Below, in pieces: positions 1-64,000 of a stretch of DNA of 64,000 nucleotides; within the stretch, counting starts at the first letter, position 1, and each line of letters begins with the position of its first letter. Source of the stretch: an uncultured Thiotrichaceae bacterium (lineage in GTDB: Bacteria > Pseudomonadota > Gammaproteobacteria > SZUA-229). The notes beneath the pieces were generated by a model. It made no database searches. It was not told the DNA's origin and worked only from the letters and a program-made list of their open reading frames with translations. Location of the stretch: positions 482 through 64,481 of the forward strand of contig CAZRKQ010000019.1 of the NCBI GenBank assembly GCA_964600755.1, read 5' to 3'. Position numbers and translations under genes: made by a program.

Positions 1-12
1 GCACAAAAAAAA

Positions 13-88
13 TGGAGCTGGTGGACGGAATCGAACCCCCGACCTGCTGATTACAAATCAGCTGCTCTACCAACTGAGCTACACCAGC
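13..88 (-). tRNA. tRNA-Thr, anticodon TGT
   Basis: The reverse complement folds as a 76-nt cloverleaf with a perfect 7-bp acceptor stem, GCTGGTG pairing with CACCAGC. The D arm reads AGCTCAGTTGGTAGAGC, the anticodon loop is TTTGTAA, the T-loop is TTCGATT and the 3' end is CCA. One G-G mismatch sits in the T-stem. Confidence 0.85.
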
Positions 89-275
89 ATATTTGTATAA
101 ATTTTACTTTCCTGGCACTCGGACTCCTGTCCTCGCCTAGATCCGACCGATCCCGGCCCAGGGTACAGAGTAACGCCAGTTATAAGGCGGGGGATTTTAG
201 GGGTTGGGCCCTGTTAAAGCAACCAGTTCACCTGTCTTTTACCAAGATTTCCGCTACGAATTCAGCATGTCAATT

Positions 276-1112
276 TCAGCCACAGGCTCGATTAAGTCGC
301 TGCGACGAATTTTCCAGGTGATCATCAAATATCTGTTGAGGAATTTCATTGCCCGCCTTGATTCTGTAATCCAGCCAGAAAATGGTATAGCTACGGAATA
401 CCGGCTCAGCGGTGGCATCGAAACCGAGTTTACGAACGCGGTCGGCATGACGGTAAGCCCTGCTCTTATCACTGAAAAAGCCAAGTGAAATGCCATTTTT
501 GTTTGGGCCATCAGTGATGATGAAATAATCCCTGATATTATTATTTACCAGTTCCTTGATCAGGTCTTTGGCCTCCTGCTTGCTGCCAACAGGCCTGACA
601 AACACGCGGAACATGGTTTGCTGCTGTTCTTGCTTGCTTCTAAAAGATGCCTCAACCACGTAATCCTTGATCTCACGCGTTACCAGCCGAAGAGTTTTCA
701 TTTCGCTGAACGGTCCCAATGTATAGCAAAGATCACCAGTTGGCCTGGTTATCGGCTTTTCGGCGGGTTTATCATCCCGCATGTCCGCAACTGCCACAGC
801 AGCAGCACCCTGATCGATTACAACAGTCTGTGCCGGCTGCATTTGTGATTTTTTGGTTTGTGATTGTTGCAATGATTTCGCATCTGCATCTGGCAACTTG
901 GCTTCAGACTCTTGCGCGGTTGCCGGTATGGGCAGCTGGGCAATATCCTGTTTTGCCACTGTCTCTGCCTCCAGTTCTCGCAACAGCACTATTCGTTCCA
1001 CACCTTTTGGCAGCACAGCTTTATTTGCAGGCTGAGGATGCTCGCGGTTGAGTTCCCACGCGACGTAACCAACATTGAGGGCCAGAAGCAGTAAGAAAAA
1101 CCAGCGCATCAA
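276..1112 (-). CDS. SPOR-domain protein with an N-terminal membrane anchor and two C-terminal SPOR-like repeats
   Basis: ORF track gives 278 aa. The N-terminus MMRWFFLLLLALNVGY is hydrophobic. The C-terminal repeats FRVFVRPVGSKQEAKDLIKEL and ISLGFFSDKSRAYRHADRVRKLGF resemble SPOR domains. The birA-coaX-SPOR-tRNA order is a conserved arrangement. Confidence 0.6.
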   Translation of the reverse strand: MMRWFFLLLLALNVGYVAWELNREHPQPANKAVLPKGVERIVLLRELEAETVAKQDIAQLPIPATAQESEAKLPDADAKSLQQSQTKKSQMQPAQTVVIDQGAAAVAVADMRDDKPAEKPITRPTGDLCYTLGPFSEMKTLRLVTREIKDYVVEASFRSKQEQQQTMFRVFVRPVGSKQEAKDLIKELVNNNIRDYFIITDGPNKNGISLGFFSDKSRAYRHADRVRKLGFDATAEPVFRSYTIFWLDYRIKAGNEIPQQIFDDHLENSSQRLNRACG

Positions 1113-1859
1113 TCAGTTTCCAGCAACCTGACTTTCAGCTACCGCGTGCAGCCCTATCAACACGAGATTGGGTTCATGCAGCATTTGAGGCAGACCGTTT
1201 AGCGACAGTATCTGTTCCGACATTCCGCCGGTTATTATTATTTTCATTTTGCTCCCGAGATATTGCCCGGCTGACTCACATATTTCAACCAATGCTGCCT
1301 GCAACATGTGCAGTGTACCACTGCTTACCGCATCAGCTGTGTTATTGGCAAAAGCAGTTAGTTTGCCATCTGTTTGATGAATGCCAGCCGTATCATTTAG
1401 CAAGGCTTCATGCATCATTCGCAGCCCCGGTAAAATGCGTCCACCCTTATGCATACCATCAGCTTCCATCAAGTCAACGGTAATAGCCGTACCTGCATCA
1501 ATGATACATACAGGACCATCATAGAGTGAATGCGCGCCGTGTAATGCAGCCCAGCGGTCGACGCCATGCTGAGAGGGGTCGGTATAAGCATTGGTTATGT
1601 CATTAAGTTTCGCAGTGGTACGTAAAAACTCGGGTTTAACTGACCAGTGCGCCTGCATCCACTGCTTCAATGCGTGCTCAACAGATTCTCCTGCAACGCA
1701 GGCAACAATGACCCGCTTCTCTGGCTGTATCCCATTCCAGACAGAAAACATATATTCTGGTTCCTGCTTCGAATAACCAAAGGAACCAGTTTGAAGTATG
1801 CCCGCATCTTTCCATACAGCCCATTTAATATGGGTGTTACCGATATCTATCGTCAACAT
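1113..1859 (-). CDS. coaX: type III pantothenate kinase
   Basis: The N-terminus MLTIDIGNTHIKWAVW is the typical CoaX start. Length is 248 aa, and the gene overlaps the birA stop. Confidence 0.9.
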   Translation of the reverse strand: MLTIDIGNTHIKWAVWKDAGILQTGSFGYSKQEPEYMFSVWNGIQPEKRVIVACVAGESVEHALKQWMQAHWSVKPEFLRTTAKLNDITNAYTDPSQHGVDRWAALHGAHSLYDGPVCIIDAGTAITVDLMEADGMHKGGRILPGLRMMHEALLNDTAGIHQTDGKLTAFANNTADAVSSGTLHMLQAALVEICESAGQYLGSKMKIIITGGMSEQILSLNGLPQMLHEPNLVLIGLHAVAESQVAGN

Positions 1860-2680
1860 AAATCACCTGCTTCAGGCTGATCACTCAACTTTCTCAAACT
1901 GACATCTGCACTGTTGAATACACGTTCATTTCCTTCTATCAAAACTCGCAGCTCACCGATTTCATTGATGCCAAGTACTGTACCCGTTAATTGATCGCCT
2001 TTTTCGAGATGCACACTAACTTGCTTACCTTTCAACGCATCGAGCTCATGTTTAAAATCCGATAATAGTGCAGTTGATTTCTGCTGATATAGACGACACA
2101 TGCTAACTGCTTCATTTAGCAGCATTGCCGCCAATGAACTTCTATCTGGAATAATGCCATCGCTTGAATGTGCAACATCAGCCCAGCACATTTCACTATC
2201 AGGCGTTATATTTTCCGGCATCCGGTAATTAAGGCCTATACCTATCACGGCATTACAGCTGTTTGCACGAACATCGCTCGTTTCAACAAGTATGCCCGCA
2301 ATCTTTTCGTTACTTATCAGTACATCATTAGGCCACTTGAGCCATGCGTCATTTATTCCGATTTTATTCAGTGCCTTGATGACAGCGACGCCGAGAGCCA
2401 TCGACAATATACCCAATCTATCTGCTGACATCTCAAAATGCCAGGCAAGACTCATATAGATATTTGCACCTGGCGGCGACAGCCAGTGCCTCCCTCTACG
2501 TCCGCGCCCTTTGCTTTGATGGTCGGAAACACAAACAAAAGGCGGCTCCCTGCCTCGCTTGAGCTCTTCAAGTGACCAGTCATTGGTCGAATCGATAGAA
2601 TCGAAAAAATGAACACCACCCGGAAACACGCCCCCCTCGATTTGCTGCTGAACAATTTCTTTGTCGTATTTATTTGTCAT
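1853..2680 (-). CDS. birA: biotin--[acetyl-CoA-carboxylase] ligase, with no N-terminal HTH domain
   Basis: The GRGRRGRHW motif and overall BirA-like sequence are present. Length is 275 aa. Confidence 0.9.
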   Translation of the reverse strand: MTNKYDKEIVQQQIEGGVFPGGVHFFDSIDSTNDWSLEELKRGREPPFVCVSDHQSKGRGRRGRHWLSPPGANIYMSLAWHFEMSADRLGILSMALGVAVIKALNKIGINDAWLKWPNDVLISNEKIAGILVETSDVRANSCNAVIGIGLNYRMPENITPDSEMCWADVAHSSDGIIPDRSSLAAMLLNEAVSMCRLYQQKSTALLSDFKHELDALKGKQVSVHLEKGDQLTGTVLGINEIGELRVLIEGNERVFNSADVSLRKLSDQPEAGDLC

Positions 2681-2720
2681 TAGAATTTATAAACCAGACA
2701 CCGGTGTAAGATATGGCACC

Positions 2721-3077
2721 ATGAAAAAGCACGATGAATTTGTCGACTATTTGCTCGAATTGATGCAACCACTTGGACCGGTATCGGCCAGAGCAATGTT
2801 CGGCGGTTACGGCATTTATATCGATGACCTGATGTTTGCCCTTGTCGCCGATGATGTGCTCTATTTTAAAACCGACACTTCAAACCTGACCGACTTTGAA
2901 CAACGTGGACTACCGCCATTCTCCTACCAGCGAAATGGTAAACCTTACAACATGTCCTACAATGAAGCACCTGCTGAAGTCATGGATGATGCCGAGGCAA
3001 TGTACCTGTGGGCAAACAAGGCCATTGAAGCGGCCCTGAAAAACAGAAAACCCGGCAAAAAAGCACGCAGAGAATGA
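2721..3077 (+). CDS. TfoX/Sxy N-terminal-domain protein, a competence-regulator family member lacking the C-terminal domain
   Basis: Residues MKKHDEFVDYLLELMQPLGPVSARAMFGGYGIYIDDLMFALVADDVLYFKTD match the TfoX_N domain. The ORF-track ORF begins at 2661; the internal Met at 2721 is the more likely start. Confidence 0.6.
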   Translation: MKKHDEFVDYLLELMQPLGPVSARAMFGGYGIYIDDLMFALVADDVLYFKTDTSNLTDFEQRGLPPFSYQRNGKPYNMSYNEAPAEVMDDAEAMYLWANKAIEAALKNRKPGKKARRE

Positions 3078-4414
3078 ATAACTACCTGCACGCCCCTGTG
3101 CGCAGCAAGAATATGCCTGGCGGCATTCCCTACATTATCGGTAATGAGGCCGCCGAGCGTTTCAGTTTCTACGGCATGCGGGCGATTCTGGTCGTATTCA
3201 TGACGCAATACCTGATGGGTGCAGGTAACAATATTGATGCGATGAACGCTGACGAGGCCAAGGGCTGGTATCACCTGTTTGTCTCCGCGGTATACCTCAC
3301 ACCAATACTGGGTGCTGTTTTATCAGACGGCCTGTTGGGTAAGTTCCGCACCATTGTATTGCTGTCTATTGTCTACACCCTGGGCCATTTCACGCTGGCA
3401 CTGGATGATACCCGCCTCGGTCTTGCAATCGGATTGGGGCTCATAGCCATGGGTGCAGGTGGAATCAAACCCTGCGTTTCCGCTCACGTCGGAGACCAGT
3501 TCGGCGTCACCAACAGCCATTTGTTGCCGCGTGTATTCGGCTGGTTTTATTTCTCGATCAATCTCGGAGCTTTTGCCTCATCACTGCTGACCCCCTGGCT
3601 ACTGTATAACTACGGGGCCTCGGTTGCATTTGGCGTACCCGGCATATTGATGCTGCTTGCCACCGTAACCTTCTGGGCAGGCCGCTACAAATTCGTACAT
3701 ATTCCTCCCGGCGGCAAACACTTCATACGTGAGGTCTTCAGCAAAAGCGGTTTCAATGCAATTGCCAAACTCAGCATCCTCTATTTGTTCGTCGCAATGT
3801 TCTGGGCCCTGTTTGACCAGACCGGTTCGGCATGGGTGCTGCAGGCACAAAACATGGAACGGAATATATTCGGTATTGAACTGCTGCCAGCGCAGATCCA
3901 GGCGGCCAATCCTTTGCTGGTCATGCTGCTGATACCTTTGTTCTCTTACGTGTTATATCCGCAACTTGATAAAGTGATCAAGCTCACACCACTACGCAAA
4001 ATAGCCATTGGTATGTTCATCACAGTGGTCGCCTTCACGATTGCCTCGCTGGCACAGGAAAGAATTGATCGCGGCAGCGTGCCTCACATCAGCTGGCAAT
4101 TGCTTGCCTATGCTGCACTGACTTCTGCAGAAGTCATGGTTTCGATTACCTGCCTGGAATTCTCCTACACACAGGCACCGGCCAGAATGAAATCATTCAT
4201 CATGGCTTTCTTCATGATGTCTATTGCAGCCGGCAACCTGTTCACCAGCACTGTGAATTTCTTCATCCAGAACCCGGATGGCAGCAGCAAACTTGAAGGT
4301 GCGGACTATTACTGGTTTTTTACACTGATGATGTTCGCAACCTCACTGCTGTTTTTACTGGTTGTGAAGTTCTATCGCGAAAAAACATATATTCATCACG
4401 AGCAGCCGGCATGA
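3074..4414 (+). CDS. proton-dependent oligopeptide transporter of the POT/PTR2 family (MFS)
   Basis: The ERFSFYGMRAIL PTR2 signature and a multi-pass hydrophobic profile are present. Length is 446 aa. The start overlaps the TfoX-N stop as ATGA. Confidence 0.75.
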   Translation: MNNYLHAPVRSKNMPGGIPYIIGNEAAERFSFYGMRAILVVFMTQYLMGAGNNIDAMNADEAKGWYHLFVSAVYLTPILGAVLSDGLLGKFRTIVLLSIVYTLGHFTLALDDTRLGLAIGLGLIAMGAGGIKPCVSAHVGDQFGVTNSHLLPRVFGWFYFSINLGAFASSLLTPWLLYNYGASVAFGVPGILMLLATVTFWAGRYKFVHIPPGGKHFIREVFSKSGFNAIAKLSILYLFVAMFWALFDQTGSAWVLQAQNMERNIFGIELLPAQIQAANPLLVMLLIPLFSYVLYPQLDKVIKLTPLRKIAIGMFITVVAFTIASLAQERIDRGSVPHISWQLLAYAALTSAEVMVSITCLEFSYTQAPARMKSFIMAFFMMSIAAGNLFTSTVNFFIQNPDGSSKLEGADYYWFFTLMMFATSLLFLLVVKFYREKTYIHHEQPA

Positions 4415-4435
4415 TGTTGTAGAATACCTCGCCAT

Positions 4436-6127
4436 ATGAAACCTGCAGACAACATTACAATGGACGAAAAAGAAAACGTTCAAACCAACTTTATTCGAAA
4501 TATCATCGATGCCGATCTGGCTTCGGGAAAACATACTTCTGTTTATACGCGTTTCCCGCCTGAACCAAACGGTTATCTGCACATAGGTCATGCTAAATCC
4601 ATCTGCCTGAACTTCGGTATAGCCAGAGATTACAATGGTAACTGCAACCTGCGATTTGACGACACAAATCCGGACAAGGAAGAAGAAGAGTACATGCATG
4701 CCATCATGGAGGATGTGAAATGGCTGGGTTTTGAATGGACTGAAGAAAAGCACGCCTCGGATTACTTCGAGCATCTCTATATGTATGCCGTCAAATTGAT
4801 ACTGGCTGGCAAGGCTTATGTTGATTCGCAAAGCGCTGATGATATTCGTAACACACGTGGTACGTTAAAACAGCCCGGCCAGGAAAGCCCATACCGCAAC
4901 CGTGATATCCAGGAAAGCCTGGGCATATTCCAGCGCATGAAAGAAGGCGAGTTTGCCGATGGTGAGCATGTATTGCGCGCCAAAATAGACATGGCTTCGC
5001 CCAATATCAACATGCGTGATCCAGTACTGTATCGTATCAAGCGCACCCATCATCACCGCACTGGTGACGACTGGGTCATCTATCCGATGTACGATTTCAC
5101 ACATTGCCTGTCTGATGCCTTTGAAGGCATCACGCATTCGATCTGCACACTCGAATTTGAAGACCACCGCCCGTTGTATGACTGGGTACTGGATGAATCG
5201 GAGGCGCCATGTCATCCACAACAAATAGAGTTTGCCCGCCTGCAGCTCAAGTATACGGTTACCAGTAAACGCAAACTGCACCAGCTGGTTCATGAGAATC
5301 ACGTCGATGGCTGGGACGACCCGCGCATGCCAACCATATCCGGTATGCGCCGCCGTGGATTTACCCCGGCATCGATTCGCGACTTCTGTGATCGCATTGG
5401 TGTTACAAAGAAAGACAGCTTCATCGAAATGGCTGTACTCGAGAATTCTGCGCGCGAGGACCTGAATGAGCATGCATTGCGCGTGATGGCTGTACTCAAC
5501 CCACTGAAAGTCACCATAGAAAATTATCCCGATGACCAGGTTGAGATGATGGAGGCGCAAAACCATCCACAACATCCGGAGATGGGTACGCGTGAAGTTC
5601 CGTTTTCAAAGACAATATACATTGAACGCGATGACTACATGGAAGATGCGCCAAAAAAATTCTTCCGCTTAACTATCGGCCGTGAAGTGCGCTTACGTTA
5701 TGCCTATTACGTGACCTGTACCGATGTGATAAAAGATGACAGTGGTGAAGTCATTGAACTGATCTGCAGCTATGACCCTGCAACTCGTGGCGGCGATTCA
5801 GCGGACGGACGCAAGGTCAAGGGCACCATACACTGGGTATCAGCACAGCACGCAATCGATGCAAAAGTTAATCTGTACGACCGTCTGTTTACGCACCCTG
5901 ATCCCGGTAGTAGCGAAAACTTTATTGAACTCATGAACCCTGATTCATTGATAAAACTCGAAGATTGCAAACTGGAACCTTCACTGGCCGAAGCAGATCC
6001 GAATAAACACTACCAGTTTGAACGCACCGGTTACTTCGTCAGAGACAGTCTTGAGCAAGCACCAGTATTCAACCGCACTGTCACCCTGCGTGATACCTGG
6101 GCCAAGATCGACAAGCAGAATGCATAA
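4436..6127 (+). CDS. glnS: glutaminyl-tRNA synthetase
   Basis: [17 protein letters not shown] and the HIGH-region [14 protein letters not shown] are present. Length is 563 aa. Confidence 0.95.
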
Positions 6128-6150
6128 ACCAGGATGAAGATAATGCTTTT

Positions 6151-6329
6151 AACGCAAAGGCGCAAAGACGCGAAGGACGCAAAGAATAATTTTTTATAGG
6201 TGTGTAAATTACATCCTGTCATCTCGACCGAAGGGAGAGATCTCGTGATGACATTGTGCTTTTGATGTCGTATCAACCAACACAACATCTGTCACCTTTG
6301 CGTCCTTCTCGTCTTTGCGCCTTTGCGTT
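6151..6329. repeat. Inverted-repeat element A of the GCAAAG-hexamer family
   Basis: Left arm AACGCAAAGGCGCAAAGACGCGAAGGACGCAAAG occupies 6151-6184. Right arm CTTTGCGTCCTTCTCGTCTTTGCGCCTTTGCGTT occupies 6296-6329. The arms are near-perfect reverse complements, and the centre contains a nested palindrome TGTCATC..GATGACA. Confidence 0.75.
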
Positions 6330-6342
6330 GAAACGAATTAAT

Positions 6343-6885
6343 CTAGTTTTCACCCCAGTCGATGGTTGAATGTGGCGGTTTCTTGCTGGACTCCGGGTTC
6401 AGATACATACTGAAGTTTCTTGTTCTCTGTGACCCGAGCAGGTATAGCGTGAGCCTGCCTTCCATTCGGTAGTTATCATTTCCAAGATTTAAATCATCAT
6501 ACAAAATACTGGTAATCCAGTAGCCCTCATGGTCAATGCGATTTGAAAGACTCGCAGCTTGATCCTGCAGCCTGGTTAGTTTATTTGTTGTTGTATTGGT
6601 CAATACCAGCCTGTTAATACCTATACGTACAACTTCCCTTGTTTTTGAGCGGTACTGGACCAGCAGTGAATCTCGCGCCTGCTGTTGTGGAACACTGATC
6701 CTCAGCTCACCTTTGTAAACCTGTATAGCAGTCGTGTCTGCAATAATTACTGGCGCAAACAACAAGCTCACACTCACCAGCAAGCCAAGTGCCGTACATT
6801 TAAGCATATTCATCCTGCGCTTCCGTATTGTGTATTGGTAAATCAAAGCAACCACTATTGTCATAGACCAGACAACAATGAACAT
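6343..6885 (-). CDS. hypothetical secreted or membrane-anchored protein
   Basis: ORF track gives 180 aa. An internal Met at 6813 begins a signal-peptide-like segment MNMLKCTALGLLVSVSLLFAPVIIA. The start ATG overlaps the stop of the upstream CCA-like gene as TAATG. Confidence 0.5.
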   Translation of the reverse strand: MFIVVWSMTIVVALIYQYTIRKRRMNMLKCTALGLLVSVSLLFAPVIIADTTAIQVYKGELRISVPQQQARDSLLVQYRSKTREVVRIGINRLVLTNTTTNKLTRLQDQAASLSNRIDHEGYWITSILYDDLNLGNDNYRMEGRLTLYLLGSQRTRNFSMYLNPESSKKPPHSTIDWGEN

Positions 6886-7739
6886 TATCCATCTTTATTA
6901 TTCTTTCGCTCTTTAAATAAAGCATCCAGTCCGAATGAATTAAAAACAGCATCTGCTATAGCTCCAAGCGCCTCATAGAAAGTTTTCACCACAGTTGAAA
7001 TATTATCTGTTTCAGCAGCGGCCCGATCGAGAGACCGCAATGCATCAGGCAGGCAGTTTTCAGAATCATGTTGTTTTTGGCTGGCATTTTTATCACATTC
7101 TTCAAACAAGGCATCCAGCTCCTTACTGATTAGCTGCAAGGCACCACAACGGTGAAGAACATGGAAAAATTCCGATGGCCGCGGTGAGGCCATTACCTGT
7201 AAAACGGCGTCACTGATAGCATACCGCGGGATCTGCTCGACCGCACCCGACGCGGCCATTTCTTTCATCAGAGCGAACGTAGCGTGTGCAATACTGAAAC
7301 CCCATGCTGTCAGTCTTGCTGCCCACACAGCTGTCGTTAACAGGTTTTGCGGTATACGTACAAAGTGTGGCGTGACATGCCGCAACACGCCCTCAATAAG
7401 GTCTTCCTGGCCATCATATGGATCGATGATATCGTCACCATCGCTCGCCATGGCAAGAATTGTCAGCGCTCGTGTAGCAAGCTCATTTTCCAGCGTCACA
7501 CCATCATCACATTGATATCGCAGCTGGCCTGATTCCTGGTCAAGGTACTGATGCCGGGCGAGTTGGTATGAATCGCCTGATTCGGCATGGGTGAAGCGTG
7601 TTTCATCAACCTGGTGGCGCTGAAAGCCCGCAGCGATTATCTCATCGGCTTGTGCACCGCTTATGATCCACTCTGTTCGTTGCAGCGGGAGATCAAGTAA
7701 CCGACACGTAATAGTTTCACCTGCGGGATAGAACTGCAT
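6885..7739 (-). CDS. truncated CCA-adding-enzyme (class II nucleotidyltransferase) paralogue with degenerate catalytic motifs
   Basis: Residues 1 to about 215 align without gaps to the E. coli Cca head and neck regions, including IIDPY, LRHV and VFFQVL/EFFHVL with CGAL. GGAVRD is replaced by AGETIT, DRD by QRTE, and RRD by TRA. There is no HD domain, and total length is only 284 aa. Confidence 0.7.
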   Translation of the reverse strand: MQFYPAGETITCRLLDLPLQRTEWIISGAQADEIIAAGFQRHQVDETRFTHAESGDSYQLARHQYLDQESGQLRYQCDDGVTLENELATRALTILAMASDGDDIIDPYDGQEDLIEGVLRHVTPHFVRIPQNLLTTAVWAARLTAWGFSIAHATFALMKEMAASGAVEQIPRYAISDAVLQVMASPRPSEFFHVLHRCGALQLISKELDALFEECDKNASQKQHDSENCLPDALRSLDRAAAETDNISTVVKTFYEALGAIADAVFNSFGLDALFKERKNNKDG

Positions 7740-7780
7740 TCAAGATCAAACCATAATGAGAGTGAAATGACTGATACAGT

Positions 7781-8060
7781 TTACCTGTATATTATGCGAT
7801 AGATTGCATCCGCATAATCATCAGACACCAGTATGGAGCCATCCGGCAGGTTAATTACGTCCACTGGCATGCACCTTGCCGGCATTGCGTGAACCGACAA
7901 AGACGGTCGCTTTATCACCAAGCGCCATTTGTCTTGCATTCTCGACCTGTGCGTACAGTTCGACCTGAAAGCGTGGAGGCAGCTTGAGCTCACCAAGAGG
8001 CAGTTCGGCGGTAGAAACCGAGAGGATTCCAGCACTGAAAATTAAACACAGCATGCGCAA
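7781..8060 (-). pseudogene. remnant of a PQQ-dependent soluble sugar (glucose/sorbosone) dehydrogenase with an internal deletion and frameshift
   Basis: The 7851..8060 ORF encodes a signal peptide plus N-terminal motif FQVELYAQVENARQMALGDKATVFVG. A different frame, 7781..~7866, encodes the extreme C-terminus PVDVINLPDGSILVSDDYADAIYRIIYR. About 300 central residues are missing. Confidence 0.45.
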
Positions 8061-8167
8061 AGCTTAACAGGATGATGTTATGCAGCGCGGCCTTAAACCG
8101 GGCAGTTGCCTGGGAAGTAGAGACCCAAAACTCATGACCTCATTATATTTATCAGCCCAGGGACAGG

Positions 8168-9370
8168 CTATTTCATAGCCACTCTGGCAAATTTTCGCTT
8201 ACCGACCTGGAACACGCTCTCGGTTCCTGAAGTTATCCTCAGTGACTTGTCCGATACCTTGTCGCCATCTATTTTTACCGCACCTTGCTGCACCATGCGC
8301 ATCGCTTCGGATGTGCTGCTGCACAAGCCGGCGTCTTTCAGCAGGTTTGCAATAGGGTAGCCATCCTCGCCAGCCTCAAACACGTGTTGCGGAATATCAT
8401 CAGGAATCGCGCCCCTGGCAAATTGCGCAATAAAACCTTCGCGAGCGCTGCTTGCTTCTTCCTGTGAATGAAAACGTGCAATGATTTCCTCTGCCAGCAT
8501 AAACTTGATGTCCCGCGGATTCTTGCCGGTCGCGATATTCTGTTTATAGGCTTCAATTTCTGTCATTGGCCGGAAGCTCAACAATTCGAAGTAGCGCCAC
8601 ATCAGCTCATCGGAAATCGACATGATTTTGCCAAACATGTCTTTTGGCTCATCAGCAATGCCGATGTAGTTATTGAGTGACTTCGACATCTTCTGCACAC
8701 CGTCCAGTCCTTCCAGAATAGGCATGGTCAGCACCACCTGCGGCTTCTGCCCATGCTGCTCCTGCAACTGGCGTCCCATCAGCAGATTAAATTTCTGGTC
8801 GGTCCCGCCGAGTTCAACATCGGCTTCAAGCTCAACCGAGTCATAACCCTGTATCAACGGATAGAGGAATTCATGTATCGCAATGGCCTGGCCGCTGTTG
8901 TAGCGCTTGCTGAAGTCATCACGTTCAAGCATGCGCGCAACTGTGCTACTTGCAGCCAGCTTGATCATATCAGCGCTGTTCTTGCGAGCCATCCACTCGG
9001 AATTGAAAACCACCTTGGTTTTTTCATGGTCCAGGATCTTGAATATCTGCTGCTGGTAGGTCGTGGCATTCTCGTGCACTTCAGCCTGCGTCAGCGGTGG
9101 CCTGGTAGCACTTTTGCCGGTCGGATCACCGATCATGCCGGTGAAGTCACCAATCAGAAACAGCACCTCGTGCCCCAGGTCCTGGAACTGTTTGAGCTTG
9201 TTGATGAGCACCGTGTGGCCAAGATGTAAATCGGGTGCAGTCGGGTCAAAACCTGCCTTGATTTTCAGCGGCCGACCCTGCTTCAGTTTCGCAATGAGCT
9301 CTTCTTCGACGAGTATCTCGTCGGCGCCTCGGCGGATAATATTTAGTTGCTCATCTATGGCCGTCATCAC
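8168..9370 (-). CDS. tyrS: tyrosyl-tRNA synthetase
   Basis: The HIGH-like motif PDLHLGHTV and KMSKS are present. The likely start is MTAIDEQLN at 9370; the ORF-track ORF extends to 9421. Confidence 0.9.
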
Positions 9371-9482
9371 TGGTTCCCGGTGCAAAAGGCGTATAAGATA
9401 CCTTCCGACTGGAATAATCACAAGAAACTGTTTCCCAGCATGTTAAATGCGCTGAAAAAAGTTCGAAATATGTCCAGTATTG

Positions 9483-9520
9483 ATTGACCCGGGGTCAATT
9501 ACTGACTACATTCTTATAAT
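9483..9520 (+). promoter_or_regulatory. Putative sigma-70 promoter for the M23 peptidase gene, overlapped by the palindrome ATTGACC-CGG-GGTCAAT
   Basis: TTGACC at 9484-9489 is followed by a 17-bp spacer and TACATT at 9507-9512. An alternative -10, TATAAT, lies at 9515-9520. The 7-bp perfect inverted arms occupy 9483-9499. Confidence 0.3.
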
Positions 9521-9542
9521 AAAAACAAATAGTTGTTAAGCT

Positions 9543-10922
9543 ATGGCATTGATTAATCAAGATTTTCGCATCCGGGAGAAGCGCGAGCGTCATCCCATGC
9601 TACGTTGGGCTGTTTTTGCCATAGCGAGTGTCGTGCTGGGCGTGGTACTTGCTAAAACTTCATCTAGCATCCAGACAACAAACAATCTGCCCTCATTCAA
9701 GCAGGTCCAACCCACCCAGGATGAAATCGCTCGCCTCAGTTTCGAACTGACATTGCCTGAATTACAGGCAAAACAGAAAATTCTTGATGAACTGAATCAT
9801 GAATCAAGCAAACAATGGCAGGAATTAACGGTTAAATCAGGCGACAGCCTTTCCAAGCTGTTTAAACGCGCCAAGCTTAAGCCACAACAACTCGATGAAG
9901 TAATGAAGTCTGGCGAAGCCGCCAAAAAGCTAACCAAGATTTTCCCCAAAGACACTATACGTGTACTCACCGATGAGCAGGGTGATTTACAGGCTTTACG
10001 CTACGAAATTGACCCTGAAACTTATCTCATGGTTGAACGTGAATACGGTGAGCTCGTCTCCAAGGAACACAAGCACATTATCGAGACACGTGTCGCCCAT
10101 GCAGAAGGCGCCATAAATTCTTCACTGTTCCTGGCTGCCAACGAAGCCGGCATCTCTGAAAATGTCATCATGGAGCTGGCGGGTATTTTCGGCTGGGACA
10201 TCGATTTCGTACTGGATATTCGCAAGGGCGACAGCTTCAAGCTGCTCTACGAAGAAATTTATCGCAATGGCGAAAAAATCAAAGACGGTGAAATCCTAGC
10301 GGCCGAATTCGTTAACGACGGTGATGTCTACCGGGCTGTTAGATACACAAACCCGGAAACCAACCGCACTGAATACTACACGCCCGAAGGCAAGAGCATG
10401 CGTAAGGAATTCCTGCGCACACCGGTGAGCTTCGCGCGTATCAGCTCTCGCTTTACCACCAAGCGCTACCACCCGGTATTGCATAAGGTCCGTTCACACA
10501 AGGGTGTCGACTATGCAGCAAAACGCGGTACACCTATTCGCGCTGCCGGCGACGGTAAAGTCATCTTTAAGGGCAAGAAAGGCGGTTACGGTCGCGTCTT
10601 AATACTCCAGCACGGCAGCAAATACACGACCGTGTATGCGCACCTGAACAGTTATAACAAGAAGGTCCGTGTTGGCAAGAAAGTCAAACAGGGCCAGACA
10701 ATTGCTTATGTCGGCAGCTCCGGTTTGGCAACAGGACCACACCTGCATTATGAATTCCGCGTCAACGGTGTACACCGTAACCCACTGACTGTTCGTTTAC
10801 CAAGCTCGGGTCCGGTACCCAAACGCTACCTGGCCGACTTCGAACTGACTACAACACCAGTGCTTGCCCAACTTGATCTGTTGACCCGCGATACCCAGCT
10901 CGCTTTAGCCGAGACTGAATGA
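9543..10922 (+). CDS. M23 family peptidoglycan DD-metalloendopeptidase with an N-terminal OapA/LysM-like region
   Basis: The C-terminal M23 signatures HKGVDYAA, HLNSYNKKV and GSSGLATGPHLHYE are present. Length is 459 aa. Position between tyrS and anmK follows the Pseudomonas arrangement. Confidence 0.8.
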   Translation: MALINQDFRIREKRERHPMLRWAVFAIASVVLGVVLAKTSSSIQTTNNLPSFKQVQPTQDEIARLSFELTLPELQAKQKILDELNHESSKQWQELTVKSGDSLSKLFKRAKLKPQQLDEVMKSGEAAKKLTKIFPKDTIRVLTDEQGDLQALRYEIDPETYLMVEREYGELVSKEHKHIIETRVAHAEGAINSSLFLAANEAGISENVIMELAGIFGWDIDFVLDIRKGDSFKLLYEEIYRNGEKIKDGEILAAEFVNDGDVYRAVRYTNPETNRTEYYTPEGKSMRKEFLRTPVSFARISSRFTTKRYHPVLHKVRSHKGVDYAAKRGTPIRAAGDGKVIFKGKKGGYGRVLILQHGSKYTTVYAHLNSYNKKVRVGKKVKQGQTIAYVGSSGLATGPHLHYEFRVNGVHRNPLTVRLPSSGPVPKRYLADFELTTTPVLAQLDLLTRDTQLALAETE

Positions 10923-12028
10923 CAGCACTCTATGTCGGCCTGATGTCAGGCACCAGCATGGATGGCATAGACGCAGTGCTGGTTGACTGCTTCACACAAA
11001 AACCCCATCTCGTTGCGACACACAGCAAGCCCTGGCCTGATTCGATACGGCAGCAGCTCACACAAGCTCAACAACTGGATGATGAAGCCGTGTTCGGCTT
11101 AGACGAGCTCGACAAGGCGATTGCAGGGCAATTCGCACAAGCAACGCTCGAACTGGTCGCCATAGCTGGAACTGGTGTAAATGAAATCATCGCAATCGGC
11201 ATCCATGGCCAGACCATTCGCCACCGGCCGCACGCTGAACAACCCTTTTCACTTCAACTCGGCAATGGCCAGCGCATTGCGGACCTGACCGGCATTCAAA
11301 CCATAGCCGATTTCCGTAGCGCAGATATCGAAGCTGGCGGCGAAGGCGCACCGCTGGCACCGGCTTTTCACAATGCCGTGTTACGCAGCAACAGCGAGAA
11401 CCGCTGCGTGGTCAACATCGGCGGCATCGCCAACATCACCCTGCTGCCTGCAGACAATTCTGCAACCGTCACCGGATACGATACCGGACCGGGCAATAAC
11501 CTGATGGACGGCTGGATAAAACAACACAGCTCCAGGCCTTACGACAACAATGGCGATTGGGCCCGTTCAGGACAGATTAATGATGCCTTGCTATCAAGAT
11601 TAAAAGCAGATGATTACTTTCAGTTAGCGTCACCCAAAAGCACCGGCTTCGAATACTTCAACCAGGACTGGTTGAGACAACATAATGTTGGCGATCTGCC
11701 TGCTGAAGACGTACAGGCAACCTTGTGTGAACTAACGGCAACAACGATTGCTGATGCTGTTCTGGCAACCGGTATCAACATCAAGCGGCTACTGATTTGT
11801 GGTGGCGGCGTGCACAATAGCTACTGTGTTGAGCGACTGCAATCATACCTCACCGTAACAGCGGTTGAATCGACAGAAATGCACGGTGTACACCCGGACT
11901 GGGTTGAGGCCATGGCTTTTGCCTGGCTGGCGCAGTGCAATATTGAAGGTAAGCCCGGCAACCTGCCCTCGGTTACCGGCGCCAGGGAAGCCGTTGTATT
12001 GGGATCACTCAGCACTCCTGATATCTGA
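10919..12028 (+). CDS. anmK: anhydro-N-acetylmuramic acid kinase
   Basis: The N-terminus MTALYVGLMSGTSMDGIDAVLVD is typical of AnmK. Length is 369 aa, and the gene overlaps the upstream M23 stop. Confidence 0.9.
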   Translation: MTALYVGLMSGTSMDGIDAVLVDCFTQKPHLVATHSKPWPDSIRQQLTQAQQLDDEAVFGLDELDKAIAGQFAQATLELVAIAGTGVNEIIAIGIHGQTIRHRPHAEQPFSLQLGNGQRIADLTGIQTIADFRSADIEAGGEGAPLAPAFHNAVLRSNSENRCVVNIGGIANITLLPADNSATVTGYDTGPGNNLMDGWIKQHSSRPYDNNGDWARSGQINDALLSRLKADDYFQLASPKSTGFEYFNQDWLRQHNVGDLPAEDVQATLCELTATTIADAVLATGINIKRLLICGGGVHNSYCVERLQSYLTVTAVESTEMHGVHPDWVEAMAFAWLAQCNIEGKPGNLPSVTGAREAVVLGSLSTPDI

Positions 12029-12053
12029 TCATTGCTTCTACCATTAATCTTCA

Positions 12054-12488
12054 ATGCTCGAGTTTATTTTCTTCCATCAAAATATCTGCAAACTGTTTAC
12101 CGACTTCATTACAGAGCAGAGCATTGAATACCAGGTATCAGATGATGGCGATAATATCACTGTCTCTGTTTCAGAAGATGTCGATGACACTGTTATAGAA
12201 CAACTTGAAGAAGAATAAGATCGCTTACTGGATCTCAGCCGAGAGCAGACTGACAAGGACGAAGGCGAAAGCCGTGAGAATTACCAGAAAGCCAGCCTGC
12301 TGATATCACTGAAAAACGGCGACAATTCCTATGCTCATGTTGATATGGATTTGATAAACCGTGTGCTTCGCACGATTAACACGAATGAATTAAACCAGCT
12401 AATCGAGGCCATCGCCGACGCCGTTGAGAACCCCGATGATCGCAGTTACTGCCAGATCCTGAAAGACGGCGACAAAGATATCCAGTAG
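12054..12488 (+). other. acidic small ORF interrupted by one in-frame TAA, a possible pseudogene or two small ORFs
   Basis: ATG at 12054 opens a 54-codon ORF ending at TAA 12216-12218. The same frame then continues for 89 codons to TAG 12486-12488. Combined, the two parts would encode a 143-aa acidic protein. Confidence 0.3.
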
Positions 12489-12555
12489 ATTTTATAGCCA
12501 GAATACAGGGTTGATAGCCGTTACCGACTCATAGCAAATATTAAACATGTATTTC

Positions 12556-12653
12556 AACGCAAAGGCGCAAAGAGCGCTAAGTTAATGTCTTTTTTGTTCT
12601 AAATATTATTAATTTCTTTCTTTGCGTCCTCGGCGTCTTCGCGCCTTTGCGTT
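12556..12653. repeat. Inverted-repeat element B of the GCAAAG-hexamer family
   Basis: Left arm AACGCAAAGGCGCAAAG occupies 12556-12572. Right arm CTTTGCGTCCTCGGCGTCTTCGCGCCTTTGCGTT occupies 12620-12653. The centre is AT-rich. Confidence 0.7.
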
Positions 12654-12667
12654 GATACAATCTTTTT

Positions 12668-13825
12668 CTAACCACGCTGATCAATGGGCACGTAGTCGCG
12701 TGGCGAACACCCGGTGTATATCTGTGTCGGCCGGAAGATGCGATTGTCGGACAGCTGTTCCTTCCAGTGGGCCATCCAGCCGGCGATGCGCGACACGGCG
12801 AATATCGGGGTGAACTGGTCCGGCGGGATGCCCATTTCCGAGTACAGGATGCCGGAGTAGTAATCGACGTTCGGGTACACGCCCTTGGGCCCGAGGAATT
12901 CCTCGCACTGGCGTTCCAGTTCCAGCGCGGTCTCGAACATCGGGCTCAGGTTGCCTTTCTTTTCCGCCCACTCCAGCACCATCTTCTGCAGAATGATCGC
13001 GCGCGGGTCCTTGGTCTTGTACTCGCGGTGGCCCATGCCCCAGATCACTTCCTTTTCCTCCAGTTTCATCTCCAGCCAGTCCCTGACGTTTTCCGGGCGG
13101 CCGATTTCTTCCAGCATCTCCACCACGCGCTGGTTGGCGCCGCCGTGCAGCGGGCCGGCCAGGGTGCCGATCGCCGCCGCGATCACCCGGAACGGACCGG
13201 CCAGTGTCGAAGCACAGACCATGGCCGCGAAGGTGGATGCGTTGATGGTGTGCTCCGCGTGCATGATCAGGCAGGCATCCATGATACGCGCCGTCAGCGG
13301 GTCCGGTTCGAGGCCGGTGAACATGTAGATGAAATTTTCAGCGTGGGTCAGGTCACTTCGCGGCTCGATCGGGTCGTAGCCGTGGCGCACATGCTGCCAG
13401 GCGGCGACGATGGTCGCGACGCGGGCGATTATCTTCACCGACATGCTGTGGACGTAGTACTCGTCCTCTTGGCCGTAGCCCTCTGTCAGCACTTTTGAGC
13501 CCTTGTAGAACATGCCCATCGCGGCGATCGCGGTCTGCAGCATTTCCATCGGGTGACCGCTGGCAGGCAGGTTTTTCATGATCTCGCGGACATTGTACTT
13601 GAGCTTGCGCTCGCCCCGCAGCTGCTGATCGAAGTCGTCAAGTGTGGCGCTGCCGGGTAATTCACCGTCCAGCAGTAACAATGCGGTTTCTTCAAAGGTG
13701 CTTTTTTCAGCGAGTTCCTGAATGCTGTAACCACGATAGGCAAGAATGCCCTTCTCGCCATCGATTGATGAAATATTCGACTTGGTTGCAGGAACGCCGG
13801 CAAGGCCGGGTAAATATTCACTCAT
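12668..13825 (-). CDS. citrate synthase family protein, either citrate synthase or 2-methylcitrate synthase
   Basis: Length is 385 aa, with GMGHREYKTKDPRA as the catalytic His region and an overall CS-II-like sequence. No prp neighbours are present to discriminate the two functions. Confidence 0.85.
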   Translation of the reverse strand: MSEYLPGLAGVPATKSNISSIDGEKGILAYRGYSIQELAEKSTFEETALLLLDGELPGSATLDDFDQQLRGERKLKYNVREIMKNLPASGHPMEMLQTAIAAMGMFYKGSKVLTEGYGQEDEYYVHSMSVKIIARVATIVAAWQHVRHGYDPIEPRSDLTHAENFIYMFTGLEPDPLTARIMDACLIMHAEHTINASTFAAMVCASTLAGPFRVIAAAIGTLAGPLHGGANQRVVEMLEEIGRPENVRDWLEMKLEEKEVIWGMGHREYKTKDPRAIILQKMVLEWAEKKGNLSPMFETALELERQCEEFLGPKGVYPNVDYYSGILYSEMGIPPDQFTPIFAVSRIAGWMAHWKEQLSDNRIFRPTQIYTGCSPRDYVPIDQRG

Positions 13826-13894
13826 TTCAAACGTCCTTCAGCTGCGAAGCTGCATAGCTTACCAAACTATGCGTGCACTGGTTTTGGCTTATGA

Positions 13895-13927
13895 CATTAA
13901 AAAAGGGCGATGATAACCGCCCTTAAT
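13895..13927 (-). terminator. rho-independent terminator downstream of erpA
   Basis: The stem GGGCG...CGCCC is followed on the minus strand by a T-tract. On the plus strand the sequence reads TTAAAAAAGGGCGATGATAACCGCCCTTAA. Confidence 0.5.
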
Positions 13928-13946
13928 TAGCAAAATTATTTCCTTA

Positions 13947-14324
13947 CTAGATCGAAAAAGATGAACCACAGCCACAGGTTGATGTGGCATTCGGGTTGTT
14001 AATCACGAATCTCGAACCCTCTAGCCCTTCCTCGAAATCAACTGTGGCGCCACTGAGATATTGAGCGCTCATCGCATCAACCACCATGGTGACACCGGAT
14101 TTTTCGACCTTGATATCATCATCTTTGACATGCTCATCAAACTCGAAGCCGTACTGGAAGCCGGAGCAGCCACCACCACTGACGAACACGCGGAGTTTCA
14201 GCTCAGGATTTTTTTCTTCTGCTATCAAAGACTTGAGTTTACCTGCAGCAGCATCAGTAAAACCAATCGCTGGTGTTGCTACAGCCTTGGGCTGCATAGG
14301 GGTAAAAGAGACATTAATACTCAT
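13947..14324 (-). CDS. erpA: iron-sulfur cluster insertion protein ErpA, an A-type carrier
   Basis: Length is 125 aa. The C-terminus CGCGSSF and the CSGFQYGF motif match the IscA/ErpA family. Confidence 0.85.
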
Positions 14325-14377
14325 AGTACGACCTGCCGAATATCCGGATTAATACATTAGATATTGCTAAATTAGCA

Positions 14378-14402
14378 TTTCCCGACTAAATTAGTCAACT
14401 AT
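14378..14402. promoter_or_regulatory. IscR type-1-like operator upstream of erpA
   Basis: CCCGACTAAATTAGTCAACTAT matches the recalled type-1 consensus ATASYYGACTRWWWYAGTCRRSTAT at all positions except the 5' ATA. A second related palindrome, GCTAAATTAGC, lies at 14366-14376. Confidence 0.4.
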
Positions 14403-14421
14403 TGAGTTCACAGCCCGAAAA

Positions 14422-14883
14422 TCAGCCTTTGGCCAGGGCCGCATCATCCATTTCCTGATCCTGCTCTTCATGCGTGCCTTCATGCGTCTCTACCGGATTG
14501 GCATGATGCTCAAGCAAGTGCCTTTCCTTGGTGTCGTGCAGCATATTGCCATTGACTGAAGCTCCGCTCGCCATTTCCAGCACATTGTAGTGAACGTTTC
14601 CAGTGATGCATGCCTTGTTTGACAGTTCCAGCTTTTCACTGGCGTATACATTACCCTTGACGGTACCATTGATCACGGCGTAAGGGACACTGACGTCTCC
14701 GTTTATCTGTCCCTGCTCACTCAAAACAAGCACTGAATTAGAGCCGTTATCGGAACTGACATTGCCGTTGATCTTTCCATCCAGATGCAAGCCACCGCTG
14801 AAGTTAAGATCGCCGTCTAACTCGATACTCTGGCCAATCAGCGTTTCTATTTTGGATGAACGAATTTTATTGTTGCCCCACAT
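14422..14883 (-). CDS. bactofilin family protein, a polymer-forming cytoskeletal protein
   Basis: Length is 153 aa. Repeated beta-helix motifs such as INGNVSSD, INGDVSV, INGTVKGNVYA and ITGNVHYN are typical of the bactofilin/CcmA domain. Confidence 0.8.
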   Translation of the reverse strand: MWGNNKIRSSKIETLIGQSIELDGDLNFSGGLHLDGKINGNVSSDNGSNSVLVLSEQGQINGDVSVPYAVINGTVKGNVYASEKLELSNKACITGNVHYNVLEMASGASVNGNMLHDTKERHLLEHHANPVETHEGTHEEQDQEMDDAALAKG

Positions 14884-14884
14884 A

Positions 14885-15622
14885 CTAATCTCCTGCAGTT
14901 AGATCGTCCCAGGGAAATTTTTCATCTACTGAATCGAGTGTCTTTGACCTGGGGTTTACTTTGACTCTCATCGACTCTGCTATAAAACCTTCTGGCAATT
15001 TAAGCTTGCCGGTGAAATTCTGAAAATATTTCAAACCAAAGTTCATTGGTTTAGTTGCTTCATCAGATATATCATTCAAGGCTAATACCTGCTGTGCTCC
15101 CTGATTTGTACCCTTGATGCTGACTTCCACGGTGCCTCGTGCAAAGCGGTCATTTTGGCCTTGCTGGCTAACCATGATTTTATAGTCATAATCACCGGCA
15201 ACATTTTTTTTCAGCTGGATCGTCTGAATGACAATACTGGGCTTGCCCTGTTCCGGCGCAACGATGCTTTTGTAAAAAGCCAGCTCCTTCTTGAGCTCCA
15301 GCACTTCATTTTGAGCCTCGGCCAGGGTTTTCTTAAGCTCACCACTGGTGTCATCTTCAATCTTGCTGTTCCTTTCAAGCATAGCAGTTTGTCGCTGAGA
15401 TTCAGCCAAATCCGCCTGTAAAGTTTCAATTTCTGACTGCAGAATATCGATCGCCAGGTTTGATTCCGAGGAGTCGAAACCGGCGACTCTCCTGCCCTGT
15501 TCGTGCGCCAGCAAGATCATGGCAGCAATCAGTGCAATAATGGCTACAAGGCCCATAAACCAGCGGAACGGGCGCTGAATAGTGATCAAATATCGTGTCT
15601 GAAGTGGTTTCATATTCATCAT
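14885..15622 (-). CDS. hypothetical membrane-anchored coiled-coil protein
   Basis: Length is 245 aa, with an N-terminal TM segment [16 protein letters not shown] followed by a coiled-coil region. It sits between argC and the bactofilin gene, as in the Pseudomonas argC-downstream hypotheticals, and overlaps the argC start. Confidence 0.5.
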
Positions 15623-16650
15623 GGCAGTAACGCTACGTTGTTGAGTCCGGTTTCTTCGTCTAAACCGAACATGATGTTCATATTCTGCACGGCCTGGCCG
15701 GCAGCCCCTTTAACCAGATTATCGATGACAGAAGATACAACCACAGTATCTGCGCCCTGGGGCTGAAACACCGATAGCCTGCACATGTTCACACCACGAA
15801 CCGTACGTGTTTCCGGCATGGTTCCCGCAGGCAGCACATCAACAAACGGTTCCGATGCATAACGTTTGACGTATAGTTCATGTAAATCAATATCGCCTGT
15901 TTTGAGCACGGCGTACAAACTTGCTTCTATACCGCGGATCATAGGCAGCAGATGCGGCACGAAAGTGAGGCCAACCTCGTGCCCGGCTACGCTACTCAGG
16001 GTCTGGCGTATTTCCGGTAAATGGCGATGGCCATCGACGGCATAGGGCTTGAAACTCTCACTCGCTTCACACAACAGGGTGGCGACACTGGCACCGCGAC
16101 CGGCACCACTGACACCTGATTTGGCATCTGCAATCAAGTGCTGATCTTCGATCAGATCATTTTCAATCAAAGGCAGGAAGCCAAGCGCTACAGCTGTGGG
16201 ATAACAGCCCGGATTGGCAACGACTTTTGCATCCTTAACCGCATTACGATTCAGCTCAGGTAATCCATAGACTGCATCCGCCAGCACATCTGCACATGCA
16301 TGCTTGATGCCATACCATTGCTCCCACTGCGCTTCATCTTTCAATCTGAAATCGGCAGCAAGGTCGATAACACGGGCCCCCTGTTCAAGCAGCGCGGGTA
16401 CCATCGTCATCGCTGTACCATTCGGTGTGGCAAAAAATACAATGTCACAGTTCCCCAGAGACTTCTCATCGGGTTCAGTAAATTCCATGTCTGTGTGCTC
16501 GCGTAAATTCGGAAACATATCAGCAACTTTATTGCCTGCTTCTGAACGAGAAGTCACACACTTCAACTCGACTTCGGGATGCATGACCAGCAAACGCAGC
16601 AGTTCTACACCGGTGTAGCCCGTGCCCCCAACAACGCCTGCGCTCAACAT
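15619..16650 (-). CDS. argC: N-acetyl-gamma-glutamyl-phosphate reductase
   Basis: The N-terminus [21 protein letters not shown] is typical of ArgC. Length is 343 aa. Confidence 0.9.
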
Positions 16651-16768
16651 GACTCTATTCCTGGATTGAAACTGGTAGTGTTCATTTTTGTTCTTTTATT
16701 TAACTATTGCTGTATTTTTCAACATATGTATTATTCTTGTTACCGTACAATTGTAGTGGCAAATTTCG

Positions 16769-17188
16769 ATGTTATGGGTTAAATCCTTTCATATTATTTT
16801 CATGGTGACCTGGTTTGCAGGCCTGTTTTATTTACCGCGACTGTTTGTCTATCACGCCAGTACTGAAGACGGTATCAGCATAAACAGGTTCAAGGTCATG
16901 GAACGCAAGCTGTTCTGGGGAATCGCCACTCCCGGAGGCATTATCACCATAGCCCTGGGATTCTGGTTAATCGAAATGATCGGATTTTCCTATTCGGCTT
17001 TATGGCTGCAGGCCAAGCTGGCCCTGGTCGGCGTACTGGTGCTGTATCACATCTGGTGCGGCAAACTGGTAGTCGACTTCAAACGGGATAACAACAGGCA
17101 TTCCCATGTCTGGTACCGCCTGTTTAATGAATTTCCGGTGCTGATCCTGATAGCCGTGGTGTTACTGGTCGAATTAAAACCTGTTTAG
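16769..17188 (+). CDS. hemJ: protoporphyrinogen IX oxidase HemJ
   Basis: The segment KSFHIIFMVTWFAGLFYLPRLFVYHA matches the UPF0093/HemJ signature. Length is 139 aa with four TM helices. Confidence 0.8.
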   Translation: MLWVKSFHIIFMVTWFAGLFYLPRLFVYHASTEDGISINRFKVMERKLFWGIATPGGIITIALGFWLIEMIGFSYSALWLQAKLALVGVLVLYHIWCGKLVVDFKRDNNRHSHVWYRLFNEFPVLILIAVVLLVELKPV

Positions 17189-17199
17189 CCCTGCTGCAA

Positions 17200-17673
17200 T
17201 CAGGTAAACAGTAGCGGCTCGAGCTCCTTGAGTGCTTTTTTATAGACCTTGCGCTTGAAGAAAACGATATCCTCCACAGGTGTCCAGTAATCAACCCAGC
17301 GCCAGCGGTCAAACTCCGGTTTTTCAGAATGTCTCAGGTTGAAATCGCTCTCGGAGCCGATCAGGCGTAAACAAAACCAGATTTGCTTCTGGCCTATGCA
17401 CAGGGGTTTTGAGCGATGTCTGATCAGGTGTTTTGGAATACGATACCTTAGCCAGCCACGCGTCTTGCCCATAACATTGACGTGGTCAGCTAATAACCCG
17501 GTTTCCTCATAGAGCTCACGAAACATCGCATCCACCGGCGATTCGTTCGGCTGAATACCGCCCTGGGGAAACTGCCATGCATTTTGACCACGCCTGCGCG
17601 CCCAGAAAACCTGGCCGTCCGGGTTGCTCAAAATGATGCCGACATTGGCTCTGAACCCATCAGAATCAATCAC
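17200..17673 (-). CDS. rppH: RNA pyrophosphohydrolase, Nudix
   Basis: The N-terminus [15 protein letters not shown] and the Nudix box [22 protein letters not shown] are present. Length is 157 aa. Confidence 0.85.
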
Positions 17674-17804
17674 TTGTAAAAATCCTGTTGCTCTGCGTCA
17701 TTACCGTTCAGACGCATAAATAATCAATAGTTATGATATTAACAGACAATCAAAGGATTTAAAGTTCAAGATAAATTTCTGTGCAGCCAGAATGTGGCAG
17801 GCAT

Positions 17805-17834
17805 AAAAAAGGCCCAATAAATGGGCCTTTTTAA
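17805..17834 (-). terminator. bidirectional rho-independent terminator downstream of the PEP-CTERM gene
   Basis: The sequence AAAAAAGGCCCAATAAATGGGCCTTTTT forms a perfect stem with T-tracts on both strands. Confidence 0.6.
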
Positions 17835-17851
17835 CTATAAGAGTTAAGTGT

Positions 17852-18502
17852 TTAGCTTGCGCGTCTGCGTGCTACACCGACCAGGCCAAGTAGGCCTGAG
17901 GCAAAAAGCCATACCGCTGCTGGCACGGGTACAATGGTAATGTCCGCATTGCGGATATAGAAATGATCAGCGAACTCATCACCAACAGCCTTGAACTCGA
18001 TCAAATTGGAGCTGCCATCGAGAGCTAGTGTCAGAAAGCCATCATCGACAACATCTGTTGCCAGGGTCCAGCCACCTGCACCATAACGATATAAAATATC
18101 ACCGTTATAATCATAATGGTCTGTATCACCTAATCCCAGGGTTACATCGGTGATATTCTGACTGAGCTCCCACGACAGAATTTCTGCATTCCCACCATCG
18201 ATACTGACATTATCATCCGAAGAAGGGTTACATTGATCACCAACAAGAACAGAACATACACCCATACCACCGATAATTCCGTTATATTCGTCGTCCATGT
18301 AAACATGGCTGGGTGTACCGGCTGGCGCTTCTGTGGCCGTTGCGGTTAGTGTCAGGCCATCTTCAGTCAATGAGAAGATATTAAAGCCATGCTCACCATT
18401 GATGTCGATCCAGTCCTGAAAATCAAAATATGCAGCGTTGACCAGTGATGCACCAGCAAGAGCAGCAACTGAGAATGTGGCTAATACGATTTTTTTAAAC
18501 AT
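17852..18502 (-). CDS. PEP-CTERM sorting-domain secreted protein
   Basis: Length is 216 aa, with an N-terminal signal peptide. The C-terminus VPVPAAVWLFASGLLGLVGVARRRAS has the PEP-CTERM architecture of VPxP, a TM helix and an Arg cluster. Confidence 0.75.
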   Translation of the reverse strand: MFKKIVLATFSVAALAGASLVNAAYFDFQDWIDINGEHGFNIFSLTEDGLTLTATATEAPAGTPSHVYMDDEYNGIIGGMGVCSVLVGDQCNPSSDDNVSIDGGNAEILSWELSQNITDVTLGLGDTDHYDYNGDILYRYGAGGWTLATDVVDDGFLTLALDGSSNLIEFKAVGDEFADHFYIRNADITIVPVPAAVWLFASGLLGLVGVARRRAS

Positions 18503-18949
18503 TTTCTTTACCTTAAGATGTGTAATCCATAAATTTATAAAGCTAACTTTATAATCCTATTGCAATTAACATACCAGAATGAAATATATTCCAGATAATC
18601 ATCAACTTAATAAAAATATTTCGTAGCCGGCAAAGCTGTTTATCCACAAAGTGGAAAAAAGTGTAAGCATGGCCGACAATATATCGGTGACACAGCTGCT
18701 TCATGCTGATCCAGGTGGAAGATATCTCGCCAGATGCACCATCTGGATTATTCATCCTCAAAAACCTAAAGCCTTTATATTTATATATTTCAACAAGTTG
18801 AATATTTTCACGCGAAATCAGCAGAAAATACAAGGTGTTAATAATTCCGACGATAAGCCCCTGTTTCAACTCCTGGTGTTATTGACTGGCATGATTCTGA
18901 ATGAAAAGGTAGTATCTTCGCGCTCAAAACTACTTAAGCCCTGATCCCG

Positions 18950-19606
18950 ATGCCACTCGCCCTGTTCGATCTCGACAATACCCTGCTGGCCGGTGACAGC
19001 GACTACCTGTGGGGCTGTTTCCTGGTTGACAAGGGACTGGTCGAGAAGCAGCTTTACGAGGAAGCCAATGAGCGCTTTTACCGTGAATATGCCGAAGGCA
19101 AGCTCGACATCCACGAGTTCCTCAATTTCGCGCTGCAGCCGCTGGCGAGCAATGATGCAGAACTGCTGAAATCCCTGCACCAGGAGTTCATGGAAAAACA
19201 CATCAAACCGATCATGACCCGGCGCGGCAAGGAACTCATTGCCAAACACCACCGCGAGGGTGATCACCCGGTAATAATCACGGCAACCAACAGTTTTGTA
19301 ACCGCTCCGATTGCGCAAGCCTTTGGCGTTGCCGACCTGATCGCCACCGAACCTGAAATCATCGATGGCCACTACTCCGGAAAAGTCGCAGGCACTCCCT
19401 GTTTTCAGCATGGCAAGATTGAAAGACTGCATGCCTGGCTGGAGCTGACAAACATCGATTTTGACAACAGCTGGTTCTACAGCGACTCACACAATGACCT
19501 GCCTTTGCTCGAGGAAGTGGCACACCCGGTTGCGGTGGATCCGGATGATCAGCTACGCGCTATTGCCAGTGAACGTGGCTGGCAGATAACCAGCTTCAGG
19601 GGTTAG
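18950..19606 (+). CDS. HAD-IB family hydrolase
   Basis: The N-terminal DxD motif LALFDLDNTLL is present, and the sequence is HAD subfamily IB-like overall. Length is 218 aa. Confidence 0.7.
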   Translation: MPLALFDLDNTLLAGDSDYLWGCFLVDKGLVEKQLYEEANERFYREYAEGKLDIHEFLNFALQPLASNDAELLKSLHQEFMEKHIKPIMTRRGKELIAKHHREGDHPVIITATNSFVTAPIAQAFGVADLIATEPEIIDGHYSGKVAGTPCFQHGKIERLHAWLELTNIDFDNSWFYSDSHNDLPLLEEVAHPVAVDPDDQLRAIASERGWQITSFRG

Positions 19607-19626
19607 TAATAAAGATAATTCGTTTC

Positions 19627-19906
19627 AACGCAAAGACGCGGGGGCGCAAAGGACACAAAGGTAATATAAGTAAGTCGTTAGTTGCTTCGACATATTGAGT
19701 GTTCTGTAGGACTGTATCAGCGAAGCGTTGCAGGCAACATTTAGACCCGGTCATTTTTAGACTGTCGAAGGGCAACGACTTACGCCTTATATCGGTCTAG
19801 ATAACTCAATAGATGGTCTACCTAACCATGAGAAGATTTCTCCCTGGTTTGAGATGACACACCACATTAATACTCTGCGCCCTTTGCGTCTTTGCGCCTT
19901 TGCGTT
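19627..19906. repeat. Inverted-repeat element C of the GCAAAG-hexamer family, with a nested inner palindrome
   Basis: Left arm AACGCAAAGACGCGGGGGCGCAAAGGACACAAAGG occupies 19627-19661. Right arm CTCTGCGCCCTTTGCGTCTTTGCGCCTTTGCGTT occupies 19874-19906. An inner inverted repeat GTAAGTCGTT...AACGACTTAC is nested inside. Confidence 0.75.
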
Positions 19907-19937
19907 AATCCTGTGTGCATTTTCACAACACTCCCCA

Positions 19938-20597
19938 CTAGCCGGATTGCCGGTCGAGCGGTTCGCGCAGGCGATTGAATTCGCTCGGTGCTACATATTG
20001 CAGCACTTCTTTTCCATCTTCGTTTAAGACCACATCGAGTCCTTTAGCGGCATAGAGATAATGTGTTACGCCATTGCTCTTGCGAATGATTTCATCAGCT
20101 TCGCCAAAGCGTTTAACGATAATATCGTGATCCAGATTCACCGCAGGTATACACGCGATGGAATAGATTACCGCGCCGAAAGCCTGCGCATGGTCGTCCG
20201 CGCTTAACACGTATTTCCTTGCACCTGTTTCCAGCACTTTTTTCTCAACTGCATTTTCACGCATCACATCGATGCGATCTGCATCCAGTTCAGCCGCCAG
20301 CACCAGCCTGGCAGATAACAGTCCGGCGCGATACTGGCCATAATACATTTCCAGGCTTCCCGCTTCGCCTTTGGCGACCATGACCGCAAGCTCCATGTCT
20401 TTACCGAGATGGGCAACTGCGTCAGCCAGTGTAGTCTGGCCCAATGTCACGCCAAACACCCTGGTTGAACCATCAGGCAATACTTCGATTTGCCAGGGCA
20501 ACCCGGTAACACCGCCGGTTTTCTCATCCTTGCCAATGAATGGATAGATCGCCAGAACCAGGGTAATGAGCAGAAAAGTAGGCAGAAATCTTCGCAT
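19938..20597 (-). CDS. hypothetical protein with an N-terminal TM or signal anchor
   Basis: Length is 219 aa. The N-terminus is MRRFLPTFLLITLVLAIYPF. I recognise no family for it. Confidence 0.5.
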   Translation of the reverse strand: MRRFLPTFLLITLVLAIYPFIGKDEKTGGVTGLPWQIEVLPDGSTRVFGVTLGQTTLADAVAHLGKDMELAVMVAKGEAGSLEMYYGQYRAGLLSARLVLAAELDADRIDVMRENAVEKKVLETGARKYVLSADDHAQAFGAVIYSIACIPAVNLDHDIIVKRFGEADEIIRKSNGVTHYLYAAKGLDVVLNEDGKEVLQYVAPSEFNRLREPLDRQSG

Positions 20598-20641
20598 CAG
20601 GAAATTCAGTCTCGATTCAACACAGTCTCACGCTTTGTTGT

Positions 20642-21208
20642 TCAGGCCTTGGGTAGCGTCACACCTTGTTGCCCCTGGTACTTGCCGCCACGATCAAGAT
20701 AGGAAGTTTCACAGACTTCGTCCGATTCAAAGAACAGCATCTGTGCCACACCTTCATTGGCATAGATCTTCGCAGGCAATGGCGTGGTGTTGGAAAACTC
20801 CAGTGTCACGTGGCCTTCCCACTCCGGTTCCAGCGGTGTGACATTGACGATTATGCCGCAGCGTGCATAGGTTGATTTACCCAGGCAAACAGTCAACACA
20901 CTGCGTGGAATTCGAAAATATTCGACCGTGTGCGCCAACGCGAATGAATTAGGCGGGATGATACAAACATCACCGGTAAAATCGACAAAACTGTTTTCCG
21001 AGAAATCCTTGGGATCGACGACTGCTGAATTGATATTGGTAAAAATCTTGAAATGATCGGCACAGCGAACATCGTAGCCATAACTTGATGTGCCGTAGGA
21101 AATCAGGCGTTCATTATTGAAACCGGTCCTGACCTGCCCGGCCTCGAACGGCTCGATCATACCTTCGGCAGCCATGCGGCGGATCCACTTATCAGATTTG
21201 ATGCTCAT
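20642..21208 (-). CDS. dcd: dCTP deaminase
   Basis: The N-terminus [22 protein letters not shown] is typical of Dcd. Length is 188 aa. Confidence 0.9.
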
Positions 21209-21260
21209 ATCTTTTTATTTTGTAAACTGGAATCAGCGCAGGATTGTAACAGGATATTTA

Positions 21261-21477
21261 CCGCAGAGGCGCAGAGAAGTTCAGGTCCGCAAATAACGCA
21301 AATGAACGCGAATGCTTAAACGGTCAGTTAACATTTCTGTAATACCTGTAGCGGCCAACTGTAGACGACTCATGCCGATTACTTACCCGTTCAAAATAAA
21401 AAAGCAGCCGGATGGCTGCTTTTATTACACAATTGACGTTTTACTTTGCGTCCTCTGCGTCTTTGCGCCTCTGCGTT
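21261..21477. repeat. Inverted-repeat element D of the GCAAAG/GCAGAG-hexamer family, containing the mrp terminator
   Basis: Left arm CCGCAGAGGCGCAGAGAAG occupies 21261-21279 and is followed by GCAAATAACGCAAATGAACGCGAATGC. Right arm CTTTGCGTCCTCTGCGTCTTTGCGCCTCTGCGTT occupies 21444-21477. An internal hairpin GCAGCCGGATGGCTGC with flanking A and T tracts lies at 21393-21428. Confidence 0.7.
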
Positions 21478-21479
21478 GA

Positions 21480-22568
21480 TTAGTTATTCTGAATAACAAT
21501 ATTCGGGAACTTCGCGGTGTAGTCCTTCGCCTTCAGGGAAAGCTTGGCAGCGGTGCGTCTCGCGATATCACGGTAAATTTCGCTGGCCTTGCTGTTAGGG
21601 TCATCAGCCACACTTGGATGACCACCATCTGCGTTCTGACGAATACTGATATCCAGTGGCAATGAACCGAGAAAATCGACGTTGTACTGGTCACACATTT
21701 TCTCGCCACCACCCTGGCCAAAGATGTGCTCGGCATGGCCACACTCGGAGCAGATATGGATACTCATGTTTTCTACAACGCCAAGTACCGGTACTTCGAC
21801 TTTTTCAAACATCTTCAGACCCTTGCGCGCATCCAGCAGGGCAATATCCTGCGGCGTGGTAACAATAATAGCGCCGCTTACCGGCACTTTCTGCGCCAGT
21901 GTCAACTGTACATCGCCGGTGCCCGGCGGCAGGTCAACCACCAGGTAATCCAGAGACTTCCAGCGTGTGTCGCGCAGCAGCTGTTCCAGCGCCTGCGTAA
22001 CCATGGGCCCACGCCATATCATCGGTGTTTCCTCGTCGATCATGAAACCAATCGACATCGCCTGCAGACCATGGCCACCCATTGGCTCGAGCGACTTGCC
22101 ATCAGTTGATTCAGGCTTGCCATCAATTCCAAGCATGCGCGGCACACTGGGACCATAAATATCAGCATCCAGCACACCCACGCGTGCGCCTTCCTGCTGC
22201 AGCGCCAGGGCCAGGTTTACAGCCGTGGTTGATTTACCTACACCGCCTTTGCCTGATGCGACTGCTATCACATTCTTGATGCCTTCAAGCGGGTTCATGC
22301 CACCCTGAACAGAATGGCTGGCGATTTCCCAGCTAACATCGATCGCCGCTGAAGCGACACCATCGACTTTCTCGATTCTGTTTTTCAGCTGTTCCGTCAG
22401 CTTGTCGACATAGCCGTACGCCGGATAGCCCAGCACGATCTTGACCTTGACTTTGTCGCCGTCAATCTCCGTATCTTTAACAGCTCCGGCTGTAACCAGG
22501 TCCTTCTCAAGATATGGATCAATATATTCTTTGATAGCAGATTCGATCTGCTCTTTTGAAACGCTCAT
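21480..22568 (-). CDS. apbC: Mrp/ApbC family iron-sulfur cluster carrier ATPase
   Basis: Walker A GKGGVGKSTTAVNLALAL and the CxxC motif SIHICSECGH are present. Length is 362 aa. The gene is divergent from metG, as in E. coli and Pseudomonas. Confidence 0.9.
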   Translation of the reverse strand: MSVSKEQIESAIKEYIDPYLEKDLVTAGAVKDTEIDGDKVKVKIVLGYPAYGYVDKLTEQLKNRIEKVDGVASAAIDVSWEIASHSVQGGMNPLEGIKNVIAVASGKGGVGKSTTAVNLALALQQEGARVGVLDADIYGPSVPRMLGIDGKPESTDGKSLEPMGGHGLQAMSIGFMIDEETPMIWRGPMVTQALEQLLRDTRWKSLDYLVVDLPPGTGDVQLTLAQKVPVSGAIIVTTPQDIALLDARKGLKMFEKVEVPVLGVVENMSIHICSECGHAEHIFGQGGGEKMCDQYNVDFLGSLPLDISIRQNADGGHPSVADDPNSKASEIYRDIARRTAAKLSLKAKDYTAKFPNIVIQNN

Positions 22569-22738
22569 GCGCTTTACCTCACACCGTAAATTCGGTCGAT
22601 TTCAAAATGATGTCGCATTCTACAACACTAAATACTTGATTTAACCCCTTCTTTTGGGGTGTTAAGCCTGTATTGCCTGGTGCTCCCGTGATAAGTTATG
22701 CGCCCGACTTAATCAGCACCAGCAAGCAGAAGTACTTC

Positions 22739-24766
22739 ATGACCACGAAGCGGAAAATCCTTGTTACCAGCGCCCTGCCCTATGCTAACGGGCCGATCCA
22801 TCTGGGCCACCTGGTGGAGTACATACAGACAGATATATGGGCACGCTTTCAGCGATTGCAAGGCCACGGCTGTTATTACGTGTGTGCAGATGATGCTCAC
22901 GGTACACCCATCATGCTGCGCGCCCGCCAGGATGGTATCGAACCGGAGCAACTGATTGCCGCCGTCCAGAAAGAACATGAAGCTGATTTCGATGATTTTC
23001 TCATCGACTTTGACAACTACTACAGCACACATTCTGAAGAAAACCGTGAACTGGCCAGCGAAATTTATCTGAAATTACGCGATGCAGGCCATATTGCCAC
23101 GCGCACAATTTCACAATCGTATGACCCCGAAGCAGAAATGTTCCTGCCTGACCGTTTCATCAAGGGCACGTGCCCGAAATGCGGCGCCGAAGACCAGTAC
23201 GGCGACAACTGTGAAGTCTGCGGTTCCACCTATGCGCCTACGGAACTGATAAACCCGGTGTCCGCAATCAGCGGGGCAATACCGGTCGAAAAAGATTCGG
23301 AACAGTACTTCTTCAAACTCAGTGACTTCGCCGACATGCTGCAAACGTGGATGCGTGAAGGACATGTACAGCCTGAAATCGCAAACAAACTTGATGAGTG
23401 GTTCGAAGAAGGCCTGCAGGATTGGGACATCTCGCGCAATGCACCCTACTGGGGTTTTGAAATACCCGGCGCACCAGGCAAGTTCTTCTATGTGTGGATG
23501 GATGCGCCTATAGGATATATGGCGAGCTTCAAAAACCTGTGCGATCGTACAGGCATTTCTTTTGATGAGTACTGGCACAGCGATGCAGATACCGAGCTTT
23601 ATCATTTTATTGGTAAAGATATCGCACGCTTTCATACATTGTTCTGGCCTGCTGTTCTTCATGGTGCAAATTTTCGCAAGCCCAGCGCGGTATACTGCCA
23701 TGGTTTTCTCACGGTCAACGGGCAGAAGATGTCGAAGTCACGCGGCACTTATATCAAGGCACGTACCTATCTGGATAACCTGAAACCTGAATATCTTCGA
23801 TATTATTACGCAGCCAAGCTTTCTTCGGGTGTAGATGATATTGATTTAAACCTTGAGGACTTCATGCAGCGCGTTAATTCAGATCTTGTCGGCAAGGTCG
23901 TCAACATAGCCAGTCGCTGTGCCGGTTTTATCAACAAGCGTTTTGACAACCAGCTATCTGCAAGCTTGCCAGATAGCGGGCTTTACAACGAGCTGGTCAA
24001 TGCCGGTGAGTCAATAGCTAATGAATTCGAAAATCGCGAATACAGCAAGGCAGTCCGTGAAATCATGACGCTGGCTGACAAAGCCAACGTGTACATTGAT
24101 AACAACAAGCCCTGGGTACTCATCAAGGAACAAGGAAAGGAAGCAGAAGTGCAGGCTATCTGCACGCAGGGTATCAACCTGTTCCGGGTGTTAATGACTT
24201 ACCTGAAACCGATACTTCCGCACACCGCACTCAAGTCGGAAGAGTTTTTAAACAGCGAACTGCTATGGCACACCTTAAGTGAGCCATTGCTCGCACACAG
24301 CATTAATAAATTCAAACCACTGATGACCCGCATCGAAAAAGAGCAAATAGAAGCCATGGTTGAACAATCCACTGAACATCTAGAGCAAAACGAACAATCA
24401 AAATCTGCAAGCGGTGCTTTAGTGGATGATCCGGTCTCAGCGCAGATTCAGTTCGATGATTTTGCAAAAATTGATTTGCGCGTGGCAAAAATCATCAAGG
24501 CTGAACATGTTGAAGGTGCAGATAAACTGTTACAGCTCACACTCGATATTGGCGGAGAAACGCGCATGGTATTTGCCGGTATTAAATCGGCCTATGAGCC
24601 CGAAATGCTGGAAGGCCGGCTTACTGTCATGGTGGCCAACCTGGCGCCGCGAAAAATGCGCTTTGGTATTTCCGAAGGCATGGTGCTGGCAGCGGGGCCT
24701 GGCGGCAAGGAGCTGTATATACTCAGCCCCGATGACGGCGCTCAGGCCGGCATGAGAGTTAAATAA
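22739..24766 (+). CDS. metG: methionyl-tRNA synthetase
   Basis: The likely start is [28 protein letters not shown], containing the HIGH region. KMSKS and a C-terminal tRNA-binding domain are present. The ORF-track ORF begins further upstream at 22673. Confidence 0.95.
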
Positions 24767-25028
24767 GTTATTGATTATAAGGTATTAATGAGTACGACAG
24801 GCTCGTCTCATTGATGCATATACTGGCGTTTTTTGCGCCAGTTCATACCCCTGACATCCCTCGCTGAATCTTCCTGTTTCAGCGCTAAATCCGCTATAAG
24901 CTTCTACACTCTTTATAAAGGATCAAGCAGTTAACACATGCAAGTGAACTCTGGCACTCGCTTTCGGCATCTTACATCAAAGCGATCTGATTCGTATTGG
25001 GAAAAAACTAAATAACTAACTGGTAAAT

Positions 25029-26321
25029 ATGAAAGTCCTGGTCCTCGAAAACAGTCGACTGTATCAGAAAACCTTGCGCGAACTTCTTGAAGAAGTTGAA
25101 TGCGAGGTCGATTGTGTCGGCTCCAGTGAAGAAGGTCTTCGTCTTCTGGATAGCGGTGGCTATAACCTCATAATTGCCGGGCAGAATATTTTCGACGATA
25201 GCAGCTCAGGATTCATTGAATATTGTCGAAAAAATGTAAATCACTGTCCTATCCTGCTACTGACATCTGAACCAAACGAAACCCTGCTGAATAATGCGCG
25301 CAATGCGGGTATTAAAGACATTTTTCCAAAAGCAAATGTCAGTCATCTTCGTGAAAGCATTCATTATTACATCAAGGGTAAAAGAAACATCGTTATTGAG
25401 GGCGGGCGCGTCATCTATGTAGAAGACAGTCGCTCTGTAGCGCGCGCAATATCTCGCGACCTTGAAAAGATGAACCTTGAAATTGACTACTATAGTAACG
25501 CAGAAGACGCTTACAATGCACTATTGAAAAACGAATACGATCTGGTCATAACTGACGTGATGCTGAAAGGCGCAATGAGCGGCTTATCACTGGTACGAAT
25601 GATACGCGCACTGAAGAGCTATCACTCGGAAATTCCTATTCTTGCGATGACCGGGCATGATGACCCCAAACGCAGAATTGAACTGTTTCATGCTGGTATC
25701 AACGACTACGTGACCAAGCCGCCTATTGAAGAAGAATTCGCCGCCAGGATTAACAACCTGATTGCCAATAAACGCTTGCACGACAAGGTGCGGGAACAGA
25801 AACAGGCATTATTACTGCTTGCGATGAAAGATCAGCTAACAACCTGTCATAATCGCCACAGCCTTGTCGAAAATGCGCCCAAGTACATCAATGAATCACT
25901 GCGTTATGATCATCCACTGTCCATCATGATTCTGGACCTTGATAATTTCAAGGCAATTAACGACAAATATGGCCATGACGCCGGCGACAGGGTACTGGCA
26001 GACATCGGCAAGCTACTGATGAAAGCCTGTCGCCTGGGTGATTTTGTTTCTCGCATCGGTGGCGAGGAGTTCATGATCATTCTGTCACATTGCCTTGCCG
26101 ATGATGCCGTCAACAAGGGCAAACAGATCAGAGCAATGATAGAGAAATCCAATCCTGGCGGGCTGAAAGTCACCGCAAGTATTGGAATTGCCTGCCTGTC
26201 AGAAGAGCACGGCTCAGATTTTGAAAAGTTATACAAATCGGCTGATGAAGCCGTCTACCATTCAAAGAAAAATGGCCGCAACAGGGTTACACTTATTTCA
26301 AACAAAAAGAAGGCCGGCTGA
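25029..26321 (+). CDS. PleD-like response regulator with two receiver domains and a GGDEF diguanylate cyclase domain
   Basis: The second receiver carries the conserved Asp segment EYDLVITDVMLKG. The GGDEF domain has RIGGEEFMI as a GGEEF motif. The first receiver lacks the usual acidic pocket and phospho-accepting Asp. Confidence 0.8.
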   Translation: MKVLVLENSRLYQKTLRELLEEVECEVDCVGSSEEGLRLLDSGGYNLIIAGQNIFDDSSSGFIEYCRKNVNHCPILLLTSEPNETLLNNARNAGIKDIFPKANVSHLRESIHYYIKGKRNIVIEGGRVIYVEDSRSVARAISRDLEKMNLEIDYYSNAEDAYNALLKNEYDLVITDVMLKGAMSGLSLVRMIRALKSYHSEIPILAMTGHDDPKRRIELFHAGINDYVTKPPIEEEFAARINNLIANKRLHDKVREQKQALLLLAMKDQLTTCHNRHSLVENAPKYINESLRYDHPLSIMILDLDNFKAINDKYGHDAGDRVLADIGKLLMKACRLGDFVSRIGGEEFMIILSHCLADDAVNKGKQIRAMIEKSNPGGLKVTASIGIACLSEEHGSDFEKLYKSADEAVYHSKKNGRNRVTLISNKKKAG

Positions 26322-26391
26322 TATTGATGTGATGCATTCGTATTACTTTATACCCATGGAGCATCCATTCTAATTAACAGTTAATAATCTA

Positions 26392-26549
26392 CCGCAGAGG
26401 CGCAGAGTAAGCAGAGAAAAGCTTAACTGCGTGTGATCTTATGTTTACTTAGGTTTTTAGCACCGCATAAACATGCCGTCACCGAGGACAGCTGCACAAG
26501 CACTAACTCTAAAAGCTATATTTCCTCTGCGCACTCTGCGCCTCTGCGG
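26392..26549. repeat. Inverted-repeat element E, the GCAGAG variant of the hexamer family
   Basis: Left arm CCGCAGAGGCGCAGAGTAAGCAGAG occupies 26392-26416. Right arm CCTCTGCGCACTCTGCGCCTCTGCGG occupies 26524-26549. Confidence 0.7.
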
Positions 26550-26580
26550 TTTAATAATCCCTACATTAAAGCGATGATGA

Positions 26581-26614
26581 AAAAAAGCCGCTGAGACAGC
26601 GGCCTTTTATATTT
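26581..26614 (-). terminator. bidirectional rho-independent terminator downstream of the rhodanese gene
   Basis: The sequence AAAAAAGCCGCTGAGACAGCGGCCTTTTATATTT forms a 7-bp GC stem flanked by A and T tracts. Confidence 0.6.
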
Positions 26615-26630
26615 CGGTACAGTATAGAAG

Positions 26631-27359
26631 CTATTTGCTGGCATAAGTAGACATATCAGAAGGCATCACAATTGAAAGCCCCAGTGACTGCCACATTTGC
26701 ATACCGCCTCTATAGTAATACAGCTTTTCAGCCGGATAGCCAAGACTGATCAGTGCGCGTATCGCACGAGGTGACTGGCCGCACCAGGGACCATTGCACC
26801 ACAACAGCAGCTGCCTGGCATCTGAGAAATCCCATGTGTCGGTTTTCTCCTTACCGCCGAACAGGCCGACCTTTTCCAGTGAACGCATAACAACACTCAC
26901 ATCATCACGCTGTTTCGCACCCAGGCGCTCCAGTACTTCTACCAGCTCGGGGTCATCAGCGGACATTTCAAATATCGTAAATGGAATGTTCACTGAACCC
27001 GGAATAGTGCCTTTGTTATGCCAGCTCGGGGTACGTGCATCAATAATGATGCCATTTCCATTGTGCATGGATGTTTCCATGAACTTGATGACTTCAAGCT
27101 CGGCAACTGTAGCCACACCTTCTTCTATGTTCAGTGGATTCACGCAAAACGGTGGGCATGGTCGTGATGTCTTGGTGAATGCACCATCAATGGTATTGCT
27201 GGTATTCTGGATTCTCTGAACCTTGACCAGTTCATCGCCATGATTCACCACGGTGTATGGTTTATCTTCAGTGATTTTCACTTCCAGATTGGCAGCCATG
27301 GACTGCATTGAGATAAGCGCAGCGCAGATTAACAAACTGAACAAGATAGAATTTTTCAT
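26631..27359 (-). CDS. periplasmic rhodanese-domain (sulfurtransferase-like) protein
   Basis: The signal peptide MKNSILFSLLICAALISMQSMA is followed by a rhodanese fold with the active-site region LLWCNGPWCGQSPRAIRAL. Length is 242 aa. Confidence 0.7.
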   Translation of the reverse strand: MKNSILFSLLICAALISMQSMAANLEVKITEDKPYTVVNHGDELVKVQRIQNTSNTIDGAFTKTSRPCPPFCVNPLNIEEGVATVAELEVIKFMETSMHNGNGIIIDARTPSWHNKGTIPGSVNIPFTIFEMSADDPELVEVLERLGAKQRDDVSVVMRSLEKVGLFGGKEKTDTWDFSDARQLLLWCNGPWCGQSPRAIRALISLGYPAEKLYYYRGGMQMWQSLGLSIVMPSDMSTYASK

Positions 27360-27545
27360 CCCTATTCCTCTAACTACTTAATGCCATTTAGCAACATCCA
27401 TATAAGCAGTTAAATATCACCACGTTCGGTGTATATGCGGATACTACTAATTCGGCCAGTTTTATGACCTTTTAATGTTGCTATAGCAGAAGACAGGTAA
27501 ATAACAAGAAAATAGCGAAGAATAGCTGGATTTATTCCGGTTTGT

Positions 27546-28295
27546 TTATTCCAGCCAGATCAGGCTGGCCATACGGCCTGTGCAGCCATCCCGACGATAG
27601 GAGAAAAAGCGCTCTTCATCAGTATAAGTGCATTCGTTGCCGCCGAAAACTGAAGTAATTCCCAGACTGGAAAGTTCGATCCGTGCCAGCTTGTACAAAT
27701 CACACAACCAGTGCTGGTCATCTTTCTGGCTGAAGGCTGAGATGTTTTCACTGTTATCAGCGGTGAATGCCCGGATTACCTCCGGGCCGACTTCGAATGC
27801 CCGTGGTCCGATTGCCGGTCCCAGCCATACCATCAGTTCCCCCGGATCCGTTTTCATCATACTGACAGCATTCGTGATAACGCCGGCATGAAGGCCACGC
27901 CAGCCTGCATGCGCTGCAGCCACCTTGCTGCCTGAGTGATCACAAATCAGCACCGGCAGACAATCCGCAGTCATTACCACACACACATTCGCAGTGGTAT
28001 CGGTCCATGAGCCGTCCGCCCTGGCCCCGATGTTATCTGTATCAGCATACACGATACGGTTACTGTGCACCTGCTGCAGCCACACAGGTTCAGCTGGCAG
28101 GCTGAAATACTCACGCAAGAGTTTTCTGTTTCTAAGTACCCTGCCAGCATCATCCTCGGTGTGGGCGGCCAGGTTGAAGCTGGTATAGGGCCCGCTACTG
28201 TAGCCGCCGGTTCTGAGTGTTACCAGCGCATGAACATTTTCCGGTGCCGGCCAGTCCGGCCTGATAAATCCTGGTGTTTGCTGTTCAGTTACCAT
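27546..28295 (-). CDS. pgeF: peptidoglycan editing factor PgeF, a YfiH or laccase-domain family member
   Basis: Length is 249 aa with His/Cys-containing motifs HAGWRG and VMTADCLPV. It lies immediately downstream of rluD with an 11-nt overlap, as in E. coli rluD-yfiH. Confidence 0.8.
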   Translation of the reverse strand: MVTEQQTPGFIRPDWPAPENVHALVTLRTGGYSSGPYTSFNLAAHTEDDAGRVLRNRKLLREYFSLPAEPVWLQQVHSNRIVYADTDNIGARADGSWTDTTANVCVVMTADCLPVLICDHSGSKVAAAHAGWRGLHAGVITNAVSMMKTDPGELMVWLGPAIGPRAFEVGPEVIRAFTADNSENISAFSQKDDQHWLCDLYKLARIELSSLGITSVFGGNECTYTDEERFFSYRRDGCTGRMASLIWLE

Positions 28296-29259
28296 GCTGC
28301 TCTATATCCTTTTGCAGGGCTGCAATTAACTGCACCATATCGCCGGGTAGCGATGACTTCCACGACAGCTGCTTGCCGCTTTGCGGATGAACCAGGCTTA
28401 ACCTGAACGCATGCAAGGCCTGTCGTTTGAATGTGCGCAACTGATCGATGAGCTCTTGATCAGCTTGCGGCGGTATGCGCTGCCTGCCACCATATACCGG
28501 GTCTCCGATGATCGGATGACGGATGTGCTGCATATGAACGCGGATCTGGTGTGTTCTTCCCGACTCCAGTTTTAACTGCACGTGTGTGTGTTCGCGAAAC
28601 CGGGTTATTACACGATAATGTGTCATTGCAGGCTTGCCATCATCACGCACACACATACGTACGCGGTCACGCGAGTGCCTGCCAATAGGCGCATCCACGG
28701 TACCACCCGCAGTGATAACACCCTGTACTATTGCCTGGTATTCTCTTTGCACGCTACGTTGTTGCAACTCTTCTACCAGGTGCTTGTGCGCTCTAAGGTT
28801 GCGTGCGACCACCATCAAACCGGTGGTATCCTTATCCAGTCTGTGCACGATACCGGCCCTGGGTACACAAACCAGCCCAGCATCAAAATGTAACAAGGCA
28901 TTCACCAGTGTACCATCGGCATGTCCGGCTGCAGGATGAACAACAAGCCCCGCAGGTTTATTAAGCACAATAATATCTTCATCTTCAAACACGATATCCA
29001 GGGGAATATCCTGTGGTTGTAACTCAGTGGACTGGTCATCTATGGGTATATTCAGCTGCAGTAGTTCATCGCCCGCCAGTTTAGTTCGAGGCTTGACCCG
29101 CTTGCCATCCAGCAGCACGTGACCATCACGAATCCACTGCTGCAGGCGGCTGCGTGAATAATCCGGAAACATGGTGGCCAGGGCAGCATCCAGTCTCTGA
29201 CCTGCGAACTGCTCGGTAATATGCTTGATAACGGGATTTTCGATGACAGAATCAGACAT
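28285..29259 (-). CDS. rluD: 23S rRNA pseudouridine(1911/1915/1917) synthase
   Basis: The start MSDSVIENPVIKHITEQFAGQRLDAALATMFPDYSRSRLQQWI aligns with the E. coli RluD N-terminus. The catalytic motif HRLDKDTTGLMVVA is present. The ORF-track ORF extends 54 codons further upstream. Confidence 0.9.
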   Translation of the reverse strand: MSDSVIENPVIKHITEQFAGQRLDAALATMFPDYSRSRLQQWIRDGHVLLDGKRVKPRTKLAGDELLQLNIPIDDQSTELQPQDIPLDIVFEDEDIIVLNKPAGLVVHPAAGHADGTLVNALLHFDAGLVCVPRAGIVHRLDKDTTGLMVVARNLRAHKHLVEELQQRSVQREYQAIVQGVITAGGTVDAPIGRHSRDRVRMCVRDDGKPAMTHYRVITRFREHTHVQLKLESGRTHQIRVHMQHIRHPIIGDPVYGGRQRIPPQADQELIDQLRTFKRQALHAFRLSLVHPQSGKQLSWKSSLPGDMVQLIAALQKDIEQHGN

Positions 29260-29335
29260 TGAGAGAGAATAATTGAACTCGGGTATAATGCACCATTCTA
29301 ACGGAACACTGTTTATCAACGAATCCTTTTTGTAA

Positions 29336-30142
29336 ATGCGTTTTTTACTCTCTACATTTCTTCTGGCGACTTCACTCTTGCTGTTGCAGGCCTGCAGCGT
29401 GTTCAACAAAGACCAAACCAAGAACTGGACCGCGAAAGAATTTTATGAAGAAGCAAGCAGGGCTTTGTATTCCGGCGAGTTCGAATCGGCGATCAAGAAC
29501 CTGGAAACGCTGGAAGCCCGCTTTCCGTTTGATCCCTATGCCAAGCAGGCACAGCTTGATATTGCCTACTCATATTACAAATTTGATGAACCGGATGCTG
29601 CCATCAGCGCAGCGGACCGCTTCATGCGCCTGCACCCGCGTGACCCGAATATCGACTATGTCTATTACCTGAAAGGGCTGGTGAATTTCAAACGCGGCAC
29701 CGGTATTCTGGATGGCTGGTTCCCACGGGACCAGGCCGAACATGAAACCGAAACGCTGCACAACTCTTTCAACGATTTTTCTACCCTGGTACGGCGCTAT
29801 CCAGACAGCAACTACGCCGGTGATGCTTTTCAGCGAATGATCTATCTGCGCAATGAACTTGCCCAGCACGAAATCAGTGTGGCTGAATACTACCTTTCCA
29901 GGAAGGCGTGGATGGGTGCTGCCAATCGCGCCAAAATTGTGCTTGAACGCTATGAACACTCCATCTGGCGCAAACGCGCCCTGGAAATTATGGTCATTGC
30001 CTACAATCAACTTGGACTGGTTGAACTGGCTGCCGACACTCAGCGCGTACTGGATCTCAACAAGGACGTGGCCAGCAACCTTGTCAGCTTTGATCCAAAG
30101 CTGGAAAAACCGCCAGAATCCAGCTGGTATAAATTCTGGTAG
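29336..30142 (+). CDS. bamD: outer membrane protein assembly factor BamD
   Basis: A lipoprotein signal with lipobox LLLQAC is followed by TPR-like repeats. The gene is divergent from rluD, as in E. coli. Length is 268 aa. Confidence 0.85.
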   Translation: MRFLLSTFLLATSLLLLQACSVFNKDQTKNWTAKEFYEEASRALYSGEFESAIKNLETLEARFPFDPYAKQAQLDIAYSYYKFDEPDAAISAADRFMRLHPRDPNIDYVYYLKGLVNFKRGTGILDGWFPRDQAEHETETLHNSFNDFSTLVRRYPDSNYAGDAFQRMIYLRNELAQHEISVAEYYLSRKAWMGAANRAKIVLERYEHSIWRKRALEIMVIAYNQLGLVELAADTQRVLDLNKDVASNLVSFDPKLEKPPESSWYKFW

Positions 30143-30145
30143 GAC

Positions 30146-39704: not shown

Positions 39705-40934
39705 ATGGCACAAGCACAAGCAGCAACCTTTATCTGGGAAGGCACCAACAAGCAGGGACAACGCATCAGGGGAGAAACGACAGCAACGAGCATCGATGCA
39801 GTTAAAGCCGAGTTGCGCAAGCGTGGAGTTACCCCGAAACCCGGCAAGGTCAAGAGAAAAGGTAAATCGCTCTTTGAAAGCAAGGGTAAGAAAATTACTC
39901 CAGCTGATATCGCCGTATTCAGCCGGCAAATGGCCACCATGCTCAAAGCCGGTGTTCCGCTGGTACAGGCATTTGATATCGTCGGCCAGGGCCACTCGAA
40001 TAAAAACATGACTACAATGATCATGGCAGTTAAGGCCGATGTGGAAGCGGGTGGCACTTTTTCCAGTGCGATCGCCAAACACCCATTACATTTTGACGAC
40101 CTTTTTGTAAACCTGGTCGATGCCGGTGAGGCATCCGGTGCACTCGAAGAACTGCTGGACAAGATCGCCACCTATAAGGAAAAAACAGAAGCGCTGAAAT
40201 CAAAAATCAAGAAGGCCTTAACTTACCCAATAGCCGTACTCGTTGTTGCAGTTGTTGTCACCGCAATTCTGCTGATTTTCGTTGTTCCAACTTTCGCAGG
40301 TCTGTTCGAGGGTTTTGGTGCTGAACTGCCGGCGTTTACTCAAATGGTCGTTAACCTGTCTGACTTCATGATTGCAAAGGGATGGTTGTTAGGCCTGGGT
40401 ATAGCCGCAATATTCACGGCATTCTTTCAAACAAAAAAACGCTCGCGTAAATTTCGCGAAAAGCTTGATGTTATTGTTCTAAAGATACCTGCATTTGGCC
40501 CATTGATATTTAACTCGGCTATCGCACGATTCTCAAGAACACTGTCTACCATGTTTTCTGCCGGTGTGCCGCTGGTGGATGCCATGGCCTCGGTTGCAGG
40601 CGCTGCAGGTAATAGCGTCTTTACCAAGGAGATTTTACGTGTGCGCGATGATATCGCATCAGGAACGACACTACAGGCAAGCCTGTCTCAAAACAAAAAA
40701 CTTTTCCCCAACATGTTGATCCAGATGGTTGGCATTGGTGAGGAATCCGGTGCCCTCGACGAGATGCTTGCCAAGGTTGCTGAGTATTATGAAGCGGAAG
40801 TCGATGATGCAGTCGATAACCTGACTGCACTGATGGAACCGTTGATCATGTCTTTCCTTGCCGTTGTAATTGGTGGCCTGGTGATTGCCATGTACCTGCC
40901 TGTCTTCAAGATGGGTGAGGTTGTCTCACAATAA
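39705..40934 (+). CDS. pilC: type IV pilus platform protein PilC
   Basis: Length is 409 aa with two GspF-like repeats. Position between pilB and pilD is as expected. Confidence 0.9.
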   Translation: MAQAQAATFIWEGTNKQGQRIRGETTATSIDAVKAELRKRGVTPKPGKVKRKGKSLFESKGKKITPADIAVFSRQMATMLKAGVPLVQAFDIVGQGHSNKNMTTMIMAVKADVEAGGTFSSAIAKHPLHFDDLFVNLVDAGEASGALEELLDKIATYKEKTEALKSKIKKALTYPIAVLVVAVVVTAILLIFVVPTFAGLFEGFGAELPAFTQMVVNLSDFMIAKGWLLGLGIAAIFTAFFQTKKRSRKFREKLDVIVLKIPAFGPLIFNSAIARFSRTLSTMFSAGVPLVDAMASVAGAAGNSVFTKEILRVRDDIASGTTLQASLSQNKKLFPNMLIQMVGIGEESGALDEMLAKVAEYYEAEVDDAVDNLTALMEPLIMSFLAVVIGGLVIAMYLPVFKMGEVVSQ

Positions 40935-40944
40935 TAAATTACCT

Positions 40945-41817
40945 TTGGAAATACTCGACGTATTCAGGACAGAGCAGTGGCTGTTTTATACAGCCATTGT
41001 TTTATTCAGCCTTTGTGTAGGCAGCTTTCTGAATGTCGTTATCTACCGCCTGCCAGTGATGCTGGAGCGTGACTGGCGACAGCAGTGTCACGAGTTTCTC
41101 GAGATTGAAACCCCGGCAGATGATAAAGGGGTAAAAATCAGCCTCGCTACACCCGCCTCAAGCTGCCCCCATTGTGGCCATTCTATACGCGCATGGGAAA
41201 ATATCCCTGTCATCAGCTACATCATACTCGGTGGTAAATGCTCCTCATGCAAGACACCTATTTCAATTCAATATCCGGCCATTGAAGCAATCACAGCGCT
41301 CATGTCAGTTACCGTTGCATGGCATTTTGGTGTAACCATACAAACTGCAGGCGGCCTGTTGTTTACATGGATATTGATCGCCCTGACCATGATTGACGTG
41401 CATAAGCAGTTACTGCCAGACAATCTTACCCTGCCATTACTATGGCTGGGTTTGATCTTCGCGCTGTTTGACACCTATACATCGTTGCAGGCCAGTGTCA
41501 TTGGCGCAATTGCAGGATACCTGGTACTTTGGACGGTATTCCAGACATTCAAGCTGGTAACAGGCAAAGAAGGTATGGGATTTGGTGACTTCAAGTTGCT
41601 TGCGGCTATGGGAGCCTGGATGGGCTGGACAATGTTGCCCCAGATCATCCTGGTTTCATCTGTGGTAGGTGCCGTCGCCGGCTCCATCATGCTGGTAACA
41701 GGAAAAGCGCGCACCCAGCAACCTATACCCTTTGGTCCTTATCTGGCAGTCGCAGGCTGGATAGCACTGCTTTGGGGCAATGACATCAACCAGGCCTATC
41801 TCGTCACCCTGCAATAA
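40945..41817 (+). CDS. pilD: prepilin peptidase / N-methyltransferase PilD
   Basis: The sequence aligns along its full length with P. aeruginosa PilD, including the CxxC...CxxC motif, GKCSSC and KEGMGFGDFKLLA. There is no in-frame ATG; a TTG at 40945 gives 290 aa, matching the P. aeruginosa PilD length. The ORF-track ORF begins at 40885, overlapping pilC. Confidence 0.8.
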   Translation: MEILDVFRTEQWLFYTAIVLFSLCVGSFLNVVIYRLPVMLERDWRQQCHEFLEIETPADDKGVKISLATPASSCPHCGHSIRAWENIPVISYIILGGKCSSCKTPISIQYPAIEAITALMSVTVAWHFGVTIQTAGGLLFTWILIALTMIDVHKQLLPDNLTLPLLWLGLIFALFDTYTSLQASVIGAIAGYLVLWTVFQTFKLVTGKEGMGFGDFKLLAAMGAWMGWTMLPQIILVSSVVGAVAGSIMLVTGKARTQQPIPFGPYLAVAGWIALLWGNDINQAYLVTLQ

Positions 41818-42428
41818 TGCTCAGCATAGGCCTTACAGGCGGAATCGGTAGCGGTAAATCCGAAGTTGCCAGACTGTTTCATCAGCTTGGCGTCCCGGTA
41901 ATAGATGCTGATGTCATTGCACATCGACTCGTTCAGCCGGGTGCTGATGCACTCTCTCAAGTTGTCGATGTATTCGGTGAGGCAATTTTAACGCCTGCTG
42001 GTCAGCTGGACAGAACCAAGCTCGCCAGCGTAGTATTCACCAGCCCTGAAATGAAAAAGCAGCTTGAAAGCATTCTCCACCCGCGAGTTCGAGAGCAAAT
42101 CAAGTCTTATAAGGATAAATATAAAAATGAACCTTATATTCTCATTGTGATCCCACTGTTACTTGAATCAGGACAGCGAGATCTTGTCGACAGGGTATTA
42201 ATTGTGAATGCCACAGAATCTGTACGAATCCAGCGCGTCCAGGCAAGGGACGACCGCAGCGAGCTGCAAATCCGTGCAATCATTCAAAACCAGGCCGATG
42301 ATGCGGAACGACAGGCTGCAGCTGATGACAATCTTGATAATAATGGCTCACTTGAAGACCTCCAGCTATCGGTGAACAAGCTTCATCAACAATATTTATT
42401 GCTGGCATCACAGGATAACTTTATGTAA
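41817..42428 (+). CDS. coaE: dephospho-CoA kinase
   Basis: The N-terminus MLSIGLTGGIGSGKSEVARLF carries a P-loop. Length is 203 aa, and the gene overlaps the pilD stop. Confidence 0.85.
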   Translation: MLSIGLTGGIGSGKSEVARLFHQLGVPVIDADVIAHRLVQPGADALSQVVDVFGEAILTPAGQLDRTKLASVVFTSPEMKKQLESILHPRVREQIKSYKDKYKNEPYILIVIPLLLESGQRDLVDRVLIVNATESVRIQRVQARDDRSELQIRAIIQNQADDAERQAAADDNLDNNGSLEDLQLSVNKLHQQYLLLASQDNFM

Positions 42429-42459
42429 TCCAGGATTTATGCAACAATCCCGGCATTGA

Positions 42460-43245
42460 TTGAACGAGCCTCACGTGACCGACTACCTAACATACGAACA
42501 ACCGCTTAACGAACGAATTCGCACGTTCTTCAGGCTCGAAAAACTGTTCAAACAGTTTGCTTTCCATATTAAGCACGGATCAGCATGGGACAACCCCATC
42601 GCAATTGATGCGATTACAGATATCCTGTCATTTACTACTCGAAGCGATATCAAACTTGAAGTACTCAAAGAGCTTGAGCGACAACATTCGCGCCTGGAAA
42701 GACTTACAAAACGCCCACAAATTGACCAGGGTCAACTGACAGCTTTACTGGATCAACAGACGGTATTGATCGGTAGATTGAAATCAACCACAGGGCAGTT
42801 AGGCCAGGAAACCCAGGGCGCTGAACTTTTAAATGCCGTTCGACAAAAAAACTCGGTACCGGGTCCGATCTGTGATTTCGATTTACCGGCGTTCCACTTC
42901 TGGCTGACACGTTCAGAAGATACGCGGCGCGAACATCTGCAGCAATGGTTTGCGCCCTTTATAGTGCTTGAAGAAGCCATCACCATGATCCTGGACGTTT
43001 TAAGAAACTCTGCTGACGACAGCGAAGAAACTGCAGCCAAGGGTTTCTTTCAGAAAGTAATTGATACAAACCAGGCTGTTCAACTGGTGCACATATCGGT
43101 ACCGGTGACGCTGAACTGCTATCCCGAAATAAGCGCAGGAAAACACCGCTTCTCGGTTCGATTTATGCTTAATCCAAATCCGTATACCCGCCCTGAACAG
43201 TGTACCGAAGACGTGGCATTCAGGCTTAGAATCTGCTCTGTCTAG
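42460..43245 (+). CDS. zapD: cell division protein ZapD
   Basis: The N-terminus YEQPLNERIRTFFRLEKLFKQ resembles E. coli ZapD, which begins FEHPLNEKMRTWLRIEFL. Length is 261 aa. Position after coaE is conserved. Confidence 0.8.
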   Translation: MNEPHVTDYLTYEQPLNERIRTFFRLEKLFKQFAFHIKHGSAWDNPIAIDAITDILSFTTRSDIKLEVLKELERQHSRLERLTKRPQIDQGQLTALLDQQTVLIGRLKSTTGQLGQETQGAELLNAVRQKNSVPGPICDFDLPAFHFWLTRSEDTRREHLQQWFAPFIVLEEAITMILDVLRNSADDSEETAAKGFFQKVIDTNQAVQLVHISVPVTLNCYPEISAGKHRFSVRFMLNPNPYTRPEQCTEDVAFRLRICSV

Positions 43246-43296
43246 CCCAGATATTGCATGAGTCCAAAATTCGTGCAGAGCTTAATCAGGGCGATG

Positions 43297-43554
43297 GTCC
43301 ACAGATGAACGCAGATAAACACAGATACTTTTATTGTCCGCAAATAAACGCAAATAAACGCAAATAATTTTTATGTTACTCCAGTACAGGCAGTAGGCCA
43401 GTGTCTCAGGTATAAGCCGCAACAGAGATCAATCGTCCGCGAAAAACGCAAACAAAAACATATCTAGATGGTTTAGTGCTTTTCGCGCCATTCGCGTTTC
43501 TGGCGGACAAATAACGTACTCAATATCTGTGTTGATCTGCGTTCATCTGTGGAC
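43297..43554. repeat. MITE-like element F with roughly 32-bp terminal inverted repeats and internal 10-bp tandem repeats
   Basis: GTCCACAGATGAACGCAGAT at 43297-43316 is the exact reverse complement of ATCTGCGTTCATCTGTGGAC at 43535-43554. The match extends imperfectly to about 32 bp. Inside are three tandem ACGCAAATAA repeats and further nested inverted repeats, TTGTCCGC with GCGGACAA. Confidence 0.7.
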
Positions 43555-43582
43555 TAACCCGGATATTGCCAAACGCGGGCTT

Positions 43583-44530
43583 TCACTTCCACAAAGCACC
43601 TATTGCAGCTATACCCTGCCCACCCGAACGCCACGCCTGCTCAATATCATCAGCTGACACCCCTCCGAGTGCATATACCGGTATATTGATATTATCAACC
43701 ATATCGTGGAAAGCCTCCCACCCCAGAGGTTGAATACCTGGATGGCTGCGTGTTTTCTGTACCGGTGACAGCACAGCAAAGTCAACACCAATAGACTGTG
43801 CATGCTCAAGTTCCTGCCTGTTATGGCAAGAAGCAGCTACAAGATCACTATCTGGCCTGCTATTAATTTTGAGTAATTGCCTGCTGTTTAAATGAATACC
43901 TTCATTTGTTATCGACCTGAGCTGTTCAGGTAAATTAAACAAAAGCTTCGCGGAATTCTGTTTACACAGGCTTGTGCAGAGCTCAATAACTTCGAGTGCA
44001 TACGCCTCGGTGTTGGCTTGCAACCAGGCGTGCGTCAGGCGCAACTGTACCAGCTCAATACCGCCGTGCAATGCTGCTGACAGTCTTTTTTCAAAATCAG
44101 TCACACTGAAAAACTCCCCGGTTACCAGGTAGCGCCCTGGTAATAATAATGCGTTGATTATCGGTATATCCGCTGGAGGAAACACATTTTGATCAAGCCC
44201 ATCAACTGCACGCCATTCTATGCGCTGACCTTCAACACCTCTGGGACTCCCCGAAAAGGACTCGATTTTCCATACATCAAGCAATACAGATTTTTCAGGA
44301 TAATGATACCTGGCCCTGATAAGCGGCCGGCTTGATGTCGGAACGATATCAAGCTCCTCCTTCAACTCACGGGATAATGCAGCTGTAACACGTTCTCCCG
44401 GCTCCAGTTTGCCGCCTGGAAATTCCCAGTAACCACCAAGGTGGGTGCCCTGCTTTCTCTGACTGACAAGAACCTCAGCCTTGTTGTTTACAACAGCTGC
44501 AACTGCAACGTGAATGAATGCGTTATTCAC
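43583..44530 (-). CDS. Nudix (MutT-like 8-oxo-dGTP diphosphatase) fused to a thiamine-phosphate-synthase-like domain
   Basis: The N-terminal Nudix box is GGKLEPGERVTAALSRELKEELDI. The C-terminal half is ThiE-like, with GVDFAVLSPV and ALGGV. Length is 315 aa, matching the Pseudomonas MutT/ThiE-type fusion. Confidence 0.75.
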   Translation of the reverse strand: MNNAFIHVAVAAVVNNKAEVLVSQRKQGTHLGGYWEFPGGKLEPGERVTAALSRELKEELDIVPTSSRPLIRARYHYPEKSVLLDVWKIESFSGSPRGVEGQRIEWRAVDGLDQNVFPPADIPIINALLLPGRYLVTGEFFSVTDFEKRLSAALHGGIELVQLRLTHAWLQANTEAYALEVIELCTSLCKQNSAKLLFNLPEQLRSITNEGIHLNSRQLLKINSRPDSDLVAASCHNRQELEHAQSIGVDFAVLSPVQKTRSHPGIQPLGWEAFHDMVDNINIPVYALGGVSADDIEQAWRSGGQGIAAIGALWK

Positions 44531-44544
44531 TGAACACTGTACTT

Positions 44545-45762
44545 TCAGGTACGATACTCAGCGTTTATCTTCACGTAATCGTAAGACAGGTCTGTTGTCC
44601 ACACTGTTGTCTGTTCACTGCCGCGGTCGAGTGTTACACGTATAGTGATCTCTTCCTGGCCCATCACTGTTTGACCCAAAGCCTCTTCATAACCCTGATC
44701 TCGCCCGCCCTGGCTGACGATACATACATCACCCAGATAGATACTTACATCATTAATATCGAGATCATCAAGGCCTGCGCGTCCCACAGCTGCCAGTATC
44801 CTGCCCCAATTGGGGTCGCTGGCATAAAGCGCAGTTTTCACCAGGGGTGAATGCGCGATGGTATAAGCAACCTTTTTTGCTTCATCAACATTTGCAGCAG
44901 ACTCGACATGTACAGTGACAAATTTTGTCGCACCTTCGCCATCACGAATAATTGACTGCGCAAGCTGAATAAAGACTTCGTTTACGGCCTGTTGAAATTC
45001 AACACTATTGTCACAGTCGCCATCGAGCCTGTGACTGCCTGATGCACCCGTTGCAGCAAGTATGCAGGCATCATTGGTTGAGGTATCGCCATCGACAGTA
45101 ATGCAGTTGAATGAGACATTAACGGCAGACTCGAGGCAATGCTGCAGCCACTCGTGATTTACGGCCGCGTCAGTCACGATAAAAGCGAGCATGGTTGCCA
45201 TATCCGGGCGGATCATACCGGAACCTTTGACGATTCCCGTTATTGTTACTTCAGCACCATCGATCTGCAAGGTTCGCGAACATGCCTTGGCGACAGTATC
45301 GGTAGTCATGATTCCTGCTGCAGCTTGTGTCCATGCATCCGCCTCTAGCCGGGCAGGCAACTGTTTGATGCCTGACTCAATTTTATCCATTGGCAGGTCT
45401 TCGCCTATGACACCGGTTGAAAATGGTAACACTTCATTATCAGTGCAGTTGATAGCACTGGCGAGCAGAGCGCAGCTTTGCTCTGCATCGCTCAGACCCT
45501 GATTTCCGGTACCCGCATTGGCGTTGCCCGAGTTTATTAGCAGTGCACGCGGGCTGGTTTGTGCCAGGTGACTTTTTGCGACTGTTACCGGTGCGGCACA
45601 AAATGCATTGCGGGTGAAAACACCCGCACAGACTGTGTCGGGTTCAAAAGTGATGAGCACGAGATCGGGCATTTGCCCGTTTTTTATTCCTGCGGCAAGC
45701 GCTGCCAGCTGAACGCCCTTAACAGGAAGTATATTTTCCGGTTGCGATAAACCTACTGCCAT
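44545..45762 (-). CDS. argJ: bifunctional glutamate N-acetyltransferase / amino-acid acetyltransferase
   Basis: Length is 405 aa. It is ArgJ-like throughout, including the autoproteolysis site region ATML and the C-terminal YVKINAEYRT. Confidence 0.9.
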   Translation of the reverse strand: MAVGLSQPENILPVKGVQLAALAAGIKNGQMPDLVLITFEPDTVCAGVFTRNAFCAAPVTVAKSHLAQTSPRALLINSGNANAGTGNQGLSDAEQSCALLASAINCTDNEVLPFSTGVIGEDLPMDKIESGIKQLPARLEADAWTQAAAGIMTTDTVAKACSRTLQIDGAEVTITGIVKGSGMIRPDMATMLAFIVTDAAVNHEWLQHCLESAVNVSFNCITVDGDTSTNDACILAATGASGSHRLDGDCDNSVEFQQAVNEVFIQLAQSIIRDGEGATKFVTVHVESAANVDEAKKVAYTIAHSPLVKTALYASDPNWGRILAAVGRAGLDDLDINDVSIYLGDVCIVSQGGRDQGYEEALGQTVMGQEEITIRVTLDRGSEQTTVWTTDLSYDYVKINAEYRT

Positions 45763-48494
45763 TAATCGAGTTTACCGTGGCATTGCTTGAACTTCTTACC
45801 AGAGCCACACCAACAGGGTTCGTTTCGTCCAAGTTTACGTTCACCGCGTACATATGGCTGTTGCTGCTCGCTGGCTGCTCCCGCTTCACTACCTTCTGAT
45901 TTTGCAGGATCCTGCATGCCACCAGCCTGCTGATGCTGGTAGCTGACATTTTCCGGTTGCTGGTGACCTTGCTGTTCCAGGTCATCAACCTCCTCGCGTG
46001 CACGTATCTGCACTTTGGATAGCAGCGTGACCGCCTCGTGTTTGATGCGGTCTAGCAGCTCAGTGAACATGCTGAATGACTCGCGCTTGTACTCCTGCTT
46101 AGGATTCTTTTGTGCATAACCGCGCAAACCAATGCTCTGTCGCAAATAATCCATTGCCGCGAGATGCTCTTTCCATAATTTGTCCAGCACCTGCAGCAAT
46201 ATATATTTCTCATACTGGCGCATCCCCTCAAAACCGACCATTTGCTCTTTAGCTTTATAGTCAGCAACAAGAGTTTCCAGTATTTTGTCACGCAATCCGT
46301 CTTCATTCAGATCTGTATCTTCATCCATCCATTGCGCAATGGGCATGTCCTGACCAAACTCATTATGAATCGCTTCCTGCAGACCTTCGAAATCCCACTG
46401 CTCATCCAGGCTGCCATGAGGAATATATTCAGACACGATGTCATTAACGACATCTTCACGAATATTGTTTACCACATCAGACAAATCTTCGGCAGCCATC
46501 ATTTCATTACGCTGCGAGTAAATCACTTTACGCTGATCATTAGCGACATCATCATATTCAAGCAGCTGTTTACGAATATCGAAGTTATGGCCTTCAACCT
46601 TTCTCTGTGCGTTTTCAATCGCACGTGTAACCCAAGGGTGTTCGATGGCCTCACCGTGCTGCATACCGAGTTTCTTCATCAGTCCACCGACCTTGTCGGA
46701 TGCAAAAATACGCATCAGGTCGTCCTGCATAGAGAGGTAGAAACGGCTTGACCCCGCATCTCCCTGGCGGCCTGAGCGCCCGCGTAACTGGTTATCTACA
46801 CGGCGCGACTCATGACGCTCGCTGCCGACAACGTGCAAGCCACCGGCTTCAATGACCGTCTGGTGGCGCTCATGCCAGTGCTGGGTGATTTTGTGTTTTT
46901 CATCGTCGCTCGCATCCGCTATGCCCTCAAGCTCGGCTTCAAGATTACCGCCAAGAACAATATCTGTACCGCGACCGGCCATATTGGTTGCTATAGTGAC
47001 ATTACCTGGACGGCCTGCCTGGGCAATGATATGCGCCTCATTTTCGTGTTGCTTCGCATTCAGTGTATTGTGTTGAATAGCTTCTTTCTCGAGCAACGCT
47101 GATATTTTCTCAGATACTTCAATGGATGCTGTACCAACAAGAACCGGCTGCTTACGCGCAACGCAGTTCTTGACATCGTTCATGATTGCTTCGTACTTCT
47201 CTTCTTTTGTCAGGAACACCTGGTCTGTCATGTCATCGCGTATCATTACCTGGTTGGTTGGAATAATGATGACTTCCAGGTTGTAGATTTGCATGAGCTC
47301 TGCTGCTTCGGTATCAGCTGTACCAGTCATGCCAGAGAGCTTGCTGTACAGTCTGAAATAATTCTGGAAAGTGATGGATGCCAGCGTCTGGTTTTCGCTT
47401 TGGATCGGTACCCCTTCCTTGGCCTCTACCGCCTGGTGCATTCCTTCCGACCAGCGCCTGCCCGGCATGGTGCGTCCAGTGAATTCGTCAACAATAACAA
47501 CCTGCTTGTCTTTCACAATGTAGTGCACATCACGCTCAAACAATGCGTTGGCGCGTAAGGCTGCATTCAGGTAATGCAGCAGACTTATATTCTTCGCGCT
47601 ATACAGACTTTCATTAGCAGGAAGGATATTTTCATCAATTAGAATTTGTTCAACGCGTTGGTGGCCTTGTTCAGTAATATGAACTGCACGGTGCTTTTCA
47701 TCAACCGAGAAATCTCCTTCTTCAGGCTCATCCTTGCCTGTCATCTTACCTTGCTCCAGCTTCTTCACGATGTCCTTGAAACGCAGGTGCAGTTCACTGC
47801 TGTCATCAACAGCGCCTGAAATGATTAAGGGTGTACGCGCTTCATCAATTAGAATGGAGTCGACCTCATCCACGATGGCAAAATTAAGTTTAGGTTGCAC
47901 CTTGTCTTCTGCAGTAAACGCCATGTTATCGCGCAGATAATCAAAGCCGAATTCATTATTGGTTCCATAAGTGATATCAGCAGCATAAGCCTGTTTCTTC
48001 GTAATATGATCCATTCCGTTCAGACTGACGCCTGTGGTCATGCCCAGGAAGTTATACAAACGCCCCATCCACTCGGCATCACGACTTGCCAGGTAGTCAT
48101 TCACGGTAATGACATGGACGCCTGTACCCGGAATAGCATTCAAATAAGCGGCCAGTGTTGCCACCAGGGTTTTACCTTCACCGGTACGCATTTCAGCAAT
48201 TTTGCCGTTGTGCAGCACCATGCCTCCAATCAACTGCACATCAAAATGCCGCATATGCAACACGCGCTTGCCAGCCTCACGCACAGCTGCAAAAGCCTCG
48301 GGCAATAATTGATCGAGTGATTCTCCATCTGTGTGGCGTTGACGAAATTCCAGCGTCTTTGCCGCCAGCTGTTCGTCACTTAAGGCCTCGAACTCGGGTT
48401 CCAGCTTATTGACAGCCTCAACTGTCTTACGATGCCGTTTAATGATTCTTTCATTACGGCTACCAAATATCTTGCTTGCGAGATTCGAAATCAT
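45762..48494 (-). CDS. secA: preprotein translocase ATPase SecA
   Basis: Length is 910 aa. The N-terminus [29 protein letters not shown] and the C-terminal zinc-finger [14 protein letters not shown] are present. Confidence 0.95.
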
Positions 48495-48611
48495 GGTTCT
48501 GGCTTGGGATTATCAGGGAATTGGTGTCTAGTAATAGCGGTTATGCAAAAGCGTGTATTATGCCCGAGATTGTACTCTCGGTCACAGTGAATTATAAATT
48601 GTGGAGATTAT

Positions 48612-49520
48612 TCAGGCTTTGGACTGAACGAATCGAATAGGATCGATTTGGCGGTCATTCAGCAGCACTTCAAAATGTACATGTGGTCCCGTTGATCTGC
48701 CGGTAGATCCCATTTTCGAGATCGTCTGGCCTCTTTCGACACTATCACCAATTTTGACCACAATGTCATCATTGTGCCCATAACGGGTAACGTAGCCATT
48801 ACCATGATTGATTTCGACCAGGTTACCGTAACCATAACGTTCGCCTGACCAGGTTACAACACCGCTGGCAACCGCTTTTACATCACTGCCCTTCTTTCCG
48901 GCAAAATCCATGCCCTTGTGCATCTCGATTTTTCCCGAAAACGGGTCTGTACGCTTGCCATAGTAAGACGATATCCAGCCTTTGCCGATTGGACGGCCGG
49001 CGGGACGTGCTTCTTTCATCAACTCACTGCGCATAATGACATCTTCGAGCAGAGACAGCTGTTGTTCACGGCTCTGCAGCTGTTCATTCAGGTCGGTAAG
49101 GACTGTATTCAGGTCCATGGTGCTGCCTGCGTCAGGCTGATGTGGACCGCCATAGGCCGGTTTGTGTTCAAAGTCGAACTCATCTGAATCCAGCTTGGCG
49201 ACGACCACGAGACGCTGGCCCAGGGCATTCAGGCGGGTTACATTGGCCTGCATCTGGCCGATATGAGCAGCCAGGGCATCAAGGTCAGACTGCGCGTTCT
49301 TGCGGGTCTGCTCGATCAAGGCCTTCTCTGTGGCTATTTTGCCTTCTAATTCATTAAGTTGCACAATTTCCTTGGTGGTATACCCCCACCAGAATCCGGT
49401 AACTGCGAACACCCCGAGAACTGTTAGAATGGTGCTCATACATAACAGTTTTTGCCAGCCATGACCGATCTGGCACTGTACAGGCTTACCTCTGAATTTG
49501 CCAAGAAATATAATGTTCAT
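48612..49520 (-). CDS. M23 family metallopeptidase with a coiled-coil region
   Basis: The C-terminal M23 motifs HKGMDFAG and GSTGRSTGPHVHFE are present. The likely start is MSTILTVLG at 49439. The gene sits between secA and lpxC, as in Pseudomonas. Confidence 0.75.
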   Translation of the reverse strand: MNIIFLGKFRGKPVQCQIGHGWQKLLCMSTILTVLGVFAVTGFWWGYTTKEIVQLNELEGKIATEKALIEQTRKNAQSDLDALAAHIGQMQANVTRLNALGQRLVVVAKLDSDEFDFEHKPAYGGPHQPDAGSTMDLNTVLTDLNEQLQSREQQLSLLEDVIMRSELMKEARPAGRPIGKGWISSYYGKRTDPFSGKIEMHKGMDFAGKKGSDVKAVASGVVTWSGERYGYGNLVEINHGNGYVTRYGHNDDIVVKIGDSVERGQTISKMGSTGRSTGPHVHFEVLLNDRQIDPIRFVQSKA

Positions 49521-49583
49521 TGTTGCTTCTTTTAAGAGTGCATCACTAATAATAATAGACTAATCGTCGGGATTTATTTAGAT

Positions 49584-50036
49584 TTGGACTCATTTAATTC
49601 CAGACTCGATATTTCGCTGAGAAAGCGTACCGAAGAGCTGAGGCGCCTGACTTCACTGCTGCGCAGCGAACTGCCACCTGAAAGTGACGGCCATTACCAT
49701 GTTGCTAATATCCACGACAGAACGCTTGTCATTATGACGGATTCGCCTGTCTGGACCACAAGACTTAGACAGCTTGGGCCAAGGATTCTAACTATTCTGC
49801 AAAACAGCGGCAGTGAAAAACTTCTCCATATTCGAGTTTTCAGCAGACCTGCACAATCGCCAACTGCAAGGCCAACTGAACCTGTAAAAAAGACAAAACC
49901 CAGGCAGATCAGCCGTCAATCAAGCAAGCTGTTAAACCAGACAGCCTCATCTATCGCAGATGACGGATTACGATCAGCATTACTGAAGCTTGCCATGCAT
50001 GTGTCTGATAAACACAAGCCAGAAAATAACGATTAA
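49584..50036 (+). CDS. DUF721-domain protein, DciA-like and a possible replicative-helicase loader
   Basis: Length is 150 aa. The DUF721-like N-terminal region has a basic C-terminal tail. Its orientation is opposite to the flanking genes, and the family assignment is from memory. Confidence 0.5.
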   Translation: MDSFNSRLDISLRKRTEELRRLTSLLRSELPPESDGHYHVANIHDRTLVIMTDSPVWTTRLRQLGPRILTILQNSGSEKLLHIRVFSRPAQSPTARPTEPVKKTKPRQISRQSSKLLNQTASSIADDGLRSALLKLAMHVSDKHKPENND

Positions 50037-50951
50037 TCAGCTTGCCTGCAAAGGCTGTGTATACGATATAGGTGAAGCTGCTTCTTCATCCTCAAAAGTC
50101 ACTTCTTCCCAGGCAGATTGATCGGCACACAGTGCTTTGAGTAATTTATTATTCAATGCATGCCCCGAACGATAACCGGAGAAGGCGCCTATGGAACTAT
50201 GCCCTAGAAGATAAAGGTCACCGATTGCGTCAAGAATCTTGTGTTTAACAAATTCATCATCATAGCGCAGGCCATCTTCGTTGAGTACCCGGTACTCATC
50301 GACAACCACGGCGTTATCAATACTGCCGCCAAGCGCAAGGTTTTGAGAACGCAGTTGTTCAATATCGCTCATAAAGCCAAAAGTTCTTGCGCGACTGACT
50401 TCTTTTACAAATGAGGTTGTCGAGAAATCAATTTCAGCTTTTCGCGGCCTGCCATTGAAGACAGGATGATTGAAATCAATGGTGAAGCTGACCTTGAAAC
50501 CATCAAATGGGTCAAAGCGCGCCCACTTGTCCTTCTCCTCAACCACTATTGATTTCTTGATGCGAACAAAGCGTTTGGGTGCTTCCTGCTCCGCTATGCC
50601 CGCAGACTGGATCAGGAATACGAACGGCCCTGAACTTCCATCCATTATCGGCACTTCAGCAGCACTTAGATCAATGTAGGCGTTATCTATGCCCAGGCCC
50701 GCCATCGCAGACAGCAGGTGCTCAACGGTTGATACCTGAACACCCTCACTTTCCAGTGTGGTTGATAAGGTCGTTGGTCCGACATTCTCGGCTGTTGCCT
50801 TGATTTCAACAGGCTCGCTTAAATCAACACGGCGGAAAATAACGCCCGTATCAGGCGGTGCCGGCCTTAAAGTCATATACACTTTTTCGCCAGAATGCAG
50901 GCCTACCCCGGTAGCCCGAATGACATTCTTCAGCGTTCTCTGTTTGATCAA
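50037..50951 (-). CDS. lpxC: UDP-3-O-acyl-N-acetylglucosamine deacetylase
   Basis: The N-terminus [32 protein letters not shown] is typical of LpxC. Length is 304 aa. Confidence 0.95.
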
Positions 50952-51138
50952 AGCCCTGTTTTCCTATACTTTTTAGATGCACCAATTTGGCACAATTGTG
51001 GAAAAACGGCATATTTTCACACGATTTGCGCTCAAATTGATAGTAAAATTTTTATCTGTCTTTTTACTTATAACACCTTACATCACATTTTTCCTCAATC
51101 ACCCCGGTAATTTCCCCAAATACCGGCCTTTGTTTGCC

Positions 51139-52260
51139 TCAATCTGCCTGTCTGCGTAGAAATGCCGGAATATCGAGCAGCTCTTCGTCGTACACATCGG
51201 GAACTTCCTTGCGACGCATAACGGTCGGCTTGTCGAGTGTCTCGTAGTCTGGCTCGCCATCAGATTTGACAATTTTTGGTTTTGACGGCGCAGCTTGTTG
51301 CACATGCGGATGGCCAAGGCCTGTTGCGACAACCGTTACCCTGATTTGATCATCCAGCATTTCGTCAATGGCTGTACCCATGACAACGGTAGCATCGTCT
51401 GATGCGAATGTGCTGATCACATCGCCAATATCCTGGAACTCGCCCAGTGTCATATTTGCACCAGTTACATTTACCAGAATACCTTTGGCACCGGAGATGT
51501 TAACGTCTTCAAGCAGCGGGCTTGCAATTGCCGCCTGGGCCGCTTCAGCAGCACGAGTTTCTCCTGACGCCTTGCCTGAACCCATCATGCCCATTCCCAT
51601 CTGACACATGACAGTACGCACATCGGCAAAGTCAACGTTAATCACTCCTGGGTTGGTTATCAGCTCAGTAATACCCTGTACTGCTCCGTAAAGCACATCA
51701 TTAGCACCTTTGAACGCATTCATTAAATCAAAATCACGTCCATACACATCCAGTAACTTGTCATTCGGAATGGTAATCAACGAATCAACATGCTGGGTCA
51801 ACTCCTTGATGCCCTGCATCGCAATTTTCATTCGTGTACTACCTTCGAATGCAAATGGCTTGGTTACAACACCAACCACCAGGATGCCCATATCACGTGC
51901 AAGCTGAGCAACAACCGGTGCCGCGCCTGTGCCGGTACCACCACCCATACCTGCTGTGATAAATAACATATCAGTATGCTCAATCGCTTCCTGAATGAGT
52001 TCCCTGTCTTCAAGTGCTGCCTGCTGGCCAACATCGGGCGTCGCCCCTGCTCCCAGACCCTTGGTGATGTTGCAACCAATTTGCAATGACTTGGCATCAG
52101 CCATTTTATTTAATGCCTGAGCATCAGTATTAGCACAAATGAAATCCACTCCACTGATTCCACTGCTCACCATATGTTGAACGGCATTGCCACCGCCACC
52201 GCCAACACCGATTACTTTAATGATGGCGTCTTGTGCTACAGAGTCCATTAGTTCAAACAT
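51139..52260 (-). CDS. ftsZ: cell division GTPase FtsZ
   Basis: The tubulin signature GGGTGTG is present. The N-terminus is MFELMD...[14 protein letters not shown]. Length is 373 aa. Confidence 0.95.
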
Positions 52261-52321
52261 GATTGTTCTCCTCTGTAAATTTTATTGTTGTTGTATGCAT
52301 CTGTTTTTATCCCGTTTTATG

Positions 52322-53557
52322 TTAAAAATTTCCCTGAAACCAACTCTTCATCCTGTCAAACAATCCTTTGAAGCCACCTTCCATCATCAGATGACTTGTT
52401 CCTGAGTCACGGTGTTGATAACCGAACAACAGGAGTCCAACCCCAGTCGCATGTATTGGATTGCTTACAACATCAGACAATCCGGAGACATACTGTGGTA
52501 GTCCCAGCCGAACCGGGACATGAAATATTTCTTCTGCCAAATCAACGGCACCTTCCATTTTTGAACTGCCGCCGGTCAAAACCACACCTGCGGCAATCAT
52601 CTCTTCAAATCCGCTCTTGCGCAGCTCCGCCTGTACCAGTGACAACAGTTCTTCATAACGTGGCTCCACCACTTCAGCCAGCGTCTGGCGCGACAGTTTC
52701 CGTGGTGGGCGGTCACCAACGCTGGGAACCTCAATAGTCTCATCCGGATTGGCTAACTGACGTAATGCGCACGCATATTTGATCTTGATCTCATTGGCAT
52801 ACTGAGTTGGTGTACGCAGCGCTACAGCAATGTCATTGGTGACCTGGTCTCCGGCAATCGGGATCACAGCAGTATGTCGGATTGCACCTTCGGTAAAAAC
52901 CGCTATATCTGTAGTGCCACCACCAATATCAACCAGGCACACACCCAGTTCTTTTTCGTCATCGGTAAGCACTGAATAACTGGACGCAAGCTGCTCGAGA
53001 ATAATATCGTCAACTTCGAGGCCACAACGTCTAACGCACTTGATTATGTTTTGTGCTGCACCCACCGCGCCGGTAACAAGATGGACTTTAGCTTCGAGGC
53101 GTACACCCGACATGCCAATTGGCTCGCGTATACCTTCCTGGTTATCAATAATAAATTCCTGTGGAAGAATATGCAGAATACGCTGGTCTGCAGGTATTGC
53201 CACAGCACGCGCAGCATCAATCACCCTGTCAAGATCGCCACTTGAGACTTCACGTTCGCGAATAGCAACGATGCCATGCGAGTTGAGACTACGAATATGG
53301 CTGCCCGCAATGCCAGCATAAACAGACTGGATCTGGCATCCCGCCATAAGCTCAGCTTCTTCTACAGCACGCTGTATCGACTGCACTGTTGACTCAATAT
53401 TAACCACGACGCCTTTTTTAAGCCCACGTGACGGGTGAGAACCAAGCCCAACGATTTCTATCTCGCCCTCGGGGGTAACCTCACCAACAATCGCCACTAC
53501 TTTTGAAGTACCAATATCCAGCCCAATGATCATGTTCTTGTCTGACTTTTTAGTCAT
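52322..53557 (-). CDS. ftsA: cell division protein FtsA
   Basis: The actin-like ATPase N-terminus IIGLDIGTSKVVAIVGEV is present. Length is 411 aa. Confidence 0.95.
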   Translation of the reverse strand: MTKKSDKNMIIGLDIGTSKVVAIVGEVTPEGEIEIVGLGSHPSRGLKKGVVVNIESTVQSIQRAVEEAELMAGCQIQSVYAGIAGSHIRSLNSHGIVAIREREVSSGDLDRVIDAARAVAIPADQRILHILPQEFIIDNQEGIREPIGMSGVRLEAKVHLVTGAVGAAQNIIKCVRRCGLEVDDIILEQLASSYSVLTDDEKELGVCLVDIGGGTTDIAVFTEGAIRHTAVIPIAGDQVTNDIAVALRTPTQYANEIKIKYACALRQLANPDETIEVPSVGDRPPRKLSRQTLAEVVEPRYEELLSLVQAELRKSGFEEMIAAGVVLTGGSSKMEGAVDLAEEIFHVPVRLGLPQYVSGLSDVVSNPIHATGVGLLLFGYQHRDSGTSHLMMEGGFKGLFDRMKSWFQGNF

Positions 53558-53683
53558 TTTTATGCGCCCCTTTCACGCGTATAACCATTGCTGATCTTTT
53601 GCCTTGATAGTGAACTAAATGCCGACTGCCCACTACGCCAGAGCACCTTGAATATATAAAAATACTCCTGCCAAACTGATGAA

Positions 53684-54469
53684 TTATGCATGTCTTATCC
53701 ACCCCAAAATGTTATTAAGACCTGCGTCACTTTCCTTTTCGAGTGATTGTTTGCTTTTCATTGCAAATCCGTTCGGATAGCGCAGATCAATATATTTAAT
53801 GTCATCAATTTTTGGAGCATTTTGCATAGAGAAAACCCTGACGAATCTCTGTATGCGTCTTTCCGTATCATTTCTACCAAGCTGCAACTCGACACCATTT
53901 GACAACAGCATCGACCACGACCTGCGCTCATCCAGTACCAGCTTGTTAACATCAAGCCCGAGACCAGATAACTCTGCATGCAAGGTAACCAGGAACCCCC
54001 AAACTTTGTGGTGCAGGCCTTCAGGCCCATTTATTACCGGTATCTGCATGTCTCTATTAATTTGTTCTGGTTTAAACAACTCACCTTTATCACTTAATAA
54101 CGAATCATCCGACCAGTAAGCCACAGCCTTTCGCTCAATGATGCGTATCCTTAATGTTGAAGGCCATTGCCGACGAATAGACGCATCCTGCACCCATGGC
54201 AGCAATAGCAATGAATTTCTCACCACCTCAATATCTGCTGTAAAATAACCGCCTGTTAATACCTGCTTTAACTGCTGTTGAATATCACCCCTGGATAAAT
54301 GAACAAACGCACCTTCAATTTGCACATTGTTGATTGGCATTATCTCACCGGGAATATGCTCAAACAGCTGCCAGCCGGCTACTACTAGCACAATCAAAAT
54401 CAGTGGTCGGTACCAGCGACGGTATCTCATTCTCGTTTTCTGCTTGCCTTGTTTACGCCTGGCGCTCAT
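53684..54469 (-). CDS. ftsQ: cell division protein FtsQ
   Basis: A single TM helix is followed by a POTRA-like periplasmic domain. Position between ddl and ftsA is as expected. Length is 261 aa. Confidence 0.8.
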   Translation of the reverse strand: MSARRKQGKQKTRMRYRRWYRPLILIVLVVAGWQLFEHIPGEIMPINNVQIEGAFVHLSRGDIQQQLKQVLTGGYFTADIEVVRNSLLLLPWVQDASIRRQWPSTLRIRIIERKAVAYWSDDSLLSDKGELFKPEQINRDMQIPVINGPEGLHHKVWGFLVTLHAELSGLGLDVNKLVLDERRSWSMLLSNGVELQLGRNDTERRIQRFVRVFSMQNAPKIDDIKYIDLRYPNGFAMKSKQSLEKESDAGLNNILGWIRHA

Positions 54470-55385
54470 AACTGCTTCTCAGTATTTCGATTGCCAGTTC
54501 ATTAAATCCGATCCCGGCCTGTTTCGCTGCCATCGGCACAAGACTATGGCTGGTCATGCCCGGCACTGTGTTTGCCTCGATCAACCAGGGTTGCTCATTC
54601 TGATCGAGCATGAAATCAACCCGTCCCCAGCCGCTCGCATCAATAGCATCAAATGCATTCAGCATGATTGATCCAAGCTCCTGCTCTTTTGATTGTTCGA
54701 GACCGCAAGGACAGATGTAACGCGTATCATCTGATTCATACTTGGCAACGTAGTCATAAAACTTTCTGTCAGTTTCCAGCAGTATCATCGGCAAGACCTT
54801 GTGATTCAGAATTGCTGCTGTGTACTCAGATCCCGTAATCCATTTCTCTGCGATGATCGTACCTTCACATTCACGCGCCATTTTAAATGCGGGCAGCATT
54901 TCATCTTCAAACTCAACCTTGCTCATGCCTATACTGGAGCCCTCCAGTGCAGGCTTTATAATCAACGGCAGTCCAAAATGTTCAACTGCATTAATACAAT
55001 CCTGCTCGGTTACAAGTACCATGTATTCAGGCGTCGGATATCCCTCTGCAGCCCATACCTGCTTGCAACGTAACTTGTCCATGGCCAGTGCTGATCCCAA
55101 AATCCCCGAACCGCTATAGGGCAGCCCCATCACCTCCAGCAGACCTTGCATAGCACCATCTTCGCCGCCGCGACCGTGTAACATAATCAACGCACGGTTG
55201 TATTCACCTGCCTCAAGCACTGAAGCAATGTCACGCCCAACATCAATGCCATGTGCATCAATGTCGTTCTCCTTCAATGCCTCTAACACAGCACCACCGC
55301 TCAGTAATGAAATCTCACGCTCTGCCGACCAGCCACCCATTAGTACTGCGACCTTTCCAAAATCTGAATTGCCGCTATGGCTCAT
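54453..55385 (-). CDS. ddl: D-alanine--D-alanine ligase
   Basis: Length is 310 aa. It has the ATP-grasp fold with an N-terminal GGWSAEREISL-type motif. Confidence 0.9.
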   Translation of the reverse strand: MSHSGNSDFGKVAVLMGGWSAEREISLLSGGAVLEALKENDIDAHGIDVGRDIASVLEAGEYNRALIMLHGRGGEDGAMQGLLEVMGLPYSGSGILGSALAMDKLRCKQVWAAEGYPTPEYMVLVTEQDCINAVEHFGLPLIIKPALEGSSIGMSKVEFEDEMLPAFKMARECEGTIIAEKWITGSEYTAAILNHKVLPMILLETDRKFYDYVAKYESDDTRYICPCGLEQSKEQELGSIMLNAFDAIDASGWGRVDFMLDQNEQPWLIEANTVPGMTSHSLVPMAAKQAGIGFNELAIEILRSSYERQA

Positions 55386-56287
55386 GCTACGCCTCCGACG
55401 ATTCGAACTTCGGTATGCAAATCAATGCCCTGTTGTTTCAGCACTGTTTCCTGCACATACCTGATCAGTGATTCAATATCATCAGCGCTGGCATTATTGT
55501 CATTGATAATAAAATTCGCATGCTTCTCTGAAACTAGGGCACCACCTATACGGTAACCTTTCAATCCACAAGATTCGATTAAACGTGCTGCGTGATCGTT
55601 CTCGGGGTTGGTAAACACTGAACCGCAGCTTGCAGCCCCCATTGGCTGCGTTTCTGCGCGCCTGGCAAGCAGTTGCTTGATACTTGCACCAGCAGCACTG
55701 CCATCACCCTGTTCAAACTGGAATGTCGCAGCAGTAAACCACTCATCAGCCGGTCCGCAAACACTGCGATAACCCACCTGGTATTCATCAGCATTGCGCT
55801 TATGCATGTTACCTTTGTGATCAATGGTTTCTACGCTAATAACATGCCGCCATGTTTCTCCACCAAATGCACCTGCATTCATTGCCAGTGCACCACCGAC
55901 CAGACCCGGAATGCCTGCAAAAAATTCTGCACCAGCCAGATTCTCTTTTGCGCAGTAACGCGCCAGCTTTGAACTCGTAACACCAGCTCCAACATAGACA
56001 CAATTATTATCTAGTCGCTCAAGCCCGTTCATGACACCCTGCAATGAGATCACGGTGCCGTCAAAACCGGCATCACGAACCAGGGTATTACTACCTAATC
56101 CCAGCCATAAGATATCTTCATCTTCGGGCAGTGATGCCAGCAGGTTTGACAGGTCTTCAATATCTGCCGGTAGGAAGTAACATTTTGCATTGCCACCCGC
56201 ACGCCAGCTCACATGACGTGACATAGGTTCGTCATAACGCATCTCACCTCGAAGCTGTGGCAATGTCATAAGACGTACTGCCTCCAT
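55382..56287 (-). CDS. murB: UDP-N-acetylenolpyruvoylglucosamine reductase
   Basis: Length is 301 aa with an FAD-binding PCMH domain. It lies between murC and ddl. Confidence 0.9.
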   Translation of the reverse strand: MEAVRLMTLPQLRGEMRYDEPMSRHVSWRAGGNAKCYFLPADIEDLSNLLASLPEDEDILWLGLGSNTLVRDAGFDGTVISLQGVMNGLERLDNNCVYVGAGVTSSKLARYCAKENLAGAEFFAGIPGLVGGALAMNAGAFGGETWRHVISVETIDHKGNMHKRNADEYQVGYRSVCGPADEWFTAATFQFEQGDGSAAGASIKQLLARRAETQPMGAASCGSVFTNPENDHAARLIESCGLKGYRIGGALVSEKHANFIINDNNASADDIESLIRYVQETVLKQQGIDLHTEVRIVGGVA

Positions 56288-56288
56288 A

Positions 56289-57716
56289 TCATGCCGCCTC
56301 CTGCAACTTCTGCGGCAATTCGGAGGCTACCCGACCAATGCTGCCGGCACCCAGTGTCAACAACACATCTCCATCATGCATAACGGAGACCAGTTCCCTG
56401 TCCACATCATCAATATTATCAACAAAGATCGGATTGACCTTGCCACGCTGTCGTATTGCTGCACAGAGTGATCGTGCATCAGCACCCGTTAACGGCTGTT
56501 CACCTGCTGCATAAACCTCAGAGATAAGCAGCACATCCACATCGGCTAAAACCGAGGTGAAATCCTCAAACAGGTCATGAGTGCGGCTGTATCGATGTGG
56601 CTGGAATACAACAACGAGCCGCCTGTCCGGCCAACTGCTACGCACCGCCTGCAAGGTAGCTGCAACCTCAGTCGGGTGATGACCATAATCATCCACCATT
56701 GTTATCAGGCCAGCTGGTATCCTGATATCGCCATACATCTGCATGCGCCTGCCTATGCCGGCAAAATTCTTCAACGCTGTTTTTATCGCTTCTTTGTCAA
56801 CACCTATTTCATAGGCGATAGCAATTGCCGCCAGGGCATTGAGGATATTATGTCTACCGGGAAGATTAAGTGTGATATTCAATGGAACGTCGCTATCTGG
56901 AAGCATGACATCGAATATGCTTTGCAAGCCTGAGGTCCTGATATTGGATGCGCAGATATCAGCATCCTGCTCTATACCATAACGTATTACCGGGCGTGTT
57001 ATTTTCGGCAGCAATTTTCGTGCGTTTTCATCATCAACACAAACAATCGCCAGTCCATAGAAAGGCAAGTGATGCAGAAATTCAACAAAAGCATTATGCA
57101 AGCGATCAAAGTCACCACCGTAAGTCGACAAATGGTCTGCGTCAACATTGGTCACTACGGCCAGCATAGGCTGCAAGTACAGGAACGATGCATCACTTTC
57201 GTCAGCTTCTGCAACCAGGTACTGCCCACTACCAAGCTTTGCATTACTGGCAGAACTGTTGAGCTTGCCGCCAATAACATAGGTCGGATCAAGTCCACCT
57301 TCAGCCATCACACTTGCGACTAATGATGTTGTCGTAGTCTTGCCATGTGTACCGGCAACAGCAATTCCATTACTGAAGCGCATCAATTCTGCAAGCATTT
57401 CTGCACGCGGCACAACCGGTATCATACGTGCGCGTGCCACCTGGATTTCAGGATTGTCTGCAGGAATAGCGCTTGATGTAACGACGACGTCGACATCGCG
57501 GACATTTTCACTGGCATGACCTTTGAAAACTTTAATACCCGCAGCCTTCAGTTTCTCGGTCACCGCGCCCTCGCTCATGTCCGAGCCGCTGACCTCATAA
57601 CCTATGGTATTCATCACTTCAGCAATGCCACTCATTCCGACACCGCCGACACCAACGAAGTGCACTTTACGTACACGCTGCATAAATGGCGTCAGGCTTG
57701 AATGATCTGTAATCAT
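56289..57716 (-). CDS. murC: UDP-N-acetylmuramate--L-alanine ligase
   Basis: Length is 475 aa. The Mur ligase N-terminus VHFVGVGGVGMSGIAEV and the GTHGKTTT P-loop are present. Confidence 0.9.
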   Translation of the reverse strand: MITDHSSLTPFMQRVRKVHFVGVGGVGMSGIAEVMNTIGYEVSGSDMSEGAVTEKLKAAGIKVFKGHASENVRDVDVVVTSSAIPADNPEIQVARARMIPVVPRAEMLAELMRFSNGIAVAGTHGKTTTTSLVASVMAEGGLDPTYVIGGKLNSSASNAKLGSGQYLVAEADESDASFLYLQPMLAVVTNVDADHLSTYGGDFDRLHNAFVEFLHHLPFYGLAIVCVDDENARKLLPKITRPVIRYGIEQDADICASNIRTSGLQSIFDVMLPDSDVPLNITLNLPGRHNILNALAAIAIAYEIGVDKEAIKTALKNFAGIGRRMQMYGDIRIPAGLITMVDDYGHHPTEVAATLQAVRSSWPDRRLVVVFQPHRYSRTHDLFEDFTSVLADVDVLLISEVYAAGEQPLTGADARSLCAAIRQRGKVNPIFVDNIDDVDRELVSVMHDGDVLLTLGAGSIGRVASELPQKLQEAA

Positions 57717-58795
57717 GTCAAATCCCCCACCTGCATACAGCGATCTGCGACTTCATGTGCAGCATCCGGTTTTGCCATACTACGCGCGGCCTTCGCCATC
57801 TTGACCAGAGTGTCGCGCTGCTGTGCCATCTGGTTAATAGTATCGCTTAACCACTCACTGCTAAGTTCTTGCTGTTGCCTTACGATGGCGGCACCTGCCT
57901 TGACCAGGTACTCAGCATTAGCCGTCTGGTGATCATCTACTGCATAAGGATACGGAACCAGTATCGAGCCAACGCCTGCTGCTGCAAGTTCAAACACGGT
58001 CATTGCGCCGGCACGGCATATGACCAGGTCAGCCCAGCCGTACGCTGCAGCCATATCATCAATAAAAGCTTCTATTCGCGCATCAACACCATGACGCTGA
58101 TACAACGCCCGCGTCATTTCAAGGTTTGCTGCGCCTGTCTGATGAAGTATCTCCGGCCTTGCGTCAGCAACAATTTTACTCACAGCCTCTGGCACAATTT
58201 CATTGAGCCTGACTGCACCAAGACTGCCTCCGATCACCAGTACGCGCAACGCATCTGTATGACTGCCAATACGCATTTGCGGATCAGATAGCTGTTGTAT
58301 CTCCTCGCGAACCGGATTACCTACTGTTCTTGCTTTTTTATTGAAGGTTTGAGGAAAAGCTTCGAGTACTTCATTGGCAAGATGGGAAAGTATGCGGTTG
58401 GTCAGACCAGCTACTGCGTTTTGCTCATGAATAAGCAATGGCCGACGCATCACCCATGCCATCAGCCCGCCCGGGCCTGCAGTGAAGCCACCCATACCCA
58501 GCACAACGCCTGGCTTTCTTTGCCACAAAACACGAAATGCCTGTGCACATGCCATTATCAGTCTGAATGGCGCGAGCAGCAGGGTTGCTGCATTTTTACC
58601 GCGCAATCCAGTAATACTCAGCCATTCGATCTGGTAGCCGGCCTGTTTGACCACGCGTGCTTCTATGCCTTTGTGTGTTCCCAGCCATACGATCGGCACC
58701 CCGCGCGAACGCAGCTCATCTGCAACTGCCAGTGCAGGAAATACATGACCACCGGTACCACCTGCCATAATCAAAACAGGTTTGACTGACATCAT
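57713..58795 (-). CDS. murG: undecaprenyldiphospho-muramoylpentapeptide beta-N-acetylglucosaminyltransferase
   Basis: Length is 360 aa. The N-terminus is IMAGGTGGHVFPALAVA. Confidence 0.9.
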   Translation of the reverse strand: MMSVKPVLIMAGGTGGHVFPALAVADELRSRGVPIVWLGTHKGIEARVVKQAGYQIEWLSITGLRGKNAATLLLAPFRLIMACAQAFRVLWQRKPGVVLGMGGFTAGPGGLMAWVMRRPLLIHEQNAVAGLTNRILSHLANEVLEAFPQTFNKKARTVGNPVREEIQQLSDPQMRIGSHTDALRVLVIGGSLGAVRLNEIVPEAVSKIVADARPEILHQTGAANLEMTRALYQRHGVDARIEAFIDDMAAAYGWADLVICRAGAMTVFELAAAGVGSILVPYPYAVDDHQTANAEYLVKAGAAIVRQQQELSSEWLSDTINQMAQQRDTLVKMAKAARSMAKPDAAHEVADRCMQVGDLT

Positions 58796-60030
58796 GAGCC
58801 AGTCCTCCGTCGACGAGTGCGGGTTTTAGCCGGCTGCTTTTTGTCTTTTTGGTTTACTGCCTGCTTCGTATACACGCCGCATTCATAATGAATACGCAAC
58901 AGCAGTCCAATAGCCATGCAGCTTATGACCAGACTGCTACCACCGTAACTCATTAACGGCAAGGTCAGCCCCTTGGTTGGCAACATGCCCATGTTTACGC
59001 CCATGTTGATAACTGCCTGCATAGCCAGCCAGATACCTATGCCATAGGCAATATAAGCAGCAAAACGGTTACCACATTTTTCGGCCTGCAGCGCTATGCG
59101 TGTAGCACGATAAAACAGAATCGAATATAGCGCGATGATCATGCAAACTCCGACAAAACCCAGTTCTTCAGATAAAACCGCAAACAGGAAATCAGTGTGA
59201 GACTCAGGCAGGTAAAACAGCTTCTGTACACTACCGCCCAGACCGGTGCCAAACCATCCACCCGTTCCAATTGCTATTAATGACTGGGTCAGCTGGAAAC
59301 CACTATCGAAAGGGTCAGCCCATGGATTCATGAATGATGTTAATCGTTCCATGCGATATGGCGATGACACTACAAGCATTACAGCGGCAGTACCAAATAA
59401 TGCCAGGAAAGAGACAAACTGCATAAAGCGCACGCCACCGAGATACATCATGCCTAGCACAGTACCAATAATCACAACCGTTGCACCAAAGTCCGGTTCC
59501 AGCAACAGTAACAAAGCAGCCAGTCCAACCATTAACATCGGTTTAATAAAACCCCAAATTGAAGTCCTGACCGCTTCGCCATGACGTACGAGGTAACCGG
59601 CAACATATATGATAAGAAACAACTTGACTGCTTCTGATACCTGCAGGTTGAACACTCCGAGCGAAATCCAGCGCGTACTGCCATTGACCTCTTTGCCTAC
59701 ACCCGGCAACAGCACCAATGTCAACAGAAACAGCGAGAAGCCAAGCAGCGCCATGCCTGATTTTTCCCAATGCACCAGACGTATTTGATAAACAAACCAG
59801 GCGGCGATCAGGCCTAGCACGATAAATATTGCCTGGCGTTGTAAGTAATAAAAAGGAGATGACAGGTTACGATCAGCCACGCTGATCGATGCCGACGTTA
59901 CCATCACCAGACCTATAGCCAGCAATGCAAGACTCGTGATTAACAAGACCGGATCAATCCTGTCTAATTGATCTTCTGCAGCACGCTTGAGTGCCGGCGC
60001 AGCCCTGGATACCGGAATAGTTATGCTCAT
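58792..60030 (-). CDS. ftsW: peptidoglycan glycosyltransferase FtsW, a SEDS family member
   Basis: Length is 412 aa with a multi-TM profile. Position between murD and murG is as expected. Confidence 0.9.
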   Translation of the reverse strand: MSITIPVSRAAPALKRAAEDQLDRIDPVLLITSLALLAIGLVMVTSASISVADRNLSSPFYYLQRQAIFIVLGLIAAWFVYQIRLVHWEKSGMALLGFSLFLLTLVLLPGVGKEVNGSTRWISLGVFNLQVSEAVKLFLIIYVAGYLVRHGEAVRTSIWGFIKPMLMVGLAALLLLLEPDFGATVVIIGTVLGMMYLGGVRFMQFVSFLALFGTAAVMLVVSSPYRMERLTSFMNPWADPFDSGFQLTQSLIAIGTGGWFGTGLGGSVQKLFYLPESHTDFLFAVLSEELGFVGVCMIIALYSILFYRATRIALQAEKCGNRFAAYIAYGIGIWLAMQAVINMGVNMGMLPTKGLTLPLMSYGGSSLVISCMAIGLLLRIHYECGVYTKQAVNQKDKKQPAKTRTRRRRTGS

Positions 60031-61400
60031 GAGCGCAACCTCTCAACAGCCTTGATGAATACCTCACCACGATGAGCAAACCCTTTGAACATATCAAAAC
60101 TTGCGCAGGCGGGTGACAGCAAAACATTATCACCCTGCTCTGCATAATCAGCAGCAAGACGTACCGCCTCATACATATCGCTGGCAAATTTGACTGGTAC
60201 AACCTGATCGATTGCCTGTGCAATCAATTCTGCATCCTCACCAATCAGAACAACGGCACGTAATCGTTGCTCAGCTATATTACGCAATGGCAGGAAGTCT
60301 GCCCCCTTGCCCTGGCCACCGGCAATCAACACATGTCTGCCTGGCAATCCTTCAATCGCTGCCAGTGTCGCACCAACGTTTGTCCCCTTGGAATCATTGA
60401 ACCAGTTAACACCATTTATTTCTGCAACCCACTGTGTACGATGCTCCAGACCGTGAAATTGTTTAAGCGTATCGAGCATTGCCTGCATAGGCAGATTAAT
60501 ACTTGATCCCAGTGCTAGTGCAGCCAGTGCATTTGCATAATTATGCTGGCCTCGAATCTTCAACTCTGCTGTTTTTAACAGGAGATCATTACCTGCACAT
60601 AGATACTGCTCGCCATCTTTTTCGCATAAACCAAAATCACCGGCAGACGGCTGGTTTAATGTAAAACCTACTGCATTGTTATAATGATTCAGCATCTTTC
60701 TGACAAAAGCATCATCACGATTGATAACGGCCTGCGCGGCATTTTCATATATAGCCTGCTTGCTCATTGCATAAGCATTGACGTCGGTATATCGGTCCAT
60801 ATGATCAGGACTAACGTTCAGCACTACCGCTGCTGCCATTGGCAGATGTATCAGGGTTTCAAGCTGGAAACTGGACAGCTCGAGCACATACAGCTCTGTT
60901 GAATCTTTAAGCACGTCAAGCACAGGCAAGCCAATATTGCCGCCGGCTGCCACTTTTACGCCGGCCTTGTCCGCCATCAATGCCAGCAACGTTGTCACCG
61001 TGCTCTTGCCGTTTGATCCCGTAATAGCGACAACCGGTGCATCTACTTCATGTGCAAATAAATCAATATCACCAGTAATCTCGACGCCGTTATCACGCGC
61101 CTGTTGTAGCGCAGGGTCACTAAGCGCCAGCCCGGGACTGACAACTATACGTTGCGCATTGATAAACAACTTGCTATCGAATTTTCCAGTGTGCAAGGGT
61201 ATATCACTAAACGACTCCTTAAACTCGGTTAGCGCTGGTGGTATATCACGACTATCAACAACCACCATTGCTTCGCCCAGTTTATGAAGATGGCGCACCA
61301 CAGAAAAGCCCGTCATCCCAAGCCCAACGACCAGGGTATAAGCATGCGCATCACTTCGAGGTGTCGTCATTGAATTTTTCCTTATTACTGCCTGTAACAT
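60027..61400 (-). CDS. murD: UDP-N-acetylmuramoylalanine--D-glutamate ligase
   Basis: Length is 457 aa with a Mur ligase fold including GSNGKST. The start may be an internal Met at about 61370. Confidence 0.9.
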   Translation of the reverse strand: MLQAVIRKNSMTTPRSDAHAYTLVVGLGMTGFSVVRHLHKLGEAMVVVDSRDIPPALTEFKESFSDIPLHTGKFDSKLFINAQRIVVSPGLALSDPALQQARDNGVEITGDIDLFAHEVDAPVVAITGSNGKSTVTTLLALMADKAGVKVAAGGNIGLPVLDVLKDSTELYVLELSSFQLETLIHLPMAAAVVLNVSPDHMDRYTDVNAYAMSKQAIYENAAQAVINRDDAFVRKMLNHYNNAVGFTLNQPSAGDFGLCEKDGEQYLCAGNDLLLKTAELKIRGQHNYANALAALALGSSINLPMQAMLDTLKQFHGLEHRTQWVAEINGVNWFNDSKGTNVGATLAAIEGLPGRHVLIAGGQGKGADFLPLRNIAEQRLRAVVLIGEDAELIAQAIDQVVPVKFASDMYEAVRLAADYAEQGDNVLLSPACASFDMFKGFAHRGEVFIKAVERLRS

Positions 61401-61407
61401 AATCTCA

Positions 61408-62490
61408 CTAGCGAACCTTCAATGAAGCCAGTCCGATCAACACCAATACCACTGTTATGATCCAGAAACGTACGATCACTCTCGGCTCCGGCCACCCCTT
61501 TAATTCAAAATGATGATGCAATGGCGCCATACGAAATATCCTTTTGCCAGTTAGCTTATAAGAGCCCACCTGCAAGATGACAGATACTGTTTCCATCACG
61601 AATACGCCACCCATAATCAGTAATACAATCTCCTGCCTTACCAGCACAGCCACCACACCCAGTGCAGCGCCAAGCGCAAGCGCGCCGACATCACCCATAA
61701 ATACCTGTGCCGGATAGGTGTTGAACCACAGGAACCCAAGTCCGGCGCCAACCAGTGAACCGCAAAATATTGCAAGCTCACCAACACCCGATATATATGG
61801 AATACCGAGGTAATTCGCAAAAGTGGAGTGCCCGGTCGCATAAGCAAAAACACCCAGCGCTCCAGCGACCATAACAGTCGGCATTATTGCGAGGCCATCG
61901 AGACCGTCAGTGAGGTTGACCGCATTACTTGAACCAACGATGACGAAATAGGTAAACACGATAAAAAACCAGCCCATGTCAACAACAACATCTTTTAAAA
62001 ACGGCATTATTAATGATGTTTCTATTGGAGTGTCTGCAAGCTGATAGAGAAAGATGGCAACGCCAAGCCCAAACACTGATTGCCAGAAATATTTTACTTT
62101 TGCAGACAGGCCTTTTGAATTGCCATAAAGCAGTTTCCTATAATCATCAACGCCGCCAATCAGTCCAAACAATAAAGTAACAATTAAAGTTACCCACATC
62201 TGGTAATTATTCAGGTCACTCCACAACAGGGTACTGATAGCGATTGATATCAGAATCAATGAACCGCCCATTGTCGGCGTGCCCGCCTTGGACAAATGTG
62301 TCTGCGGCCCATCATCCCGCACCTGCTGACCAATTTTATAACTGGTCAGTTTGCGAATCATTGAGGGCCCTATTATCAGCGACAGGACCAGTGCGGTTAT
62401 CGTTCCCAGGATGGCCCGAAGCGTCAGGTACTGGAATACATTGAAGCCGCTATAAAACTGTTCCAGAAATTCTGTTATATACAACAGCAT
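61408..62490 (-). CDS. mraY: phospho-N-acetylmuramoyl-pentapeptide transferase
   Basis: Length is 360 aa with ten TM helices. MraY motifs DDYRK and [13 protein letters not shown] are present. Confidence 0.95.
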
Positions 62491-63869
62491 TAGTGAGCCT
62501 CCTGTGCATTATGCTCATCAACTAGCGCATTGACTATTTGCTCCATGCCCATACTGCGTGAGCCTTTTACCAGCACAACTGAATTCTCAGTAATACCCTG
62601 CTCAAGCTGCTTGATCAGTTGCTGACGGTCTTGAAAAAATTGCGCATCCTGGCCAAACGATTCCACTGCAAAACGTGCCAGATCACCGGTTGCGAGTAAA
62701 TGTTTTACACCGATTGCACGCGCCTGCTCACCTACTTTACGATGAAGCTCCTCTTTCTCATCACCGAGCTCGGCCATGTCGCCCAGAACAAGCCATGTAT
62801 CAGCTTCACTGGCAACCAGCACATTCATTGCCGCGTTCAGTGAAAGCGGGTTTGCGTTGTAAGTATCATTGATAATTCGCGCGCCGCCTGATGAGTAGCA
62901 CGTAGCAAGCCTTCCTGATACACCGCTAAATGCACCCAGCCCCTTGATTATGTCGTCAAGACTGATTCCCAGCGCAACAGCGACTGCTGCTGCAGCAAGC
63001 GCATTCATAACATTATGCTGACCAGGGACGGCAAGCTGCACCACCCCGTCACCCTGTGGTGTTTTGATTTGTATTTCGGTTTTGTCGTTTACCTGCGTGA
63101 TAACTGCATGCACGTCAGCCGACTCGTCCTGTATCGAAAACGTGATCACGCTTTTATCACCATTCAATTTATTGCAAACACCTCTCCAGTAATCTGCATA
63201 CACATCGTCAGCATTAATTACAGCCGTGCCTCCATCAGCGATTCCTGAATAGATTTCAGCCTTGGAACTTGCAACTTTTTCAATTGAACCGAATCCCTCA
63301 AGATGAGCAGGACCGGCATTGGTAATGACCGCAACATGAGGATTGGCGATGTGTGTCAGATAATCAATTTCACCAGGATGATTTGCGCCCATCTCTATTA
63401 CAGCAAACCGGTGCTGCTCTCGCAGGTTTAATAAAGTTATTGGCATGCCAATGTCATTATTAAGATTACCCACCGTAGATAACACATGATCAGCGCCCGC
63501 TGCATGTTCCAGTATGCTCCGTGTCATTTCCTTGACAGTGGTTTTACCGTTACTGCCAGTGATGCCAGCGACCTTCCCGGCAAAACGTTGCCGCCAATTC
63601 GCGGCAAGTTCACCGAGCGCCAGCCTTGTATCGTTGACACATATTTGCGGTAATTGAACAGACTGATGTTCACTCACGAGTGCACCTGAAGCGCCAGCAA
63701 CACCGGCCTTCTCTACAAACTCGTGACCATCGAAGTGTTCGCCCTTGATGGCCACATAAAGTGAACCAGTTAGAATATCGCGAGTGTCCTTCGACACAGA
63801 AGTAAACAACACATCTCCGCCAACCAACTCACCGTTTAGCGCATTGGCTGCCTGTGACATCAGCATCAT
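62490..63869 (-). CDS. murF: UDP-N-acetylmuramoyl-tripeptide--D-alanyl-D-alanine ligase
   Basis: Length is 459 aa. The Mur ligase P-loop [10 protein letters not shown] is present. Confidence 0.9.
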
Positions 63870-64000
63870 TCGTCCACTCCTGCATTGCGCTCTTCAAGCA
63901 ATGCACGGGCAACATCGCGGTCATCAAAGCCAATGTACGTGTCTCCAACTATCTGACAGGATTCATGCCCCTTGCCGGCAATCAGAATGACATCGTCTGC
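63866..64000 (-). CDS. murE: UDP-N-acetylmuramoyl-L-alanyl-D-glutamate--2,6-diaminopimelate ligase, C-terminal fragment truncated by the window edge
   Basis: The reverse-strand translation reads [44 protein letters not shown]. Its stop overlaps the murF start. Confidence 0.7.

Follow-up and report, generated by a model that had tools for sequence, protein, structure and literature searches.

Intergenic octamer-array hairpins of a Thiotrichaceae bacterium share their arms with GxxExxY nuclease gene cassettes

A 64-kb stretch of contig from an uncultured Thiotrichaceae bacterium (here called the window) carries several long inverted repeats, built from short periodic units and placed behind genes, which raises the question of what these repeats are and where they come from. 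The original prediction described five of them. Across phyla, the same arms also flank a nuclease gene in a cassette, a connection which is new with respect to that prediction. On balance, the window elements appear to be gene-less (“solo”) copies of octamer-array arms which elsewhere enclose a GxxExxY (PDDEXK_3) nuclease gene, and they resemble copies of a widespread selfish cassette which are gained and lost, rather than a binding site for a regulator.

Anatomy and genomic context of the elements

All five predicted inverted repeats (A to E) are present and constitute a genuine family of long hairpins, to which a sixth sister element, F, of the same architecture and with CAGAT-type units, is added (Table 1). 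The terminal 19-mer GTCTTTGCGCCTTTGCGTT has six matches in the window at three or fewer mismatches, compared to 0.03 expected, and none of 100 shuffled sequences gave six matches. The arms consist of two to four tandem CGCAAAG or CGCAGAG units 8–9 nt apart; across copies, 282 spacings are of 8 nt and 29 of 9 nt, again with two to four units per arm. The three or four hexamers originally assigned to each left arm are therefore too narrow a range, as B and D have two clear units. The right arms of A to D form a four-copy, 49-nt family with 71–84% identity. The two arms of an element are complementary over 38 nt in A (95%), 30 nt in E (90%), 34 nt in C (76%) and 20 nt in B (95%), and the weaker, two-unit left arm of D matches the reverse complement of the right arm at about 17 of 20 positions. 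Half-arrays of GCAAAT type are nested inside D and F. Folding returned the anticipated long hairpin for every element and on both strands, with z-scores of -3.7 to -12.5.

Among 78 compact elements, the median length is 107 nt and the loops are short and AT-rich. The inverted repeat often extends past the conserved arrays, in variable sequence. Purine-purine differences between arms amount to 231 and are split equally between G.T-type (112) and A.C-type (119) mismatches, which gives no indication that RNA pairing in a transcribed direction is under selection. Furthermore, the purine/pyrimidine pattern of the units is kept even at positions without pairing, which fits a constraint on the sequence beyond RNA pairing alone. 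The original idea of a protein-binding array is in itself plausible.

The location directly after stop codons is borne out by gaps of 0–31 nt for A to D and 70–81 nt for E, and copies in other genomes lie at a median distance of 19 nt from the stop codon. The reported position between convergent genes applies to the window (A, C, E and F, with D in tandem) but not to the family: 54 classifiable copies in other genomes comprise 31 tandem, 14 convergent and 9 divergent cases against a background of 408, 126 and 115. A general preference for convergent genes (14/54 elements versus 126/649 in the background) was accordingly rejected. No consistent target-site duplication was found among 77 elements, whose flanks are identical at 2 nt in 21, at 3 nt in one and at 4 nt in four cases; the flanks tend towards complementarity instead (position 2, 56% versus 34% in the control). 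Nor was a defined insertion junction found, and the flanks of empty and filled sites in relatives are too diverged to fix the boundaries.

Table 1. Octamer-array elements of the window, with their arms, centres, neighbors, folds and matches to a profile of cassette arms.
Feature	Position	Arms	Centre	Neighboring genes	Fold	Arms vs cassette-arm profile (E)
Element A	6151-6329	left 6151-6184, AACGCAAAGGCGCAAAGACGCGAAGGACGCAAAG, 4 units; right 6296-6329	111 nt, small nested palindrome	glnS stop 6127 (+) / stop of ORF 6343-6885 (-)	MFE -91.9, z -10.5	1.6e-13 and 2.9e-11
Element B	12556-12653	compact form, 98 nt; left 2 clear units; right CTTTGCGTCCTCGGCGTCTTCGCGCCTTTGCGTT		citrate synthase stop 12668 (-), 14 nt from B end		2e-8 and 4.2e-7
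Element C	19627-19906	34 nt each	212 nt	convergent: histidinol-phosphatase-like gene (stop 19606, +) / ORF 19938-20597 (-)		2.9e-10 and 5.8e-8
Element D	21261-21477	left ACCGCAGAGGCGCAGAG, 2 units; right CTTTGCGTCCTCTGCGTCTTTGCGCCTCTGCGTT, abuts apbC stop	nested GTCCGCAAAT-type half-array, about 21287-21316; apbC intrinsic terminator, about 21393-21423 (-)	tandem: apbC then dcd		right 1.7e-8; left weak, 0.13
Element E	26392-26549	GCAGAG subtype; ACCGCAGAGGCGCAGAGTAAGCAGAG and CTCTGCGCACTCTGCGCCTCTGCGGT		convergent: PleD-like gene (stop 26321, +) / rhodanese-like ORF 26631-27359 (-)		
Terminator of rhodanese-like ORF	about 26580-26612 (outside element E)					
Element F	43297-43554	31 nt, GTCCACAGATGAACGCAGATAAACACAGATA, 97% complementary	nested GTCCGCAAAT- and GTCCGCGAAA-type arrays	convergent ORFs 42460-43245 (+) / 43583-44530 (-)	MFE -94.9, z -11.1	

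Distribution of the arms and their association with GxxExxY genes

The repeat family is not private to this genome. Among species-representative genomes, at least 119 stretches contain the terminal 19-mer without a mismatch; they belong to more than ten phyla, and the identical 19-mer is found in Acidobacteriota, Verrucomicrobiota, Chlamydiota, Chloroflexota, Myxococcota, Planctomycetota, Gammaproteobacteria and one archaeon. The family had been put forward as unrecognised, a view which is refuted in part, as its sequence is already listed, though uncharacterised, in a supplement on Geobacter bemidjiensis as “octanucleotide repeats YTT[TCTTTGCG]3TGAGG”, but without a function (Aklujkar 2010, BMC Genomics 11:490, PMC2996986 Table S6). 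Relatives with GCAGAG/CACAGAG units are entered there as “Nonanucleotide repeats TTT[WCCTCTGTG..]nGTGAG” (Aklujkar 2010, PMC2996986 Table S6). Both units are shared with the elements described here, TCTTTGCG being the reverse complement of CGCAAAGA, and CCTCTGTG of the sister repeats that of CACAGAGG. In G. metallireducens, paired tandem-octamer “global regulator binding sites” have the same architecture with other unit sequences (Aklujkar 2009, BMC Microbiol 9:109, PMC2700814).

The Geobacter arrays, like those of the window, have three to four tandem units and usually come as two opposite-strand arrays per intergenic region at a variable distance. The right arms of A to D read CTTTGCGNCTTTGCGNCTTTGCG, with one pair per gap, and contain the Geobacter unit [TCTTTGCG] x3 in tandem. 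The outer flank differs, being TGAGG in Geobacter bemidjiensis versus TTGAA, TTGAT or TTAAT in the window elements; the window has GCGTTGAAA, GCGTTGATA, GCGTTAATC and GCGTTGATT, none of them of the TGAGG type, which does occur at a Geomonas locus (L021) as GCGTTGAGG. This difference is lineage variation. The Geobacter papers provide sequence lists or an IHF/HU guess, and the link to a gene, the cross-phylum distribution and the polymorphism between strains are not reported there. Searches of the full-text literature with array strings, including CACAGAG/CACGGAG, returned nothing relevant, and the family surfaced only in the supplementary table. A comparison with Rfam yielded only a tRNA at the gathering threshold, and noise for element A at E up to 10. 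Phages were rejected as the vector, as only two viral contigs out of 2.9 million contain the 19-mer, and GxxExxY relatives were not found in the viral set.

In many bacterial phyla, the same arms closely bracket a gene of about 125 codons for an uncharacterised GxxExxY protein (TIGR04256, Pfam PDDEXK_3). At four loci selected by the 19-mer (L045, L060, L053, and L027), this gene is enclosed by the arms or directly adjoins them, and the cassette protein has matches to TIGR04256 (E 2e-41) and PF13366 (E 2e-40). When distinct chromosomal loci were picked by protein homology alone, inverted arrays flanked the GxxExxY gene on both sides at seven out of seven. Eight plasmid loci include two with arrays on both sides, one with a left array abutting the ATG, one followed closely downstream by a complete gene-less hairpin and one with a simple inverted repeat. 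An nhmmer profile built only from ten cassette arms of five cassettes matches A, B, C and the right arm of D at E 1.6e-13 to 4.2e-7 and nothing else in the 64 kb. Element E and the left arm of D match it weakly (E 0.08–0.6); their CGCAGAG subtype flanks GxxExxY genes at two other loci (L229 and L208). Window arms and cassette arms are one sequence family.

The full cassette consists of a left array, 0–18 nt, a start codon, about 125 codons, a stop codon, 2–22 nt and a right array. The last purine-rich array unit is the only Shine-Dalgarno-like sequence of the GxxExxY gene, and the sampled cassettes sit inside host operons, co-directional with both neighboring genes. Arm unit subtype tracks protein subfamily: CGCAAAG units accompany a gammaproteobacterial GxxExxY clade (60% identity or more), CGCAGAG units the protein P0223, CACAGAG units P0204 and the loci L053, L209 and L210, CGCCGAG units P0235, and CGCGAAG units L211. 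The PD-(D/E)XK catalytic motif of the protein is complete and its fold is that of a Cas4-like minimal nuclease; a sequence search of the PDB with its profile gave zero matches. The family counts 34,558 cluster representatives at 50% identity, and multiple inter-phylum transfers have been reported, with the function listed as unknown (PMC3424549). Within a lineage the gene is present at several loci, namely rpe/gph and trpE/trpG; the trpE/trpG cassettes are old and vertically inherited, which counts against the interpretation as solo copies of a cassette. Pseudogenised or truncated cassettes also exist, one with an internal stop (L027) and, at L060, a truncated copy together with a copy carrying a GC-rich insert.

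A search by tblastn and with a six-frame profile (E up to 1) detected neither a GxxExxY gene nor a remnant of one, either in the window or among the relatives' loci (L121-L207), which cover about 1 Mb; this absence counts against the solo-copy interpretation. Since no such ORF lies between the window arms, the window copies would be gene-less derivatives and not full cassettes. A linked transposase was also sought, and the clustering of ORFs from 119 loci gave only generic families (ABC ATPases, kinases).

Turnover among relatives and competing explanations

Among close relatives (ApbC 96–99% identical), sites can be filled or empty, arm subtypes exchanged and centres replaced. One relative with a 96% identical ApbC has empty E, C and B sites, and in a 99% relative E and D bear different arm subtypes. 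At the E site, L206 and L207 have no element, L203 has a CACAGAG-armed element with another centre, and L205 has a different fill. The arms of C are orthologous in L203, L204, L205 and L207 with unrelated centres, and the site is empty in L206; orthologues of B lie in L203 and L205, and L206 is without arrays there. D is present in five of five relatives with its terminator conserved and its arm units switched (to CACAGAG in both arms in L203), and the D site of the more distant L121 (ApbC 89%) holds the terminator only. L121 has no array in 21 kb, compared to five in the homologous stretch of the window. Hairpin centres attract unrelated inserts with particular frequency, among them a terminator, arrays of other types and REP-like GTAGGGCGGATTA units. 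Gain and loss, arm-subtype exchange and centre replacement together indicate that the elements turn over quickly, and the switch of both arms of D around a retained centre is unlike a simple cut-and-paste unit. An origin of the CGC-to-CAC arm switches in methylation or deamination was provisionally set aside because CACAGAG arms have their own GxxExxY subfamily.

According to the proposed mechanism, the gene-less form would keep only the arms around a short or unrelated centre, fold as a hairpin of 20–40 bp (a DNA cruciform or an RNA stem) and lodge a few to a few tens of nucleotides past stop codons. The nuclease may act in trans on the arrays, with either the tandem units or the extruded structure (hairpin or cruciform) as its substrate, and its action would create or convert copies. 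The gene-less hairpins would then relate to the cassette as REPs or REPINs do to the RAYT gene, or MITEs to their parent element. The window hairpins themselves would be largely neutral passengers, whose sole routine effect may be that of a strong 3' untranslated stem-loop. A broader and more tentative proposal, which is held to be possible but not probable, is that GxxExxY / PDDEXK_3 proteins are the trans-acting nucleases of an unrecognised, phylum-crossing class of mobile elements. Its members would consist of a minimal PD-(D/E)XK gene in a hairpin of octamer units, gene-less hairpins (GCAAAG, GCAGAG, CACAGAG and related) would populate intergenic regions like REPINs, and the nuclease would drive copying, arm conversion and loop replacement.

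The association of gene and arrays could also run in the opposite direction, with the gene invading pre-existing hairpins, which is conceivable because hairpin centres accept many other inserts. The hairpins would then be independent repeats, otherwise mobilised or maintained by the host, and the GxxExxY genes would be homing-endonuclease-like genes inserting into their centres, where the arms offer a safe site or repair homology. PD-(D/E)XK homing endonucleases are known, the cassettes are always co-directional in operons like free-standing homing endonuclease genes, and gene-less copies are far commoner, with only about 3 of the 78 compact elements enclosing a gene. However, all sampled chromosomal GxxExxY genes are armed at tight spacing to their start and stop codons and depend on the last array unit for a Shine-Dalgarno-like sequence, and the co-variation of unit subtype with protein subfamily suggests a long cognate relationship, not opportunistic lodging. 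This order of events is considered unlikely.

Somewhat less probable still is a REP-like RNA element serving the host, kept because its 3' stems shield mRNAs from 3' exonucleases or act as RNase III sites which uncouple the transcripts of neighbors. The stems are strong on both strands and close to stop codons, D is conserved in place in five relatives, and RNase III cuts the 23S rRNA intervening sequence, in which stem and ORF are arranged in the same way (PMC4990558). Against this stand the empty sites in very close relatives without a substitute structure, the equal numbers of G.T-type and A.C-type mismatches and the lack of a matching Rfam family. Moreover, no U-tract follows the arms: the T-run is absent after every right arm and the true terminators are separate, inside D and beside E, by which the intrinsic terminator was rejected as well.

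It is quite doubtful that the hairpins are relics in place, each a former cassette which lost its ORF and never moved. The pseudogenised or truncated cassettes and the heterogeneous centres would agree with such decay, but the six-frame search found zero ORF trace in the centres of the window or its relatives, the median element is as short as 107 nt with an AT-rich loop, and the sampled ORF-bearing cassettes are co-directional in operons while the window copies are mostly in convergent gaps. Finally, the idea that the units are operator-like duplex sites, bound in arrays by a nucleoid-associated protein or a global regulator, as favored by the original prediction and, in the form of IHF/HU sites, proposed for the analogous Geobacter arrays, at a fixed distance from which IS elements insert (Aklujkar 2009; PMC2700814), is highly improbable despite the periodic units with their conserved purine/pyrimidine pattern, given that the IHF/HU proposal is speculation, the 8-nt period is mismatched to the helical repeat, the elements lie downstream of genes and not at promoters (divergent gaps hold only 9/54 copies), gain and loss between strains is rapid, unlike in a regulon, and an exact 19-mer in more than ten phyla would demand an equally conserved regulator.

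Comparison with known systems and implications

The statement that the elements are not simple REPs is upheld, as they lack the classical GTAG head and their arms begin with AACGC or ACCGC; GTAG-headed units occur only as separate elements nested in the centres of relatives. Classical REP and CRISPR readings were rejected by anatomy. Integron attC sites were rejected as well, since the copies are dispersed among housekeeping genes, an ORF, where present, lies inside the hairpin, and the element ends read GCGTT[A/G/T]AA and not the GTTRRRY core.

A close parallel to the solo-copy interpretation is formed by REP, BIME and REPIN repeats with the RAYT (TnpA-REP) gene, reportedly joined in a “REPtron” arrangement (Nunvar 2010; Bertels and Rainey 2011; Ton-Hoang 2012). 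Both systems combine many gene-less hairpin repeats in 3' intergenic regions with a small nuclease-type gene bracketed by inverted copies of the repeats, and in both the copies are nested, clustered and turning over between strains. In contrast to the HUH/Y1 transposase RAYT, GxxExxY is a PD-(D/E)XK nuclease and is present at several loci per lineage, whereas RAYT is single-copy. The octamer-array elements have neither a GTAG nor a CGTC head, their arms consist of tandem 8-nt units rather than the single imperfect palindrome of a REP (20–40 nt), and one sequence family spans many phyla.

MITEs and eukaryotic Foldback elements are likewise non-autonomous, with terminal inverted repeats and variable centres, and Foldback arms are also composed of short tandem repeats. 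For the octamer-array elements, unlike MITEs, neither a DDE transposase parent nearby (clustered ORFs of 119 loci) nor a consistent target-site duplication (77 elements) was found, and their inverted repeat, unlike that of MITEs and Foldback elements, often runs past the conserved arrays. The small dispersed repeats (SDR) of Nostoc (Elhai 2008) are said to be very small hairpins which nest mutually and differ in presence and absence between close relatives, a behavior resembling that of the nested hairpins described here. Their sequences are different, they are confined to cyanobacteria, and they are not known to have an associated gene.

The 23S rRNA intervening sequences (IVS) of Coxiella, Leptospira and Salmonella have terminal inverted repeats, a stem of about 28 bp and a small ORF in the loop; they insert at the tip of a pre-existing hairpin, and their distribution is sporadic and horizontally transferred (PMC4990558). 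RNase III cleavage of the IVS has been shown, while a role of the ORF in mobility was proposed but never demonstrated (PMC4990558). The inverted-repeat stem with a small ORF in its loop, the site at a hairpin tip and the sporadic, horizontally transferred distribution have parallels in the octamer-array cassettes, but the IVS are located in rRNA helices, encode an S23p / four-helix-bundle ORF rather than GxxExxY, and have stems which are not made of tandem octamers.

In practical terms, the hairpins break assemblies, create spurious small ORFs (peptides of the QRKGAKTQR / FAPLRLCAF type) and mark strain-level variation. If the solo-copy interpretation is true, the identity of one 19-mer across distant phyla would be explained, and the Geobacter repeats catalogued in 2009–2010 would receive an origin. 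If the nuclease mobilises the hairpins, the system would be a second and mechanistically different counterpart of REP/RAYT, and it might bear on the 23S rRNA intervening sequences. GxxExxY/PDDEXK_3, a very large orphan protein family, would thereby gain a testable role.

Hairpin elements in the window and beyond

The window is an ordinary chromosomal stretch of an uncultured gammaproteobacterium-like host, with recognisable genes for glnS, anmK, citrate synthase, a histidinol-phosphatase-like protein, dcd, apbC and a PleD-like regulator. All five predicted inverted-repeat elements (A–E) were found in place and, as expected, after stop codons, at 0–81 nt. The six longest local inverted repeats of the 64 kb are A, a sister element (F), E, C, an unrelated element at 30146–30317, and B. 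The terminal 19-mer GTCTTTGCGCCTTTGCGTT has six matches in the window at up to three mismatches, against 0.03 predicted from shuffles. For the right arms of A–D, where the original prediction saw a nearly identical 34-mer, the analysis gives a four-copy family spanning 49 nt. Arms are built of tandem CGCAAAG or CGCAGAG units plus one or two purines, and F of CACAGAT/CGCAGAT units. Each element folds as a single long hairpin on both strands, in line with the original prediction. Relative to mononucleotide shuffles, the folding energies are lower by 3.7 to 12.5 standard deviations. No Rfam family matches the elements; the sole Rfam match in the window is a tRNA gene (16–88, minus strand).

Repeat features of the window and of syntenic contigs (L-numbers); arm pairs of A, B, C and E are from the repeat finder
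Feature	Coordinates	Anatomy	State in relatives
A	6151–6329	arms 38 nt, 95% complementarity	
B	12556–12653	arms 20 nt, 95%	L206 without arrays
C	19627–19906	arms 34 nt, 76%	orthologous arms in four strains, centre different in each; L206 empty, two neighbouring genes overlapping there
D	21261–21477	arms CGCAGAG/CGCAAAG	present in 5/5, internal apbC terminator conserved; L203 CACAGAG on both arms
E	26392–26549	arms 30 nt, 90%	L206, L207 empty; L203 CACAGAG-armed, unrelated centre; L205 different fill
F	43297–43554	nested GTCCGCAAATAAACGCAAATAAACGCAAAT and GTCCGCGAAAAACGCAAAC arrays, right-hand partner TTTTCGCGCCATTCGCGTTTCTGGCGGAC	
Distinct inverted repeat	30146–30317	about 172 bp, perfect 20-nt arms GCCTGCATATTGCACGAAGG	
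GTAG-type palindromes	L203 12700–12800; L207 12950–13100; L205 about 6000–6250	in C/E centres	

An exact scan for the 19-mer, with one genome per species, returned at least 119 stretches. Among the matches listed are Acidobacteriota, Verrucomicrobiota, Chlamydiota, Chloroflexota, Myxococcota (Sorangium, Minicystis), Desulfuromonadales/Geomonas, Planctomycetota, Poribacteria, KSB1, Ectothiorhodospiraceae/Thioalkalivibrio and one Methanosarcinales MAG, and nearly all share the anatomy of the window elements. Viral contigs hardly ever contain the element. The 78–79 compact elements measured from the listed loci and the window have a median length of 107 nt (range 52–449), 2–4 units per arm and a median distance of 19 nt to the stop codon; units are spaced by 8 nt in 282 cases and 9 nt in 29, the commonest being CGCAAAG (362), CGCGAAG (38) and CGCAGAG (34).

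One of the two main alternatives to the reading developed below is that the stems are retained for an RNA-level role. Between the arms of the compact elements, 82% of positions are Watson-Crick, 231 differences are purine-purine, and G.T-type mismatches number 112 versus 119 of A.C type; the purine/pyrimidine pattern is thus kept, without strand-directional pairing bias. Complementarity also extends above controls into the flanks outside the arrays (56% of elements versus 34% of controls at position 2; about 42% versus about 30% at positions 5–10), where no target-site duplication was seen. By crude ORF calling, which places 11 elements "inside" predicted ORFs, mainly in GC-rich genomes, 31 elements lie between tandem, 14 between convergent and 9 between divergent genes (background 408, 126 and 115). 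The preference for convergent genes noted originally is present in the window; judged by these counts (14 of 54 elements convergent), it is local rather than general.

The array strings had no match in full-text literature. In Geobacter, sites made up of 3–5 tandem repeats of 7–9 nt were described as occurring in pairs, on opposite strands and a variable distance apart, with IHF/HU binding as a guess (Aklujkar, 2009; PMC2700814). A later table lists, both without function, "Octanucleotide repeats - consensus YTT[TCTTTGCG]3TGAGG" (Gbem_R8001-R8034) and "Nonanucleotide repeats TTT[WCCTCTGTG...]nGTGAG" (Aklujkar, 2010; PMC2996986, Table S6). The two entries correspond to the GCAAAG family and to its sister with CACAGAG units, so the family was already catalogued, but unexplained.

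The GxxExxY gene between the arms

Clustering of ORFs near the listed 19-mer stretches yielded no transposase and one small ORF cluster, located inside long elements. At locus L045 the order is left arm, 11 nt, ATG, 125 codons, TGA, 3 nt, right arm, with analogous layouts at L027, L060 and L053 (the latter with CACAGAG arms). The enclosed protein is GxxExxY (TIGR04256, E 2e-41; Pfam PDDEXK_3, E 2e-40). The family was sampled again by protein similarity alone, as a guard against selection bias. Inverted arrays flanked the gene on both sides in all seven distinct chromosomal or metagenomic loci (rpe-gph, three trpE-trpG lineages, a Pyrinomonadaceae MAG, DHH-CobA and a sugar-nucleotide operon), 0–18 nt ahead of the start codon and 2–22 nt past the stop. 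In two of eight plasmid loci the gene lies between arrays, in one (L211, Sphingomonas) its ATG directly follows a left array, in one it is closely followed by a complete gene-less hairpin, in one there is a plain inverted repeat, and in three there are other or unclear short-unit repeats. Both neighbours are co-directional with the gene at every annotated locus, and in L211 (fabD-fabG), L209 (radA-FAD protein) and L210 (ade-manC) it sits between housekeeping genes of conserved operons.

The second main alternative is that the gene lodges in hairpins already there. Unit subtype tracks protein subfamily, CGCAAAG accompanying the gammaproteobacterial clade and CGCAGAG, CACAGAG, CGCCGAG and CGCGAAG more distant members. 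For a nucleotide profile built solely from ten cassette arms (a cassette being left array, gene and right array), the only matches in the window were A, C, D-right and B (E 1.6e-13 to 4.2e-7). Neither the window nor about 1 Mb of relatives' loci yielded a GxxExxY gene or remnant.

Before the genes of L211, L209 and L210, the last purine-rich array unit is the only Shine-Dalgarno-like sequence, so that arm pairing would hide the ribosome-binding site. Cassettes recur at the rpe-gph junction (L216–L220) and, in several gammaproteobacterial lineages, at the trpE-trpG junction (anthranilate synthase components I/II; L045, L060, L221–L227, L230). The cassette proteins at trpE-trpG are only 58–68% identical across lineages, and the shared junction therefore suggests that the insertion is old and has been inherited vertically. 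At L060 a truncated cassette copy precedes a full copy broken by a GC-rich insert. Among distant GxxExxY genes (Prevotella plasmid L213, 480–560 and 1000–1100; L214; L215), some have other short-unit arrays upstream (ACAAATCGGGACAAATCGAACAAATAG) and others have direct, not inverted, repeats on their flanks (CAGATTTAATCCGTGTACCTAT on either side in L214); flank architecture is thus not uniform over the whole family.

Alignments show an invariant G-x-x-E-x-x-Y, D67 and E77-x-K79, a full PD-(D/E)XK motif. No solved structure matched the protein by sequence; its AlphaFold2 model (pLDDT 94.2) predicts a minimal nuclease fold, closest to Cas4 (4ic1, 11.0; 4r5q, 9.7), the BpuSI nuclease domain (8.5), a restriction-endonuclease-like protein (3ijm, 8.3) and the Hjc Holliday-junction resolvase (1gef, 6.7). 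The family comprises 34,558 cluster representatives at E ≤ 1e-3. Many top representatives (P0241–P0255) have about 270–295 aa and two full GxxExxY domains, being genuine tandem fusions or else read-through calls over adjacent cassettes. The family has been described as of unknown function and as transferred repeatedly among bacterial divisions and archaea (Steczkiewicz, 2012; PMC3424549), and our literature search found no paper tying it to flanking repeats.

Turnover and nesting

Relatives were taken as syntenic contigs found via ApbC homologues (protein identity to the window 99% for L203/L204, 97% for L205 and L207, 96% for L206, 88–89% for L121 and L122). The differences between sites (Table) indicate that, as strains diverge, elements come and go and are converted and invaded. 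In L121 a stretch of 21 kb is free of arrays, and the apbC terminator directly follows the gene. In the C-site centres, REP-like GTAG palindromes occur alongside other arrays; GTAG-headed, classical-looking palindromes GTAGGGCGGATTAGG...CCTAATCCGCCCTAC and GGTGCAATAGCG[A/T]AGCGTATTGCACC units occupy relatives' C/E centres, where a second, REP-like family seems to use hairpin loops as landing sites.

The nested arrays in F look like elements inserted inside elements. Nested half-arrays of GTCCGCAAAT type are present in both F and D (about 21287–21316 in the latter) and recur at the C and E sites of relatives. The element at 30146–30317 fills the stop-to-stop gap between a yfiO-like gene (29336–30142, plus strand) and nadE (30317–31936, minus strand); in L203 and L206 these stops abut (TAG/CCTA), leaving the site empty, and in L205 and L207 its outer repeat carries nested octamer-array elements. 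The centre of A (6205–6260) holds a small palindrome, CATCCTGTCATCTCGACCGAAGGGAGAGATCTCGTGATGAC, which resembles the inner palindrome CATCCTGAGCGAAGTCGAAGGATC...GATCTTTCGACTTCGCTCAGGATG of a GCAGAG-armed element in L122 (2140–2230) and may be a further dispersed unit.

Probable gene-less shells of a nuclease cassette

The facts support A–E as gene-less shells of the GxxExxY cassette, and F is probably another. The nearest architectural precedent is the 23S rRNA intervening sequence, a 28-bp terminal-inverted-repeat stem with an ORF in its loop, cleaved by RNase III and spread horizontally (PMC4990558). The relationship of shells to cassette resembles that of REP/REPIN to RAYT, or of a MITE to its parent element. 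That the nuclease mobilises the shells is a tentative proposal, to which we give somewhat less than even weight. The original prediction of a protein-binding array folded into a hairpin may still prove correct, the putative binder then being the cassette's own nuclease.

Follow-up and report, generated by a model that had tools for sequence, protein, structure and literature searches.

A gene in a 64,000-nucleotide stretch of DNA from an uncultured Thiotrichaceae bacterium (hereafter the window) encodes a 284-residue homologue of the class II CCA-adding enzyme, which we term pCca (6885..7739; all features given below, like this one, lie on the minus strand of the window). CCA-adding enzymes belong to the most thoroughly studied RNA polymerases. 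The protein pCca is very probably a conserved pseudoenzyme paralogue of Cca: it is truncated, its catalytic motifs are degenerate and it is maintained by purifying selection. The family to which it belongs nests within a wider clade of short, motif-degenerate Cca-like proteins.

Fold, motifs and conservation of pCca

The pCca reading frame, identified as an ORF with homology to PRK10885 and E. coli Cca, ends in a stop codon at 6885-6887. It aligns with Cca of E. coli K-12 (b3056) at 35% identity over residues 1–259 versus 1–258 (BLASTP, E = 2e-41). The alignment contains seven gapped positions; the original prediction of a gapless match over ~215 residues is thus nearly, not strictly, correct, and the homology is longer than stated. 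The conserved blocks named there, IIDPY, LRHV, FFHVL and CGAL, are all kept. The NCBIfam model PRK10885 matches residues 1–249 at profile positions 1–248 of 409 (E = 1.2e-46), with a score of 159.3 bits against a curated cut-off of 451. Two Pfam models also score below their cut-offs: PolyA_pol, the alignment proposed as a check in the original prediction, reaches 18.7 against a gathering score of 23, and PolyA_pol_RNAbd reaches 20.2 against 22. pCca is thus homologous to Cca and fails the curated cut-offs of all three models. The PcnB model TIGR01942 matches weakly (E = 0.006).

A sequence search of the PDB with pCca returned nothing at E ≤ 0.001, and the fold was therefore confirmed through AlphaFold2 and Foldseek. 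The AlphaFold2 model, built with 31 family sequences, has a pLDDT of 85.8 and a pTM of 0.84, with residues 1–20 as its least confident part (pLDDT 50–59). Searching the PDB with this model in Foldseek gave 44 matches at E ≤ 0.001, headed by the A-adding enzymes 4WC2 and 1VFG; all were class II CCA-, CC- and A-adding enzymes or entries deposited under no other name than bacterial protein or tRNA-processing enzyme. The Pol-beta-like head and helical neck are both present in the model. Structure prediction, likewise proposed beforehand as a check, thus yielded a Cca-like fold matching class II tRNA nucleotidyltransferases.

To survey the motifs, 80 full-length family members were aligned with E. 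coli Cca and five intact Cca proteins, and E. coli numbering is used for the substitutions. At the motif A helix-turn (residues 6–12, 7704..7724), pCca reads AGETITC in place of VGGAVRD; across the family, G7-G8 has become G-E (E in 77/80) and R11-D12 has become T/C-R. The remnant of the catalytic DxD (residues 20–24, 7668..7682) reads QRTEW in place of KDRDW. Its first aspartate, D21, is variably R, Q, K, N or S, and the second, D23, is conservatively changed to E in 79/80. The acidic pair E56-E57, of which one residue is presumably the third catalytic carboxylate of the B. stearothermophilus structure, is replaced by D (80/80) followed by I, L or V. In BxA, R62-x-E64 is R-x-Q, and N96 is L. 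The motif B remnant (residues 89–91, 7467..7475) reads TRA in place of RRD, the family having T-R-A/P/S at R90-R91-D92. The motif D remnant (residues 128–132, 7344..7358) reads RIPQN in place of EDxxR, with R/H/Y-V/I-P-Q-N at E130-D131-x-x-R134. Further along, R137 is T or I and R140 is V.

The roles of DxD, BxA, RRD and EDxxR have been described: RRD is the ribose-recognition signature and EDxxR the amino-acid template that reads CTP or ATP (PMC2910056). The predicted replacements of GGAVRD by AGETIT, DRD by QRTE and RRD by TRA hold in the window protein, and these motifs are lost across the 80 members as well. The broader claim that every motif for nucleotidyl transfer is replaced proved understated, as motif D, BxA and the EE pair have likewise disappeared; it needs tempering at D23 and E56, where one acid has been conservatively swapped for another. 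All catalytic and NTP-selecting signatures are thus lost from pCca. The family also lacks 16 of the 20 basic residues that are conserved in the head and neck of intact Cca. Those kept are R62, R91 and R122, together with R144 in 78% of members.

Beyond the neck, pCca ends in a tail of a variable linker and three helices (residues 216–284, 6888..7094; delimited by alignment and AlphaFold2). The helices span residues 232–243, 247–268 and 273–281, and pLDDT is 94–97 over residues 230–270. Residues ~216–259 align with the first helices of the C-terminal (HD) domain of Cca, and the last ~25 residues have no Cca counterpart. Where Cca has its HD motif, pCca has EA, and the family has Q/E-A at H255-D256. 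The metal-binding signature H...HD...D was not found in pCca, the rest of the domain is absent and Pfam HD is unmatched. The predicted absence of the HD domain therefore stands, whereas the description of the tail as unrelated does not, given that residues ~216–259 correspond by homology to the beginning of the C-terminal domain of Cca. Also absent is the tRNA-binding body/tail region of ~150–200 residues, as only ~45 residues align beyond the neck and the protein ends at residue 284.

When 5.8 billion protein clusters were searched, ~87 full-length relatives of pCca came up, all uninterrupted, 274–290 aa long, 53–75% identical and from uncultured Gammaproteobacteria. Below them, the same search listed intact Cca proteins at 31–39% identity. 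The family occurs in 3 of 185,579 species genomes, all of them MAGs of uncultured Gammaproteobacteria. Codon-level comparison of six loci gave dN/dS ratios for pCca of 0.11–0.28, well below 1 in every pair, with synonymous sites saturated in most pairs and a value of 0.28 for the sole unsaturated pair (L007–L010). The flanking tyrS and glnS gave 0.02–0.08. These values place pCca under purifying selection, yet it evolves 4–5 times faster than its housekeeping neighbours. Purifying selection combined with the loss of catalytic motifs is the pattern that defines a putative pseudoenzyme, and pCca displays both. The original prediction of a truncated, catalytically degenerate Cca homologue is thus borne out, and the intact relatives and their dN/dS ratios show that selection keeps it.

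Other features of the gene were unremarkable. At 0.49, its GC content is close to that of the window (0.485), and nothing in the composition points to a foreign origin; GC3 alone is somewhat low, at 0.44 compared with 0.52–0.61 in the neighbouring genes. No clear Shine-Dalgarno sequence was seen before the pCca ATG, promoter and terminator scans of the region gave nothing convincing and Rfam had no match there. A defence-system or phage reading was dropped: PADLOC returned nothing for pCca, the partner protein described below or two divergent clade members, and PHROGs yielded just the generic tRNA nucleotidyltransferase family.

The tyrS–glnS locus and the exported partner

The tyrS gene (PF00579; 8168..9421) lies upstream of pCca. 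Between the two genes, we located a remnant of a PQQ-dependent glucose/sorbosone dehydrogenase gene (GSDH; 7784..8054) by its match to a 363-aa GSDH-family protein from the relative L005, in which the gene is intact at the matching site. Segment 8054..7866 corresponds to residues 1–64 of that protein (70% identity) and segment 7867..7784 to residues 335–362 (82% identity). The remnant thus comprises the N-terminal 64 and the C-terminal 28 codons, joined out of frame, and the PQQ-dehydrogenase pseudogene that had been predicted at this site is real.

Every locus recovered has the same gene order: anmK, M23 peptidase, tyrS, a variable insert, pCca and the partner, then glnS, a PTR2 transporter, TfoX, birA, coaX and a SPOR-domain gene. 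pCca is therefore always found between tyrS and glnS in the core-lineage loci recovered. The tyrS–pCca interval itself varies: it is a 29-nt gap with no insert in L012/L013 and a 273-nt spacer in L014, and it holds redoxin, DUF4266 and DUF3570 genes in L010/L011. L005 has the same three genes together with the intact GSDH-type PQQ sugar dehydrogenase gene, and the window has just the N- and C-terminal GSDH stubs. With zero to four unrelated envelope genes between tyrS and pCca in the relatives, the link between the two seems to be inherited gene order around a short variable stretch.

Downstream of pCca lies the partner gene, whose longest ORF encodes 180 aa (6343..6885). At the junction, which reads GGA TAA TGT, the pCca stop codon and the ATG of this ORF overlap as TAATG. 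The partner has 58 relatives, all restricted to the core lineage of pCca; most are 155–157 aa long, with a start codon that aligns with M25 (window 6813). The ATG at 6813 is preceded, at a distance of 7 nt, by a Shine-Dalgarno-like GGAAG box, and the gap between pCca and the partner in the relatives is 11–82 nt. For these reasons, the true start is probably the ATG at 6813 and the TAATG overlap a product of an over-extended ORF, which would leave a partner gene at 6343..6813 encoding a 156-aa exported protein. The overlap that had been predicted is thus present in the letters, but the 58 relatives and the GGAAG box speak against it as the partner's start. It is specific to the longest ORF of the window, and translational overlap is not conserved.

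The partner consists of a signal peptide followed by an all-beta, Ig-like sandwich. Pfam, NCBIfam, PADLOC and PHROG hold no family for it, and its dN/dS across the six loci is 0.11–0.39. The Ig-like fold is a generic one, which counts against an obligate two-gene module. In all core-lineage loci, pCca and the partner are adjacent on the same strand with a short gap, and in the window's subfamily the two genes are probably co-transcribed. A partner HMM found nothing in L018, L019, L020 and L023, the loci of divergent members of the wider clade. The predicted operon-like pair is therefore upheld as a conserved same-strand adjacency but not as an obligate or translationally coupled module, given the unconserved overlap and the absence of the partner beside divergent members. 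A complex between cytoplasmic pCca and the exported sandwich protein is unlikely. That pCca adjoins both tyrS and the gene for the exported protein is most likely a matter of synteny within this lineage and not of a shared mechanism.

Two further leads to the lineage were set aside. A palindromic, GCAAAG-rich repeat was rejected as a marker for lineage contigs with a possible intact cca because it is spread over contigs of 36–74% GC from many habitats. One distant Cca-like match (L119, ~30% identity) is uninformative for the window genome. For the contig of P0090 (L016/L017), the best intact Cca by word search, no tie to the window's lineage was found.

A wider clade of short Cca-like proteins

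The family was turned into a profile and run against 1.84 billion representative proteins. Intact Cca enzymes aside, the search returned at least 11 further divergent, motif-degenerate relatives that are short (224–309 aa) and match the profile end to end; the short relatives are P0167, P0088, P0168, P0169, P0170, P0175, P0179, P0184, P0194, P0202, P0249 and P0284. P0167, P0170 and P0184 lie well within their contigs, which shows that the short lengths of these three are genuine. Motifs were compared between 14 clade representatives and 136 intact enzymes. Lost in all short relatives are the second glycine of GG, the first aspartate of DxD, E57 and the EDxxR template, the last being replaced by RHPEY in most divergent clade members. 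Some of these divergent members retain RRD. Common to all short relatives are WGF(R/H)VAHG and RPSEFFRVLHRCGAL.

A neighbour-joining (NJ) tree built from the head and neck, with 56 intact enzymes included, unites the 14 short representatives as a single clade in 100/100 bootstraps, a support that shared motif loss and long branches may inflate. The pCca family nests inside this clade. On present sequence evidence, the short proteins thus constitute a small, monophyletic, motif-degenerate group of Cca-like proteins across several bacterial lineages. The neighbours of the divergent members differ from those of pCca: they include a DUF1643 gene with a phosphomutase-like gene, small ORFs with a primase zinc ribbon, and an HbpS-like gene. 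Neither tyrS nor a partner homologue was found in the neighbourhoods examined.

Conservation of the head is 0.54 in the clade versus 0.72 in intact enzymes, and that of the neck is 0.62 versus 0.64; constraint has therefore shifted from head to neck across the clade. Two neck blocks stand out. The first, WGFSIAHAT in pCca (residues 146–154, 7278..7304), covers the short-clade signatures W146, H152 and G153, which occur in 13/14, 14/14 and 12/14 clade representatives and in 13/56, 28/56 and 9/56 intact enzymes, respectively. The second, RPSEFFHVLHRCGAL (residues 187–201, 7137..7181), shows the highest conservation of any stretch in the clade and contains the clade-specific R193 (12/14) and R197 (14/14). 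Together with S189, these five residues make up the clade-specific invariant positions of the neck.

Proposed role and relation to known systems

The explanation that we favour, and consider probable, is a Cca-derived pseudoenzyme acting by binding through its neck and tail. pCca would descend from a duplicated class II cca gene, having kept the head-and-neck fold and lost CCA addition together with most of the C-terminal tRNA-binding/HD region. We infer that it acts through binding and not catalysis. The candidate binding surface is the conserved neck (WGFxVAHGT and RPSEFFRVLHRCGAL) with the three-helix tail, and its target, instead of tRNA, may be a protein or a small ligand. The specific mechanism of binding through the neck is more tentative. 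The window's subfamily is restricted to one lineage of uncultured Gammaproteobacteria, at the fixed tyrS–glnS locus.

The original prediction had suggested a tRNA-binding pseudoenzyme or an accessory factor, which might work with tyrosyl-tRNA synthetase. We regard this as quite unlikely. In its favour, pCca always lies downstream of tyrS and on the same strand in the core lineage, and R62, R91 and R122 are retained; the distance of 29 nt in L012/L013 leaves a small chance of a link to tyrS within that lineage. However, the body/tail is missing, and R137 and R140 are among the 16 of 20 conserved basic residues that are gone, as is the acid of BxA; with these losses, tRNA binding by pCca seems unlikely, and the prediction of a tRNA-binding pseudoenzyme finds no support. 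Nor does a functional tie to tyrS: in most relatives, unrelated envelope genes (zero to four) or a gene remnant intervene, and tyrS is not near the divergent clade members.

pCca might alternatively be the lineage's only cca homologue, in which encoded CCA ends made CCA addition dispensable, catalysis decayed and the protein was kept for another role. All eight tRNA genes examined (in the window, L001 and L005) do end in an encoded CCA, which would make the loss tolerable, and no intact cca was found within the 64-kb window. This scenario is nevertheless improbable. pCca belongs to a deep group of short degenerate proteins that come in several unrelated contexts and compositions, as would be expected of a long-lived paralogue more than of a recent loss. 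Moreover, E. coli encodes all of its tRNA CCA ends and still keeps Cca, for repair.

We give similarly little credence to an enzyme with new chemistry, in which the relocated acids E8, E23 and D56 would operate within the former active-site cleft. None of the ribose-, base-template- and triphosphate-binding residues survives, and the three acids are not conserved in the wider clade, where position 8 is I, R, C, E, K or T and positions 56–57 are variable or deleted. The first 20 residues are also the part of the AlphaFold2 model with the lowest confidence. Within the core family, by contrast, the first 30 residues show good conservation (0.80) and E8 (77/80), E23 (79/80) and D56 (80/80) are virtually invariant, leaving some room for a changed metal site or chemistry. 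Finally, a decaying pseudogene or annotation artefact, to which the adjoining gene remnant, the lack of a clear Shine-Dalgarno sequence and the low GC3 might point, is exceedingly improbable and refuted in practice by the ~87 uninterrupted orthologues, the dN/dS well below 1 in every pair and the confidently predicted fold.

Should the short clade have a defined binding function, it would reveal what a head-and-neck scaffold is capable of without catalysis and could bring to light a regulator of tRNA 3'-end maintenance. A bolder proposal, which we consider unlikely, is that the short proteins are Cca-derived regulators whose neck surface binds a nucleotide signal or a tRNA 3'-end enzyme, be it the genuine Cca or another, thereby tuning CCA repair or tRNA turnover. 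Were this true, the clade would provide a bacterial case in which an inactive paralogue governs its active counterpart.

The original prediction knew of no described family like this one, and our searches agree: library scores fall below cut-off, no model or name for the pCca branch was found in NCBIfam, Pfam or PGAP (PGAP calls it a hypothetical protein), and our literature searches found no report of Cca pseudoenzymes, inactive paralogues or a selected, catalytically dead branch. JGI automatically names relatives of pCca 'tRNA nucleotidyltransferase (CCA-adding enzyme)'. This name is almost certainly incorrect and would lead metabolic reconstructions of these uncultured bacteria astray.

Among known systems, E. 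coli Cca (PRK10885) shares with pCca the head and neck fold, the N-terminus and the blocks DPxxGxxDL, LRHV and P..FF..L..CGAL. Unlike E. coli Cca, pCca has its signatures for catalysis and NTP choice replaced, its C-terminal domain ends after the first helices and HD is gone. The closest intact relatives found are HD-less Cca-type enzymes of 379–398 aa (among them P0171, P0172, P0173 and P0185). With 480 bits, P0171 clears the PRK10885 cut-off of 451, and it leaves Pfam HD unmatched. These enzymes share with pCca the neck signatures WGFxVAHG and RP.xFF.VLH.CGAL and the absence of a recognizable HD motif, but they keep GGAVRD, [DE]RD, EE, RRD, EDPxR and a full-length C-terminal domain.

The split CC- and A-adding class II enzymes of Aquifex, Bacillus halodurans and others are, like pCca, paralogues that lack part of the ancestral function. 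They have an intact catalytic core and the tRNA-binding body/tail and have lost one specificity, for example through deletion of the flexible loop (PMC2910056). In pCca, by contrast, the whole core is degenerate and a region of approximately flexible-loop length is retained. PcnB, the bacterial poly(A) polymerase, has the superfamily and the Pfam head domain in common with pCca. The PAP-specific motif, [LIV][LIV]G[RK][RK]Fx[LIV]h[HQL][LIV] (PMC2910056), is absent from residues 25–60 of pCca on direct reading. Set against these systems, the pCca branch is an undescribed pseudoenzyme branch within a known family and not a new kind of system.

Organization of the tyrS–glnS interval

Between tyrS and the Cca-like gene, which encodes the truncated, motif-degenerate CCA-adding enzyme homologue, lies a short islet of envelope genes whose content varies. 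In the core-lineage locus L005 (6735–9936), this islet encodes a TlpA-like redoxin, DUF4266 and DUF3570 proteins and a GSDH-type PQQ sugar dehydrogenase; depending on the relative, it is complete, partial or absent. The window retains a dehydrogenase remnant on the minus strand (7784–8054), consisting of only the two ends of the gene joined at an out-of-frame junction. In one sublineage, only 29 nt separate the tyrS stop from the start of the Cca-like gene (L012, 5552–5582; L013, 3595–3625). Owing to this short gap, tyrS, the Cca-like gene and its partner, the exported Ig-like protein gene, could form one transcript in that sublineage.

In the closest pair of relatives, L007 and L010, synonymous divergence differs from gene to gene: dS is 0.05 for tyrS but fivefold higher, 0.26, for the neighbouring Cca-like gene, and 0.085 for the partner gene. 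These unequal values suggest recombination or locally uneven divergence inside the locus.

A palindromic intergenic element

A palindromic element lies between glnS and the partner gene (window 6147–6333), with a 111-nt core flanked by 38-nt inverted arms built of tandem octamers, (RCGCAAAG)x4. Further sites in the window were listed with this element at 12620–12653, 19873–19906 and 21444–21477. The 20-nt arm core, AACGCARAGGCGCRAAGACG, is present in at least 120 metagenome contigs; among the matches listed, the contigs range from 36 to 74% GC, and the copies are mostly paired and inverted, enclosing variable cores of ~10–150 nt. The element is a widespread hairpin, conserved in sequence over very different genomes, and no Rfam family was found for it.

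Relatives of the Cca-like protein

The nearest intact relatives (P0171, P0172, P0173 and P0185) are Cca-type enzymes of 379–398 aa with all catalytic motifs present. The HD motif is substituted in all four, and P0171 gave no Pfam HD match; the loss of the phosphohydrolase function probably predates the short clade, which comprises the Cca-like family and its divergent short relatives. The gene neighbourhoods of the divergent members differ widely (L019, 1705–2996; L020, 130–3884). One such gene overlaps an upstream DUF1643 gene by 4 nt. Another is surrounded by small open reading frames, including one for a DnaG-type zinc-ribbon protein, in a region that looks like a mobile element, and is followed by a gene for a 117-aa secreted repeat protein.

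CCA ends of tRNA genes

The 3′ CCA is encoded in all eight tRNA genes examined from the window’s lineage (window 13–88, minus strand; L005, 17627–19675; L001, 9077–9532). CCA addition is therefore required in this lineage solely for repair, as in E. coli.
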